A stretch of DNA of 61,603 nucleotides, filler included, from Basidioascus undulatus (taxonomy: Eukaryota): the NCBI GenBank assembly GCA_000826855.1. It is 6 parts of 6 records of this genome, joined end to end, with 100 filler letters (N's around TTAATTAATTAA, not from the genome) between each part and the next. Parts side by side here need not be neighbours in the genome. Positions count along the whole stretch, not along the records: positions 20,597 to 30,787 come from JTLS01001166.1; 5 more parts are not named here. One strand, written 5' to 3'. The translations under genes and the position numbers were made by a program. Below are positions 1 to 61,603 of this stretch, one piece after another. Under the pieces are notes generated by a model, which saw only the letters and a list, made by a program, of their open reading frames with translations, had not been told where the DNA came from and did no database searches. Each line of letters begins with the position of its first letter. Within the stretch, counting starts at the first letter, position 1.

Positions 1-363
1 GGGGAGAAGCAGCATGGTGCGGTTGGTGCAGACAGAGAAACCAGAGGGTGGAGAGGTTGAGAAAGAAAGAGGGGCGTGATAAGGGGAAGGATGTGCAGGG
101 AAGTATGAGACTTATCGAGGACCATGATGGAACGGGAACTTTGTGCAAAACCTTTGGGGTGGGACGAAGAGGAGATGGAGCGGAGGGAGGAAGACCAGGC
201 ACACACTTCCGGCACGGCTTCTCAGCTCGGCCCGGCTCTGCCGATCGACGACTTCGCCGCGTTCACGCCCTGCTCATGCACTCCTTTCCCTCTGACTTCT
301 TCTCACGATTTCCTTCTTGCATCATAAAACCATCAGCGGAAGTGAAGTCTACAATTGTCGCCC

Positions 364-1653
364 ATGTCTGTCTCTCCCCCGCCGACCGTTCCCCTCCCTA
401 GCGGCTACGCGATCCCCCAGCTCGGCCTGGGTGTGTACCAGCTTCCTCGAGAAGAGACCGCAAAGCTCGTCATTGCGGCACTGCAGTCCGGCTACCGCCA
501 TATCGATACGGCGCGGCTGTATCGCAACGAGCGTGAGGTGGGTGAGGGCTGGCAGGCGAGCGGGTTGAAGAGGGAGGATGTGTACCTCAGTGAGTGCTGC
601 GCCAGGCGAAGCCGGGGGAAGTCGTGTCGCTGAAATCCATGTCCTTGGTCTGGTTATTAGCTACTAAGCTCGATAAGGTGGGAACTGGCGAGAAGAGCTC
701 CCAAGACGCAGTTCGGAAGTCTGCTCGATGGCTGAACGTCGGTGAGCCTTCAACGCGGTATTCTTTCTCTGCCGCTTTTGCTGAATACTAGTCGAATATG
801 CCAGAGCACATCGACCTCGTTCTCATTCACTCCGCTACACCCGGAAAGGAGAAGCGTTTGGGAGCGTGGAGGGGCCTTCTTCAGTCCAAAGCCGCAGGGC
901 TGGTCAAAAGCATCGGCGTGTCCAACTAGTTGCGTTTCATCATCTCCCTTGACTCTTTCATACCCACACGAGCTGAATCTATCTGCGCTATACCGTGCAG
1001 CGGCATCAGGCACCTTGAAGAGCTCTTTACCGAATTCGGGAACAGCGAGGAAGTCAAGCCGTCCGTGAACCAGATCGAGCTGCACCCCTGGTGCCAGCAA
1101 CGGGACATCGTAACGTACTGCCGCAAGAAGGGTATTGTCATCGAGGTGTGTCCCAATTCTCACCCGGCCTACTCATCCTACCTCCCACCGACTGCAAGCG
1201 CTCGCTCGCTCATTACTGATCCGACTCCGTGTCGAACGCACGACAAGGCATACTCGCCTCTCGTCCGTGCCCAGCGCATGTCCGACCCGACCCTGCGGTC
1301 GATTGCACAAAAGGCAAGTTCCTATCTAATCGATATATGCACTTATACACTGATGTGCGGGCCTCGTCTTTCTCGCAGCACTCGCGCTCGCCCGCGCAAG
1401 TCCTCATCCGCTGGTCGCTCCAGCACGGGTGCGGTCTTTCATGTCCTCAAGGATCTCCCTGCTTTCAATCACGTCGCTCAAACCCAGCTCACACAGTTTT
1501 GTACCCCTCCCCAAATCATCCTCGCCCGAGCGCGTGCGAGAGAACGCAGACGTCTTCGGTTTCGAACTGGACACGGAGGATATGAGCGAGCTGGACGTGC
1601 TTGACGGTGGTAAGGAAGGCGCTGTTACTTGGAATCCTATTGATTGCGATTGA
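364..1653 (+). CDS. Aldo-keto reductase (2,5-DKG reductase/AKR5-like), multi-exon
   Basis: Spliced exons give [106 protein letters not shown]. The catalytic D/Y/K/H tetrad is present. ATG at 364, TGA at 1651-1653. Confidence 0.95.
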
Positions 1654-2488
1654 GGGGTAAAAGGGATGGATGTCGAAATGGGCAGCTTGGGACAGGGAGC
1701 GCGCTAGGAAGCGCTCGCGTGCGGCGGATCACTTGTGCTATGGAAAGGAGGCGGATGAAGAGAGATTGACATGACTTTAACAGAACTCAGCGCATGTAAA
1801 GGTTTACAACAGAGTTTAATGTGTGCATGTAGGTTGGGTGTGACGTGCAGCTGAACCGTTCTTCCTACTGCGACTGCCGTTTGGAACGAGGAGTCGACCA
1901 GGGCACGCGTTCGTCCTATGCACCACGGGTTGGGCGTGATGGTCTCGACAGACTACATGAGTTATAAGTATTACAGAATGTCCAGCCAAAGCCTAACGGT
2001 CTGAAATCTACCCTCATGTCTTTATGCGCCTTCGACCCATAGCTGTTTGCCATTCGGTTCACACTCTAGGCAACAGCCTTCTCCTCATCGGTGATTGTAT
2101 TGCTCTCCTCGTTGCATAATCTTACTATGCAGTGTAGGATGAGAGCAAACACCGTTACCGATTGCCAGGAAATCAACATAGCGCAGGGTCAGGGCACACT
2201 TCAATACACGACAAATCTGACGAAGTTTAGAGGACCGGCCCGCCGTTGGATGCTTGCGATCTCAACGAATCTCAATACGCTAGAAAACCCCTTCACCCGA
2301 GTTCCATCATTCGAATTTAGACACCATTTCGGCGAAAGAAAGCAAGCACAATTTCGATGCACTGCTTGGCGTGCGTGGAAGAGAGGAAATGCGGGGCGTC
2401 TGGGATAACGTATGCTTCTGGGCGGGTAGCTGTCATGGTGTTGATCAACATCTAATCAGGATAAATGTCGTGAGGGGCGCGTAAGCTA

Positions 2489-4500
2489 CTAGCTACGCCG
2501 AAGCCGCTGCAGCATCACAGCGGGCAGCTGACGCACCGGCGTAGAAACTTCGGGCGGGTAGGCGACGTCGGCGCCTAAAAGGGTGCACATGTGGTGAAAC
2601 ATGATATTCGGAATATCCTTGAATTTGCGAGGAAGAGAACATATCTCACCACCAGCAATGATGACGACCGGCATGGTGAGCCGTGCGTTCTCCTTTCGAC
2701 TAAGCGGTTTCCTGTGGGTTGAAGCTACTCAGCTACGGGCATAGCGCTGTACTGAGCGTGCGGGGTACCTATCGATGAGTTGCGACCTGGACGTTATCCC
2801 TCGTCAGTACTCCATGGGCAAAAATCCCCATAGGAGAGGACTTACCATTGCTTTGCCAATGCGAATCGCCAAACGCCTTCGCCGCCGAAGTTGCGCTCAA
2901 ATAGGGAAGTTTGCTCTGCAGATGGAGGTCAGCTTGAGCCTATCTGCACCTGAACAACATAGATAGTCTCATACGGTCGATGAAAGTGGCGTTTCGCAAA
3001 GTCGCCATACCACCCTTTGCGGGGTCTATCAGCGGTCCATCCTGGAAGCCAAGGAAGGAAGTGGCGATAGCGAAGAAAGGCGACACACAGCACAGCTATT
3101 GTGTCGATGGGGAACTTGTCCTGAGCAAGACTGTGAGGTGAATTAGAGAAGCTTGGCCCTGGCTTCGAGACTTAGCGGAGGAGGGCTGGTACCTCTCGTC
3201 GCAAGGTGCTCCATACAGAGTGTCAGGAGACTGGGAAGAAGCCCATCTGTTGATGCAACTGTGTTAGTGGGTCTAGTACGTAGACGACAGACGCACTTCA
3301 CTCGGCGTATACATACCCACAAGGATCAAGGACCGCACCATCTCCGGCCGAGCAGCGGCCATCCGCATGCCCCCCACAAGTGCACCTGCGGCCCGCGAAG
3401 GTAACGGAGTTCAACCCGCCGTCTTAGTAAACAGCTAACCACGCGATCGACTTCCATGAGCGGATCGAGCGCACCTTGCCCACTTTCAGCCCGTCCAGAA
3501 CCAGCCCAATTTCGTTGGCGACCTTCTGAGCATCGTACGGCAGATTATTCGGAGGGGCCCGAGTCCGTCGGTGTAATGGTTGTCGAAAGCAATCTGCAGT
3601 GGGGTTATTGCGCACCAAATGAACACTCCGGGAGAGCTCACCAAGTTATACTTGCTCGACAAGCGCGGATCCTCGAACTGTGGGCGAAAAAATGCCACGT
3701 CGACAGCAGGAGGTCTGGGTAGGCGTAGGGTACAAGTCAGCTGGATGCTCCGTGAAGCTCGTCAAGGATTCACGTACTCCAGAAACACGATTGTTTCCCT
3801 GGTCTTGTCGAGTACGAAGGGATAGAGCGTGTAATACAGCGAAACGCCGTTGCCGATATGGGCGTACATGATTATCCAATGGCTGAGGGTTTCCTAGTAA
3901 CCTGAGAGTGGTAGGGCAGTAGGGAGGTGAGTTTTGGGATACCCGAAGAGGAGGAGCAGCGCAGGCAGAGCAACGCGGAACCCGGTAGACGGCACGTCGC
4001 AGGCGGATGTGATTCGCTTCGACTTCCCCTTCCACCTGTGAACACCGTCTGGAGATTTGTGGAGAATTACAGTTAAGAGGGGGACCTCAAAATTGCGGCC
4101 GTCCGGGTATCAGTGATCACTCGAGGCAATTGACGCTCCCGTCGAGTCCTAAGCGGCGCTGCATACCTCCGCACGGACTGGAACTGGCCCGTCTTCCCGC
4201 AGATGTTGATTAGCCAGGGGCCCGCCTCGTATGATCGCTGCTGAAGAAAACCGGCGAAGATATTTGTAAGCTTGCTGAGTTCCAGCATTTGGAATCTTCC
4301 GTACTCTTCAGGTGCTCTCAGAGGTCAGTGTCGCCGTCGCTCTGCTTCTCACGAGCGGCAGCCGTACTGTGACCTTCATCAGATCTCGACCTGCCTTTCC
4401 AGCTCAACTTGCTATTATAGTACCGCTCAAACAAGTTTTCATGGAAGGTTTCAAACTGACTTTCCCAATCGACTTTCAGAGAGGCTATGGATGACTGTCA
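2489..4500 (-). pseudogene. Degraded multi-exon gene remnant, product unknown
   Basis: Several protein-like minus-strand segments (e.g. VAFFRPQFEDPRLSSKYNLV, FLGFQDGPLIDPAKGWYGDFAKRHF) broken by stops and frame changes. No family recognised; boundaries approximate. Confidence 0.3.
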
Positions 4501-5134
4501 ATTCTCGCTAACGGCTGGAGCGCATTGTCTTGTCTCGCCTTCTCGACCCTTGCAGTTCGCGCGATAAGAGTTCAGCCGCTTCTCATCGTTCATTACACCC
4601 GAAAAATTTTCTTGTATTGGTCCAGAAAAGCTGCCGACAGCATCCTGGTCTTGAAGATTCTTACATGCACTTGTCATCTAGACACGCCAATTCTCTTGGT
4701 CAAGTGTGCCCCTGCAACATGACACACGGTAGAAACTGCCTACCAGTGGAACCACGCTAAAGTTACTTCACTCATAATCAAGCAATGCAAACTGCTGAAA
4801 AATGTTCTCGTCTTGAACTCGATCGCTGTCCTCGTTCTCATAGGCTCGAACAAGGCCTCACTGAGCCAAGAGCGGCCACCCAATTCGGCAAATCCGAATC
4901 CAATACCGTGTCCTCAGCTGTTGGTTGTTACTCCAGGGTGCCGTACCTCCCACTTCCGCTGGAGGGCTGACAGGCCCGCACCTACCCGTGCATTCCTTTG
5001 GCTGCAGACATTTCAACCTCATATCCCGGCCATCAGACCCACGATTAAGAACTCATCTTCTCTCCTCAAACGCTCAGCAACTTCTCCTACTTCATCAAAG
5101 GACCTTGGTACCTCCACTCCTTGATTTCGGAAGT

Positions 5135-6719
5135 ATGGCCACCACCCACACGTACAGCGCTGTCATCACCGGTAGGACACACCCCCTCGGTACCGTTCCC
5201 AACAACACACACTCATCCTTGCTCAAATCTTTCTAGGCGTCTCAACTGGCCTTGGGGAAGCTCTCGCACGCCGGATCCAAATCCCAGGGCGTCAGGATAG
5301 TGATCGGCAACAGGTTTGCGACGGTGGGGCAGAAGGTGGTGGACGACCTCAACGCCATTCGCCCCAAGTAAGTGCGGTGGCGCAATGGAGGTGGAAAAGA
5401 GGATGAGGGCTAATCTCTTCACTCCACTCCTCGCTGTCACTCCCCCTTCTTTCACCCGGTCGACGTCAAGAGTTGGGAGAAGCAAGTTGCGTTCATGAAG
5501 TTCGCAGTGGCGAAGCTGGGCAGGATCGACTATGGTGGGTGTCACGCTCATTTTTCGTACCTCATGGTGTAGCCCACCAATAGAACGTTCACTACCCCCA
5601 CAAAGTCTTCGCGAACGCGGACATTGCTGAATCGGTGCGTTGAGGTCCCTACTATTAAACTGCAGGTTCTTCGAGCCACGATGGTAATGTACTTACCATT
5701 GAACTGTGCTCAGCCCTTCCTACCTAAACTTGGGAGCAACCCGGCCGAGTTTGAGAAGCCCGATTTCTCCGTTTTCGACATCGACCTGGTGGGGAGTGTC
5801 TTCACAGCGGCGATCGCGGTGCAGATATTCCGCAAGCAGCCCATCGGACTGGATGGCTTCAGAGGCAAGGTACGCAACCCATCTCCTGAAATTTTTGGGT
5901 TGAAGTGACAGTATATCTGAGGTTATTCCCGCCCAAGGTGGTCGGGGCCGGAAGCATGGTGTGAGTGCTACTGGGCAGGAGAACGACTGGTAGCGTATGC
6001 CTCCCACTGACGCCGCATGTGCGATAACCGTTGCCCGATTAACCCCGCTCGTTCTACTCAGTCCCGCACATTCGGCTCTACAGCGCGGCAAAGCGGACAA
6101 CCGTTTTGTTTATCCGGAGTCTGGGAAAGACGCTCGAAGATGAAAACATCACAGTCAACGCATGCGCCCGCCGTTCTTCTTTCCCCACCATTACGTACCT
6201 GGGCCCTTGCCGAGCCTGCCCTGCTAAATATGACTCGACATTGATACGCCGCTTTAATATTTCTCCCTAGTGCACTATTGTCTGCACCAACATCTCCCGT
6301 CCGTCTTCCTCCTTTCCCCCAATGCTCAAGGCTTTCGCTGTCCATTGCTGCTAATTATCGTGCTCGACCCTTCCTGTAGCCTCCAACCTCGCCGAGGCCG
6401 CCCTTTTCGAAAAGGCCGAGGCCCAAGGCCTGATCACGCCAACCGAGACCGTCCTCCAGGGTTTCCTGTCTTTCTTGGGCGACAGTCCCCTCAACGGTGA
6501 GCCACGTCCCCTGTTCAGCACACCCCGACATCACGTACCAACCGCTCGTTGAATGTCCAGGAGAGATCGCGGAGACGAGTCTGGACAAGGTACACTGCCG
6601 CGTATCAGATCCCCTACGTCGACGTCACCAGCAAGATCAACTGCCACACGCTGAAGAACCTTTACAAGCACGCTTTCTACCGCGTCAAGGAGGTTGAAAG
6701 CGTCAAGGCGCACCTTTGA
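5135..6719 (+). pseudogene. Short-chain dehydrogenase/reductase (15-PGDH-like), probably disrupted
   Basis: MATTHTYSAVITG-VSTGLG (TGxxxGxG), VDVKSWEKQV, LGRIDYVFANA, FDIDLVG, YSAAK (YxxxK). There is a +1 frameshift near 5279-5281 and no clear AG acceptor before the third exon. Confidence 0.75.
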
Positions 6720-9358
6720 TAGCTCGCTGTGTATGCCGACTTCTTTTGTGAAGCTTTTCATACCTTTGGAACCATCAGATTTAGCTCTAATCGGTGTGGA
6801 TTACGGACGACCTTGGCTTGTTCCTACGTTCTACGGGTGCGACAGGACGACTGCGTTTCCAACATCTTTGTACCACAAAGAAAGGAACTGGAGATATTCA
6901 CCCGTATAGCCGGCATCAACACGCATGCACCTCCAAATCTCCTTCCTGTGACGCCTTTGGCTGTATCACCACACACAGATCAGCTTAAATCAGTTGACAT
7001 TGACATTGTCCACGAGCGCAGCCGCGGGCCGTCTTCCCTTTCCCCAAATGCAGAACCGTGAAAGCCGTGTCCGCATGTTTTGTGATTTTTTTCGCTTTTA
7101 TGAGCGGCAGCTGTTCGGGAAAAGAAGGCCCGGCAGGACAGAGGACAGTGGTACGTAAAAACGTTTGCTGTGCTCAAGAGTCGAAATGTGTGCCGCCGCG
7201 ATTGACAGGCTCCGTCGCCTAAGCCGTGGAGGAACACCGATGTGCTTTGAGATTGTGCAAATCTGGCAACGAAACTTTCTCCGTCCGAGTACCTTAAGTG
7301 GGGATGCAACATGCTGCTCTTCGTTCTTGCAGCGCACAACTTCCAGCTCCACCCGCGTTCGCATGCTTCATAGGGCCTCATATCAGTGTCGTATTTTGTA
7401 CACTCTGCGCCAGCCCTCTTCCTATCCGGACACACAGGAGGACGCCGCTCCCCCTGCTGCCCTGCCAAATCGTCCAGCAGGCTGCCTCTGGCCGAGAGTC
7501 GCGAATGAAGAAGCCGACTGCCTCGAGCTCGCCGAAAGATAGCTTCGAGTTTCGAAGTAGATGTGATTCGTGCAGACGGAGGTCGTTATACGCCCTCAAG
7601 GTCACGTGACAAGGCTGCATCCATGTTTTTTTTCCTTAGGATTTCACGCCCTGGCTATTCCCAGGCTGCTCATTCACGGGCTGCTGAAGATTTGTCCGCA
7701 CTGCCGCAGCTTGGCTCCGGCGTGCAGGGAAGCAGCGCTGGACTTTGCTAGACTAGGGCGATTTGTTTGGTGTCAACCTCCATCGCTACTCCATTACACG
7801 GCGTGTCAATACAGTTGTGGGTCAATTGAGGTAGATGTACGTGTACAGCATCTGCCCGCTAAGAAATGTTCATTGCAAGGCCACTTGCACTCAAATATGT
7901 CAATGGCACGTCGGACATGGTGTACGACTTCGCCGAGCGTGCAAGTGCCAACGATATGCTTAGTTTCACTCTAGCAGTCGATTCTCCAGCCACCTTCGCT
8001 ACGATCCCACCAAGCCCACCAACCTATTATAAATTATACAGAATAAAAATACACACTCTCCCTTTGTGTAACAATGCAGCGCAGAATGTCATGGCGTGCT
8101 TCGGGAAGGAGCGAAGGTCTCACCGACGTTGTTGTTCAAGTTGCTTGTCGTGTGCGGGTGTTGGTGCCTAGCAAAGTCGACAGCCACACTACCGCATAGC
8201 ATAGGTTTTGGTCGAGCTTGGCTGTGCACCAATGGGGCACGGAGCATCCCATGCAGATTTTACCTGTATCCGTGCCGGTCACTTGACTGCGTTTGCTGCT
8301 GATGAGCTGATCGACCCACCCGCCGCGACGTATACATCCATAGCAGCAGCAACACGCACGGTCCCACTATCAAATATCGTAATCTCTGACTTTTTATAGA
8401 GAACGTTGAACACTTGGACTTGCTGCGAGCAAGTAGCGTCTTCGTGTCGAAGCTTCATTGACAATCTCTGCGCCTCGGAAGCCTGTTCCTCCCTCTAGCA
8501 ACACCCTTGTCCCTCTCTCAGCTTGAATGAAAAGATTTTTTGTAGAGGATTTACGGCGAATCCAGTGTTGTGAGTGCAAGTCTTGGGCCGGTGGCAGCGT
8601 GATGCGCGATGGTCCATCCTAGTCCAGCCACACGCACACGAGCAAGCATGCGCAGCCCATACGAAGTTGCACGTCGTTTGCCGACTTCGCTTTAGAGCGC
8701 CCCGACAGGGCCGCCGCTCATGATGCATCAAAGCCTACGCCTACTCCCAAGCCTACTGTACTGCAGTGCGAATGTGCGTGTGTGTGTGGGCGCATTAAAG
8801 TACATATATAATACAACTTTTCAACTTCTTCAACTTCAGCTTCTTCAGTATGTCTCTCATTAAAGTGGAGAACGGAGGGGAAGGGGGGGGCAGGATGATC
8901 GAATGTGACCAAGGAAGGCGAGAAAGCGTTCGTTTTCGGTGAAGAGTGTCCAAGAAAGAGAGAACAAGGGCGGGAAAGGGGGGTGTACAACGTCGACCGA
9001 ACGTGCTGTGGTGGACAAATACGTGCGACCCCAGCGGGTGTCTAGGCTTCGCGGGGCGGGCGAGCGGGTGGGTGGGCTTCGCTGTGCGCGGTGGGGAGGA
9101 GGGAGGAGATGCGTATGCGTGCGTGCGAGTGAGGTAATAAACAATGTGCGTGTGGCGACGTATTACTGGTCGAACTGATTGGTCGGGCCGGGCGGTCAGG
9201 TTGGTTCGCTCGTCGGCGGTGGGGTGCGAAGGGCGGAGGGGGAGGCGATGGGAGAAGGGAAGGGGAGAGGGTAGGGAGGAGAGAAGGACGGGGTGGAGGA
9301 AGCAAAGGGGAGAGAATAGGCGCGGAGCGGCGTCATGTCCACCCGCCGCCGCCGTGCA

Positions 9359-10199
9359 TCACATGCGGTGGAAGCGCGGCATGGGCGTGCGGCGGCTTCC
9401 CCCCCGCGCGCGCGCTCGCGGCCTGCTGCGTGCGGATGTCGGCGAGCGTGCCTTTGAGGTGGGCGACTTCCTCGCTGTTCCCGTTTCACTGACTTGTAAG
9501 AACGAGATGAGGAGGAAGAGAAGGAGGAGGAGGGAGAAGCAGAAGAGACGAACCGCAGCGCGATCACCGTCTGCCTAAGCATGTCATTCTCGCTCGAGAG
9601 GACGTCTGTAAGTTCCGTTTCCGTTCCCATTCTCGTAAGTATTTGGAAAAGGGCAGAGAAAGCGAAGAAAAGGAAGAGGGAACGCACCAGCCTGCTCCTG
9701 CAGCGTCGACAACCACTTTTTCTTTCGCTGCCTGCACCTGAGCGCCGCTGTTTCCCGCACCCAACACACACCTTCATGAGTTAGTTTTCCCATCCCTTCC
9801 GCGACATACAGAATCCAAACGAAGAAAGAAGGCTCGGTGGCGGCGGACGGATGCGAAAGAAGAGAGCAGATACAGGAAGAGCCAACGCACCCTGCCGATT
9901 CCTCTCCAGCATATCCAGCCTCTTCTCTTCCTCCGTCAACCCCTGCGTCTCCTTCTTTCGCGTCCCCCCGCGCCCGACCGGCTTCTGGATAGGCGGGACG
10001 TCTTCGCCCAGGTCCATCGTCCGCCACGCGGCCGTGCCGGGGCCGGAGGTGACGACGCTGCGGCGCTTCCCCGTCCCTCCCATGGTCGCAGGTGTTGCTT
10101 CCCCTGCGCTGGAGGAGGTGGAGCGCTTGCGCTTGGAGGAGGTGGGGGAAGGGGGAAGCGGGTGGCAGAGGGTGGTGGGGGAAGTATTGGTAGAGGGGG
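9359..10199 (-). CDS. ATF/CREB-type bZIP transcription factor (Atf1/Atf21-like), 5' end cut by contig end
   Basis: Spliced exons give EEEKRLDMLERNRQAALRCRQRKKKWLSTLQEQADVLSSENDMLRQTVIALREEVAHLK, a basic region plus leucine zipper. Confidence 0.9.
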
Positions 10200-10299
10200 N
10201 NNNNNNNNNNNNNNNNNNNNNNNNNNNNNNNNNNNNNNNNNNNTTAATTAATTAANNNNNNNNNNNNNNNNNNNNNNNNNNNNNNNNNNNNNNNNNNNN
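10200..10299. other. Artificial contig spacer (N-TTAATTAATTAA-N)
   Basis: 100-nt spacer with stops in all six frames. The same spacer recurs at 20497-20596, 30788-30887, 41047-41146 and 51326-51425. Confidence 0.98.
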
Positions 10300-10477
10300 C
10301 CGCATCATCTTCCCCCTCCTCATCTTCGCTCACTAGCTCGACCCGCCCCCTCTTTGCCGCCCGCGTCCTTCTTGCAAGGCTCAGAAACGCGCCCGCGCCC
10401 GCGCCGTCCTCGTCCTCCTCGAGCAGCGCGCGCTTGCCGGTCCGGCCGGTCAGCCTCGGGGAAGACGTCGACGCCAT
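10300..10477 (-). CDS. N-terminal fragment of an unidentified protein, cut by contig end
   Basis: MASTSSPRLTGRTGKRALLEEDEDG... with GC-rich codon usage runs into the spacer. Confidence 0.45.
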
Positions 10478-11544
10478 CTAGGTGTCTAGGCAATGGACTG
10501 GGGTAGGGGAGAGGGAAGGGGTATACAGAGCAGGTGGTGGGGTGCGGGTGGGTCTCGCCAGGAGATGACCGTGTGGGGGAAAGCAGAGTGCTGCGATGCG
10601 GGCAGAAGAAACTGAACCGAGCGAGGAGGGGGCGAGACACGTCGCGCGTCTTGGTTAAATGAGGTAGATGTTCAACTCGCGTCGAAGGGCAGGCCTGGGA
10701 AAGCGGCAAATAGCAGGTGGGCTGGCTTTGAAGAAGGGCCGTGCATTTTCCTGAACTCCGGTTTTCAGAAATAATACATTATCTAATCTTGTAACTTCTG
10801 TCGACGCGTTTCGAAAGGGCTCGACATGAAGGCCTGAAAAACTTGGAAAGGAGCGTATGAGAATCCAAAGAAAAGCGTCTGTGCACGAAGGGCTGGCGAG
10901 AAGGTGAACATTAGTTCTTGCTGTGCGCTCCGACGAGCAGTGATGCTTTCTTCCAATCCGCGGAATTTTATCTCAGCAGCCAAAAGGCCTTGAAGAAAGT
11001 GACCGGGTTCACTGCTCTACTTCACTTCATTGTGGAGTAAAGGGTCCCGGCGATGGTTGGAAGACCTGAAGAGCTCACACCCGACACCCACAGCGAGGCG
11101 CCTGCGCGGGACTCGCGAGCTGCTCAGATCTACGTCATAGGTCCTGCGCGTGTGTAGCTTCGAAACCAGGACGGATTAAATATACTCTTCCAAGTCTCCC
11201 CCAGGGACTCGCGGGTGAGCGAAAGGAGCCACGCATCCAGACTGCATTTGCGGCCTCGTTTGTGGTTTGGTGCGCGAGCTGGCTTCGAACTTACACACAT
11301 TTGAAGAAGCTTCCATAAAGAAACGTTGTGCAAATTCGACACCCCAACCTCCGTCCACCACATTTGTTTCGAGTCTCCGATGCAGCCAGCAGCCCGGCCA
11401 GACAGTCTTCCGTCCACGCTCACGCGCTGGACTTTGAGACCTCCTATCAGCCTGAACTGACTCAGAAACTCATCCGTATATATTATTTCACACGGTCTAT
11501 TCGGAGCGCAAGTCCGTCCTGTGCCAGTCTGAAGCCCACACGAC

Positions 11545-13155
11545 TCATTGGCCGATGAGCCGATGTGTCGGTCGTTGGAGGGATCTTTTCCATGAAAGGT
11601 CTCGTTTCTCCAAGGGCCACACCCCTTGACAGTTTGAAATGTGGGAGTTTAAACGGTCTGGATCGACGATACATGTGAGCATTGAGCACCGAGCCTTGTA
11701 GGCATGTTCTGTCCCTGAATGTAAATGATACTCGACTTCGTCCAGAATCTTCATCATCATATGGTGATTCTGAGAAAGAAACAGCCTTGTCACACGGGCA
11801 GACGGAAGTTTTTCAAGGATGTGGGTATGTTTGTTAACATGGGGTGCTGGAACTAATCATCGGCCAAAGCATTCAACAAACGTCCAGCATGGTATATCTC
11901 CCCAGGCGCTCGATTTCCCCCGCTGCAATCCAACCTTCCACCGGCACGCCCCGCTTGGCAACCTCCTCGCGCAGGCTGGCGTCTGGACAGAGAGCGAAGT
12001 TCTCCAGTGCGAGGGTCCGAAGCCCCCGACACTGCCGAGCCACCCTCGGAACAAAGGCCTCCGGTTTCCTGTTGCAATCAAATACGTGTCGATACATGCT
12101 GAAATACTTCAAGCTTTGGAACCCGCAAAGGGCGCTCCCGAGATACTCGGGCTGGAGGATAATGAAGCCGAAGGCCGTTGAAGCGCAGCGCGCAGCTAGC
12201 CACCGTCCAAGTTGGCTAAGACGTACCGTGAAATCCTCATTCCCGATCGGTACTATCCCACCGCACATGATAGTGAGATGTTCTAGTCCCGAGAAGGATG
12301 CTGGAAAGCTCGCACCCAGAGAAAAAGCACGCGCGTCTAGAAACTGGGTTTCGACCGCCAGCGAGCCGAGCCTCGGTAGCGATGACAACGCTGATAAGAA
12401 AGACGCACTGCGCATTTGCCAGGCATAACCAAAGTCCGCCGGAACTGTCTCGAAGTTGGCCTTGACATGCTCGATGCCGAACTGCAACCGCTCGAGACGA
12501 CTGCCGTTGCGGCCGAGGAACGTCTCCAGCGCACCGAAGAAGCCGGTAACGATTACGATATCCCACCGTCTGTGGAAACCGAGCGAAAGGTCGTGTGGCA
12601 CTCTCAGGCGCAAGGTGTGGAGACAGTCGAAAGCCGCACATTCTCGGAGCGCCTGAACGAAGGCTTGGCCGCTTGCGTGGGCCATGTAAGGAAGGGCTCA
12701 GGTCTAGCGTCGCGATGCACCCACCTGAAACTGCGTTGGCGGAAGTCGATGTGCTAGACGGCAAAACGCTCTTGATGCTCAAGCTGTCCAGAAAGACCTC
12801 GATACGCAGCTCGGTCAGGGCCGAAAGGTCGAGCGGAGATACGAATGAGCGGCCGGAAGTGCTGTAGCTGCCCGACTGGGAGTCAATAAAAATGGTCGCC
12901 CTGGAATCCACATCGTTCCAAATGGTATCGTGGATTTGGGATTTCCGTTCGAAAACGTGTCATCAGAGATTTCGACATAAGTGTCGGACAGCGCGCATTT
13001 GCTTGCTACACACCCTTGGCACGGCGAGGACTAAGTTAGTTTCCCTCTCCTACCAGTCCATCGCGCGAGGACGCCACGGAGACAGGTTAGCCGTATCTCG
13101 TGAGCATTTGTCCAGTATGTGCTTTACAACTAGGAGCGCACTTTAATGGAAGGCA
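11545..13155 (-). pseudogene. Degraded F-box/LRR-like protein
   Basis: Leu-rich repeats (LSALTELRIEV, LHTLRLRV, LERLQFGI, LEHLTIMC, LRTLALEN) lie in overlapping frameshifted ORFs 12237-12911 and 11873-12685. There is an F-box-like N-terminal remnant (VVKHILDKC...SKQMRAV). Confidence 0.55.
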
Positions 13156-13883
13156 TATACTTGCAACGCACTGTCCTCAGGCGTGCAAGTCTTTTGGTCT
13201 AGTTTGGCTTCCAGCTGAAGGTCCTTGCTTTTTCGACACCTGTCGGACATCAAGCCGTTTATTTTTCGAAATCCGAATGGGCTTGCTTTTCTGGCTCGTA
13301 CTCTCTACGCGCCACCACGGGGGCGCTCGTACCTTCTCCTGTGTGCCCATGCTTTTGTACTCTGTTTCCCTCACTTCTCCTCTGCAGACCTGACAACCTG
13401 TCCCTTTCAAAAGCTTGGCTGGAAAGACGTAGATTATCAGAGGAATCACCGTCCTGGGGAAAATGAGGGGGATAGAAAGCTTGCGGAAACCGACTGCTCG
13501 GTCGCGCCTCGTGGCAGGCACGACAAGGCGTCTGTGCTCAGTCCATACTGCCTGTCCCCCGCTACGCCAAGCGCGTCGACCGAGCTGTCAGCGCCTTGAG
13601 CAACATGGATAGTCCCTCTGAAACCCTCTTCTCCTCAGTCTGCACTCCATAATCCTGACCGCACCGCGATTGATACTTCGTGCTTCCCTCTGTCTTCTCT
13701 CGAACTCTCCCTCCAGCAGCCCCTAAGCCCCTTCCCCTTCGTCCCGCCCTCGGTCTCGACCTCAACATTCCTTCTCTTTCTCTTTCCATCTCCGCCCGAA
13801 TCACGTCACTCTTTTGATCCGACCTCACACCGACGCTCATTGCTCTTCATCGACCCTGCTATAATCACCTCCGATTCGGTCTC

Positions 13884-15952
13884 ATGCGCCCTGCCGGCCT
13901 TCCCCTCCTCCCGCTCTTCCTCTACCTGGCTTCCAACCTCCCCTTCAGCTCCGCGCTATCCCCTCTTTCCCCACCAAACCAGCACCACCTCTTCTCCCGC
14001 CAGGACAGTGGCGGGGCGCTGCCCGAGCCGGGCACAGCAGAATGGAAGTCCATGTACCCCGACCCGTTCAAGATCCCCCATGCGTCAGTCCCTCCCTCTC
14101 TAACGCTTGCTCTCCAGCCTCACTTGAGCCCTTCCTGCAGTGTACCAAAAACATGGATGGACCGCTACTTCGCAGCGAAAGCGGCTGGGCTCATCCCGCC
14201 TATCCCCGTCGCAACGATGGACGCGTCAGGCTTTCCGCGATACCCCGACGACGACAAGACTTTCCGGGACCCCAAGACGTGCAGCCACACCCATAGCGCA
14301 TGCTCTGATTCCGACGAGTTAGCAGCAGCAGGTCTTGGACTTGACGGGCACGGGCTGAAATCAAGTGTCGCCGCGCAGCATCGTCGATGTGAGGGACGGA
14401 TATTATGGGCTGTCGTTCGACGATGTGCGTGCCACATATCTTTGAAATTTTAAGGCAGACTAACCCGAGCCTTGATCTCTTTCGACAGGGTCCCCGCCAA
14501 GAGTCGCGCGAGCTGTACACCTTTCTCAAGAATAACTCGGTCCGCGCAACGCACTACATGGTGCGTTTGTCTTGCTCTTCACAGCCAATTCCCTCTCATA
14601 GGACTGAAAAGTTAATCCATGTTTGTTCCTGAGCAGATCGGTCAGAACATTCTCGCGAACCCCGACGTATTCAAGATCGCGTTCGAGGAGCTTGAGGGCG
14701 AGATCGCAGTGCACACGTCTGTCGGCTCTTTTCCTCCCCAAAGCAATCCGCAGAACTCTGAAAGCTGAAATCTGATGGGAATGTTCCCCAGATGGTCTCA
14801 CCGCTTCGCCATCACCCTCACGGACGAGGAGTATGTGGCCGAAATCGGGTGGTGCATGTGCGTGTCGCCGGCAATCGCTTGCAGTCTCCGACTGAAACTG
14901 ACCCACCCAGTTTCTCAGGCAGATCATCTACGACCTCACAGGCGGTCGCGTTCCCGCGTCTATCCGGCCTGTACGAGCCCACCTTAGCTTTCCAACTCTC
15001 TTCGCGAAATGACTAAAAGGGTGGAATAGCCCAACGGCGATGGTGACCGTCGCACGAAAGCCATTGCTAAACACGTCTTCGGGTTGAAACTGATTTACTG
15101 GGACCACGACGTGGGTTGCTTTCTCTTCCCTCTCATCGCTTCCTGTTCCGCAGCAGACAGGGTACGCTGACAGCGTTTCTTGCCGCTCTCGACCGTAGAC
15201 TGAGGACTGGTGCCTGAACGTCCCCGCCCTTGGCACAGCGTGCGGCTCGCGCGTCCCAAACGATGCATACGTGGCCAAGAGCTACGAGAAGTACATTGGG
15301 CTGCCCAAGAGCCCGGGGCTACTGGTGCTCGCGCATGAGCATGTCCCGCGCGGGATCGAGGTGTTTAAGAAGGCATACCCGTGCGTGATGCTTTTCCTTC
15401 TGACTGGGTTATCGCTTAGGCGAAATGGAGGCTGACGGGACCATGGTGCGTGAATTGACAGGAAGATGATCGAGGCCGGGTGGAAAGTCGTACCCGTATA
15501 CGAGGCAGTTGGTTTCAGTCCATGGCAGAAGTACGCTCATTCACTCTTCGGACTCGGCTTACACCCTGCTGATCCTCACCCTCCCTCCCCCGAACAACAG
15601 CGCCGACTCAAACACCTCACCACCCACCTCTCTCGCCATTGCCCCCGACACGTCCCTCTCCCCGTTCACTGCCACCGGCTCGCCCGAGAACACTGTGCCG
15701 GCGCCGGCGCCGTCGCGCACCTCCTCCGCCGCCGAGCCAGCCGAGGCAACCGAGCAAGTAAAGGTCACTGAGGGTGAGAGTGAGGATGGGGGTATTCTAG
15801 GACTGTTCGGCAGTACCCGCGCCCATGCGAGCTCGAGCTCGGAGCTCATCAACTCTGCGAGGAGAAAGTGGGACGGGACTGCAGGGAAGGTGCGCTGGGT
15901 GGGCGCTGCGGTGGGCGTCGGGGTGGGTGTTCAAATGGCTTTCGGCTTGTAG
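13884..15952 (+). CDS. Chitin deacetylase (CE4/NodB), secreted and probably GPI-anchored (basidiomycete CDA type)
   Basis: Signal peptide; motifs SFDDGP, HTWSHR, RPPNG, DTEDW, LAHE; Ser/Thr/Pro-rich linker and a hydrophobic C-terminal tail. TAG at 15950-15952. Confidence 0.92.
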
Positions 15953-17308
15953 ATACGGGAATTTTTACCCTCTGGGTGCTGCATGTGCTGGTCTTTGGCG
16001 TACATGTCCGTGTGGCTTGGCAGTGTCTGCTTCTTTGAAAGTCCGTTGGCTGGAGGCTGCACTCCACTGAGTTCCCATCCTTTCAATTCGTAATTACAGT
16101 CAAGCGAGGGCCTCCGTTAAGTCTCATGCCTTCGACTGCGATTACATCAAGATCGCTCGAGCATCTTCGGCGTTGTCTGACGAAGATTGGGTCTCCTGGA
16201 CTGTATCTACATAACGCTGTGCCCAAGTTACAATGTCACCCTAAAAGTCCCAGTTCTACCTGTGACGGCCACAAGCGGAAGAACTTAATGCCAGAACAGC
16301 AACGGTTGCGAAGTGCGTCCGATGCACGTCCGTTCCGCTCATCGGACGGCATCAGTCACACAGTCGGAAGGATGAGAGAACTATATGAAAATAATACTTT
16401 TCATGAAAGCAAGGGAAAATATAAGCATTCCTTCCGCTGGCGCACCCAGCTGACTTCCAGAACGCAGGGGCCTCCCGGCCTATTTTAAAAGAATCCAAGT
16501 CGATTGTTGTTTCTTGATTAGAGAACTCCAGTAAAAAAAAAGTCGAGCCACTTGGCTGAATAGCTTCACCCCCTTATTACGCTCCTGCTGCTCTTCTTAG
16601 GACATTTCAGCGACGACTTCCAAGGAAGGTACACCTTGAGGGTAGGGGAATAGAATTCAACGGTATTGTCTCCCTCCTACGCAAGGCATTCTATTGTCCT
16701 TCCTTAGACATTTGAGGGAAATGACACAATTCCGGGCTATTTGGGCCACACCCAGCACCCATCCCCCGCTGTGGCTCATTCAAATAGCGACAAAGGGAAG
16801 AACTGGTGGAGACAGAGACTCTTCCTCAGGCGCACTCTCTGCTCTGCAGCTGACTCTTCCCGGTACAGAGAAACACTTTCTTCATCCATACATTGCACAT
16901 TAGGCCCTAAACACCCTGGGTGTCTCACCTAAAGAACAAAGACCCCGTTCGACTTATGGAAGTCGGCACCAAGCTCAAGTAGCTGCCTCGACGAATTCTC
17001 CGTCACTGGCAACGCTGACGCGGACTGATTATATCACCTACTGTACATATTCTGAGGGATTATATTGGAAATTCTACTGTCAATACCCAGAAAGGGAAAA
17101 AGGCATCATGAGTAGTGTGAAGAAGTGATGGACGGGGCTCGTGGTGGAGGTGGAGGAAAGACAACGTGATGTGAAGCTTCCTCTCGTGGTGTAACTCCCA
17201 CTGTTTGGAGGTGAGCCTACCCACTCCCTCTCCGACTGCTTTCAACCACGCAATTATGCTCGCAAGCCATAACAGTATGAGGATGTCAGAAAGAGAATCT
17301 TGATCATA

Positions 17309-17404
17309 GCCTCCTTGGCGAAGTTGGAATCGCAGTGGTCTCATAAATATGACCGGTATAGCCGGGTAATCCAAAGGTCGCCAGTTCGAGCCTGGCAGGG
17401 GGCA
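17309..17404 (+). tRNA. tRNA-Met (CAT, elongator-type) with ~23-nt intron
   Basis: Acceptor stem GCCTCCT/AGGGGGC, D arm GCGA-AGTTGGAA-TCGC, loop CT-CAT-A then intron ~17346-17368, T arm GCCAG-TTCGAGC-CTGGC. Confidence 0.88.
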
Positions 17405-17419
17405 GCTTTCTTGATTAAG

Positions 17420-17477
17420 TAATCAAGAAATCACATTTTACACGGCGCGTAATTAAGAAATCTCATTTTACACGGCG
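17420..17477 (+). repeat. Tandem direct repeat, 2 x 28 bp with 30-bp period
   Basis: TAATCAAGAAATCACATTTTACACGGCG / TAATTAAGAAATCTCATTTTACACGGCG. Confidence 0.85.
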
Positions 17478-17996
17478 GGCGAGCGAGCGAGCGAAGATGA
17501 TGGGTTGGGCGAGCAGCGAGGAAGCCGAGGAAGACGCAGCGAGCAGGGGTGCCCGTCCCGCTGGTGTGTTTCTGTATGGTAACGTTTGTGGAGTTGCATT
17601 GGATTGAGTGGGTTGAAAAGAGGAAAAAGGGAGGTGGGAAAGAAGAATGAGCGAGGCAGGCGGGCAGGCAGGTAGAGTACGCAGTTGAGTCGCCGGCGGG
17701 CTGGCTTTTGAGCACTTGTTCTGCTGCTGTCTGGCAGGCGGGCGACAAAAAAACAACCATTCTTATGCCATAGGATTGTTTTTCCCCCTGGAGCAAAGGC
17801 TGTGGCTCGAGCATGAAGGTGCAGGTGCCAACCGGCTGAGATCCGAGGACAATTCGGAGAGAAGACGCTGGCTTGGTACACTATATTATCAAAGGCATTT
17901 CATTCCTCCCTCCCCTTCTTTACTTTCTGGTTCTATTCTTCTATTCTTCCTCCCCCTCCAGCTTCCGCTCCCCCCGTCCCAGCCTCCCCTCATCGC

Positions 17997-18580
17997 TCAC
18001 CGAACCTCGAACCCCCCAAATCTGCTCCCTAAGATCTTCTGCGCTTCCTCGGGGCTCACCTCCTCCTCCCGTCCGACGCGCACCTCGTCCACCTTTGCGA
18101 GCCGCGGGCCTTGGGCGAGGTGGGATTTACTGCACCCCATGGCCATGCAGGTTCAGCGTCGAAGAGACGAGCTGGAATGGGCAAGGAAGGGAGTCTACAA
18201 GGTTTCTATAGCTTGTTTTTGGCCTGCGGAAGTATCCGAAGAGTGTCCGAGGTAAGGTGGACGAGAACGGGGGTAGGAGGGAAAGGGCAGGAGTGGGGAT
18301 ACTCACCGACCGCCGTCCCCTCAACATGTCCCGCCCGGTCGTTCTTGACCCACCCGCGGAGACTAAGCTCACGCGCCTTGCGCTGCGTAAAGTCACGGAA
18401 CGAGACGCCCTGGCCCCCCTCCCCTCAGCCCACTGCCCCTCCTCCCCCAGGCCGATAGCGGAGCGCGATGAGGTCATACCTGCACGAGACCGAAGACTGC
18501 TCGGGGGTTGTCAGCCGTGAGGGAAGGACAGAAGGGGGAGCGAAGGGTATGGGACCTTTGTATTCGAGTAGGAAAGGCAT
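17997..18580 (-). CDS. Acylphosphatase (five short exons)
   Basis: Spliced product MPFLLEYKVFGLVQGVSFRDFTQRKARELSLRGWVKNDRAGHVEGTAVGQKQAIETFKSHLAQGPRLAKVDEV...FEVR*. It carries the VxGxVQGVxFR and GWVxN signatures. Confidence 0.9.
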
Positions 18581-18882
18581 GGGGGTGGATTGGTTGGTGT
18601 GCAGATGGGAGAGGAGGCGATGGTAGTCGTGTGAAAGAGTGGACGGGAGAAGGCGTGAGATGTTTGGCGCTCAAGTGGAGGCGGTCCCTGCCTCCACACG
18701 CAGAAACGGGCGAGCGGGAGGACGCGCCGGGAACGCGACTTGTCCAGGTTCAATTTCGTTGCCCTCGTTCACGGCATTGCCTATTGGGACACTCAGCCGA
18801 ATTCCAACAAATTCAAGCCTACCAGAGAAGCACATTCGAATCCACACCTACGCCGTTCAATCAGACGGGCCCACAAGCGGCC

Positions 18883-20496
18883 ATGCCACCCTCACCGTCC
18901 AAGTCGCCTCCCTCCCCACCCGCCGCCGCGTCCACATCCACATCCACCACCACCTCCGCATCCACCTCTACCTCTTCCAGTAAGCCCGGCCCCGAAGCGT
19001 CCCTCTTGCACCGTCTAGCGGGCCCGAGCTCAGGCAAGGCGGGGCTGGGGAAGAATATCGTGCGTCCTTTGGTCCTTTGAGAGGGTTTGGGGGGGCAGGA
19101 GTTGGGATGTGGACTGGGTGGGGGGTGCTGAGCGTCGGTGGACGGGATGGGGGTAGGACGAGATTAATAGAATTATACATGATGCTTCGAAGGTGCGTTC
19201 TCCTCTTCCTCTTTTGAAACCCCGTGCTGATGCTTGATGGTGATGGTAGGGCGGAGCGTTCTATGCCGTGCGTCCCTGCTCTCCCCCTCCACAACCTCAC
19301 AGTCAACGCTGATGCGGCTGGGCACCGGCGGATAGAACGAAGTCAAACGGGACGAAGAGCTCACGCGCAAGATTGACAAGCTCCTTGCGCGGAAGGAGGG
19401 GCTCTTCGCCGCGCAGAGCCCGCAGGACACACGGGCGATTGAGGGCAAGGTGGACGGGATGGTTCGTCGTCCTTCTCCTTCTCCCGTATCCTTCGTCGCT
19501 TTGGCCCTGGGTTGGTGGGGATTACTAATAGTGGATGGGTGGATGTGGGATGGGGATGGGACAGATGACGGAGCTTGAAGCGGGCAGGGACCTGACGCAG
19601 ACTATTGTGCATTGCGATTTGGACATGTGCGTGGCGCTCTCGCTTGCGCTCTCTACCGGAGAGAAAAGGCAGGCTGATGGAATGAGGAGGTGCGAAACAG
19701 GTTCTATGGCGCTGTTGAGTTGCTCGACAACCCTTCTCTGGCGGGGAAGCCATTCGGGGTGGGCGGGGTACGTTACTTTCCCCACTGAACGCCCCTAATT
19801 CCCTCCCATCCATCCATCCCTGAATTCCTTCAGATCCTACTGTTCCGGCGCTAACGTGCCCTTGATTTAACTCGCAGGGGGTCCTCACAACCGCCTCCTA
19901 CGAAGCGCGCGCCTTCGGCGTGCGGAGCGGGATGCCCAGTGCGTCTCTCCCCCCCTGTCTCCCCCCCCTTCCTCCTCTCTGCTCCCTCTTCCCTCCTTCC
20001 TGTTCTCAAAGTTCCCCTCGATCTCGAGCTCTTGGTTGTGGTGTGCTGAGATGTTGTGGATGCTCAATCAGCCTTCATCGCCAAAAAGCTCTGCCCCGAT
20101 TTCCTCTGGGTGCCGATGCGCATGGGGCGGTACGTGGAGAAGGTGCGTTTTCTCGTCTCATCCTCCGCTCCTTTCTACTTCCCATCCGCTCCCACCTCGT
20201 TCAGTCTCGCACTTCCCCTGTTTGAGCGACTGCTAATCAACCCTTTGGAATATGATAGTCGCGGGAGGTCATGACCATGTCCGTTCATTCTTTGCGGAAT
20301 GGAAGAGGAGAAGGGAGGCTGATGAGACTGATGACCGTTGAACGGGGAACCAGTTTCAAGCGCTACGACGAGAACTTGATGATTGGGTCGTTGGACGAGG
20401 CGTACCTCAAGTGCGTTGCGTCTTCTTCACCTTCCCTCTCCCCTGCCTCTCCCCATCTCCTCTCCCCTCCCTCCTCCCGCCTTCTGCTCCCGCCCT
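18883..20496 (+). CDS. POLK: DNA polymerase kappa (DinB/Y-family), 3' end cut by contig end
   Basis: LAGPSSGKAGL and DEINRIIHDASKG (N-clasp), IVHCDLDMFYGAVE, VLTTASYEARAFGVRSGMP, FIAKKLCP, SLDEAYL. Confidence 0.95.
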
Positions 20497-20596
20497 NNNN
20501 NNNNNNNNNNNNNNNNNNNNNNNNNNNNNNNNNNNNNNNNTTAATTAATTAANNNNNNNNNNNNNNNNNNNNNNNNNNNNNNNNNNNNNNNNNNNN

Positions 20597-21018
20597 CACC
20601 TCCCCCTCCCTCGAGCTCTATGGCGAAGGCGAGGACGAAGACGAAGACGACGAGTCCGACTGGGTGTCCACGTCCTCGACCGCCTCGCCGTCGTTCCACC
20701 CGCCCACGGTCCCCCGCAACGCAGCCTACGCCGCCCCACACCAGGTCTACTCCGAGCTCGTCCTCCCTGCCGAGGACCCCGCCAGCGCGGACACCGTGCG
20801 CGGGCCATTTGCCGAGGAGGTGCGCGGCGAGCTCGGGTACAGGATGGTCGCGCGCGAGACGGCCCTGGGCGTCACGGGGGTCATGATCGATGGGGAGAGG
20901 GCGGTCGTCGAGGTGAGTGCGCTTTGGCTTCTTCAGGGTGTGCGCGAGACGCTGATTTTTGGGATCCTTGCGCGGCACACAGACGAGGGACGGGGTGTTC
21001 AGGGTCCTCGTGTTCTGA
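20597..21018 (+). CDS. C-terminal fragment of a hypothetical protein (resembles ends of basidiomycete F-box proteins)
   Basis: Coding-like exon with an intron at 20913-~20982, ending GVMIDGERAVVE-TRDGVFRVLVF*. Confidence 0.5.
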
Positions 21019-21502
21019 GCGCTGGGCACTGGGCGTGATGGATCACGTCCAGACGGATTTCCTACGGTTACTAAATTGCTTCGAGGATCCGTTTTTTCTC
21101 GCATCTCAGCACTGCTGCGTGACTACACTTGGCAGGCCACTCTCGTCCAGTCCGACTGCTCTCTGCGGTGCAGACCGTCCTGTAACCATTTTCGCTCACG
21201 TCGACTGAATTTACATTCAGAAAATCCTTTTCCAGTGCGCCATGTCTAGTTGCATTGCTGAATCAAACCTGCTCGGCATGCGGGCTTGCTCGCGCGTCGA
21301 ACGTGCCCGATGTGCCCCTGCGCGGCTCGTCTTGCTCGCTGCTCGCATGCTCGCTCCTCTCCTCCCGAACGTCACACTTTAGAGCTTTCGCACATTCGCG
21401 AGCTCGCTCCGACCCAGCGCTGGCTTATCTACTCGCTCGCGTCGAGGCCGTGCATTTCGGTCGCATTTCGATTCCAGCACCTCGGGCGCTGTGGGCAGGC
21501 TC

Positions 21503-21511
21503 ATATAAAAA
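21503..21511 (+). promoter_or_regulatory. TATA box upstream of the secreted repeat protein
   Basis: ATATAAAAA about 120 bp upstream of ATG 21624. Confidence 0.55.
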
Positions 21512-21623
21512 GCACGACTGGCGCTCTGCTTCTTGGTCCTCCCATTATCGCAACTCCAACCGCGCGGCCCTTGATCCTCTTCAATCTCCACTAATTCAGA
21601 ACATCCTCGCCGCACACTCCACC

Positions 21624-22453
21624 ATGCGATTCGCTCTCGTCTTGGCAGTTGCCGTCGCTATGCTCTCCGCGCCGATCGTGCGGGGTGCACCTCTCCCGTT
21701 CGTGTGCGCATACTATAATCGTTTCCCTTGCTGAACCTAGACTGACACCCACACCGCTTGATGCGCAGCCTATCTCCCTACTTCAAAGGCTCGATGCTCG
21801 CGTCTCGCAGTCCTTTCGACCCTTACTCGTACGTCTGTTGTCGCCCGCGCGAGAATGTACTTGAAGAAACTGATAAGATCGTCGCTCTCAGGACCGAAGG
21901 GATTGTGTCGATCGTTGCGCTGATCGACTCGCTCGAGAACGGGTACTACCGTGACGAGGAGGAGCGGTACTGCAGCTCGTCCGTATAACCTTTTGTCCCG
22001 CTCTCACCTTAAGAAGGAACTGACGCCCAAATTCCCGCACCTCAGTGTGGACGGCCGTCTTCTCGATCTTGATGTCCTGGTGTACGTCCTAGGGGACTAC
22101 TGCCACAAAGACGACCAAGGCCGGTACTGGACGAAGTGCGTACCCCTCTCTTTCTCCACAGCCTGGATTCGTTTTGACTTGTAACTGCTCTTCTTCCCAA
22201 ACGAAGGCACAACGAGCTTCTTGACCTCGGTATCATCGTGGACGTCCTCGAAGGGCGGTATGTCCGGCGTGGAGACGGTAGCTACTGGTGCGAGTACGTC
22301 GGCCCTTCCCTCTCGGTCAGGCTCGCATAGTCGACAGAGTTACAACTGACTGATTTCTCGTTCGTCGCGATGAGGGAGCGCGGCTTGGTACTCGACGCCG
22401 ACTTGGTCGCACTCATCGATCTCCTCCCGTCTTCCCGCGTTGCTCGGTTCTGA
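21624..22453 (+). CDS. Small secreted tandem-repeat protein (~158 aa, 6 exons), family not recognised
   Basis: Signal peptide MRFALVLAVAVAMLSAPIVRGAP. Exons 21624-21697, 21769-21828, 21892-21978, 22046-22135, 22207-22293 and 22375-22453 join in one open frame. Repeat consensus is roughly LLDLxxLVDVLxGxYxRxDxGRYW. Confidence 0.75.
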
Positions 22454-23149
22454 GTGGCAGGCTCCTGTGTTCCACCTGTTAGTTGACGTAGCTGTCGGAG
22501 CTGGGCCGCACTCGCATGCGACACCCTATACCCCGACCCAAGTTTGTTTCCTCCAGTTTTTCATATGTATACTTTAATCCTAATGCATTAATAGGCCGTC
22601 CGCCCCATGTTAGTGTGATACAATCCGACGCTCCCCGAAACGACGGACTGGATACAGCAATGGCTGTTCACAGGATTTAGGTAAACAGTATGGTGATTCC
22701 TGGAAGCCGTAGCTAAGAGAAAAAAATACATATAGATTCTCATATTTCATCTTACAGAATTTGGTCATCTCACCTCCCCTTATGAACGTGCATGAACACT
22801 GAACCCCAGCGGCGACAGCGATGCTCTCGGCCATCCGCTCCGTTGTCCCACTCTGCAGTACCTATCCGGCACGAGGAAAAAAAGAAAATGTCTGACTTCT
22901 ACATATCTGTGATTAAGAAGGCTCCACAAAGAAGCCAAGGAAAAGAGGACGCTGGTTTCATGGGGCAGTCTCCCGAGTCGCCGTTGCCCAATGGACGCAC
23001 CATCGCACCGGCCTCCCACGGACAAAAGCTGTGTTGACGTACGCTGTAGAAAAAGCTATATAAAAACTCGCCCTGTGAGATATATCATCTTTGCTCCAAC
23101 GAAACGTCTTTCACACCACCCACTTTTCAAACTCCATGATCTCAATACC

Positions 23150-23539
23150 ATGCAGCTCACTGCCCTTTTCCTTTCGGCGCTCTCCATCGTCGGACTCGTC
23201 TCTGCTGCGGCCCTGCCTTCGGTTGAAGGTCTCACATGCACGAGTGGCATCCTGGGTATGTCTCCCTTCTTTCGCTCCGGCAGTGTAGATTCCTGACCGG
23301 CATTCGTACGCATCAATCAGAGAAGCACGCATGGAGCATCGGCTGCGCCAGAAACGACGACAACAACATCAGCCCCTGCCTCCATTCCGCGAAGGCCAGT
23401 GCCTCAGCAACGGCAGCCTGCGTTTCGGACAGAATGCCAACTGCAACGCGGCGCAGTACCGCCTCTGCTTCACATCGAGTCAGCCACCCAAACAACTAAC
23501 AACAGGATTGGACGGAACCACGCACTGCCTCGTTCTGAG
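23150..23539 (+). pseudogene. Small secreted cysteine-rich protein, frameshifted
   Basis: TATA (CTATATAAAAA) at ~23056; signal peptide MQLTALFLSALSIVGLVSAAALP; intron 23256-23320; then EKHAWSIGCARNDDNNISPCLHS and, after a 1-nt shift near 23390, EGQCLSNGSLRFGQNANCNAAQ. The 3' end is uncertain. Confidence 0.6.
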
Positions 23540-23569
23540 CGTCCCGAGTAGAATGTCAGCTTCTCGCCT

Positions 23570-26500
23570 TCACGCCCAAGGGACTAGCACGGACCTTGAA
23601 GATCTCGAGTACTCTCCGATGATAGGCGTTGTAAGCAGGCTGTAGCTCGGGCGGAGAATGGTAGTTACTTCTTGGCCTCGACTTCCGGGTCGAACGGAAC
23701 TCCGTGGATGCGCAGGGCTGTTAGGAACAGAAAATGAGTCGATGGGCGCAGAGCAAAGGGGGGGATCGGCGCACTCTTCAGCTCGGTCTGGGCAAAACGC
23801 GAAATTTGTCCGACATTTGAACGCATCAGGCCATGAAGCTTGTGGAACGACCAATGCATACGTCGTTGGCGATACGCTCTAGAGCTCTAGAGCATTGGTG
23901 AATGCTCGACAGGGCATCCAGGTCTTGAGTAGCTCGTCGATGAGGTTCTGCGTCGGATGGAACGGAACGCCGTTCTGCAAGCAGAAGGAGAGCCTCTCGT
24001 GAAGTTGATTAAAGTTCTGCAAGATCCTGATGTGAGCAGCTCGTTAACTTGTTACGCATGCGGCTGCCTTACGGAAGCGACGAGCTCGCTGTTCTCCAGC
24101 ACACCGCTGATCAGGTTGCGGATCTCGTGGCTCGTGACGTCTGTGAAGAGGCACTGGTATCAGCTTCTACAAGGCAAACGATGCAAAGCAAGAAGCATGC
24201 GCATATAAATCAGGTGCTCTTGCGAACGCTTCTGCTCCTCGACCTGTCTCCGGCGTTCCTCGGCCTCCTCAGCGCGTCTGCGCAGGTCCGCCTCCTTGAT
24301 CGCCAACCCCTTCTGCTCGGCCACCTCCAGAGCTTTCCGGTCCGAGACGTCGAGCAAAGAGCCCAGCCTTTCGTTCAGTGAGCCAGATAAGCACGGGAAG
24401 GGGTGGCCGAATAGGGAAGATACTCGCATGATGTCGAGGTCCGGCATGACCTCGATTTGTGCCCAACACCAGCGCCCATCTAAACGGCAGAAAGATGAGC
24501 TCGTTCATTCTTTCAAATTCATGGACTGATTACGCACCCGCAAGTCGGAACTCGCGTACGCTACCTTGTTGAGACTGGATCGCCGAGTTCCACATGCCCA
24601 CTGTCAAGCAACAAACTTATCAGAGGACTTCAAACGCCCAATAAGACTCGGCATCGTCTCAATCGGAACGTGTCGGTCTTCTTCATGAAAGTAGGCCGGC
24701 CAGTCGTCGGGCTTCATCTCGGGAGGTGCTCCGATAACCTGAAGGAGCGATTGAGCACCGCCGCGTTCTCGTGAAGCAGGTAATGAAATCTTACGCAGAA
24801 GTGGGCTTCGTTCCGGGTAAATGACGTGCCCGGTCGAGAGCTGAGCGCGGAAAATACCGATGGAAGACGCGTCGGTCACTGTGGTGGAGTGCACGGGTCA
24901 AAAGCTGGCCTTCGTCCGCTTGCAAAGTTTCATACGCACTCATGCGATACTCCAGCGTCCACTCGTTGAGCGATTTTTCTAATTCTATGCGCTTCTTGCC
25001 AAATGAGACTGCGTCACATCGACCAAACCGTCACTGATCGAGGGACAGCAAGTGTTGAAAGCCGAAGTGACAAACTGTGGGTATACGCCCGAGCAATAAG
25101 CTCGCGGGTAGAGAAGGCTGTAGAGTTGTTAAGTTGTTAGCTAAGGAGACCAATGATGAGAATAAGGTCAACATACGCTTGGACAAGTAGTCGTCGGCTC
25201 CCGCCAACAGACCATCGACGCTGCTGTCGGCGCCCGCTCGAGCAGTGAGGACTGCAATTGCGTGTCAGTACTGCCGAGGCTTGGCCCGAATAGCTGGACT
25301 GCTCACGAATGATGGGGAGAAAGTCGAGGTCGGGACGAGACCGCAGGGCGGCAACGAGTTCGAAGCCGGTCAGCTTCGGCGTCATGACGTCCGAGATGAT
25401 GAGGTTCGGTCTTCGGCTGATGGCGATATCGACTGTGCGGGTTCGCTGTGTGTAAGCTTATGCCGATAGCGTGACGCGAACTTTTCGTTGCGTACGGCCT
25501 TCTTGACCGTCTTCGCTTCGACGACCTTGTAGAATGGCCCGATGACAGCGCCTATTCCGTGCCGTCCGAGGTCAAGATGTGGTCAAGAAATCCTTCAACA
25601 GTCAAGTACATACGAAGGTATGAGCGCATGTCGGCGTTGTCGTCCACGATCAAGACCAGATCGCTATGGACCCAGTCACGTCAGCGCACTGCTGCGAACG
25701 GCTCAATCCCACAAACTCACGTCTTTTCGAATCCGAGTGAGTCTGGCAAATGGCACGTCAGCCTGTAACTCCACTTTTAAACGCTTTCCGGGCAAAGGCG
25801 TACGCTCCCAGGCGAGTTCCGAGGAAGACCCCCACGAGCTCTCCGAAGACGAGATCAACTCCGGCTCGTCCGCGCCCACCCAGCGCTACGAGCCCATAGA
25901 GCCTCAACATAGTTCACTTTGCTGGTGCTGGCGGAAGGGTAGCTTTACCTTCGCCTCGGCGACGATGCCTTGCACGAAGCTGTTGTCGCGCTGCGCGAAG
26001 TCCTGGTTGACCATTGCGCAACTATCAGTAAGGCGCATTCCGATCAGCGGTGAAGACGAATCTCAATCGAGAACGTGTCCGCCGTGAGGCCGCGCATGGC
26101 AATATCCGGCGGCACCATGGTCAGTCGGACCGCGAACGAAGCTATCGCGCCGCACTGTATCCGGGATCAGAACACCATACAACCTTCCAGAGCGAGAAGA
26201 CGCTCACAGCCGTGCTTGCCCGAGCCGTCCCATGACGAGTCAAAGTTGCTCGTGACCTTGATCGTGCCGCCGAGGAGGCGGATGAGCTCCTGCGTGAACG
26301 AGAGGCTGATGCCGCTGCCCTCGTACGACCGCCCGACAGAGTCCACGACGCGGTGGAAGCGGTCGAAGATCTTTGGGAGCTCGGAGGGCGGGATGCCGAT
26401 GCCCGTGTCGGACACGTTGAAGATGATGTCTTGGTCGACCAGGGTAAGGGACACTGTGAGGCGTGTACATGTTAAAACTTCAACATCAAGAGTCGAGAAA

Positions 26501-28720
26501 AGCGTGAGCGCCTCCTAGCAAGATATACACCTTGAACGGGTTGCCGAGAAGGTTGAACATTGCACAACGCACAGCGTTAGCTGTCTTTCGGCATGGACAT
26601 AGAACAGAAGGTAGGTCGAACCGATCTTCTTCCAACAGTCCGCGCCGAGCCAAGCTATCGTTGGTCGGTTGTTCGCGGCTCGTCGCATTCCACCACATAC
26701 TTGATCTTGCCGCTCTGTATCGCTCAAACTCACAAGTGAGCTTTGTGCATGCCCAGCATTGCGGACTGATCCCCACCTCGATAGCGGAACGGCTGTGGGA
26801 ATGAAGATTGATATGAGCACGAGTTCGTATAGGACTACGCCAGCATCATACACACAAGAGCGCCGCGAGATCCGAAGTGAATGAGAAGATCGGCAATGGG
26901 CGGAGGTTAGCCTTCATGCGTCCGGCCTGTCCGCCCCCAAGGTTCAGCATTATGGGCTTTCCCGAAAAAGCGGCCGGCGACGCACCTCCACGCTTGAGAA
27001 GTCCAACAGGGAGTTGACGAGTCTGTGAAGGCGGTTCGCATTGCGCTGGACGAGGCGCAGCCTGTCGCGAGCAGCTTTCGGGAGGTCCGGGTCGCCCAGG
27101 GAGTTCTCCAGCGGGCCCTTGATGAGCGTGAGGGGCGTGCTGGGTTCCCGAAGCGCGAGGTAAGCTACAAAAGATGTTCATGGAAGAGTAGAGGGAAGAC
27201 AGCGACGTACCGAAGCTCGTGCGAGACGTCGGAGAAGAACGCAGTCTTGGACCGGTCCAGCGCAGAGAGCTCCTCGGCACGCTTGACGGTGGACTCGTAC
27301 GAGAGCGTTGCAGCCAAGCTAGACGCGAGCTCTGCATCCATCTCAGCAAGCCCGAATCAGTTCTCATTCCCGACTCTCTCAGGCACAAACCTTCCCCAAC
27401 TCAGGGAGAGTCAGCACGTCCAACCACGTCCTCGTGTCGGCGTCGTACGGCCTGATGGGGAGGACGAGCAAGCCTTGGGCGACGCCCTCGCAGTTCTCGC
27501 TGGCATGGATGGGGAGCACGACCACGCTCCGGAGCTTCGCGGTGTCCGCGAACCCGCGCGGCTCGAACCCCTTGACGAGCACACCTAGCGAGTGTCGCAC
27601 GACGAGCTCGTGCGTGGACGTGCACTGCGAGAGGCCGAAGGGGTCGAAGAACGCTTGGAGCGGGGAGGTCTGCGTCGGGGTGGTGGGACTGAGGGGGGAG
27701 TCGTAGTGCGTATTAGTCTCCGCTTGTGCCTTTCACAGGCAGGAGGAGAAGCAACGCACTGTCACGAAGGAATCCCTATCGTGCCCTGCAACTTGAGGCC
27801 CATCCTTCCATCGCCCGTGCCGCCCAGCTCAAGCCTTGACGAACTCGTGCTGGGCGTCGTCGCTGGGCGTCCCAGCCGTGGTCGTCCCCTCCATGCTGGC
27901 ATTGAGCTGCGCGCCGGCGGTGGTGCACGCTGTAGAGGAGCGCGAACGGGATGTCCTTGTCGTTGATAGAGAGACCTTTGAGGCTGTTCAAGCAGGGGCG
28001 GACAGTCATTCTTGAACTGCTGAGAATGCCATGATGAGAATGGAACGAAGGCGCACACGCTGCTGTAGTACTCCGCCATGGTATGCGCGAGCGCGCTCCG
28101 GCCGAGTTGGCGGAGGGTGAGGAGCCGACGCTCGCCGATGATGCGCTGGGTGTCTCGACGTCTGCTCGGTGTATCAGGCATCAGCCCGCTGTCGCACGGA
28201 AACGTTCGGGGATGGCATAAGCACAACGCACCTAGGTTGAACGCGGCCCCCATTCGCCCGTCGTTGTAGTAGATGGGCGACCATGCCCAACTGTGGTACG
28301 TCTCCCTGCACAAAACAAGACCTGTGCGTCAGATCACAAAGCTTAGGTAGTGTATCAGCAAGCTGGAGCTTGAGACGTACTCCACTTCGCCATTTCGAGT
28401 CATGCTCTACCCAGGGGAAAGGAAAAATTAGTATCCCCGGTAGCCGGTATATGCCTGAGTATCACGCACAAAAGCAAGTCTGTGGACAAAGACTTACCAA
28501 CCAATTCCATGTACCTCAAGACCTTGTCCAACAAGGGGCCGAGGTAATCCTGGAAATTAAAGGGTTGGCTGAGCCAGCTTGACCGGTGGAAAGGTAGTAA
28601 GAGACGTACCCAAAGCTCGGACCACCCGACTGCACCGCTCTTGCCGAACATCCACGGATGTCTGCAGGCCGAGACCCTGTTGTGCAGGTAGCGCACAATC
28701 AACATACGCTCTCATAAGTT
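23570..28720 (-). pseudogene. Dual hybrid histidine kinase (sensor/GAF-HisKA-HATPase-REC-PAS-HisKA), appears degraded
   Basis: HPWMFGKSGAVGWSELW, ETYHSWAWSPIY, H-box KTAFFSDVSHELR, N-box MFNLLGN, G-boxes VSDTGIGIP and EGSGISL, REC VLIVDDNADMR and IISDVMTPKLTG and GADDYL, second H-box VTSHEIRN. The pieces do not join cleanly and the second kinase fades out. Confidence 0.8.
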
Positions 28721-29618
28721 GTTAGGTAATTAGACTGGGGTGAAGCGCACACGGAGGGCGGGGACTGCATTAGGAGGAGGAACGGGAACGCAGCGGACGA
28801 GGAGGAGGCTCTGCGCGTGCGGATGGAGGGTCGCGGCTGGGAGGACGGCGCCGAGGGCGGGGGGCGCAGCCGCTAGGAGTTGGCTATTGCGGAAAAGAGC
28901 AGCGGCCGGGGCGGAGAGGCGGGGGAGGAGGAAGAGGAGGAGGAGGGGGAAGAGCTGCTGCTGAGGCCGAGCGCAGTCTGCCTGCCTGTTTCAACTCCGG
29001 ACGATCTCTCCCGCCGCCAACCCTGTGAAAACCTGTCACCGGCGGACTGTCAGGAATGTCAAGATGCGAACTTGTGCGATTCCAGTCAGTGCGTATTGTT
29101 CCGAACGGCGCAGTTCCGGCACCCGAATGGGCTCTGAAATTTCGTAGAGGCAGCGTTCGGCAGTTGCAACTCGCAGCCTGCTTTTACAAACTCACTGAGA
29201 TCATCTATCGCCCGGTCGTGGGTGGCTTCCATACGATAACAGCAGCATAATGACGCGCCGGATAGCGATTAAAGGGCTTTCACCGCCAAAAAGGACTCGA
29301 ACTCGGCATGAAGAAGAGGCTGTAGAACATCGCCGGAAGAGAGCGCGCAGGGAAGGCCCAAACCGCGAGGAGAAGGCGTGGACGTTGAGTCGACGATCGT
29401 TGATAACAGGCCGCTGACGTCGGTTGCCCCTGCCACGAGCTTATTTCGCCTCGGCTTGATGCATCCGTGCTAGCGTTGTTTGGCGATGTTCAACGCCGTC
29501 GCGGAGGGAAGACGCATTCTCGTGAGCGCGAGAAGACCCTTCCCAACCCCTTGCTGTCTTTCTTCACCATCCAACGTCCCACAAACTTTTCAGTCTTCCC
29601 CAGAGCAGCCCATCAGTC

Positions 29619-30787
29619 ATGGCATCCTCCTCCTCGTCGCGCCCTGCCCCGTCCTCCCCGCCGCCAGCGAAGCGCACAAAGCCGTCCCCAGACGACGAAG
29701 CGGACCTCGCCGCGCTCTTCGCGCCCTCGCTTCTTTCCGCCGAGATCGCCAACACGTTTGCGGAGGCGTACAGGAACTCGGAGCCGTACAAGCATGCGAT
29801 TGTGCCGCAGTTGTTTGATGAGAAGTTCTTGCTCCAGGCGAGGGAGGAGATCATGCGCATCTCGTTTAGGGAGAAGGAGACGGACATATACAAGGTGCGC
29901 TCCCTCTCCCCGTCTTAACCAGGGCTTGGTGTTTAAAGAGAGGCGCGTACGACATATGTGTCTGGCGTGAACAGATCTCGCAAACAGGCGACCTCTCCAA
30001 CATCCACCTCCTCCCCGCCGACGAGCTCGCGCAACTCCCCACGCTCCTCCGCCTCCGCAACGCGCTCTACTCCTCCGCGTTCCGCTCCTTCGTCCGCACC
30101 GTCACGGGCTGCGGTCCACTGAGTGGTGTCAAGACCGACATGAGCTGCGCCAACTACGGGCCCGGATGCCGTTGCGTCTTTCTCCTCCGCCCTCCTTCTC
30201 TTCCACTCCCACTCACCCCTTCCCCTCTGCACCCCACAGACCTCCTCAATCACGACGACGTAATTGGCACGCGTCGTGTCTCCTTCATCCTGTACCTCCC
30301 GACTCCCACGCCAGCCTGGGACCCGTCGCACGGGGGTGCGCTCGAGCTATACCCGCTCGCCGTGCCGGCGACGGACCCGCCCACGCCCGCGGCGAAGCCG
30401 ACGAAGTCCGTCCCGCCGTCGTTCAACCAGTTCGCGTTCTTCGAGGTCCAGCCGGGCAGGAGCTTCCACTCAGTCGAGGAGGTCGTCTTCTGGCCAGACA
30501 AGGAGGCGCCCGAGAAGGGCGGGCCCGGGCAGCGCATTAGCTTGAGCGGGTGGTTCCATTGGCCGGTGGAGAGCGAGGAGGAGTATGAGGGACCGCAGAA
30601 GGAGAGGGAGAAGAGCTCGTTGGAACAGCTGGTGCGTTGCGAGGTCTTTCCCTTGCCCCCTCCCTCGCGTTCTTGCCCCTTTCTTCCCTCTTGGAACCAA
30701 ATGCTGAACAAAACGGACATCAAACAGTATGCCACCGCCCTGAAGCCCATCATCCCCTACCCCACCCCACCGCCGCTCCCCCGGCGT
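29619..30787 (+). CDS. TPA1: Prolyl 3,4-dihydroxylase TPA1/OFD1/OGFOD1 (uS12 hydroxylase), 3' end cut by contig end
   Basis: PYKHA, KETDIYKISQTGDL, LRNALYS, VTGCGPLSG, HLLNHDDVIGTRRVSFILYL, GGALELYP, SFHSVEEV, RISLSGWFH. Confidence 0.95.
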
Positions 30788-30887
30788 NNNNNNNNNNNNN
30801 NNNNNNNNNNNNNNNNNNNNNNNNNNNNNNNTTAATTAATTAANNNNNNNNNNNNNNNNNNNNNNNNNNNNNNNNNNNNNNNNNNNN

Positions 30888-32754
30888 CCGTCCTCCGCTC
30901 AAGCACCTCCCTGACCTTCTCCGCAATACCGACCTTGCCCCTCCGCCTGCGCTCAAAGAAGCGCACGACCTCGTCGGCCGTGACGGCGCTGCCGCCGCTC
31001 GCGGGGTGGTTCCCGCGCACGTACGCCTCGATCTCCGCCTCGGCGGGGAGCGCATACGTCGCCGGGTGCGGGACCGACGGCTTGCGGTCTTTCGGCAGGT
31101 TCAGCGGACCGGACTTCGGCGGGCCGTCGAAGAAGGCGGAGCGGATCGTCGAGGAGGGGACCTCGGACACCGTCGACGGCTGCCATGCGGGCCGGCCCTT
31201 CGACCGCTCGACCAGAAGCGCCGTCACGCCCGTCTTGAAGTCGGGGGTCGCCTCCTTGCGCTGTTGGAGCACCGTAAGGTTAAATTAGCATCGGCAACAG
31301 AAAGCGACCGGAGTGGAAAATGAACGCACAACGAAACCCTCCGCGAACCGGAACTCCTGCTGGAGCGCCTCGCCGACGTCGCGCATGTTCCTGCCCCTGC
31401 GCACGCTCTCCAGCGCGACCTTCAAGCTCGTCGGGCTGCGGAGCTCGAGCGTCTCGCGCGTCTCATTCGCCCACTTTGCGACCTCCGGCTGGCTCTCGTT
31501 CTTCGCCAGCTCCTCCAGCGCGGCAAAGATCTCCTCGACGGAGCGCCGCGAGAAGGCGCTATCGAGCGCGGCGCGCACGGGCCCGGCGAAGGGCGAGGAG
31601 GAGCGCGGGAGAGGCGCGGTAGCGAACTCGTCGAGCGCGTCGGAGAGGGCGGGCAGGGACGGCGAGCCGGGGAAGTCGGAGATGCGCGAGAGGAGGGAGG
31701 GCAGGAGCTGCGCAGAGACGTGGTGCGTGGAGAGGCCGAGGTGGCTGTGGGAAGGATAGGTTAGGGAAGGGTGCTTGGCGAAAAGAGGGGAAGCCATGGA
31801 CGCACTAGACGTCGGCGCCAGAGACAGTGTTGGACGTCAGGGCGAGGTAAGTCCCGATTTCGCCGTCGAGGCGCGAGAGGTAGTACGTCGCGCCGACGTC
31901 GGGCGAGTAGCCAATCTTGGTCTCGGGGAAGGCAAAGACGGTGTTGTCCGTGGAGACACGCAGAGGCGCAGGCAAAGAGAGACCGGCACCGCCGCCCACT
32001 GCAGGGTGTCGGGGGAAGGCTGGCATCAGAGGATGAAATAGACGTAGAGTAAAAGGGAGAGGGACGCACTGACGAAACCGTCGATGACCGCGACGTAGGG
32101 CTTCTCGAGCGTGGAGAGCTGGTAGTCAAGCTCGAACTCGTTCCGGAAGTAGTTGGTGCCGAAGGAAGGGTCGTCCTTGACGGCGATGGCTGTTGCGCGT
32201 CGACATGTTCTTCAGCACACCCACACGCAAATTCGCAAGCAAAACGAAATGCTCAGACGCACCCTTGACGTCTCCCCCAGCGCAGTAGGCCTTCCCAGCT
32301 CCGGCAGAGACGATGACGCTCGTGCTGGGCGATTTCTCCCAGGCCTGTTGAAGGATCCCCCGTACTCCTTCAGCTCGGCGGCTCAGTCGATTGATTATGA
32401 CAAGCACACCTCAAGCTTGGGCTTGATGAGGTCAATCATCTCCCCGTCCAAGGCGTTAAGGGCCTTTGGCCGGTTGAGAGTGAACGTCCGGAGCCCGACA
32501 TTCTCGGTAAAGAGTACGGGGGCCTGTTGTTCACGATCCACCTAGCCCCGCATCAGCACCCATCCTCCCTCCCTCTCTCTTCCTGTGTGAGCTCGGCGTG
32601 GACGCACGGAGTTCTGCGTCTCGCCCAGGAGCTCCTTGGTGCTCTTCTGGGAGGGCGCGGTGGTCGAGAGTTGCTTGGCGAGCATGTTGAGCCTGGAGGA
32701 GGGCGGGGCCATGGTGCGGGAGGAGCGGAGGAGGGGTACGGCGGCGGGGCGCAT
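30888..32754 (-). CDS. EHD3: 3-hydroxyisobutyryl-CoA hydrolase, mitochondrial (crotonase fold); last codons cut by contig end
   Basis: Mitochondrial presequence, [66 protein letters not shown]. Confidence 0.93.
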
Positions 32755-34449
32755 GGCGGTTGAGGACAAGGAGCTCTCAGAGGAGCGATCGAATGGCAGT
32801 CGTGGGCGGTGAGCAGTCTAACAGACTCGGGACTCCGGCTGCGATGATGCCGAAGGGGAAATCGGGAGGAGCGAGAAGGCGCAGGCGAACCGGAATTCTG
32901 CGGTGCAATGCCAAACAAATGTAATTCGTCAAGGTCCCTCAGACCTTCTGAGACGAGTTTGAAAGGGTCTTTGAATGTTTATGGGATCGGGCACATGGAT
33001 ATTTCATGTTCCTGGGCTGAATATGGCAGCCAGAAATCCGCACTTCGAAGAGCGCTGCTCCGTGCCTCTGGAGTCTGGTCCTCTCGCGACCCATGGTTCG
33101 ACCCCTTTGACATCTCTTCCGACAGTTCTGCCTATCTAAAAGGTTAAAGAAGTGGGGGGTATCTGAAGTGCGGATCTGTGCAAGTTCATCTTGAAGCACT
33201 GTCGGGGCTGCGTCCCTTGAAGACGTCTCAGATCTTCAGGCGTCTGTGTGCGTACACTGTAGCTAACCCTGTTTGATACAATATTTGGGCAGGAAATTCA
33301 TTTTAAGACTGGGACATTTCCGGCCTGGCAATACTTTTCCGCTCGGTAGTGAACTGCTGTAGAGGTTAGCCTTTAGGTACAGACGTGGAGAGACAGTCGT
33401 TTTGAGTATGAAACCTATGTCCGTAGTGTGAGGCAAATTTCTCGACTTCAGAGAGACCACGAAAAGTCTACTCCACTAACGAGGGCTGCATGGTTTGGCG
33501 TGGTGGACTGGGAGGGATGCGCAACGGTCTTCCCCTTGCGAGAGCCTGAAAAGGTACATCAAGAACCATCCACTACAACACCTAAATTTTTAAACCCCAT
33601 CCTTCCGAGTCAGAGGATGTAATCTGTGCTGTCCTTGTCCGCCGGGGCTGATGGCAACGTGAAACGAGCATCATACACGGCAGGAGATGTCTGCCTGGGT
33701 CAATGTTAAAAAATTGTTTGTATGATATACTTTCTTTAGCTGGTATTATCACAGTGGGGAGAGGGGGCCGATGACTCTGTGTGCTCACAGCAAAAGAGCA
33801 CCGGCCAGCGCAGCGCTTCAACCTTCAACTGCCTGCCCATCGTGCTCGGGCTCCGGCTCGGAGCGGAGACTGGGTTCTATCAAAATCAGACTTTCTTTGC
33901 GTCCCAACAACTCCACCTCGCCGACGAGGACCCGGAACTTTCTTGTGAAGGGACATGTCGGCCAACCTGAGTGCATTCTTGTCACTGAAACAGCGGAATA
34001 CGTCCACGGGTTACTTGTCCAACAAGAAAGGACCAGATTTCGCCTTACAATGATACATACGTGTGCTTTTATTTTCCCCTATGCAGTCGACTTTCTAAGG
34101 AAGAAAAGGAGGGATGCGACTTGAGAGAACCAAGAGGTCAATTAAATGGTGGCGGAATACAGCGTATCGCCCAGCTGAAATAACTTCTGGCTGGTACTTT
34201 TCGGATTATTACAAACAATTTTAACTGAATGTGATATTCTACATAACATACACCCTCAAAGGACGGATAACATAGAGCTTTCGCGTTGCTCATCCGAATG
34301 AGGGTAAAAACGACCTGGGGCCTGGCTTGCGAAGTCTTAAAGAGTACGACATGGCCAAAAATATCTCTGATCCAGATAACTTAGATGCAAGGACAAGAAC
34401 ACAATACGACTAACAAGCGAGTCCATGTCGTTCTTGCCGGCGAATGCTC

Positions 34450-35393
34450 TAGTCAGCTGCTCTTGCGCTTTTGCACCTCTCCAGATGTCAATCATTGTCT
34501 GAGACCTAGTTCTGAAAGCAAGTCTGGCAGCTGCCTGCTACCGCGTGGGTCTTGGTCGCCTAGAAGCAGCATATTCATATTCCGGTAAGACGAGAAGGAC
34601 GACCTTGGCGAACGTTTGAGGAGGGAGCAGTGCTTCGACTTTATCCAGGAAGTTGGCCCTGATAGCTTGCGTATCGGTGCCGGGTGCCAGCTTGCTCGAC
34701 TGAACCCCAATATGACCTTCTGAAAGGTGGGAGAAAGCGTTACAAGCCTACAGAGCTCCTGGGCATCCTCATGGTCGAAATAAGTACAAGTTCTCATAGC
34801 GAGATGTGTGAAGCTCGGCATGGGCAGGGGCCAGTCGACGTCGCGAGCGAGAGGACAGCGAGGTGTTTGATGTTCCTCAAAGTCTCAGAGAATTCTGGAT
34901 CCCTATCCATCCTACGCCACAGGCTCGCGTGCACCTCGAGCGCCGGATGAACACCCCAGCGCGAAAGCAGGTTGGGGTCCGAGCAGGGGCGCCTGAGAGA
35001 GGGCATCTGTGACAGCAGCTTGAGGACCTTTTGGTACCCTGCCGGGAGGAATAACTCTTCCCTTGCAAGATGCACCGCCCACACGTTGAAATTGAGCGGG
35101 AGCGAATCAACTAGAGCGATGAGGTCGGGGCGGACTTGTGCAATGCGAAGGATCTGCGTGACCTGCCTCAGGTCGAGTCCCCCGTGCTGGTCCTCTTCCT
35201 TGCTTGAATCTGGTTCCTTGCCCGACAGCCTAACTGAAGCGTAGAGCGTAGTGACCGCGTTGAAAGAGCGCGAAACCAAGCAGAGCGAGGCAAGGGTTGC
35301 CGAGTCGCGAGCGTAGCCGAGCGGGTGCCATGGGGCGCCTGCCTCCTCAATGATAAGCTTGTGAATCTCGACCGGGAGACGTGGGTTGGACAT
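34450..35393 (-). pseudogene. F-box-like protein, frameshifted
   Basis: MSNPRLPVEIHKLII...TLASLCLVSRSFN...LYASVRL is a typical basidiomycete F-box-like start. The frame changes near 34820. Confidence 0.65.
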
Positions 35394-37242
35394 GACCGGA
35401 CCAGGGAGAAGAGGGTAAATTTGAAACAGCTCGTGGTTGATAGCTCGAGAGCGAGCACGAAGCAAGCCGTGAACGATGGTGTGTGTGTGTGTGTTTGAAA
35501 GAGGAAATGAGAGCCTGGCTCCTGCACTCTCTTACCCGCAAAGCCCCATTAAGCAACCTACGAGAGGACCCTACAACCACTGTCCCCCAGCCCACACGGG
35601 GAGTGGCTTCGGGATTTGGCTAGGCCGTTAGCCGACGTACGGGGTGAGCACTGCTCTCGGCATGACCCGGAGAAGCAGCTTACCCCGTACCCCGACTTCA
35701 CAGTCCCTGCGGACAGCTGTCGAGGAAGAGAAAAAAGAAAGAAAAAGTTGGTCAGTGCTCTCCCCCTCTCCCCATCTCCCCTGTGTATGATCCCCTTCCC
35801 CCGTTGTCCCCTCCTCTGTTCCAGAGTCTGCATGGCCTTCCGCATATTCCCAGTGTCCCCAATGTCCCTGCTACAGCTACAGAAGAACTCTGTGTAGCTA
35901 CCGCAGATCTTTGGGTGTCTGGTTTGTTAGAGCTTCAGAGTACGGGTGGCAGCCCGTAAGGCGCAGGCGTTTGTCTCTGCTCTGCTGCTTTCGTGTTTGG
36001 CTTTGAATCCGCCGCTTCTGGTCATCAAGCGGGGAATACTATCATAGTCTCTGCGCTTGCGCCCAAGCTTGCACCTTGCACCAGCAGTGTGGACTGTGTG
36101 GACTGTCGCAGTGAGATGCGGTTCTTGGTCTCCACTCAGTGGTTTGGGTTACACCGCTTCTGGCAGGTGAATATGGTCGTGGTAAGTAAAAAGGAGAGGA
36201 AAATGCGTAAGGGGGCTTTAGATAAGGGCGCGGTCGCTCATCAGATGACCAAACACAAGACGGCGGAAGACGACGGAACGAGATGCAAGATTAACCTTCT
36301 GTAACACTGTGCCCTGTCGATGGAAAGTGCCGGTCAACTGGCAATGGCGTAGGCAAACGTAATAGGCCTTCCAATATTTTTGTCGTATCTACTACTACGA
36401 AGGATAATATGCTCATGGAGGCAAGATCCGAATGTGGCAATCAAAGAACAAGCTACCAAAGGCCCGGGATGCGGACGGGAAAGCGAAAAGACTGCTTCCC
36501 GCTGATTGTCGCCACGAGCGTGCAAGAGATGGTCATCCAAACAGTCTCATAGTCCATAGTTTTGTGGTTCGTGAGTGTTTCGCGCCCTGCTCGTCTCTCG
36601 CTGTATGCACGCATGCAACCGACACCACCAAGTGCAACTTCCAGACGAGCCCGCACAGTCTCCGCCGCTCCCTTCTGGATCGTAGCCGGTGACACAATAT
36701 ACACAAGGGTTGCCCTTGGGAAACTCCCAGGCATTTCTAGACAACTTTTGTGTAAATGTGATGCGTGTGACGTTGACGGTGCGCTGCCTCCAGCGATGTG
36801 TTGGTCGATAGCGCATACTTTGGAGACTTCTACCTGGAAGCCACAACAAGAGCTCAGCAATGACACATCAAGGTAATAAAGTTCTGAACGGTACGTGTGC
36901 TTAAAAGAACTACAACAGTCAAGCTGAGGCAGGGGGTTTGACGGCGCTAAGTAGCGGACGCTGCGTTCTTTGGGGCTGTGGGTGATCTGCACAAAGTGTT
37001 TTCTTAAGGCACTAACTCTCAGTCCACCTCCCTCTTTGAAATTATATAATGGAACCTCACAATGAAATAAGCATCCCCGTGTGCACAGCGAGGAGCTCTG
37101 ACGTGGCATGGAAGAACAACGCCTGCAGCGTTCTCATTGCGTTCGGTGTTTGCCTCACCTTTCAGTCCACACTGAACCGACCTCATCTTGTCTTGCTCAC
37201 CGCTCCAATTCACTCCAAGATATTGATCCGTCCAGGTTCATC

Positions 37243-38635
37243 ATGTCTTCCCCCAAGAGCCAGCGATCCCGAACATGTACCTCGATCACGGCCACAACTT
37301 CCTCGTGAGTTTCAGAGCTTGCCGGAGGCGCAAGCCGAAATAGCGCTTTGTTGATCTTTGAGGGCGAGCAGGTGGAGAACGTGCTCTTGCATGTCCCCAT
37401 CCTCCGCCTGGTTGAGCATTCGGGGCCTTCAAAGACCTCTACCGCGGGAGGCTCGGCACCGGAGAGGGCCTCTCCGACAAGCGCCCGGTCAAGTTTGCGG
37501 ACCCTATCATCAGGCGAGCGCCTTTGAGGAGCTTTTGACAGTGATTTACGGGGAGTAAGTGGATTCTGCTAGTGTCTGGAATTGGAGGAGCTACTTCGGC
37601 TAACAGGACACAGTGGCTGTTACAAGATGTCCCGTCTCAGTACGCAGTGCGGACTATACATGTAAACCCTAGCCAGCGAAGCTATTAAAAGGTGTCCCGT
37701 CTAGAAGAAGAGAAGGAGTACAGTAAGCGGGGTGCGGGAATGCAAAGGTGTGAAGGGTGCCCCTTACCTCAGTACGCAGCGTGCGGATGGATGAAAGGGG
37801 CAAGTAGAAGCGAAGAGAGAAAAGCTAAGCGATGTGTGAAACAAATTCCCGTGCTCCCCTTATCGAGGCTTCATCGGTAAGGTCCGCCAGCCCCCACTTG
37901 CCCTCGAGCGCATCTCCACCTCCAATAGTGGCCTCCTGCAACTTTTTACAGACAGCCAGCCTCACCTGCTCTCAGGTCTTCAACGTCATCCGCCTCGCAA
38001 CCAAGTTCCGCCTGCGGGCGCTATGCAAGCACACCATCGCATGCATTCAGGAGTACCTAAGTGCAGCGCTCGAGGAGGCTCCTACATCCGTGGTCGTGAT
38101 TGCTCGCGAGCAGGCCGTCCCAGGCTGGATCGAGCGTGCGTATGCATCTATCCTTGCGAAGGGTGTCAACGCCATCGGCAGAACCGACCTCTCCCCTGCA
38201 GATACCGAGCCCCTAGCGGACGCGCCGTCCTCTACCTCGTCGCCATTGAGGCGAACAAGCAGCTTTCGCACCAATTGGAAGTCCTCCTGCCCGCCAAGCT
38301 GACCCATACCCCTTTTGTAAACAATTGCCAGATTGGGTACCAGGTCTTCTGGAGTAACCTCCTTCGCCATCACGGAGACAGATACGAGAACCTCTGCAAG
38401 TTCACAAGAGGCGCTTGTCCGCTGCCGCGGTGGCAGCGACTTTGACACCGCCCGCACCGGACTTCCGCAAGGTGATCCTCAACACTGTCGCCTGACTTCA
38501 ACAGGAAAAGGCAATGTCGCATTTCAGGCCCACTGCAAATCTTCCGGCTGCCGCTTTCAAGTCAACGGTCAGGAGCGCATTTGCTCAGGAGCTGGAGGAC
38601 ATCCAGAAGCGGTCCAGACGCTTCAGCTTGCATGA
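37243..38635 (+). pseudogene. BTB/POZ-domain protein disrupted by an LTR insertion and frameshifts
   Basis: QVENVLLHVPILRLVEHS, AFEELLTVIYG, VIRLATKFRL, VVIAREQAVPGWIERAYASI match the basidiomycete BTB pattern. Confidence 0.65.
37618..37927 (-). mobile_element. Solo LTR (310 bp, probably Ty1/copia-like) with 5-bp TSD
   Basis: GTGGC direct repeat at 37613-37617 and 37928-37932. Ends are TGTT...AATA, one substitution away from TGTT...AACA. The strand call is inferred. Confidence 0.75.
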
Positions 38636-41146
38636 GTGATGACCCAGTTTCCACCTTAAAAAGGTTCATGCGCTTTGGGTCATTTGTTCTCTTCTGGCTT
38701 GATATAATTTGATGTTACATTCCGATCACCTCTTCGCTTTTTCCCTCTATCGCTGTCATGTGCTGTGACGGCAAAGGCAGCCTTGTTCAACCTGCCAACT
38801 TCATTGGCTGCTTTTCTGATACACCTCCGTCGTCACTCCCAGGGTGAATGAAACATCCCCTCTTCAAGTCACTACAGTTGACCTGTGATTCAACAAGACA
38901 GGCTCAAGCAGCACTGCAGCTCCCTTCAAGACATGCATCGTGGGCATGGCAGTGAAACTTCCAGTGCAACGATGCCCTTGATTCTTTACCCTCCATGGCA
39001 TCATGCTCCCCTTCAGCAGGCTTATAGTGCAAGACACCACTTCCTCGCATGTTGCCTACAGCTTCAACAACTTGTTGCTTCGCCGCCAGATTAAAATTTC
39101 ATAGGAAAAGTGAATTTAAAAATTAAGAATATACAGTTTTCTCGACTTAGGTTAGGTAAAAAAATAGGCGGCAATACCCCCTAAAAATGCCCTGACCAGA
39201 CTCCTTTGGCTGGCCAGGGGGCGCCGGCGACCCATCCAACCTGCTGCACACTCTGGAAGGTGCCTGGGGCACAAGTAGCCTGATCAGGCAGGTCCAGTAA
39301 AGGGCGGAAACTAAGTTGTTTGCCAACCTGCAAAAGGAGGGCATGACCTTATCGCCACTCCGGTTTAGGGCCGGCAGGTGCTTTTTTACCCCGCAACGCC
39401 AAACTACGACTGCCGGAATAGCACCGTTTCATTCAAACAAATCACTGCATATCCTATGTCGAGCGCTGTATTGTCTGAGCCAATGTTGTTCCATTCAGAT
39501 TTATCTATAATGAGGAAATCAATGGTCTTAAGTAGGGCTTGCCACACCGGCGTCCTGAACAACGACAGTAAAGTGGAAAAGCTAGAGCTTTCTCTTGCTA
39601 TCGATGCCTCCAGTATCGCCTGCGCAGATGCAGCAAACAACATCCCCATTTTATTTGGTATCAGCTGGAAAGACTAAGCATGAGCTGTTTGAGCTGCTAG
39701 CCATGCCATGCGTTGACAGCTGCTGCCTTCCGATGCCAACGGTCCACGCCCTCTGCTGCCAAATTCTCTTGCATAGGATCCCTCAAACACCGACAGCCTC
39801 ATCAGAGCGCTTGGTCATTAAACATATAGACACATTATGACAGGGGAAGTAGATGCACCAACACTGGCTCCTCCTCTTCATACACAGAAGCCCCATCATC
39901 CCCTTCATCACATCACATCCCTCTGCCAACCGCTCTTGAATTTCGATCCACCACCAACCGACATCGGGGTCTCCTACCTCCATGTCATAGCGCCACACAT
40001 CCCGAACTCCCCACTGAAGCACCTCTACATTGCCGTGTATGATTCTGACGCAGTACTGCGTCTACCCCTCACAGCACAGCGAGCACACCAAAGTCAGAGT
40101 TGCATGGAGCACCCAGTGCTGATGGCGCTGTAGGCTTGTGGTACACAGGCGTCAGGTGTGAATGAGGAGATTGAGACAGATGGACCAGCTGCGCTTAAGC
40201 TCTCGAAGCCCAGGGTGGCTCCCGTCCCTCTTCTTGCCAGGAAACAGTTCGAGTCTGAACCGCACTCACAGTCCAGTGTGGAGCATACAAAACACATGAA
40301 AAGCACCTGCAATACAATGACGAGAGGGGTGAGATGGAAAGTTGGCAGTCATTCGTGTAGATGGCGAAGCGATGTATGGGTGTCTATCAATACATCCAAC
40401 TCTTCTCTCCCCCGCCTCACACGCTCCTTGATCTCCGCTTTCCCATCTCGAAGTTGTCCCGTACAAATGTGGTGGGGGGAAAGGATGTTTCTCGGGTAGA
40501 CTCTGGTTTTGGGGCGGGCTGCTAGGCAGGATGAGGTGCAGTCTGTTGAGGCCTGCTGCCAGGGGTGAGGGTCTGCCCCGCCGGCGTTTACTGCCGTGCT
40601 TTGCTAACACGGTACGAGTGTCCGCTAGCCTGCGAGTTACAGATATCGCGCAGTTCCCACGAGAGTTTGCCGGCCCTCGACCCCCCCCTGGGGCACTCCT
40701 TTTGCACAATGTGCCATAGAGTCCAAAAACGATAATTTGAGAGGCAGCAACATCTCCCAGGACCGATGAGAGGGCGCGGCACATAACTTGGAACTGCACC
40801 GGCAGTGCGGCGATCCGATGCAACGCCGACCCAGCGCGCACCCGCTTGGGCGTCGTCAGCGTGTCAGCGACGATGCGTAAGGTCTACTTGCCTCAGAAAA
40901 TGCACAGAGGCATGTCAGGGTTAGACTCAATCGCTCAGCCTTCGCCCATCGCAAGCGGGCACGTCTCATCCCATCCCCATCTTCATCTTCATCACGCAAA
41001 CCCCTCCCCTCCTCAAACCTCCTCCCTCCCCTCCTAATCCGCCAAGNNNNNNNNNNNNNNNNNNNNNNNNNNNNNNNNNNNNNNNNNNNNTTAATTAATT
41101 AANNNNNNNNNNNNNNNNNNNNNNNNNNNNNNNNNNNNNNNNNNNN

Positions 41147-42259
41147 GCGCCGGGTCTTCCTCGAGGAGCTCGCCGCGCACGAGGTCTTTGGCTGCCTCGG
41201 CACGGGCGACGCGCCCCGCCTCCTCGGCGCGTGGCAGCCGTGGTGGTACGACGCGGCGGACGCCAGCCGCGAGGAGTGGGAGTACGAGAGCTTCGAGAGG
41301 GTGTTTGGGATGTCGAGGCCTATGTGCGTGCTATCTCGCTAGTGCTCATCTCGACGTCTCGCTCACGGTCGTTATTCTTCGAATAGGCTGGACGTGATCG
41401 CACGGGTGCGCCCTGCCTTCCAACGACCTATATGCGGATATTTGCTGACAGAACTGTCGTGTGCTCGCAGGCCTGCCATCTCTACGCGCGCAAGGCAAAG
41501 CTCGGCCAGGCCATCCCGCTCGCGGATGACGACGCCGAGCTCGTCCTGCGCTCGCTTCCATCCTCGTCAAGCCGCGACGCCTTCCGACAACTCCGTCAAG
41601 ACGCCTTGGCGATGATCACCGAGCTGCGCGTGCTGCAAAGCAGCATCTCCTCCACCCCGCGGCACGAGCGTGTGCAGGTGCGCCCCTCTCCTTCCTCTTC
41701 CTCCTCTGGATCCATCAGTGCTAGCCCCTTGTTCCTTGACAGTGCGGAGACTACATCTACCGCCGCACAATGCTCGTGTTCATGTACCGCGATGTGTTCG
41801 ACATCCCGCGCGACAGCGAGGACGTGCAGCGCGGGTGCCGCGCAATCCTCGAGCTCTGCGCCGAGGCGAGCACATCCATGCAGATGGGCATCATGCTCCT
41901 GCAGCCGTTCATCATCGCCGGTGTCAACATCCAGGGCGCCGAGGACCGCCGCTGGCTGCTGAGCCTGTTCGCGTCGATTCGGTGCGTGCTTTCCCTCCGC
42001 TCAGACACTCTCACCGAAGCTGACGGAGCGCGATGATGGGCGGTTATCAGTGACTCGTATTGCTCGGACCTGATCTCAACCGTAAGTTCCCGCCCTGCCC
42101 CCATCGCTCATTCCCTTGCCCGAAGTTCACACTCGTCCCGTCCCGCCTGCACAGGAGCGGATCGTGCGCGAGGTGTGGCGCAGGCAGGACGGCAATCTGG
42201 CCGGGCAGGACTTTAGGGTCGTCTCGCGCGATCTCGGACTGGACCTTCTGATCGTTTAG
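41147..42259 (+). CDS. Fungal-specific transcription factor domain (Fungal_trans_2-like), 5' end cut by contig start
   Basis: HEVFGCL, SFERVFGMSRPM, IYRRTMLVFMYRDVF, MLLQPFIIAG, IVREVWRRQD, ending DLGLDLLIV*. Confidence 0.8.
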
Positions 42260-42465
42260 CTATGCTGTGGTGTTTCCGAGGACTCACGACTCATGTTGTA
42301 CCGATTGTTTAGCGTTAGTGTTGGGATGATACCGAAGGAAAAGAGTGTTTGTTGTACCGATACACGATAGTTTCGTGACGGAGTGTTCACGGTTGGATCG
42401 GCGCCGGGCTGGACTGCGTGCTCTGCGACGGTTTTCTCCGAGCCGTTCGACGGCGGGACGACTGT

Positions 42466-43400
42466 TCACTCCGAACCGAGGTTGTTGACCACGTGGTTAA
42501 GAACCCAGACCTGTGCGCGGCTATATGGGCTGCTGTACGCTGGAAACTCCACGTGCAGCTTTATCTGTCCTTCCCCAACGAGGACAAAAGATCTTCTTTG
42601 CTGGGGCTCCGATGCTCTCGTAAATATTGTCCGCGAGCCTGACCCGCGCAGGCGTGACTTACAGCGAAGACCGTGAGATCGTGCCCATCGTCAATAGCTA
42701 CAATGCGCGAGACCTGCCCAAGAGCTTCCTCGGCATCATTGGCGTACTGCATGAGAGGATGGGTATTTTAACCCGCGGAACGCTCAGAGCAAGTAGAAGG
42801 GCTCGAGGTAAAAATTTAGCAACTTACTCGGATCCAGGAAGCATCCCGCGATGGGCTCACGCCTGTCTCGCGCCGGGGAGACCTGACCGCAATGCGGTCG
42901 CCCACCTGATCCTCTTCCTCGACAAAGAGCTGGAACGCCTTGATCTGAGCGCAGCGGCAGGACGACTGGAGGTATGCGCGCGCGCGGAGTTCGTCGCGGC
43001 CTGGTCGGAGGAAGAACGGCACCAGCTACACGGCGAGAGCGGCAGGTGTCGCGAGGTTGACGTGGGATGCTGCGAGAGGACGAGAAGTGCTCGCGATGGG
43101 TACGCTCGACCTCGTGCAAGCGCTTGAGGGTAAGTGCTGAGTTCTGGATCTTGGTGTAGGGCTCGCTATGAGACTTGCACATGCGCTACCTTGCCGCACC
43201 AGCGCTCGACAACAAAAGACCACAGTGCCCAGACTCCGTTGGACGGCGGGCGCGACTTGGAGGAGGTGAATGACGAGGGTAACCGAGAGACAGTCGAGTT
43301 TGGAGTGGTAGTAGAGCCTAATGGAACAGCCTGAGTGGTGAGCATCGGTTTTGGGGGCTTTCAGTACATGAAAGGGCAACGCACGTCTCGTACTCGACAA
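42466..43400 (-). CDS. Hypothetical multi-exon protein, possibly degraded
   Basis: Exon-like blocks bounded by GTAAGT...AG, e.g. QYANDAEEALGQVSRIVAIDDGHDLTVFA and a terminal block IKLHVEFPAYSSPYSRAQVWVLNHVVNNLGSE*. Confidence 0.35.
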
Positions 43401-43439
43401 CAAACTGGCCTAGCCTGGCGTGTAGAAGGTTCAGCTCCG

Positions 43440-44740
43440 CCCGCTGATGCCGAACTGGAGGAGGAGCGCTAGGTGTTAGAAAGAAGCATGAAGTGGTCGT
43501 AGTAGGCGGGGTCGGGGACCCCTGAGGACTACAGGCGCGATGTGCAGCAACCAGATGCTCCAGTCCTACGGAGTGCTCTGTCCCATTGCATTGCCACTAC
43601 GACGAAACAGAAATGACCTTGGACCCCAGAGACTGCTTGACACGCTCGTACCAAACCTCAAAGCTGCTCGTCATGCTATCCAAACTGTCTACCACGTCCA
43701 GCTTAATCATTGACAGCTGTAGCAGTTGGTCGCGAGCAATATTTCCGAAGAATTCCTCGAGATGCTCAAAGATGCACACTTGCAACCGGAGATAAATGCG
43801 GAGCTCGGCAAGCAGAGGATGCCGACAAGTTGAACAGCGGACCCCTGCGACATAGGTGCGAGTGGTCAATAGCAAGACTCGATCCTCGGACAGAAAGCCA
43901 ACGCATCGGATGTTAGCACCTCCGCGAACAAAGCAATAATCCCGAGACCCTTGAGGTTGGTTCCGAGCTGTTCGAAGATTCCGCTCGCTACCGAAGTTGG
44001 CTTGGTGGCCACGATGACCAATTCAATTAACGAAGGAAGCGAGGCGCGTGGCGCAGCACCTCGCTCGAAGTGCGCTACGCCTCAGTATTCAAGGTACGCA
44101 AGTAGTTGTAGATGTGGCAAGGAAAGCTTGACGAGAGACGGTGGGCGGGACTGCTTCAAGCGTGAAAGCCACATCGAGCGTGGCCAAGTGCTTGAAAGCA
44201 TTCAAAAACGGCAGGACGTCGGACAGAGGCTCTGTCAAGCTGATTCCGGACAGGGAGGTGAGGTGTCCTGGAACGGGAAAAGTGCGTGCTTGAGGGTGCC
44301 ATCGAACGCAATAGACTGACGAAACGACGTGGAAAGGGCGATACGCTCCAGCATGGGCATTCAGGCGAGTGCCTCGAAAAGCGCTTCAGAAAAGCCTGCA
44401 GCGTCTTCGATAGATGTTTCGATCGAACATATACTCGAAGAGAGTAAATGCCCTTGCTCTTCTCGAGTTGCAGAGACTCGATCAGCTTAGAGCAGGTGGC
44501 TGTCGAGTGCAAGCCGATGGAGTGGCAGAGCAGCGGGAGGGCGATAGGCTGGAGATAAGCATCGTCAGCCTCGCGAGTTCCTTGAAAACGTCACGGAATT
44601 GAGTAACTCACGGTCCATTCCTTGCAGACCAGCAGGTACTGGAGCTTGTCCGCAGCCAAGGCGCCGGCGATGGCGAACTCGAGGATGCAGGTGAGCAGCT
44701 CGACCGGGATAGTGCTGATAGGGCAAGACATCGTGGACAT
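43440..44740 (-). pseudogene. F-box/LRR-like protein, degraded
   Basis: MSTMSCPISTIPVELLTCILEF...LQYLLVCKEW is an F-box motif, followed by fragmented Leu-rich segments. Confidence 0.65.
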
Positions 44741-45343
44741 CGCAGAGCCTTTTAGTATGGGGCTGAGATGGAGAGCTCGCGATGCGGACGTGGGGGCGAA
44801 AGAGCGCGGGCGTTGTTAGCTGCCGTGGATGATGACAGTTGAAGGGCAAGGGCGGCGCGCGCACGGCCGGCCTTGAATACCGCGTGCCCGTGCAGCAAGT
44901 TGTCGCTACGCTGGTGAGCACTGGTTGTCTTTGAGGATCACATAGAGTTTTATGCACTAAATGGTATAGCTCACCTGACCGTCGAGCAATCCCTCCTTGA
45001 GGTCCGGGCGTTCCAGCAGACACCATGCAGAGCAACGACCTCTTTGACCTCAGTTCCCTTGCCCTGTCGGAAAGAGTGGTTGAATCAACGTGTTGTCACC
45101 GCTTGCATATACTTTCGCGGCGATGAAGGATCCGACGGTGGTAGCGCGCCCGCGAAGAAAAACGAAGGGTGGCTGGAAGACGCCTTTGCGGCAACGCAGC
45201 ACAGCGGCTCGGGAGATCAAACGAAAGGTGTATGCGATGATGCGTGCGTGCGGACGTACGAAATGACCCCAAAGCAACCGAAAGATCGACCAGCGAACCA
45301 AGCCAGCGTCCGTCTATCTAAGCCTCCCTCCATCCTCCCTTCG

Positions 45344-46847
45344 TCACCCCACCCTCCTCTCCACCGACGCCGCGACCTCCTCGACCCTCCTCTCCTGTGG
45401 CCCCATAAGGAGCCTCCTGACCCACCCGCCCTTGGCGAACTCCCTTCCATACTGCCCGTGCAGATGGACCGCAAACACCGCGTCCAGCCGGCCGCGAAGC
45501 TCGGCCCACCGGCGCTCGTCGTACGCCGGGTCGCGCACGAATGGGTCCGGCAGGCGGTTGTCGAGCCGACACGAGCGTCCGTCGGTGAAGCAGTAGGGGA
45601 GAATCTTGAACGGCTCGATCGGCGGCGAGGCGGACAGGAGGCGGCGGTAGGTCTTGTGGTACAGGAGCGCACCCCACTCGGTCGTCCCCGCCCGCGGGGG
45701 AGGGGAGGAGAGGATGATGTGCAGCATCTCGCAGATGTACGGCGAGTGTTGCCGGAAGTGCATGAGCGCGCCGTTGAGAGGGGAGTAGGGCTTGTCTGGG
45801 GGAGGGGAAGGGAAGGTTTGAGTCCCGACTGCGATCCGACCGACCCAAGAGGAGGAAAGGAAACGGAGAGGACGCACCGTAGCAGTCCCACTGCGTGACA
45901 AACTCGTGCTCCAGGAGCGGCTGGAGGTCGCGCGTGAGAATGGTGTCCATGTCGACCCACACGCCTCCATACGTCCAAAGCAACAGCAGCCTAACGAGGT
46001 CGCCGTCGACCCACGCGCGGCGGTCGCGCACGCGCCGGAGCGCCGAGCCCTGGAGGGCCGTGCCCTTCGCGAGCTCGTCGATGTCGATCGTGCGCGCGCG
46101 GAAGTTAGCGGGGAACCTCGCGAAAAAGGGTGCGAGGCGTGGGTCGCCGCTCAGGTCGACATCGGACCAGAGGATGAGAGTCGCATGCGCGAGGTCCTGC
46201 GTCGCAAAGAACGAGTTGAGGAGTGCGACCTCGCGCTCTCCGAGCGCGCGCAAGTCCGCGCGCCAGTAGATGTGGAACGTGGTGTCCCGCCGGGGTTCGT
46301 GCGGGAGGGGCTGGATCGTGCCCGCGAGGCCGTAGCAGTCGAAGCCAAACTTGAGCAAAATGCCCGCCTGGACGTCGTGGAACTTTGGCTGGGCGTTGAG
46401 AGAGATGTTGTAGAGCGGGGAGACGCGCGCAGGGCTGAAGCACCCGCCGAGGGGCGCCACGTCTTGGATCTCGGTCTTGATCCACCCACGCCGGTACGCC
46501 GCGAGCTCGACGTGCAGCTCGTAGCGCCAGACGAAGGCCAGCGCCGCGAGGGCGAGGAGGGCCAGCGCGTACTGCACGAGCGGCGGCGGGCGGTAGCGCC
46601 TGAGCGCACGCAAGAGCGTCGTGCGCTGGGAGAAGAGGGAGAAGGCGCGGCGGCTGCGCGGCCGGCCCGAGCGGTAGAGCGGCGAGTCCGGGCTGTGCTC
46701 GCGGTCTGGGGCCGGGGAGAAGAGGACGGCGGTGGATGAGGCGGAGGGGGAGGGCGAGGGCCGGATGAAGGGCAGGCTGGTCGTGTAGAGGGGGAGGCGC
46801 GGGCGGTGCACATCTTGGTGGTCGTGCGGATGGGGGTTGAAGGACAT
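45344..46847 (-). CDS. Glycosyltransferase family 32 (DXD, OCH1-like superfamily), type II membrane protein
   Basis: N-terminal TM segment, FHIYW, DLVRLLLLWTYGGVWVDMD, LNGALM; one intron near 45815-45877. Confidence 0.92.
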
Positions 46848-47531
46848 CGAGCGGGCAGCCACCACTGGGTCTCAGAGCGGCGGCGAGGGGAGACTGGGGG
46901 AGCTGGAGGAGGGGGGCGAGGAAAAGTGTAGACTGCGACTCGGATTCGGCGGCGGGCAGGATGGGGCTCGTGAATGGTCGTACGACGCGATCATAAGATA
47001 ACGGAGCAAACAGCAGAATAGCGGGTATGGGCCTGAAAATCAGCGCCGGGGAGGAGGAGGAGGAGGAGGAGAAGCAGGCGAGGGGGGCCAGCGAGCAGCC
47101 AGCCGGAAAGAGAAGGCAGCGAGAGTGACGAGAGAAGCGAACCGTCACGACGCAGGTGGCTCGCCGACAGCAGGACCCACCCCCAGGGTGCTCGACGCAC
47201 TGACCGCAGTCACTGCGCTGTCCCCCATCTGCAGCGGATTTTCGCAGACTGAAAACACCGACATTTAACAATGGTGTGTAGATTCGATCGGGGGCACACA
47301 AGACTGTGCCACGGCCTCAGAGCACGCGAGTCGGGAACAGCCGCGGCAACTTGCCTTCAAAGCCTTCTCTTTCTGCCAAAGCACCATACCGACATCTCAA
47401 GCACACGAGCAACGAAACAAGCAGCAATCGCAGAGGATGACCATAGAAGCACATGAACGCGGCAAGCCTCAACATAGAACCTCCATCGTACAGCCCGGAC
47501 CGTCGAACGGTCCCACAAGCGCAAGGCACGC

Positions 47532-48558
47532 TTAAGCGACGAGGGCTGCAGGAGGACGTGACGATAAGTAAGGTATCGACAGGGGACAATTTTAAAGGAA
47601 AAAAACGCCCTGGATGCCGTTGCGCTCTCGTACTTGAAAGTAGGAGGGAGCTGCTGCTTGGTCTTGTAGTAGCGGACGAGGCTGCGAAGGAGGCAAGCGC
47701 AGGGTGAGCTAGGAGGTAGGGGAGACGAGGGCGAGGGGTGAAACGGACGCACCGGTGGATACGCGACTCGATGAGAATGAGGCGGAACTTGCCATCCTTG
47801 TCCTTGCGGTTGCGCTCGAGGTGCTTGCGAACCGAGACAGCCTTCTTGATCAGGCTGTAGACGTCCTCGGGGATCTCCGGGGCAAGACCTGGTTGTCCGA
47901 CGGTCCAATGACCCGAACCCGTTCAGAATACCGTCCTAATTGTCCCACACTCCAATGCCGAACACGAGGAAGGGCGGAAAGGTAAGGCAAAAGGAAAGGG
48001 GGGAAAGGAGGGGACCCACCGTTGGTCTTGAGGATACGGAGGATCTTGTTACCGGTGACGAAGCGGGTCTGGGCGACGCCGTGCTGGTCGCGGAGGATGA
48101 CACCGATCTGGGAGGGCGCGAGACCCTTGCGGGCGAGCTTGCAGATGAGCTCCTTGACATCCTCGGGCGTCGCCTTGAGCCAGCTCGGGGGGGTGCGGCG
48201 GTAGGGGAGCGCCGAGGAGGCTGGACGGCGCGAAGTGATCGAAGTGCGAGTGTAAGTAATTTGGTGAGTGGGAAGAGGAGGAGCACGGAAAAGAGAAGGG
48301 AGAAGGAGAGGCGGGACTCGTCAGCTTCTCTGAGTGCGGGAGGAGGGAGAAGAGCAGACAAGACGCACCGATGCCCTTGTGGGGGTTGTGCATGCGACTG
48401 CACCGAAGGACTTGGGATCAGCAGAGTCCCCAGCGAACAGTCTGTTGCCCGTCCAGGCCATCCGCCAGCCGGCATCTCTCAAAACCCAAAGGTCCCTCAG
48501 GATGCTCGACTGGCGGGTCGCGGAATCTACGGAGAGTGGAAAGAAGGATTTACCCCAT
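47532..48558 (-). CDS. RPS13: 40S ribosomal protein S13 (uS15)
   Basis: [25 protein letters not shown]...[18 protein letters not shown]...[22 protein letters not shown]...YESATASALVA*. First exon is ATG GG. Confidence 0.97.
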
Positions 48559-49816
48559 TTCTATGTGGGGGTTAGCACACGCACGAAGGGAGGGAAGCGA
48601 AGGGGGGTGGGTGGGCGATGGGAATATGCATACTGAGTGGTTAGTACGACGGTGACCGGGGAGAAGGACGAGCGAGCTTGCTGAGGGAAAGAGGAGAGCG
48701 AGCGCGAGCGCGGGACTTCGAGGCGCGAGGGCTCGAAAATTCGTTACGGGCGCCTGATCGTCCCGAGAGGGTGGAGCGTCGATTAATTTCGACCTGATTA
48801 ACACACATTCTTGATACGTATTACAAACACATGAGGTCTATTTATTCAAGCAAGTAAACAAAATATACAAGATAATATATGGGTAAATATGGCTTGCCAG
48901 TGACTCTGATCGAGCGCATGTCGGCAGTCTGAGGTTGAGGGAGCTGCTGCGAGTCTCAAGTCGCCCAAGTCACACGAGCACGCAGTCTCAACTCCGGCTA
49001 GCATCGCAATGGCCAGGCCTTACTCTTCTCGAGTTTCTCATCATATGGTGATGTATCAGGTATCGGTCAATATGAACGGAAGGGCGTGCCAGATTGTGTA
49101 GAGGAAATGAGCTCTGGAGCAAATCGTGCGTCTTCGGGGCCACGCCGTCGCGAGCGCTCATGAGTCACGATCGCCCAAGGAAAAGGGATATCTATATATG
49201 TGTATTTAAATACTGTTATACCCAACAGAGGGCAATTTCAGATATCGATGCGTGTTGTGAGTGAAACGCAGACTGCATTCTTTGTTCAGGGCCGGCACAA
49301 GTGGGTTTCAGTCAGACTTGGGTTAGGTTGGAAAGAGGCGGCGGGCGGCCCTGCGAGAAAATGTAATGGGGTAGGAAGGCGACTTGTCCTTTTCTTTTCT
49401 GAGGCCAGGCGCAAGAAGAGCTCGCAAGGTCAATATTACCATCACACTCTTCACATCACACACGTACACGACACCTCCCACGACGTAGGGGCTTTTTCGG
49501 CGTCGAGCGCGATGCGCTGGGCGAGCATGGGCGAGCCAGGGCGTCCGCCCGGTCCAGCGGACCTTGCCCCGGCGCTCGTTCGCCTCCTCCCAGCTCTGGG
49601 ACTGCGGAGACGTGGGATGTAGGCTGGATGGGGGCGCTACAGGCTGGGTCGGGATGGAGAGGATGGGTTTGGGACAGGATTGGGCAGTTCGGGCAAGCGA
49701 GCTGGAGCCACGCCCACGCACACCTCCGTCTTCCTCGCGCGGCTCGCTGAAACCCTGCTCCCTCCTTTCTGGCGCCTCCAGTTCCGACAGCTCTTCACTC
49801 GTCGCATTAATCGATC

Positions 49817-50977
49817 ATGAAGTTGAACATTGCGAACCCCGCCACTGGGGCGCAGAAGACCGTACGTCCGCTCTTCTCGCCGGGTGGGCAGCGAGAAGAC
49901 GGTGGAGCTGACGGTGGGCTGGTTGCACGGGGACAGATCGACATCGATGACGAGCGCCGCGTGCGCGTCTTCTACGAGAAGGTGAGAATCGAGGCATTCA
50001 GGCAGACGAGGCGCTGAGAAGAGGTGGGCAAGCGGACGCTAACGGGTCTGGGTGATTTTTTCGGCGGCTGCAGCGCATGTCCCAGGAGGTCCCCGCCGAC
50101 TCTATCGGCGACGAGTGGAAGGGCTACATCCTCCGCATCACGGGCGGCAACGACAAGCAGGGCTTCCCGATGAAGCAGGGCGTGCTCCTCCCCTACCGCG
50201 TGCGCCTGCTCCTGTCCGAGGGCCACTCGTGCTACCGCCCGCGCCGCACCGGCGAGCGCAAGCGCAAGTCCGTCCGCGGCTGCATCGTCGGCCCCGACAT
50301 CGCCGTCCTCTCGCTTGTCATCGTCAAGCAGGGCGAGGCCGACATCCCCGGTCTGACCGACACCACCCTCCCCAAGAGGCTCGGTCCTAAGCGGGCGAGT
50401 GAGTCGCTGTTCTCGTTCTTCCCTTCCCACTCCTTCCTTCATTCTTCACGCATGGAGGGCATCGATCTCGGGCAGTTGTGCTGACGGGACGTCTGGACGT
50501 GTGTGAACAGCCAAGATCCGCCGCTTCTTCAACCTCTCCAAGGAGGACGACGTCCGCAAGTTCGTCATCCGTCGCGAGGTTCAGCCGAAGAAGGAGGGTG
50601 CCAAGCCGTACACCAAGGCGTGCGTCCCATTACTACCCATTTCATCCGCTCCCCTCAACACCCTGTTGACCTCCTTCGTGCGCGTTCAGGCCCAAGATTC
50701 AGCGCCTCGTCACCCCCCAGCGCCTCCAGCGCCGCCGCCACCTCCGCAGCCTCAAGCGTCGCAAGACCGAGGCGCAGAAGGAGCAGGTCGCGGAGTACCA
50801 GACGATCGTCGCCAAGCGCCAGGCCGAGAAGAAGGACAAGCTCGCCACCATCCGTGCCCACAAGCAGGCCAAGAAGTGCGTCTCCCTTTTCTCCTCTCCT
50901 TCCCAGTGGTTCTCTCCATTCCGGCAAGCAGCACGATGCTGATACAGGGGTCTGTTTGGTCTAGGGTCGCTGCTTAA
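49817..50977 (+). CDS. RPS6: 40S ribosomal protein S6 (eS6)
   Basis: [14 protein letters not shown]...[16 protein letters not shown]...[13 protein letters not shown]...PKRLGPKRA...[11 protein letters not shown] at 50975-50977. Confidence 0.98.
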
Positions 50978-51425
50978 GCGCACGAATCCTTCTTGCGCGC
51001 TTGGGGTCTCGGGTGGGGTGTGTGTGTGTGCAGGTGGCCTGCTACTGAGCGGCGGGACCGGGCGGGGAGAAAGGGGTTGCCTGTACGCTTATCTTCTCCC
51101 CGGGGGAACCATGCGACGCTCGTTCTTTTCTCACCGCGCCTTCTCTCCCTCTGCTCCTGTTTCTGCCCCGCCGCCCTCTGCCTCGATCAACCTCATCTCG
51201 CGCATGCAGTCCTCGCCTCTTTCTCTCACCGGCCTCGTTCTCGCTAGGTTCACCACACACACACATGCCCTCCCGTCTTTCTTTCCCTGCTTCGTTGCCC
51301 TTCTTTCCCTTCCTTCGGACTGACCNNNNNNNNNNNNNNNNNNNNNNNNNNNNNNNNNNNNNNNNNNNNTTAATTAATTAANNNNNNNNNNNNNNNNNNN
51401 NNNNNNNNNNNNNNNNNNNNNNNNN

Positions 51426-51830
51426 GAGAGGACATCAGATTCGTCGTTCTCCCCACAAGGAAATGTATCGAAGCCGCACCGCTCCTGTGGGGCTCTGGCG
51501 CTTCAGTGCATCAGCTCGTCGGCGCAGCGGGACGGTGTCACGCACTCATGCCCCGTGTGCTCGTTCCTCACAACCACGAACGGCTCCCCCTCCGTTGCAT
51601 GGAAAGTCCTCCCGTTAACCGTCGCGGGCTCGGTCAAAATTCGAGTGACCCGTCCGCGAGTTACAACATAGTCCTCTTTGCCCAGGCCCGAACCAATAAC
51701 GTCGTATGCCACCTGCGAGACGCGGATGCTCGTTTAGACTCGTACGGAAGCTGTGGACTCCGATGGAGACGCCGAACGGACTATGTCACCGATCTGTATG
51801 AGTTTGTATATCCGTTAGAAGTCCCTTCAG
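51426..51830 (-). CDS. Hva1-TUDOR-like (DUF2945-like) small protein, copy A; ends uncertain
   Basis: QIGDIVAYDVIG...TRGRVTRILTEPATVNGRTFHATEGEPFVVVRNEHTGHE. Confidence 0.7.
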
Positions 51831-52620
51831 ACCTCGCGAAAGGTACGACGTGAAGCCCGATGCGCGCCTTTGGGAAATCAGCCGAGTGGAGGTGGTGAGT
51901 GATTCGAAAGCGCGAAAAGAAGTCAAGATTGAGGTATGTCACTGCCAGTGTGAGCGACTTGATAGAAGGGAGCAGCAGAGGTTGATGATGGTCGAAGCAA
52001 GTATGGATCGCGAAGGCCTTCCTATGAGGAGGAACAGGAATGCGCAGCGCTGGAGCTGGAGCTGTCGACGATCAGGGAGGTGACGTCGGTGCGAAAGCTT
52101 GCACATGCCCTCGTGACACGCCAGCTCGAAACGCTTGGTTTGGAGTTGGAAAAAATTCCTGTGGAAAGAAAGATCTTTGCTCAGTGACCTGGAAAAGTAC
52201 AGCATCGTGCAGCGAGTGAGCGAGGCTCATGTGAGATGGGTTGCGAACCGTGAGTCGCCTTGAAAAGCTCATCTTTCACTCAGGTTTCCACTCCGGCTTT
52301 GGATTACTCAATAAGACAAGGCATGGTCAAATCAAATCTTCTAGAACAATATCGAAGCACAGCTGGGTCCATCGTCCTCAAGCATCAAACTGGTGCAGCC
52401 CGCATGATCGCCCATCCTTGCCGTCGCACACATTCATCGACAGCAAGCAGCAGAACGAGTACTGATGTTCGGGAAACAAGCACGGTATAAAAAAGCACTC
52501 AAACCCCGGAAAGGTCGATAATTCATTCATCAAGCTCGTCTCAGTCTTCTCAGTCGTTACAAATACAAGTACACATTCTGGCAGCCGGTTATTTGCCTGG
52601 CGTCGACCGCTCGAACAGGC

Positions 52621-53100
52621 TCAACCCTCGTTGACGACCTGGTGGGTGACTTCCGGCTTGTACGCTGTTGATCCCACGGCCAGCTGTACCAGTCAGGGAG
52701 CGGATGGAGGGAGAGGAGGGGAGGACAAGATGCGCACCCGTCACCTTGCCGGTGTGCGCGTTGTGGATGAGGTAGCGGACGTCGGCCTTGCTCGCGTGGA
52801 TCGTCTGCCCGTGCACCTGCGTGGGCTCGATGAGGATCGCCTTGATCTCGACGGTGGTGCGGGCGCCGTCCTGTAACACTCTCTCCCATAATCAGCCGCA
52901 GCTCGAAAGTGGAAGAAGGTGAAAGAGGGACGCACATCCGAGTGCCCGCCGATGGGGCTGTATTCGACAACCTGCCCGGCTTCGTACTTGTGGGAGGCGC
53001 CAGAAGATCCCTTGTGGCAAGCGCGAGGGCTGTGTGAGGAGTGCTCAATGATGTGGAGGATGTTCTGGCCATTGTACGCTGTGGAGAAAAACTTCGGCTG
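52621..53100 (-). CDS. Hva1-TUDOR-like (DUF2945-like) small protein, copy B; start uncertain
   Basis: KYEAGQVVEYSPIGG...TTVEIKAILIEP...TIHASKADVRYLIHNAHTGKVTAYKPE...EG*. Confidence 0.75.
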
Positions 53101-55444
53101 CACGTCTTAAAAGCAAGAAGAATCCGATTGAACGTACCCGTCCTGCCAGCCGCAGATCATCCCTTTCAGCCCTCCTACAAAGAGAACGAGACCGGAGGAG
53201 GAACTGAACCATTCACTCCTTCTGCGTGTGCTCGTTCTCGCTCACGTAGCTCGGCTCGTCCGCCGTGGCATGCAGCGTCTGCCCGTTGTGCTCGTGGGGC
53301 CCCTTGTAGACGTGGATGATGCGTCCCTGGGGGTCTAGACGCTTAGTCATTCCCTAAGGCTCTTTTTTTTGGGGAGTGGGTGGGAAAGGACGCTACTTTC
53401 GTAATCGAGGTGGTCGTGCCCGCGCCGCCGCCCACGGCCTCGTACTCGACCTGCACAACTTCAGTGAGGGCTTGAACAGATTCAAGAGAGTTTGAAGGGA
53501 AGAGGGATCTCACGATGTCACCGACCTGGTGAAACGTACAGGGTCAGTGACCCCCTTCGGAGCGCGGTTCGAGCGGGAAAACGCGACGCGCCTTGGGGTG
53601 AAGAACGCCGATGGACATTTTGCTGGTTGTCTTGGGTGGGTGGCTGTCGGTTGTGTCTGGTGGAAGGGACTTTAGAAAATCTGTTCAGTGGCTGGTCGTG
53701 TCGCTGGTAAAGGAGTTCGCGGACGGGACATGGCCGCAAAGGCGGGTGTTTCTGGCTTTGCTAGCGGGCGTTGACAGGCCCGCAGCGGCTGTGACGAGGT
53801 GTTTGGAGCGCCGCGTTATCCTTCGCTTTCAAGGGTTGCTGTCAGGCCGAGTGAGTGGTACCTTGGACTGTTGCGCAGTATAAGAAATGATACTATCTGT
53901 TAATAAGGAAGGAAGGGGGGCAGCGGTCCATGTCGATGAGGTAGTGGGCACGGTGTGAGGCCTGAGGAGCTGTTGCGAGCTGCTCGAAGCGTGGACCCCC
54001 TCCAATCTAGCATAGTGCTATCTAGAAAGTTTAGAAACTACATTTAATCCGGGATGAGTAGGTTGACTTGTTCAGCAGTCTTGGAGATGTGGGGTGAGTG
54101 GTACCTCTTCTGGTGTACATGGAAAGACTGCGCAGCGTCGCATCTCCCTATGCTTACTGTGTCAACTTCTTTTTATATTTCAAAAACGATTTAATAGAAA
54201 TGTGGTGTAGCACTACAAGTCTTAAGGCTAGAATTCTTTATGCAGCCTGGTGTATCGACTCCACCGAAACGGGTACGTGCTTCAGTCTGCCTCCACGAGT
54301 CCTCAGGTCACTAGCTTGCATGAAGTTAGTCCTTTGTGTTCATAAATCACCTTTCTTCAACGATATCAGTCGGTCCGCAACCCTGCTTCATTCAGTCAGT
54401 CAAGTTGTAGCCGACCGAAAATGGAATACGGCAGTGAACAAGTAACCAGTTAGATGAGCAACTATGCATTCCCGATGCCCATTATGCCCACCTTTACAGT
54501 TCCATCTTTATAGTTCAACATTCCTCTCGTAGTCTGCCGGATACTGAATCATAGCAGGCTGGGGCCGCTGCAAAGTCGGTGTCGGGATCGGCGCATCGAT
54601 GCAGACCGCCTCGGCAGCCTCCTCCCTCGTGAGCTGCCCTGCGCGGGGGGGGAGCTCCAGAGTTTCCTGGGGTGACAATGCTTTCCTCAACCTATCTTCA
54701 CCAAATTTAATATGCTCAAAGCCACGCACTGGATTGGGTCCTGCCTGAGCAGCTGGACGGACCTCAGCTCGGACCTCTCCCTTGCCTTTTCGCTTTGCAG
54801 TATCTATCGAAAGGCAGGAGAGTGCAGTCCCATCGCTCAGACGAGGATAGAACTGAATATGAGGGTAATGAGGTTGTGGAAAACGCACTGCTTCTGTCCA
54901 GCAGCCAAAAGCCCAACCACATCAAGGATCCACCTACAACGACGCCAACGCAGTACACTGCGATCGAAGACGCGCGCCACCTGCCGGAGGCTGCCCGGGG
55001 GAGAAGCGGCGCGATCCAGATGCAGAAGCTGGCTAACGTGATGGCTCCCAGGACGATGGAGCAGATCCCCCAGAATGGGTGGCGTGCAGTTCGGAGGCAA
55101 CTCGGCTTCCGCATAGTGCCCCAATGAGAGGGAAAGAGAGTGAAGGAGGGATGGGAGTTCAGAAACGCCTGCATTCCTTTAAGCCACTGAAGTTTCGTAT
55201 GTAAGGGGGCATCGGTGCGACAACAGTCCCGCAGCCATTGTTTCGCCGGAAACACGCCCGCTGCGTGCACACCGGCCGAAGCGTTGCACCTTTTAGCTGA
55301 GACACAGCTAGTTGTACGCATCCGGACACCCTTGAATCCGTTGTTACGGGGAGGTGCAATTTCGAAGACAAGGAAAAAGAACAGGGATGCAAAGGATGGC
55401 TGCACAGCTGTCACAGGGACAACAAAAAGAAGATGACAAAGATG

Positions 55445-55537
55445 CGACCAGAGCAGGATTTGAACCTACGCGGGCAGAGCCCAACAGATAATAGAACACG
55501 TTCTAGTCTGTCGCCTTAACCACTCGGCCATCTGGTC
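55445..55537 (-). tRNA. tRNA-Ser (AGA) with ~11-nt intron
   Basis: Acceptor GACCAGA/TCTGGTC, GCCGAGTGGTTAAGGC, anticodon arm ACAGA-CT-AGA-A[intron]A-TCTGT, long variable arm GGGCTCTGCCC, T arm GTAGG-TTCAAAT-CCTGC, discriminator G73. Confidence 0.93.
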
Positions 55538-56846
55538 ATAGGAAGGCTGGACCTTCTGCCAATAATATACTATTAGGGAAGAGCTCAGAACCACTCTTAA
55601 GTCTGTGGCCTGTACTCTTTTAAAATGAAAAAGTATTTCGAAATTAGAATGCTTCAGCATTCTGCACCTTGAATTTTATGCAGATTGTAGCTGAATATGG
55701 CCTGCGACTGTCCTCAGGCACCTCAACCGAAGGGGACAGCGGAAACATGGAGCTTTTTTTTTAAGGCTCCCTGATGGGGTAAGTGCACCCCCAGTGTAGT
55801 GTAATAAGACCGCGATGCGTTGGATGAAGCCGGTGCAATGTGGTCTGCCCGTGGCACGGCCTGGACGGTCGATAGCAGGAACATGCCTCAAGATGTAAAC
55901 AGCTTGCAGTAGGTAGCGGGGCAGACGGTTCAAACAGGGACTTTCCTGTGCTGCTAATGGCAACTGAGGCCAGTTGGGCATAGACACCCTCGTGAAGGCG
56001 GACATCGTGGATGAGGTCGAGGTCGAATCTGAAACACCGGGCGGGCGTTGATGCAGTGTTGTCGCGGGACACTGCAACAATATTGGCATCTGGACGCGTC
56101 CTTATGGGGCCGTGCATGTCCGTTTGCCATGCGGTCGGTGTACCTTCTTGGTGATGAATAGAACTGGAGTGTGCCTGGCCTGGGTTGACGAGTAGTGAGG
56201 GAGAGATTGGGCCTGACAGGCGTTGAATTTGAACTGCGCTTCTGCCATGGTCCCTTGATCGGGATCAGGATGATAACCCAGAGGATGTTGAAAGAAGGTA
56301 AACAGCTCAAGGAGCAGCTCATCACCGCCTCCAGTCACAGTTCTCGTGTCAGGTTGTGCTGCCCTGTCGACCTGATTGTAACCGAAGATTGGCTTGTCCA
56401 CAGCGCCACAGTCGCCACGTCTTAGCTAGCCCTCCCGCACCCCGCCTTCACTCCAGTTCCATGGAAAACCCAGCAAGCTCCAACCAAGATAAGAGACCTC
56501 TTTCTCCACACTACCGATGCGCTGTACCGGGAGAGATAGAGAAGCTCAAAGTCCAAGAATGATGACCCTTAGGCACTTACTCGCGAATTGAACTTGAGCC
56601 TTCAACGGAACCCGCGCGTCGCGCAGCGCATTCAATCAGAACTTCTCTTGCGGTGGAGCCGAGTAGCTTTGAGTAGCGAAATTATACAGGCGACAGACGA
56701 AAGGCAAACGCGACGGCCCGCCCGGTGGCGTTTTGCGTTTCTCAGCGCGTCGTCCCGTGAATGATCGAGAGAGGCACGCCTGAAAGCCATGAGGACATGG
56801 CACAGTCGCCTGCTTTCCCAGTCTTTTGGAACGACAAGACTATTTC

Positions 56847-57389
56847 ATGAGGAAGCGGGCGACTCACTCCTTACACACTATCATCTCAACCACGTCGAGA
56901 TCCGGCGACCTGCTCGTCGCAAGACTGTATTATGACCCAGAACCCCCGTCGCGCACTCGCCACGGCACAGTCCGCTTCGGGCAGTCCAATCACTCCCTCT
57001 GGTGCAAAGGCCATACGGACGTTCTCCTCCCGTCCGTCCTGCAGTCCTCTCCGCGGCGCTCGATGGAGTCCAACTACTCGCAGACCTCCGAACCGTATTA
57101 CACCTCCCTCACCGTCACTGGGTCTTCTCTCGGGCTACACTTCGCCCTGCCTTCCTCTTCAGACCGCTACACAGCGACCGAAGTAGAATCCAGCCTCAGT
57201 GCCACGTCCCGCGCGCAGCCCCCGCCATCAGGCATATCGGGCTGGGACCCGCAGTCGGCGCGCGCTGCGTATGCGGCGTGGATGCGTGCCCAGACGGTGC
57301 AGATGTGGCTGGGAAGTGGGGGTAAAGCAGAAGACGTTGGGCTGGCGGGGCAGGAAGGAGAGCGAGGGGCGGACACAGAAAGGAGCTGA
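56847..57389 (+). CDS. Hypothetical protein
   Basis: Open frame of about 180 codons with gene-like composition; no recognised motif. Confidence 0.3.
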   Translation: MRKRATHSLHTIISTTSRSGDLLVARLYYDPEPPSRTRHGTVRFGQSNHSLWCKGHTDVLLPSVLQSSPRRSMESNYSQTSEPYYTSLTVTGSSLGLHFALPSSSDRYTATEVESSLSATSRAQPPPSGISGWDPQSARAAYAAWMRAQTVQMWLGSGGKAEDVGLAGQEGERGADTERS

Positions 57390-59429
57390 GTGGTCGGGAG
57401 GACGTTCCCGGTGAGTCCTTCGCGCGTATGTGGTGGGGGACTGAAAAGGACTCACAAATACACACACACCGTTGTTCGGAAGGGGTTTATTCTTTTGTTA
57501 TGTTCTGCTAAGCAACGAAAGCCCAGGCATGTATGAATGACCGTCGCCATGTTGCCACCGGTTAGCCGTCGATGCCTTATGGGTATGAATCGTCAGGGAC
57601 ATAGCCCTGCGGATTCTGCGTATCATCAAACTTCCTTGGAGAGTTTTCATTCCTCATTACACTGTCTATTCAGTCGCACTTGCAGTCCGCCGTGAGCATC
57701 GCGCTCGGCGGCTCGACCGGCCAAGCTGCGAAGATGGGCTGGCAATCGCAGAGCGGAAGATACCGTACTGTCCTGGTTCACAATCGATGGAATACAATAA
57801 TGCGATCCAAATCAAAAGGATGTTCAAGAAAAGAAAACAGTCCGTCAGAGGTATGCATCGGCAGCTTGACAAGCCAGGACGGTGTCGTCCACAAGAAGAC
57901 ATTCGGCGTTATTGTGTATCTGCCTTCGTCTGATTTCGGCCGTTGATATAATCCAAACCTTTCCTACAAGTTTTAAGGGCTTAATTCGGGATCATAAAAT
58001 CTGCTTCTGGCTGTCAATCCTACGAGAGTCGGAGGGACGGGCACTTCATTCGAGTGCCTCAGACCGGGCTGCGCTGGCCCTGGACAAACTGGAGACCATC
58101 CCATACTTGGACTATCTTTGGGAATATCCTACTCTTGCCGGTGATGTATGCTTCGCAATGGCCCACCGGCGTTGATGGAACGGCAGCCGAGTGCGTTGCG
58201 AGCAACACACGGGCAACCGACACGCGACAAGCTTGAAGTCGAAAAGCATGAGCTTCCATAAAATCCAATGAACTTATCGCCAGTCTAGGAGGTTTTGATA
58301 TAGTCGATCCTTCTTTAAATCAGGCTTCAAGAGGGCTAGACCAGCAACAGCCGTCCAACCTCCCTCTCCAGCAGTGCAGCCAGCAAGTTCGTCCTCTCAC
58401 GCAGCAGCACTGTGTGCGGCGTTCTGTATCCGGGAAATGTCAAAGAATACATACAGGCAAGTATCCCGGGACTCAACAAGGTAGACGTCCTCAGGACACT
58501 TCCGCGCTCTATGACGGCTGATGATATGCTCTTGGCTTGTCAGTAGAACAGGACCGTTCAGATGAAATGCCCTTGGACTGGAACTTAATAACAAAGGTCC
58601 TATATCATGCGAACCTCACAGGTCTCAAACTGCGTGGATCAACGGGGGACCCCGATATCGGTCTGTTTTCTTGCGCCATTCCTGACCTCGACGGCAGTGG
58701 CGGCTATCCTTGGGTTGCGCGTGCGATTTCGGCTACTCCGCGAGTTTAAGTCGCAAATTTTACCCCTCGACTGTCGTCCCTTCGCCCCTCCTTCATCCAC
58801 TTCGCCCACCACGCTTCCTTCCCCAGCAAACACGCCTACACCTCGCCATGTCTTTAAAAGCCTGGTTACTACGCCTGGACTGGTATCTACGCCTCATGGC
58901 GCGTTGGAGAGCCTCTTTCTTCGACCTCTTCATCCCTTGGCTAGCATCAGGCCCCCACTACCTTGCCTACTTTCGGCTCGGCATCATGCTGGGTCTGATC
59001 GTGTACACGATCTGATACGCTGCCACTGGCTCGTCCGGCATCGGCCACACCTTTGAATGCCTCTAGAACATCTTCTTGATCTCTTTCACACTGTGCGCGA
59101 TGAGGCCCTGGCTACCGGAATGTACGTGTCCATCCGCAGTGGTCTCGCCTGGGACGACTACCGAGCTGGGCTTGCGGTCGGGTAGGATCCGAAGCCGCTC
59201 CTCAAGATGGGCGCTCTTCAACTGGCTGGACAGCGAGACGATGTGGAAGAATTTTTATATTCTCTTCAAACAGTTCCGTAACTCACACATCGATGCTGGT
59301 GCATGTACCCAGACGCTTCTTGGCGGGCATCTGTTGCTCGGATCGCAGAACATTAACGGTCGGTACGCATACCCAGCGTTCATATCGTCATGCGACTCAT
59401 AGTCAGCAATATTTCTGACCACTCTCCCC

Positions 59430-60299
59430 TACGAAGTCCGTAGGACCGTTAGCTCCGGACGTGCTCCTCGCCGCCTTCCAGTACCTCTTCAACCCGTCGC
59501 CCGTAGAGCTTGTCAAACACCCAGGTTCGCTTCTGCACCTCCTCGTCAGCCGAGTGTGGTACCGGCTCGGCATGCGAGTGGCGTACTCGCGGCAGTACTC
59601 GCGCTTCGCGTCCAGGCTGTGCCGAAGCCCGTTCCTGCTCAGCCTGACCGTCGATCGCCTCGTTCTCGTCTGCTGGGAGTCCACCCTCCCCCCCCGGCGC
59701 TCTTCTACCTCTTGCAAGCCGCTCTGCCTGTCCGGGCGCTCGGGCTGCAGCTCCAGGGGATCGAGTACGTCCCTGCCGGCGAGTATTTCCCAGCGGGCGG
59801 AGCTGGCCTGCTAGGCGAGTTCACGGGCCTGCTGCTTCGGAGGTTCCAGGAGGCTCGGCATTGCTGGGATAGCGTTCCAGAGTTGATGTGCTGCTATGGA
59901 ATCGGAGAGTGCGTCATAGTCGCCGCGAGCAGTGCTTTAGCCTTGTGGCACATCGTCGCCGCCCAGCGTTGCGTGCCTGGCCTCGCACGCTGCTCCGTCC
60001 AATTGATGCCTAGCCAAACGCTCGTTGGATCCTGCTGGATGGACAAAGTGGTCTCTTCGAAATGCGTCTTCTGGAATATACCCGGCCGGCACTTGATGGT
60101 CGACGTCGCCTGCTTGGAGGACTGCAAAGCGATCGTCGAGCATCGCGACGGTCCGAAGTCGGAAGCCGCAACGCCGCGCCTTTCGCATCCGCCCTGGACA
60201 CGAGAGCGGCACCGAGGAGCAGCGGAAGGAGAGTCTGGCGGACATGCGGGAGACGATGATAGCCGCAGGCTGGGAGGAAGATGCGTCGCCTTGACTTGA
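59430..60299 (+). pseudogene. F-box-like protein, frameshifted
   Basis: PDVLLAAFQYLF...LLVSRVWYRLGMRVAYS is F-box-like and continues in a different frame after a C homopolymer near 59690. Confidence 0.5.
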
Positions 60300-61603
60300 G
60301 TGTCCAGCTTCGACTCTTCTTGTGCTAATGTCGTACACGATTCCACTGCACAGCTGAGGACTGAAAGTCATTCAAGCGCTTTACCATGATGCTGTTAGCC
60401 TGCCTCATCTCCTGTATTTCCGCGTTCTGACCTCGCTCTACTCTTCTTGTCTTCTTGAGTATTGACATCATGCCGGCTGTCGCAACTGCAACCCGTACGA
60501 CTGCTCAGCTTGCTTCTGGAAGGTTGCATGAGCACCTTCTTCCACTTCAAATTTACTTCTCTTAACTGCTTTTCAGCGAGTAGCTATTTCCATTGAGTCC
60601 CTCTCTCAGATTGACTGAAGCATGCACATCTCCGAAATCAGCTTTCTTATTTACAGTCTCGCGTCGAGCTCCACGACGAATCCCCTCGAACACCTGTACA
60701 CACCCCTGATGGAACCTGCCGGTGCTTGAAAATACATTGTAATGGAGCGAGGGGTGAATGGTACATTCAGGACCGGAAGGACCGACAGTATACCACGGCG
60801 GGGTCCTCCCGCCCGCGAGCCCACACGTACTTGAGGCCGCTAGCCAGATGCACTGCAAGAGTTCCAATGCTACAACTTTCTCCCTGTTTTATTCTCCTCC
60901 ACAGCCATCTTCGAGAATAGTCTGTATTTGTCGCCACTTCCCAGTTGCACTGGTGTGTTTCTTCCAGCCCTAGCTCCCTGCACAGCTATCTGGGCTGCCG
61001 CCCCGATTTTTGTTTTGTTAGACGGTCTCTCCCTCACGGAAGGCGGGCTCTACTCCTCTGTGTACTGTTTACCCCGGCAGATGGGACAGGCACGCCGCAA
61101 TGCCTTCGACCCTCTGCGTTTGCGTGAATCGACCGGGTCTCCCCTCGTCGACCGAGCCCCCTCACCCGCCAATAACAGGAACCAGCCGGGTCAAAAGACA
61201 CGCAGACCACAGTGAGGTTCAAGCTGCATGCGAGCGAGCGGACTAACGTGCCGCGAGCGAGCGGGCAAAGTGGCAGGATGCGTGAGATACAGTGCCGTGC
61301 GATGGTGTGCTGTCCTCTGTGTGCAATGTGCGTACGAAATAAAAATAGAATGAAGCATGCGCGGCGCACCCCGCCCCTCAACCCAGTCCCCAGAACCCGC
61401 GCAATCCCTCTCGGCCGCCCCGGCCGCCCCGGCGGCCCCCGCCGTGCCGCTGGTGCGCGACCGGGTGCGCGGGCGGAGGCGGAGGTGGGTAGTGGGCAGG
61501 AGGGGGTTGATGGAGGAGGAACATGGGGTGTGTCTCGTTCGGTGGGGGGCTGCCGGGGCGGTTCGGTGGGTTGATGGTGGGCTGAAGCCCACCCTACAAG
61601 ACT

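Follow-up and report, generated by a model that had tools for sequence, protein, structure and literature searches.

The multi-exon locus at positions 21624 to 22453 on the plus strand of the window, which is the whole 61,603-nucleotide stretch of joined Basidioascus undulatus contigs analyzed here (assembly GCA_000826855.1), is probably a real, transcribed, lineage-specific gene. It would encode a small acidic secreted protein consisting of an array of ∼30-residue units that arose by duplication of an intron-plus-exon module and fold into one compact extracellular domain. We hold this reading as a whole with reasonable, although far from complete, confidence; its protein product is probably an orphan, a small secreted repeat protein specific to its fungal lineage and encoded by a neatly organized gene. 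What an earlier reading of this DNA, made from the sequence alone (the sequence-only reading), had observed at the locus is confirmed by the current analysis, and its interpretation is partly supported.

The gene model consists of six exons (Table 1), and its spliced translation gives a product of 160 amino acids. All five introns (65, 63, 67, 71, and 81 nt) have GT..AG ends, all five are in phase 2, and the internal exons E2 to E5 are 60, 87, 90, and 87 nt long. The coordinates, exon sizes, and uniform intron phase listed in the sequence-only reading were reproduced exactly. Also as proposed there, removal of E3, E4, or E5 preserves the reading frame; skipping of E2 is likewise frame-neutral and results in a protein of 140 amino acids. 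Intron 2 has no in-frame stop, and its retention would yield 181 amino acids. Retention of intron 5 leads, after 11 codons of read-through, to a TAG stop at 22328 to 22330 and a 146-residue protein with three units. The competing GTGTGC donor at 21702, which had been suspected of producing an early stop, does so, leaving a product of 66 amino acids.

Table 1. Features of the predicted gene and its flanks (positions along the window)
Feature	Positions	Strand	Description
TATA-box-like element (TATA[AT]A)	21504-21511	+	∼120 nt 5′ of the start codon
Exon 1 (E1)	21624-21703	+	80 nt; ATG, signal-peptide-like N terminus, first mature residues
Intron 1	21704-21768	+	65 nt, phase 2; donor GTGCGC, branch-like CTGAC, CAG acceptor
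Exon 2 (E2)	21769-21828	+	60 nt; linker rich in Pro, Ser, and aromatic residues, no repeat unit
Intron 2	21829-21891	+	63 nt, phase 2; donor GTACGT, branch AACTGAT, CAG acceptor
Exon 3 (E3)	21892-21978	+	87 nt; repeat unit 1 (U1)
Intron 3	21979-22045	+	67 nt, phase 2; donor GTCCGT, branch AACTGAC, CAG acceptor
Exon 4 (E4)	22046-22135	+	90 nt; repeat unit 2 (U2)
Intron 4	22136-22206	+	71 nt, phase 2; donor GTGCGT, AAG acceptor; spliced out in a public contig
Exon 5 (E5)	22207-22293	+	87 nt; repeat unit 3 (U3)
Intron 5	22294-22374	+	81 nt, phase 2; donor GTACGT, branch AACTGAC, weak GAG acceptor; kept in the sole covering contig
Exon 6 (E6)	22375-22453	+	79 nt; truncated repeat unit 4 (U4), TGA stop; translated only with intron 5 spliced
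3′ UTR	22454-22513	+	Extent given by the reach of the X3 contig

There is no ATG between the TATA-box-like element and position 21624, and the start codon lies in the context CCACC-ATG. In a home-made hydrophobicity screen, used here in place of a trained predictor to call secretion, the N terminus encoded at 21624 ranked first, with a score of 3.13, when the ATGs of both strands were compared across the window, so that the signal peptide of the sequence-only reading has a counterpart in a signal-peptide-like sequence. The screen returned four matches in the window, and the ATGs at 21624 and 23150 were the only two at which a strong signal-like start is accompanied by a TATA box. Cleavage would probably occur after residue 21, and the product is probably secreted.

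The second of these ATGs marks another small gene on the plus strand, at 23150 to 23645, ∼700 nt downstream. It has a signal-like start, a TATA box at position −93, a first exon at 23150 to 23255, and an intron at 23256 to 23320 (GTATGT...CTGAC...CAG), followed by two protein-like frames; no Pfam match was found for it. On the other side, a plus-strand gene at 17689 to 21040, whose 3′ end lies ∼600 nt before 21624, encodes an impB/mucB/samB (IMS, Y-family DNA polymerase) domain at 19866 to 20222 (E = 2.3e-05). This gene is interrupted by the N run at 20497 to 20596, a join between parts whose two sides need not adjoin in the genome. Farther downstream, the minus strand carries a histidine kinase gene with an HATPase_c domain at 26170 to 26514 (E = 2.3e-16) and an HisKA domain at 26953 to 27177 (E = 1.8e-08). 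The N runs of the window (10200 to 10299, 20497 to 20596, 30788 to 30887, 41047 to 41146, and 51326 to 51425) recur approximately every 10.3 kb as pairs of 44 N 12 bases apart, 440 N in total, and are not biological.

An open spliced frame is in itself no evidence for a gene of this kind, because under loose rules (donor GTNNG, introns of 45 to 120 nt, and at most 6 introns) the ATG at 21624 gives rise to 25,181 alternative paths that keep the frame over 120 codons or more. The argument for the gene is carried by six independent lines: codon usage, intron type, transcript-like evidence, the gene start, the N terminus, and the repeats. Scored with a codon table trained on 1,516 codons from Pfam-supported open reading frames (ORFs) elsewhere in the window, the whole model reached +56.5 bits in frame versus −33.3 and −57.8 bits out of frame, a value attained by 0.5% of 2,866 random 483-nt stretches. 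The in-frame signal is contributed largely by the repeat exons: E3 scored +17.2 bits (versus −13.6 and −10.0 in the other frames), E4 +13.3, E5 +15.8, and E6 +5.3, with E1 (+1.4) and E2 (+1.5) both neutral. The tail read through from intron 5 scored +0.7 bits. Intron 2 scored +5.3 bits in frame and could therefore be coding. The G+C content at third codon positions is 0.73 for the model and 0.86 for E3 alone, to be compared with 0.62 to 0.84 in the reference ORFs and a G+C content of 0.52 in the introns.

The introns themselves resemble those of the surrounding DNA, which belongs to an intron-rich basidiomycete-like fungus. A strict intron signature (GTNCGT, CTRAY, and YAG) was counted 32 times across the window versus 6.9 ± 2.5 times (maximum, 13) in 40 shuffled versions, with lengths of 54 to 89 nt. 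The loose pattern GTNNGY, CTRAY, and YAG is barely enriched (90 versus 70.7 ± 10.1 in shuffles; maximum, 89), and the branch-like word ACTGAY taken by itself shows no enrichment in the window (44 versus 55.7 ± 6.6). The commonest donor hexamer among the intron-like matches is GTGCGT (22 of 90). The donors of the gene (GTGCGC, GTACGT, GTCCGT, GTGCGT, and GTACGT) and its intron lengths of 63 to 81 nt fit this dominant intron type, and intron 3 matches the enriched signature. The acceptors of intron 4 (AAG) and intron 5 (GAG) are less usual, GAG being the least favored acceptor type. Splicing of introns 1 to 3 and of intron 5 is inferred; for intron 2, it would follow only from the signals GTACGT...AACTGAT...CAG and the register of the repeats.

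Transcript-like evidence comes from public sequencing runs, three of which contain DNA of the locus. Two of them (X1 and X2) are of genome type and show no difference from the window. The third (X3), obtained from the sample that also yielded X2, comprises 36,764 contigs with a total of 15.7 Mb; its kind is labeled “DNA?” by guess, not RNA. A single X3 contig of 327 nt joins 22116 to 22135 directly to 22207 to 22513, so that 71 nt with GT..AG ends are absent. The 22135/22207 joint corresponds to intron 4 to the base, whereas X1 and X2 keep this intron. The contig thus covers the last 20 nt of E4 and then E5; its support is a single record with a depth of 3.1 and just 20 nt to the left of the joint. 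The gene is at least partly transcribed. X3 contigs give zero cover over 21300 to 22115, leaving introns 1 to 3 and exons 1 to 3 uncovered, so X3 is uninformative on expression there. An AT-rich stretch at approximately 22550 to 22600 lies past the end of the contig.

The same contig is continuous between 22207 and 22513 and so retains intron 5, which raises the question of what the main product is. If retention were the rule, the gene would be real and would chiefly produce the 146-residue secreted form, in which a short unrelated tail follows three units, and exon 6 would be the decaying relic of a fourth unit in the 3′ UTR. This alternative is unlikely. Besides the continuity of the only contig across the region, it can draw on the GAG acceptor of intron 5, on the stop that cuts U4 inside its hairpin part, and on the read-through stop after only 11 codons. 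However, the donor (GTACGT) and branch site (AACTGAC) of intron 5 follow the consensus, exon 6 is free of stops over 25 codons in the exact phase-2 register and outscores the tail in codon usage, exon 6 resembles unit 1 locally (76/5000 shuffles), and a single contig with a depth of 3.1 may be unprocessed pre-mRNA. Because the frame is kept, the codon-usage score is positive, and there is likeness to unit 1, we read exon 6 as a genuine exon and intron 5 as inefficiently spliced, with the intron-retaining product standing as a rival. No exon-skipped form was seen in the transcript-like data, which consist of this one contig. The sole isoform evidence is intron retention (intron 4 out, intron 5 in) and not exon skipping, and its consequence for the protein would be the loss of U4.

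Each of the exons E3, E4, and E5 encodes one unit of 29 or 30 amino acids, and E6 encodes a truncated one. Within a unit, a segment rich in Leu, Val, Ile, and Asp precedes an aromatic hairpin-like Y-x-R-x-D/E...G-R/S-Y-W motif. Likeness among the units is real but modest. In a shuffle test of local protein alignments, scores at least as high as the observed one were obtained in 2 of 5,000 shuffles for U2-U3, which is clearly significant; for the other pairs, in which the likeness is weak, the counts were 71 (U1-U3), 76 (U1-U4), 162 (U3-U4), 176 (U1-U2), and 450 (U2-U4) of 5,000. The four units are 21 to 46% identical at the protein level and share one invariant column. The DNA of the repeat exons is also alike (0, 1, and 11 of 500 shuffles at or above the observed scores), as are, weakly, introns 3, 4, and 5 (2, 8, and 23 of 500), the latter partly via common splice signals. 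In all three exon pairs, conservation is highest at the second codon position, lower at the first, and lowest at the third.

The alignment of the units is in register with the exon starts. One unit per symmetric phase 2-2 exon, the common register, and the residual likeness of the flanking introns all support growth of the gene by exon duplication, as put forward in the sequence-only reading. Since a single unit occupies each symmetric exon in a common register and the introns are weakly similar, tandem duplication of an intron-plus-exon module appears to be the simplest origin of the array; duplication of a module of ∼155 nt would also explain why the start of every unit falls at a constant position within its exon.

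The repeats could also be leftovers of tandem duplication at the DNA level, free of protein constraint, in a young or dying gene that is transcribed without giving rise to a functional protein. Consistent with such a locus are the absence of a homolog in any of the searches described below, the low transcript depth, the odd number of Cys residues (three) in the mature protein, and the many alternative splice paths. Still, the frame has stayed intact across four duplicated exons despite their divergence to the identity levels given above, conservation follows the order of codon positions 2 > 1 > 3, and every full repeat exon carries 13 to 17 bits of codon signal; neither the start context nor the TATA box nor the signal peptide is disrupted. 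A nonfunctional locus is regarded as distinctly improbable.

The mature protein of the model comprises 139 amino acids with a pI of ∼4.5 (15 Asp and 9 Glu versus 3 Lys and 11 Arg). It is rich in Leu, Val, and Tyr, contains three Cys residues, and has no N-glycosylation sequon. A single unit, modeled with the four-row alignment, was predicted to form a helix (residues 9 to 19) and a small hairpin (residues 20 to 30), with a mean pLDDT of 75 and a pTM of 0.29, a prediction that says nothing on the packing of the units. The sequence-only reading had proposed an alternating Leu/Val-Asp segment paired with a beta-hairpin-like motif: the hairpin was modeled, but the Leu/Val-Asp stretch appeared as a helix and not as a strand in this weak single-unit fold, which gives a weak hint that the stretch may be helical.

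The 160 residues contain no KR and a single dibasic site, the RR at residue 126 inside unit 3, and there is no dibasic site at the unit boundaries, in agreement with the earlier remark that regular Kex2 sites are lacking. This bears on the comparison with the Rep1 peptides of Ustilago maydis, which form amphipathic amyloid fibrils on hyphae (PMC3133707, in the part of the source available), and with the KEX2-processed repeat proteins (KEPs); both are secreted repeat precursors (PMC3133707, PMC9769878, and PMC7329392, each available in part). According to the available part of PMC9769878, the KEP class is defined by KEX2 dibasic sites (KR, sometimes RR) that flank every core. Like Rep1 and the KEPs, the protein described here is made of tandem units and, by prediction, is secreted: it has a signal peptide in our screen and repeated cores (three full and one truncated). 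Unlike those precursors, which have a Kex2 site between all units, it has only the single RR within one unit, and no sequence similarity to Rep1 or the KEPs was found by the unit profile among 1.84 billion representative proteins. The defining cleavage sites being missing, its identification as a KEX2-processed repeat protein or repellent was rejected. A precursor cut in the secretory pathway to one peptide per unit, for which the signal peptide, the similar length of the tandem units, and the precedent of Rep1 and the KEPs might speak, is scarcely credible given one RR in unit 3, no KR, and no site between units.

The search for relatives was negative throughout. Five pieces spanning all six exons matched 0 Pfam families at E values of 10 or less, and stop-to-stop ORFs over the locus matched none either; the unit thus lies outside the described Pfam repeats, the sequence-only reading having named a match to one as grounds for abandoning its proposal. 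The best hit of a PDB profile search had an E value of 0.82, and all 5 matches were short and partial (11 to 24 positions). In the ESM Atlas, the best feature score was 0.86, under the lead level of 0.9. Word-based protein searches gave 26 candidates, none of which scored, for the piece 21770 to 21979 against longer proteins and zero candidates for the piece 21746 to 21985 against proteins of similar length. An exhaustive search with the unit profile against the 1.84 billion representative proteins produced 5 matches at E values of 0.001 or less; they cover 9 to 14 profile positions, multiplied in unrelated repetitive proteins (for example, HEAT-like or translated satellite-like repeats), and were rejected as relatives. 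In metagenome contigs, 599 pattern matches were obtained, of which 0 were confirmed by tblastn.

Within the window, a tblastn search with the spliced protein and a search of 2,131 six-frame ORFs with the unit HMM retrieved the four units themselves only, E6 scoring 32.7 bits by construction. Paralogs with other repeat numbers, which the sequence-only reading had suggested seeking with such an HMM, were found neither here nor among the 1.84 billion representative proteins.

How much this orphan status means can be judged from another gene in the window, a GT32 glycosyltransferase ORF (Gly_transf_sug domain) at 45321 to 46871 on the minus strand. Its best database identities are 42 to 59%, its named matches come from Agaricomycotina (Tulasnella, Calocera, Coniferiporia, and others) and Wallemia, and its own protein is absent. 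The genome belongs to a basidiomycete lineage without a close relative in the protein collections. Because the proteome of this genome and those of close relatives are absent from the databases, the lack of homologs is weak evidence of novelty, and a fast-evolving small secreted protein would be expected to have no match there.

In these respects the protein resembles the fungal small secreted proteins (SSPs), an operational class of proteins of fewer than 300 amino acids with a signal peptide, most of which are products of orphan genes and have no known domain (PMC7105643, in the available part). With 160 amino acids, a signal-like N terminus (secretion being predicted), no known domain, and no detectable relatives, it falls within this class, which is not a family, so that membership says nothing on function. 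Secreted, lineage-specific small repeat effectors include Rsp3 of Ustilago maydis, which shows repeat-length polymorphism (PMC5923269), and MiSSP8 of Laccaria bicolor (10.1101/218131), as described in the available portions of these reports; the likeness to Rsp3 and MiSSP8 is limited to secretion (predicted here) and repeats, and no sequence similarity to them was found. A hydrophobin was also considered and rejected on account of the three Cys residues in the mature protein and the absence of a hydrophobin Pfam match. Hydrophobins have eight conserved cysteines in a characteristic pattern.

With regard to gene architecture, duplication and shuffling of symmetric exons have been described for modular animal proteins. 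Common to those systems and to the gene described here are repeats bounded by introns of the same phase, exon lengths that are multiples of three, and a frame that is kept when units are gained or lost. In contrast to the modular animal proteins, the introns here are in phase 2 and the gene is a tiny fungal one. In the literature searched, with sources available in part, exon duplication in a basidiomycete secreted repeat protein found no match.

The preferred reading, that of a spliced gene for a secreted repeat protein, can be put together as follows. The gene would be transcribed from its TATA promoter and spliced at five phase-2 introns, with inefficient removal of intron 5, and translation would begin at the first ATG. 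The protein would then be directed to the endoplasmic reticulum by its signal peptide, with probable cleavage after residue 21. The array is likely to have grown by tandem duplication of the ∼155-nt module, consisting of one phase-2 intron and one exon with a length divisible by three, and the uniform phase would make each such duplication frame-neutral. Most probably, the units pack together as one small acidic repeat domain outside the cell; this history and this single-domain fold are inferences. Release of the units as separate peptides appears unlikely, there being no processing sites. The usual range of roles for such proteins comprises association with the cell wall or surface and interaction either with a substrate or with a partner organism, none of which is favored here. 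The present results likewise do not speak for the self-assembling surface protein, the wall-binding repeat, or the effector with splicing-tuned repeat number suggested in the sequence-only reading.

A much bolder extension of this reading, which we consider quite improbable, would make the unit the founder of an undescribed ∼30-residue extracellular fold, built from a hydrophobic helix and an aromatic beta-hairpin, in an undersampled branch of the Agaricomycotina. The exon layout would then be used to vary repeat number among paralogs, strains, or splice forms (via skipped exons or a retained intron 2 or 5), tuning a surface or host-interaction property.

For annotation, the locus illustrates that short multi-exon genes are easily missed and that an open spliced frame alone is worthless as evidence. 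The intron pattern led by GTGCGT may serve as a splice model for annotating this genome. A new biological question would be posed only if a function, a family, or regulated variation in repeat number were to emerge. If the model holds, it enlarges by one the set of orphan secreted proteins from a sparsely sampled lineage of basidiomycetes and provides a clean small fungal example of a repeat array grown by intron-plus-exon duplication, its frame protected by uniform intron phase.
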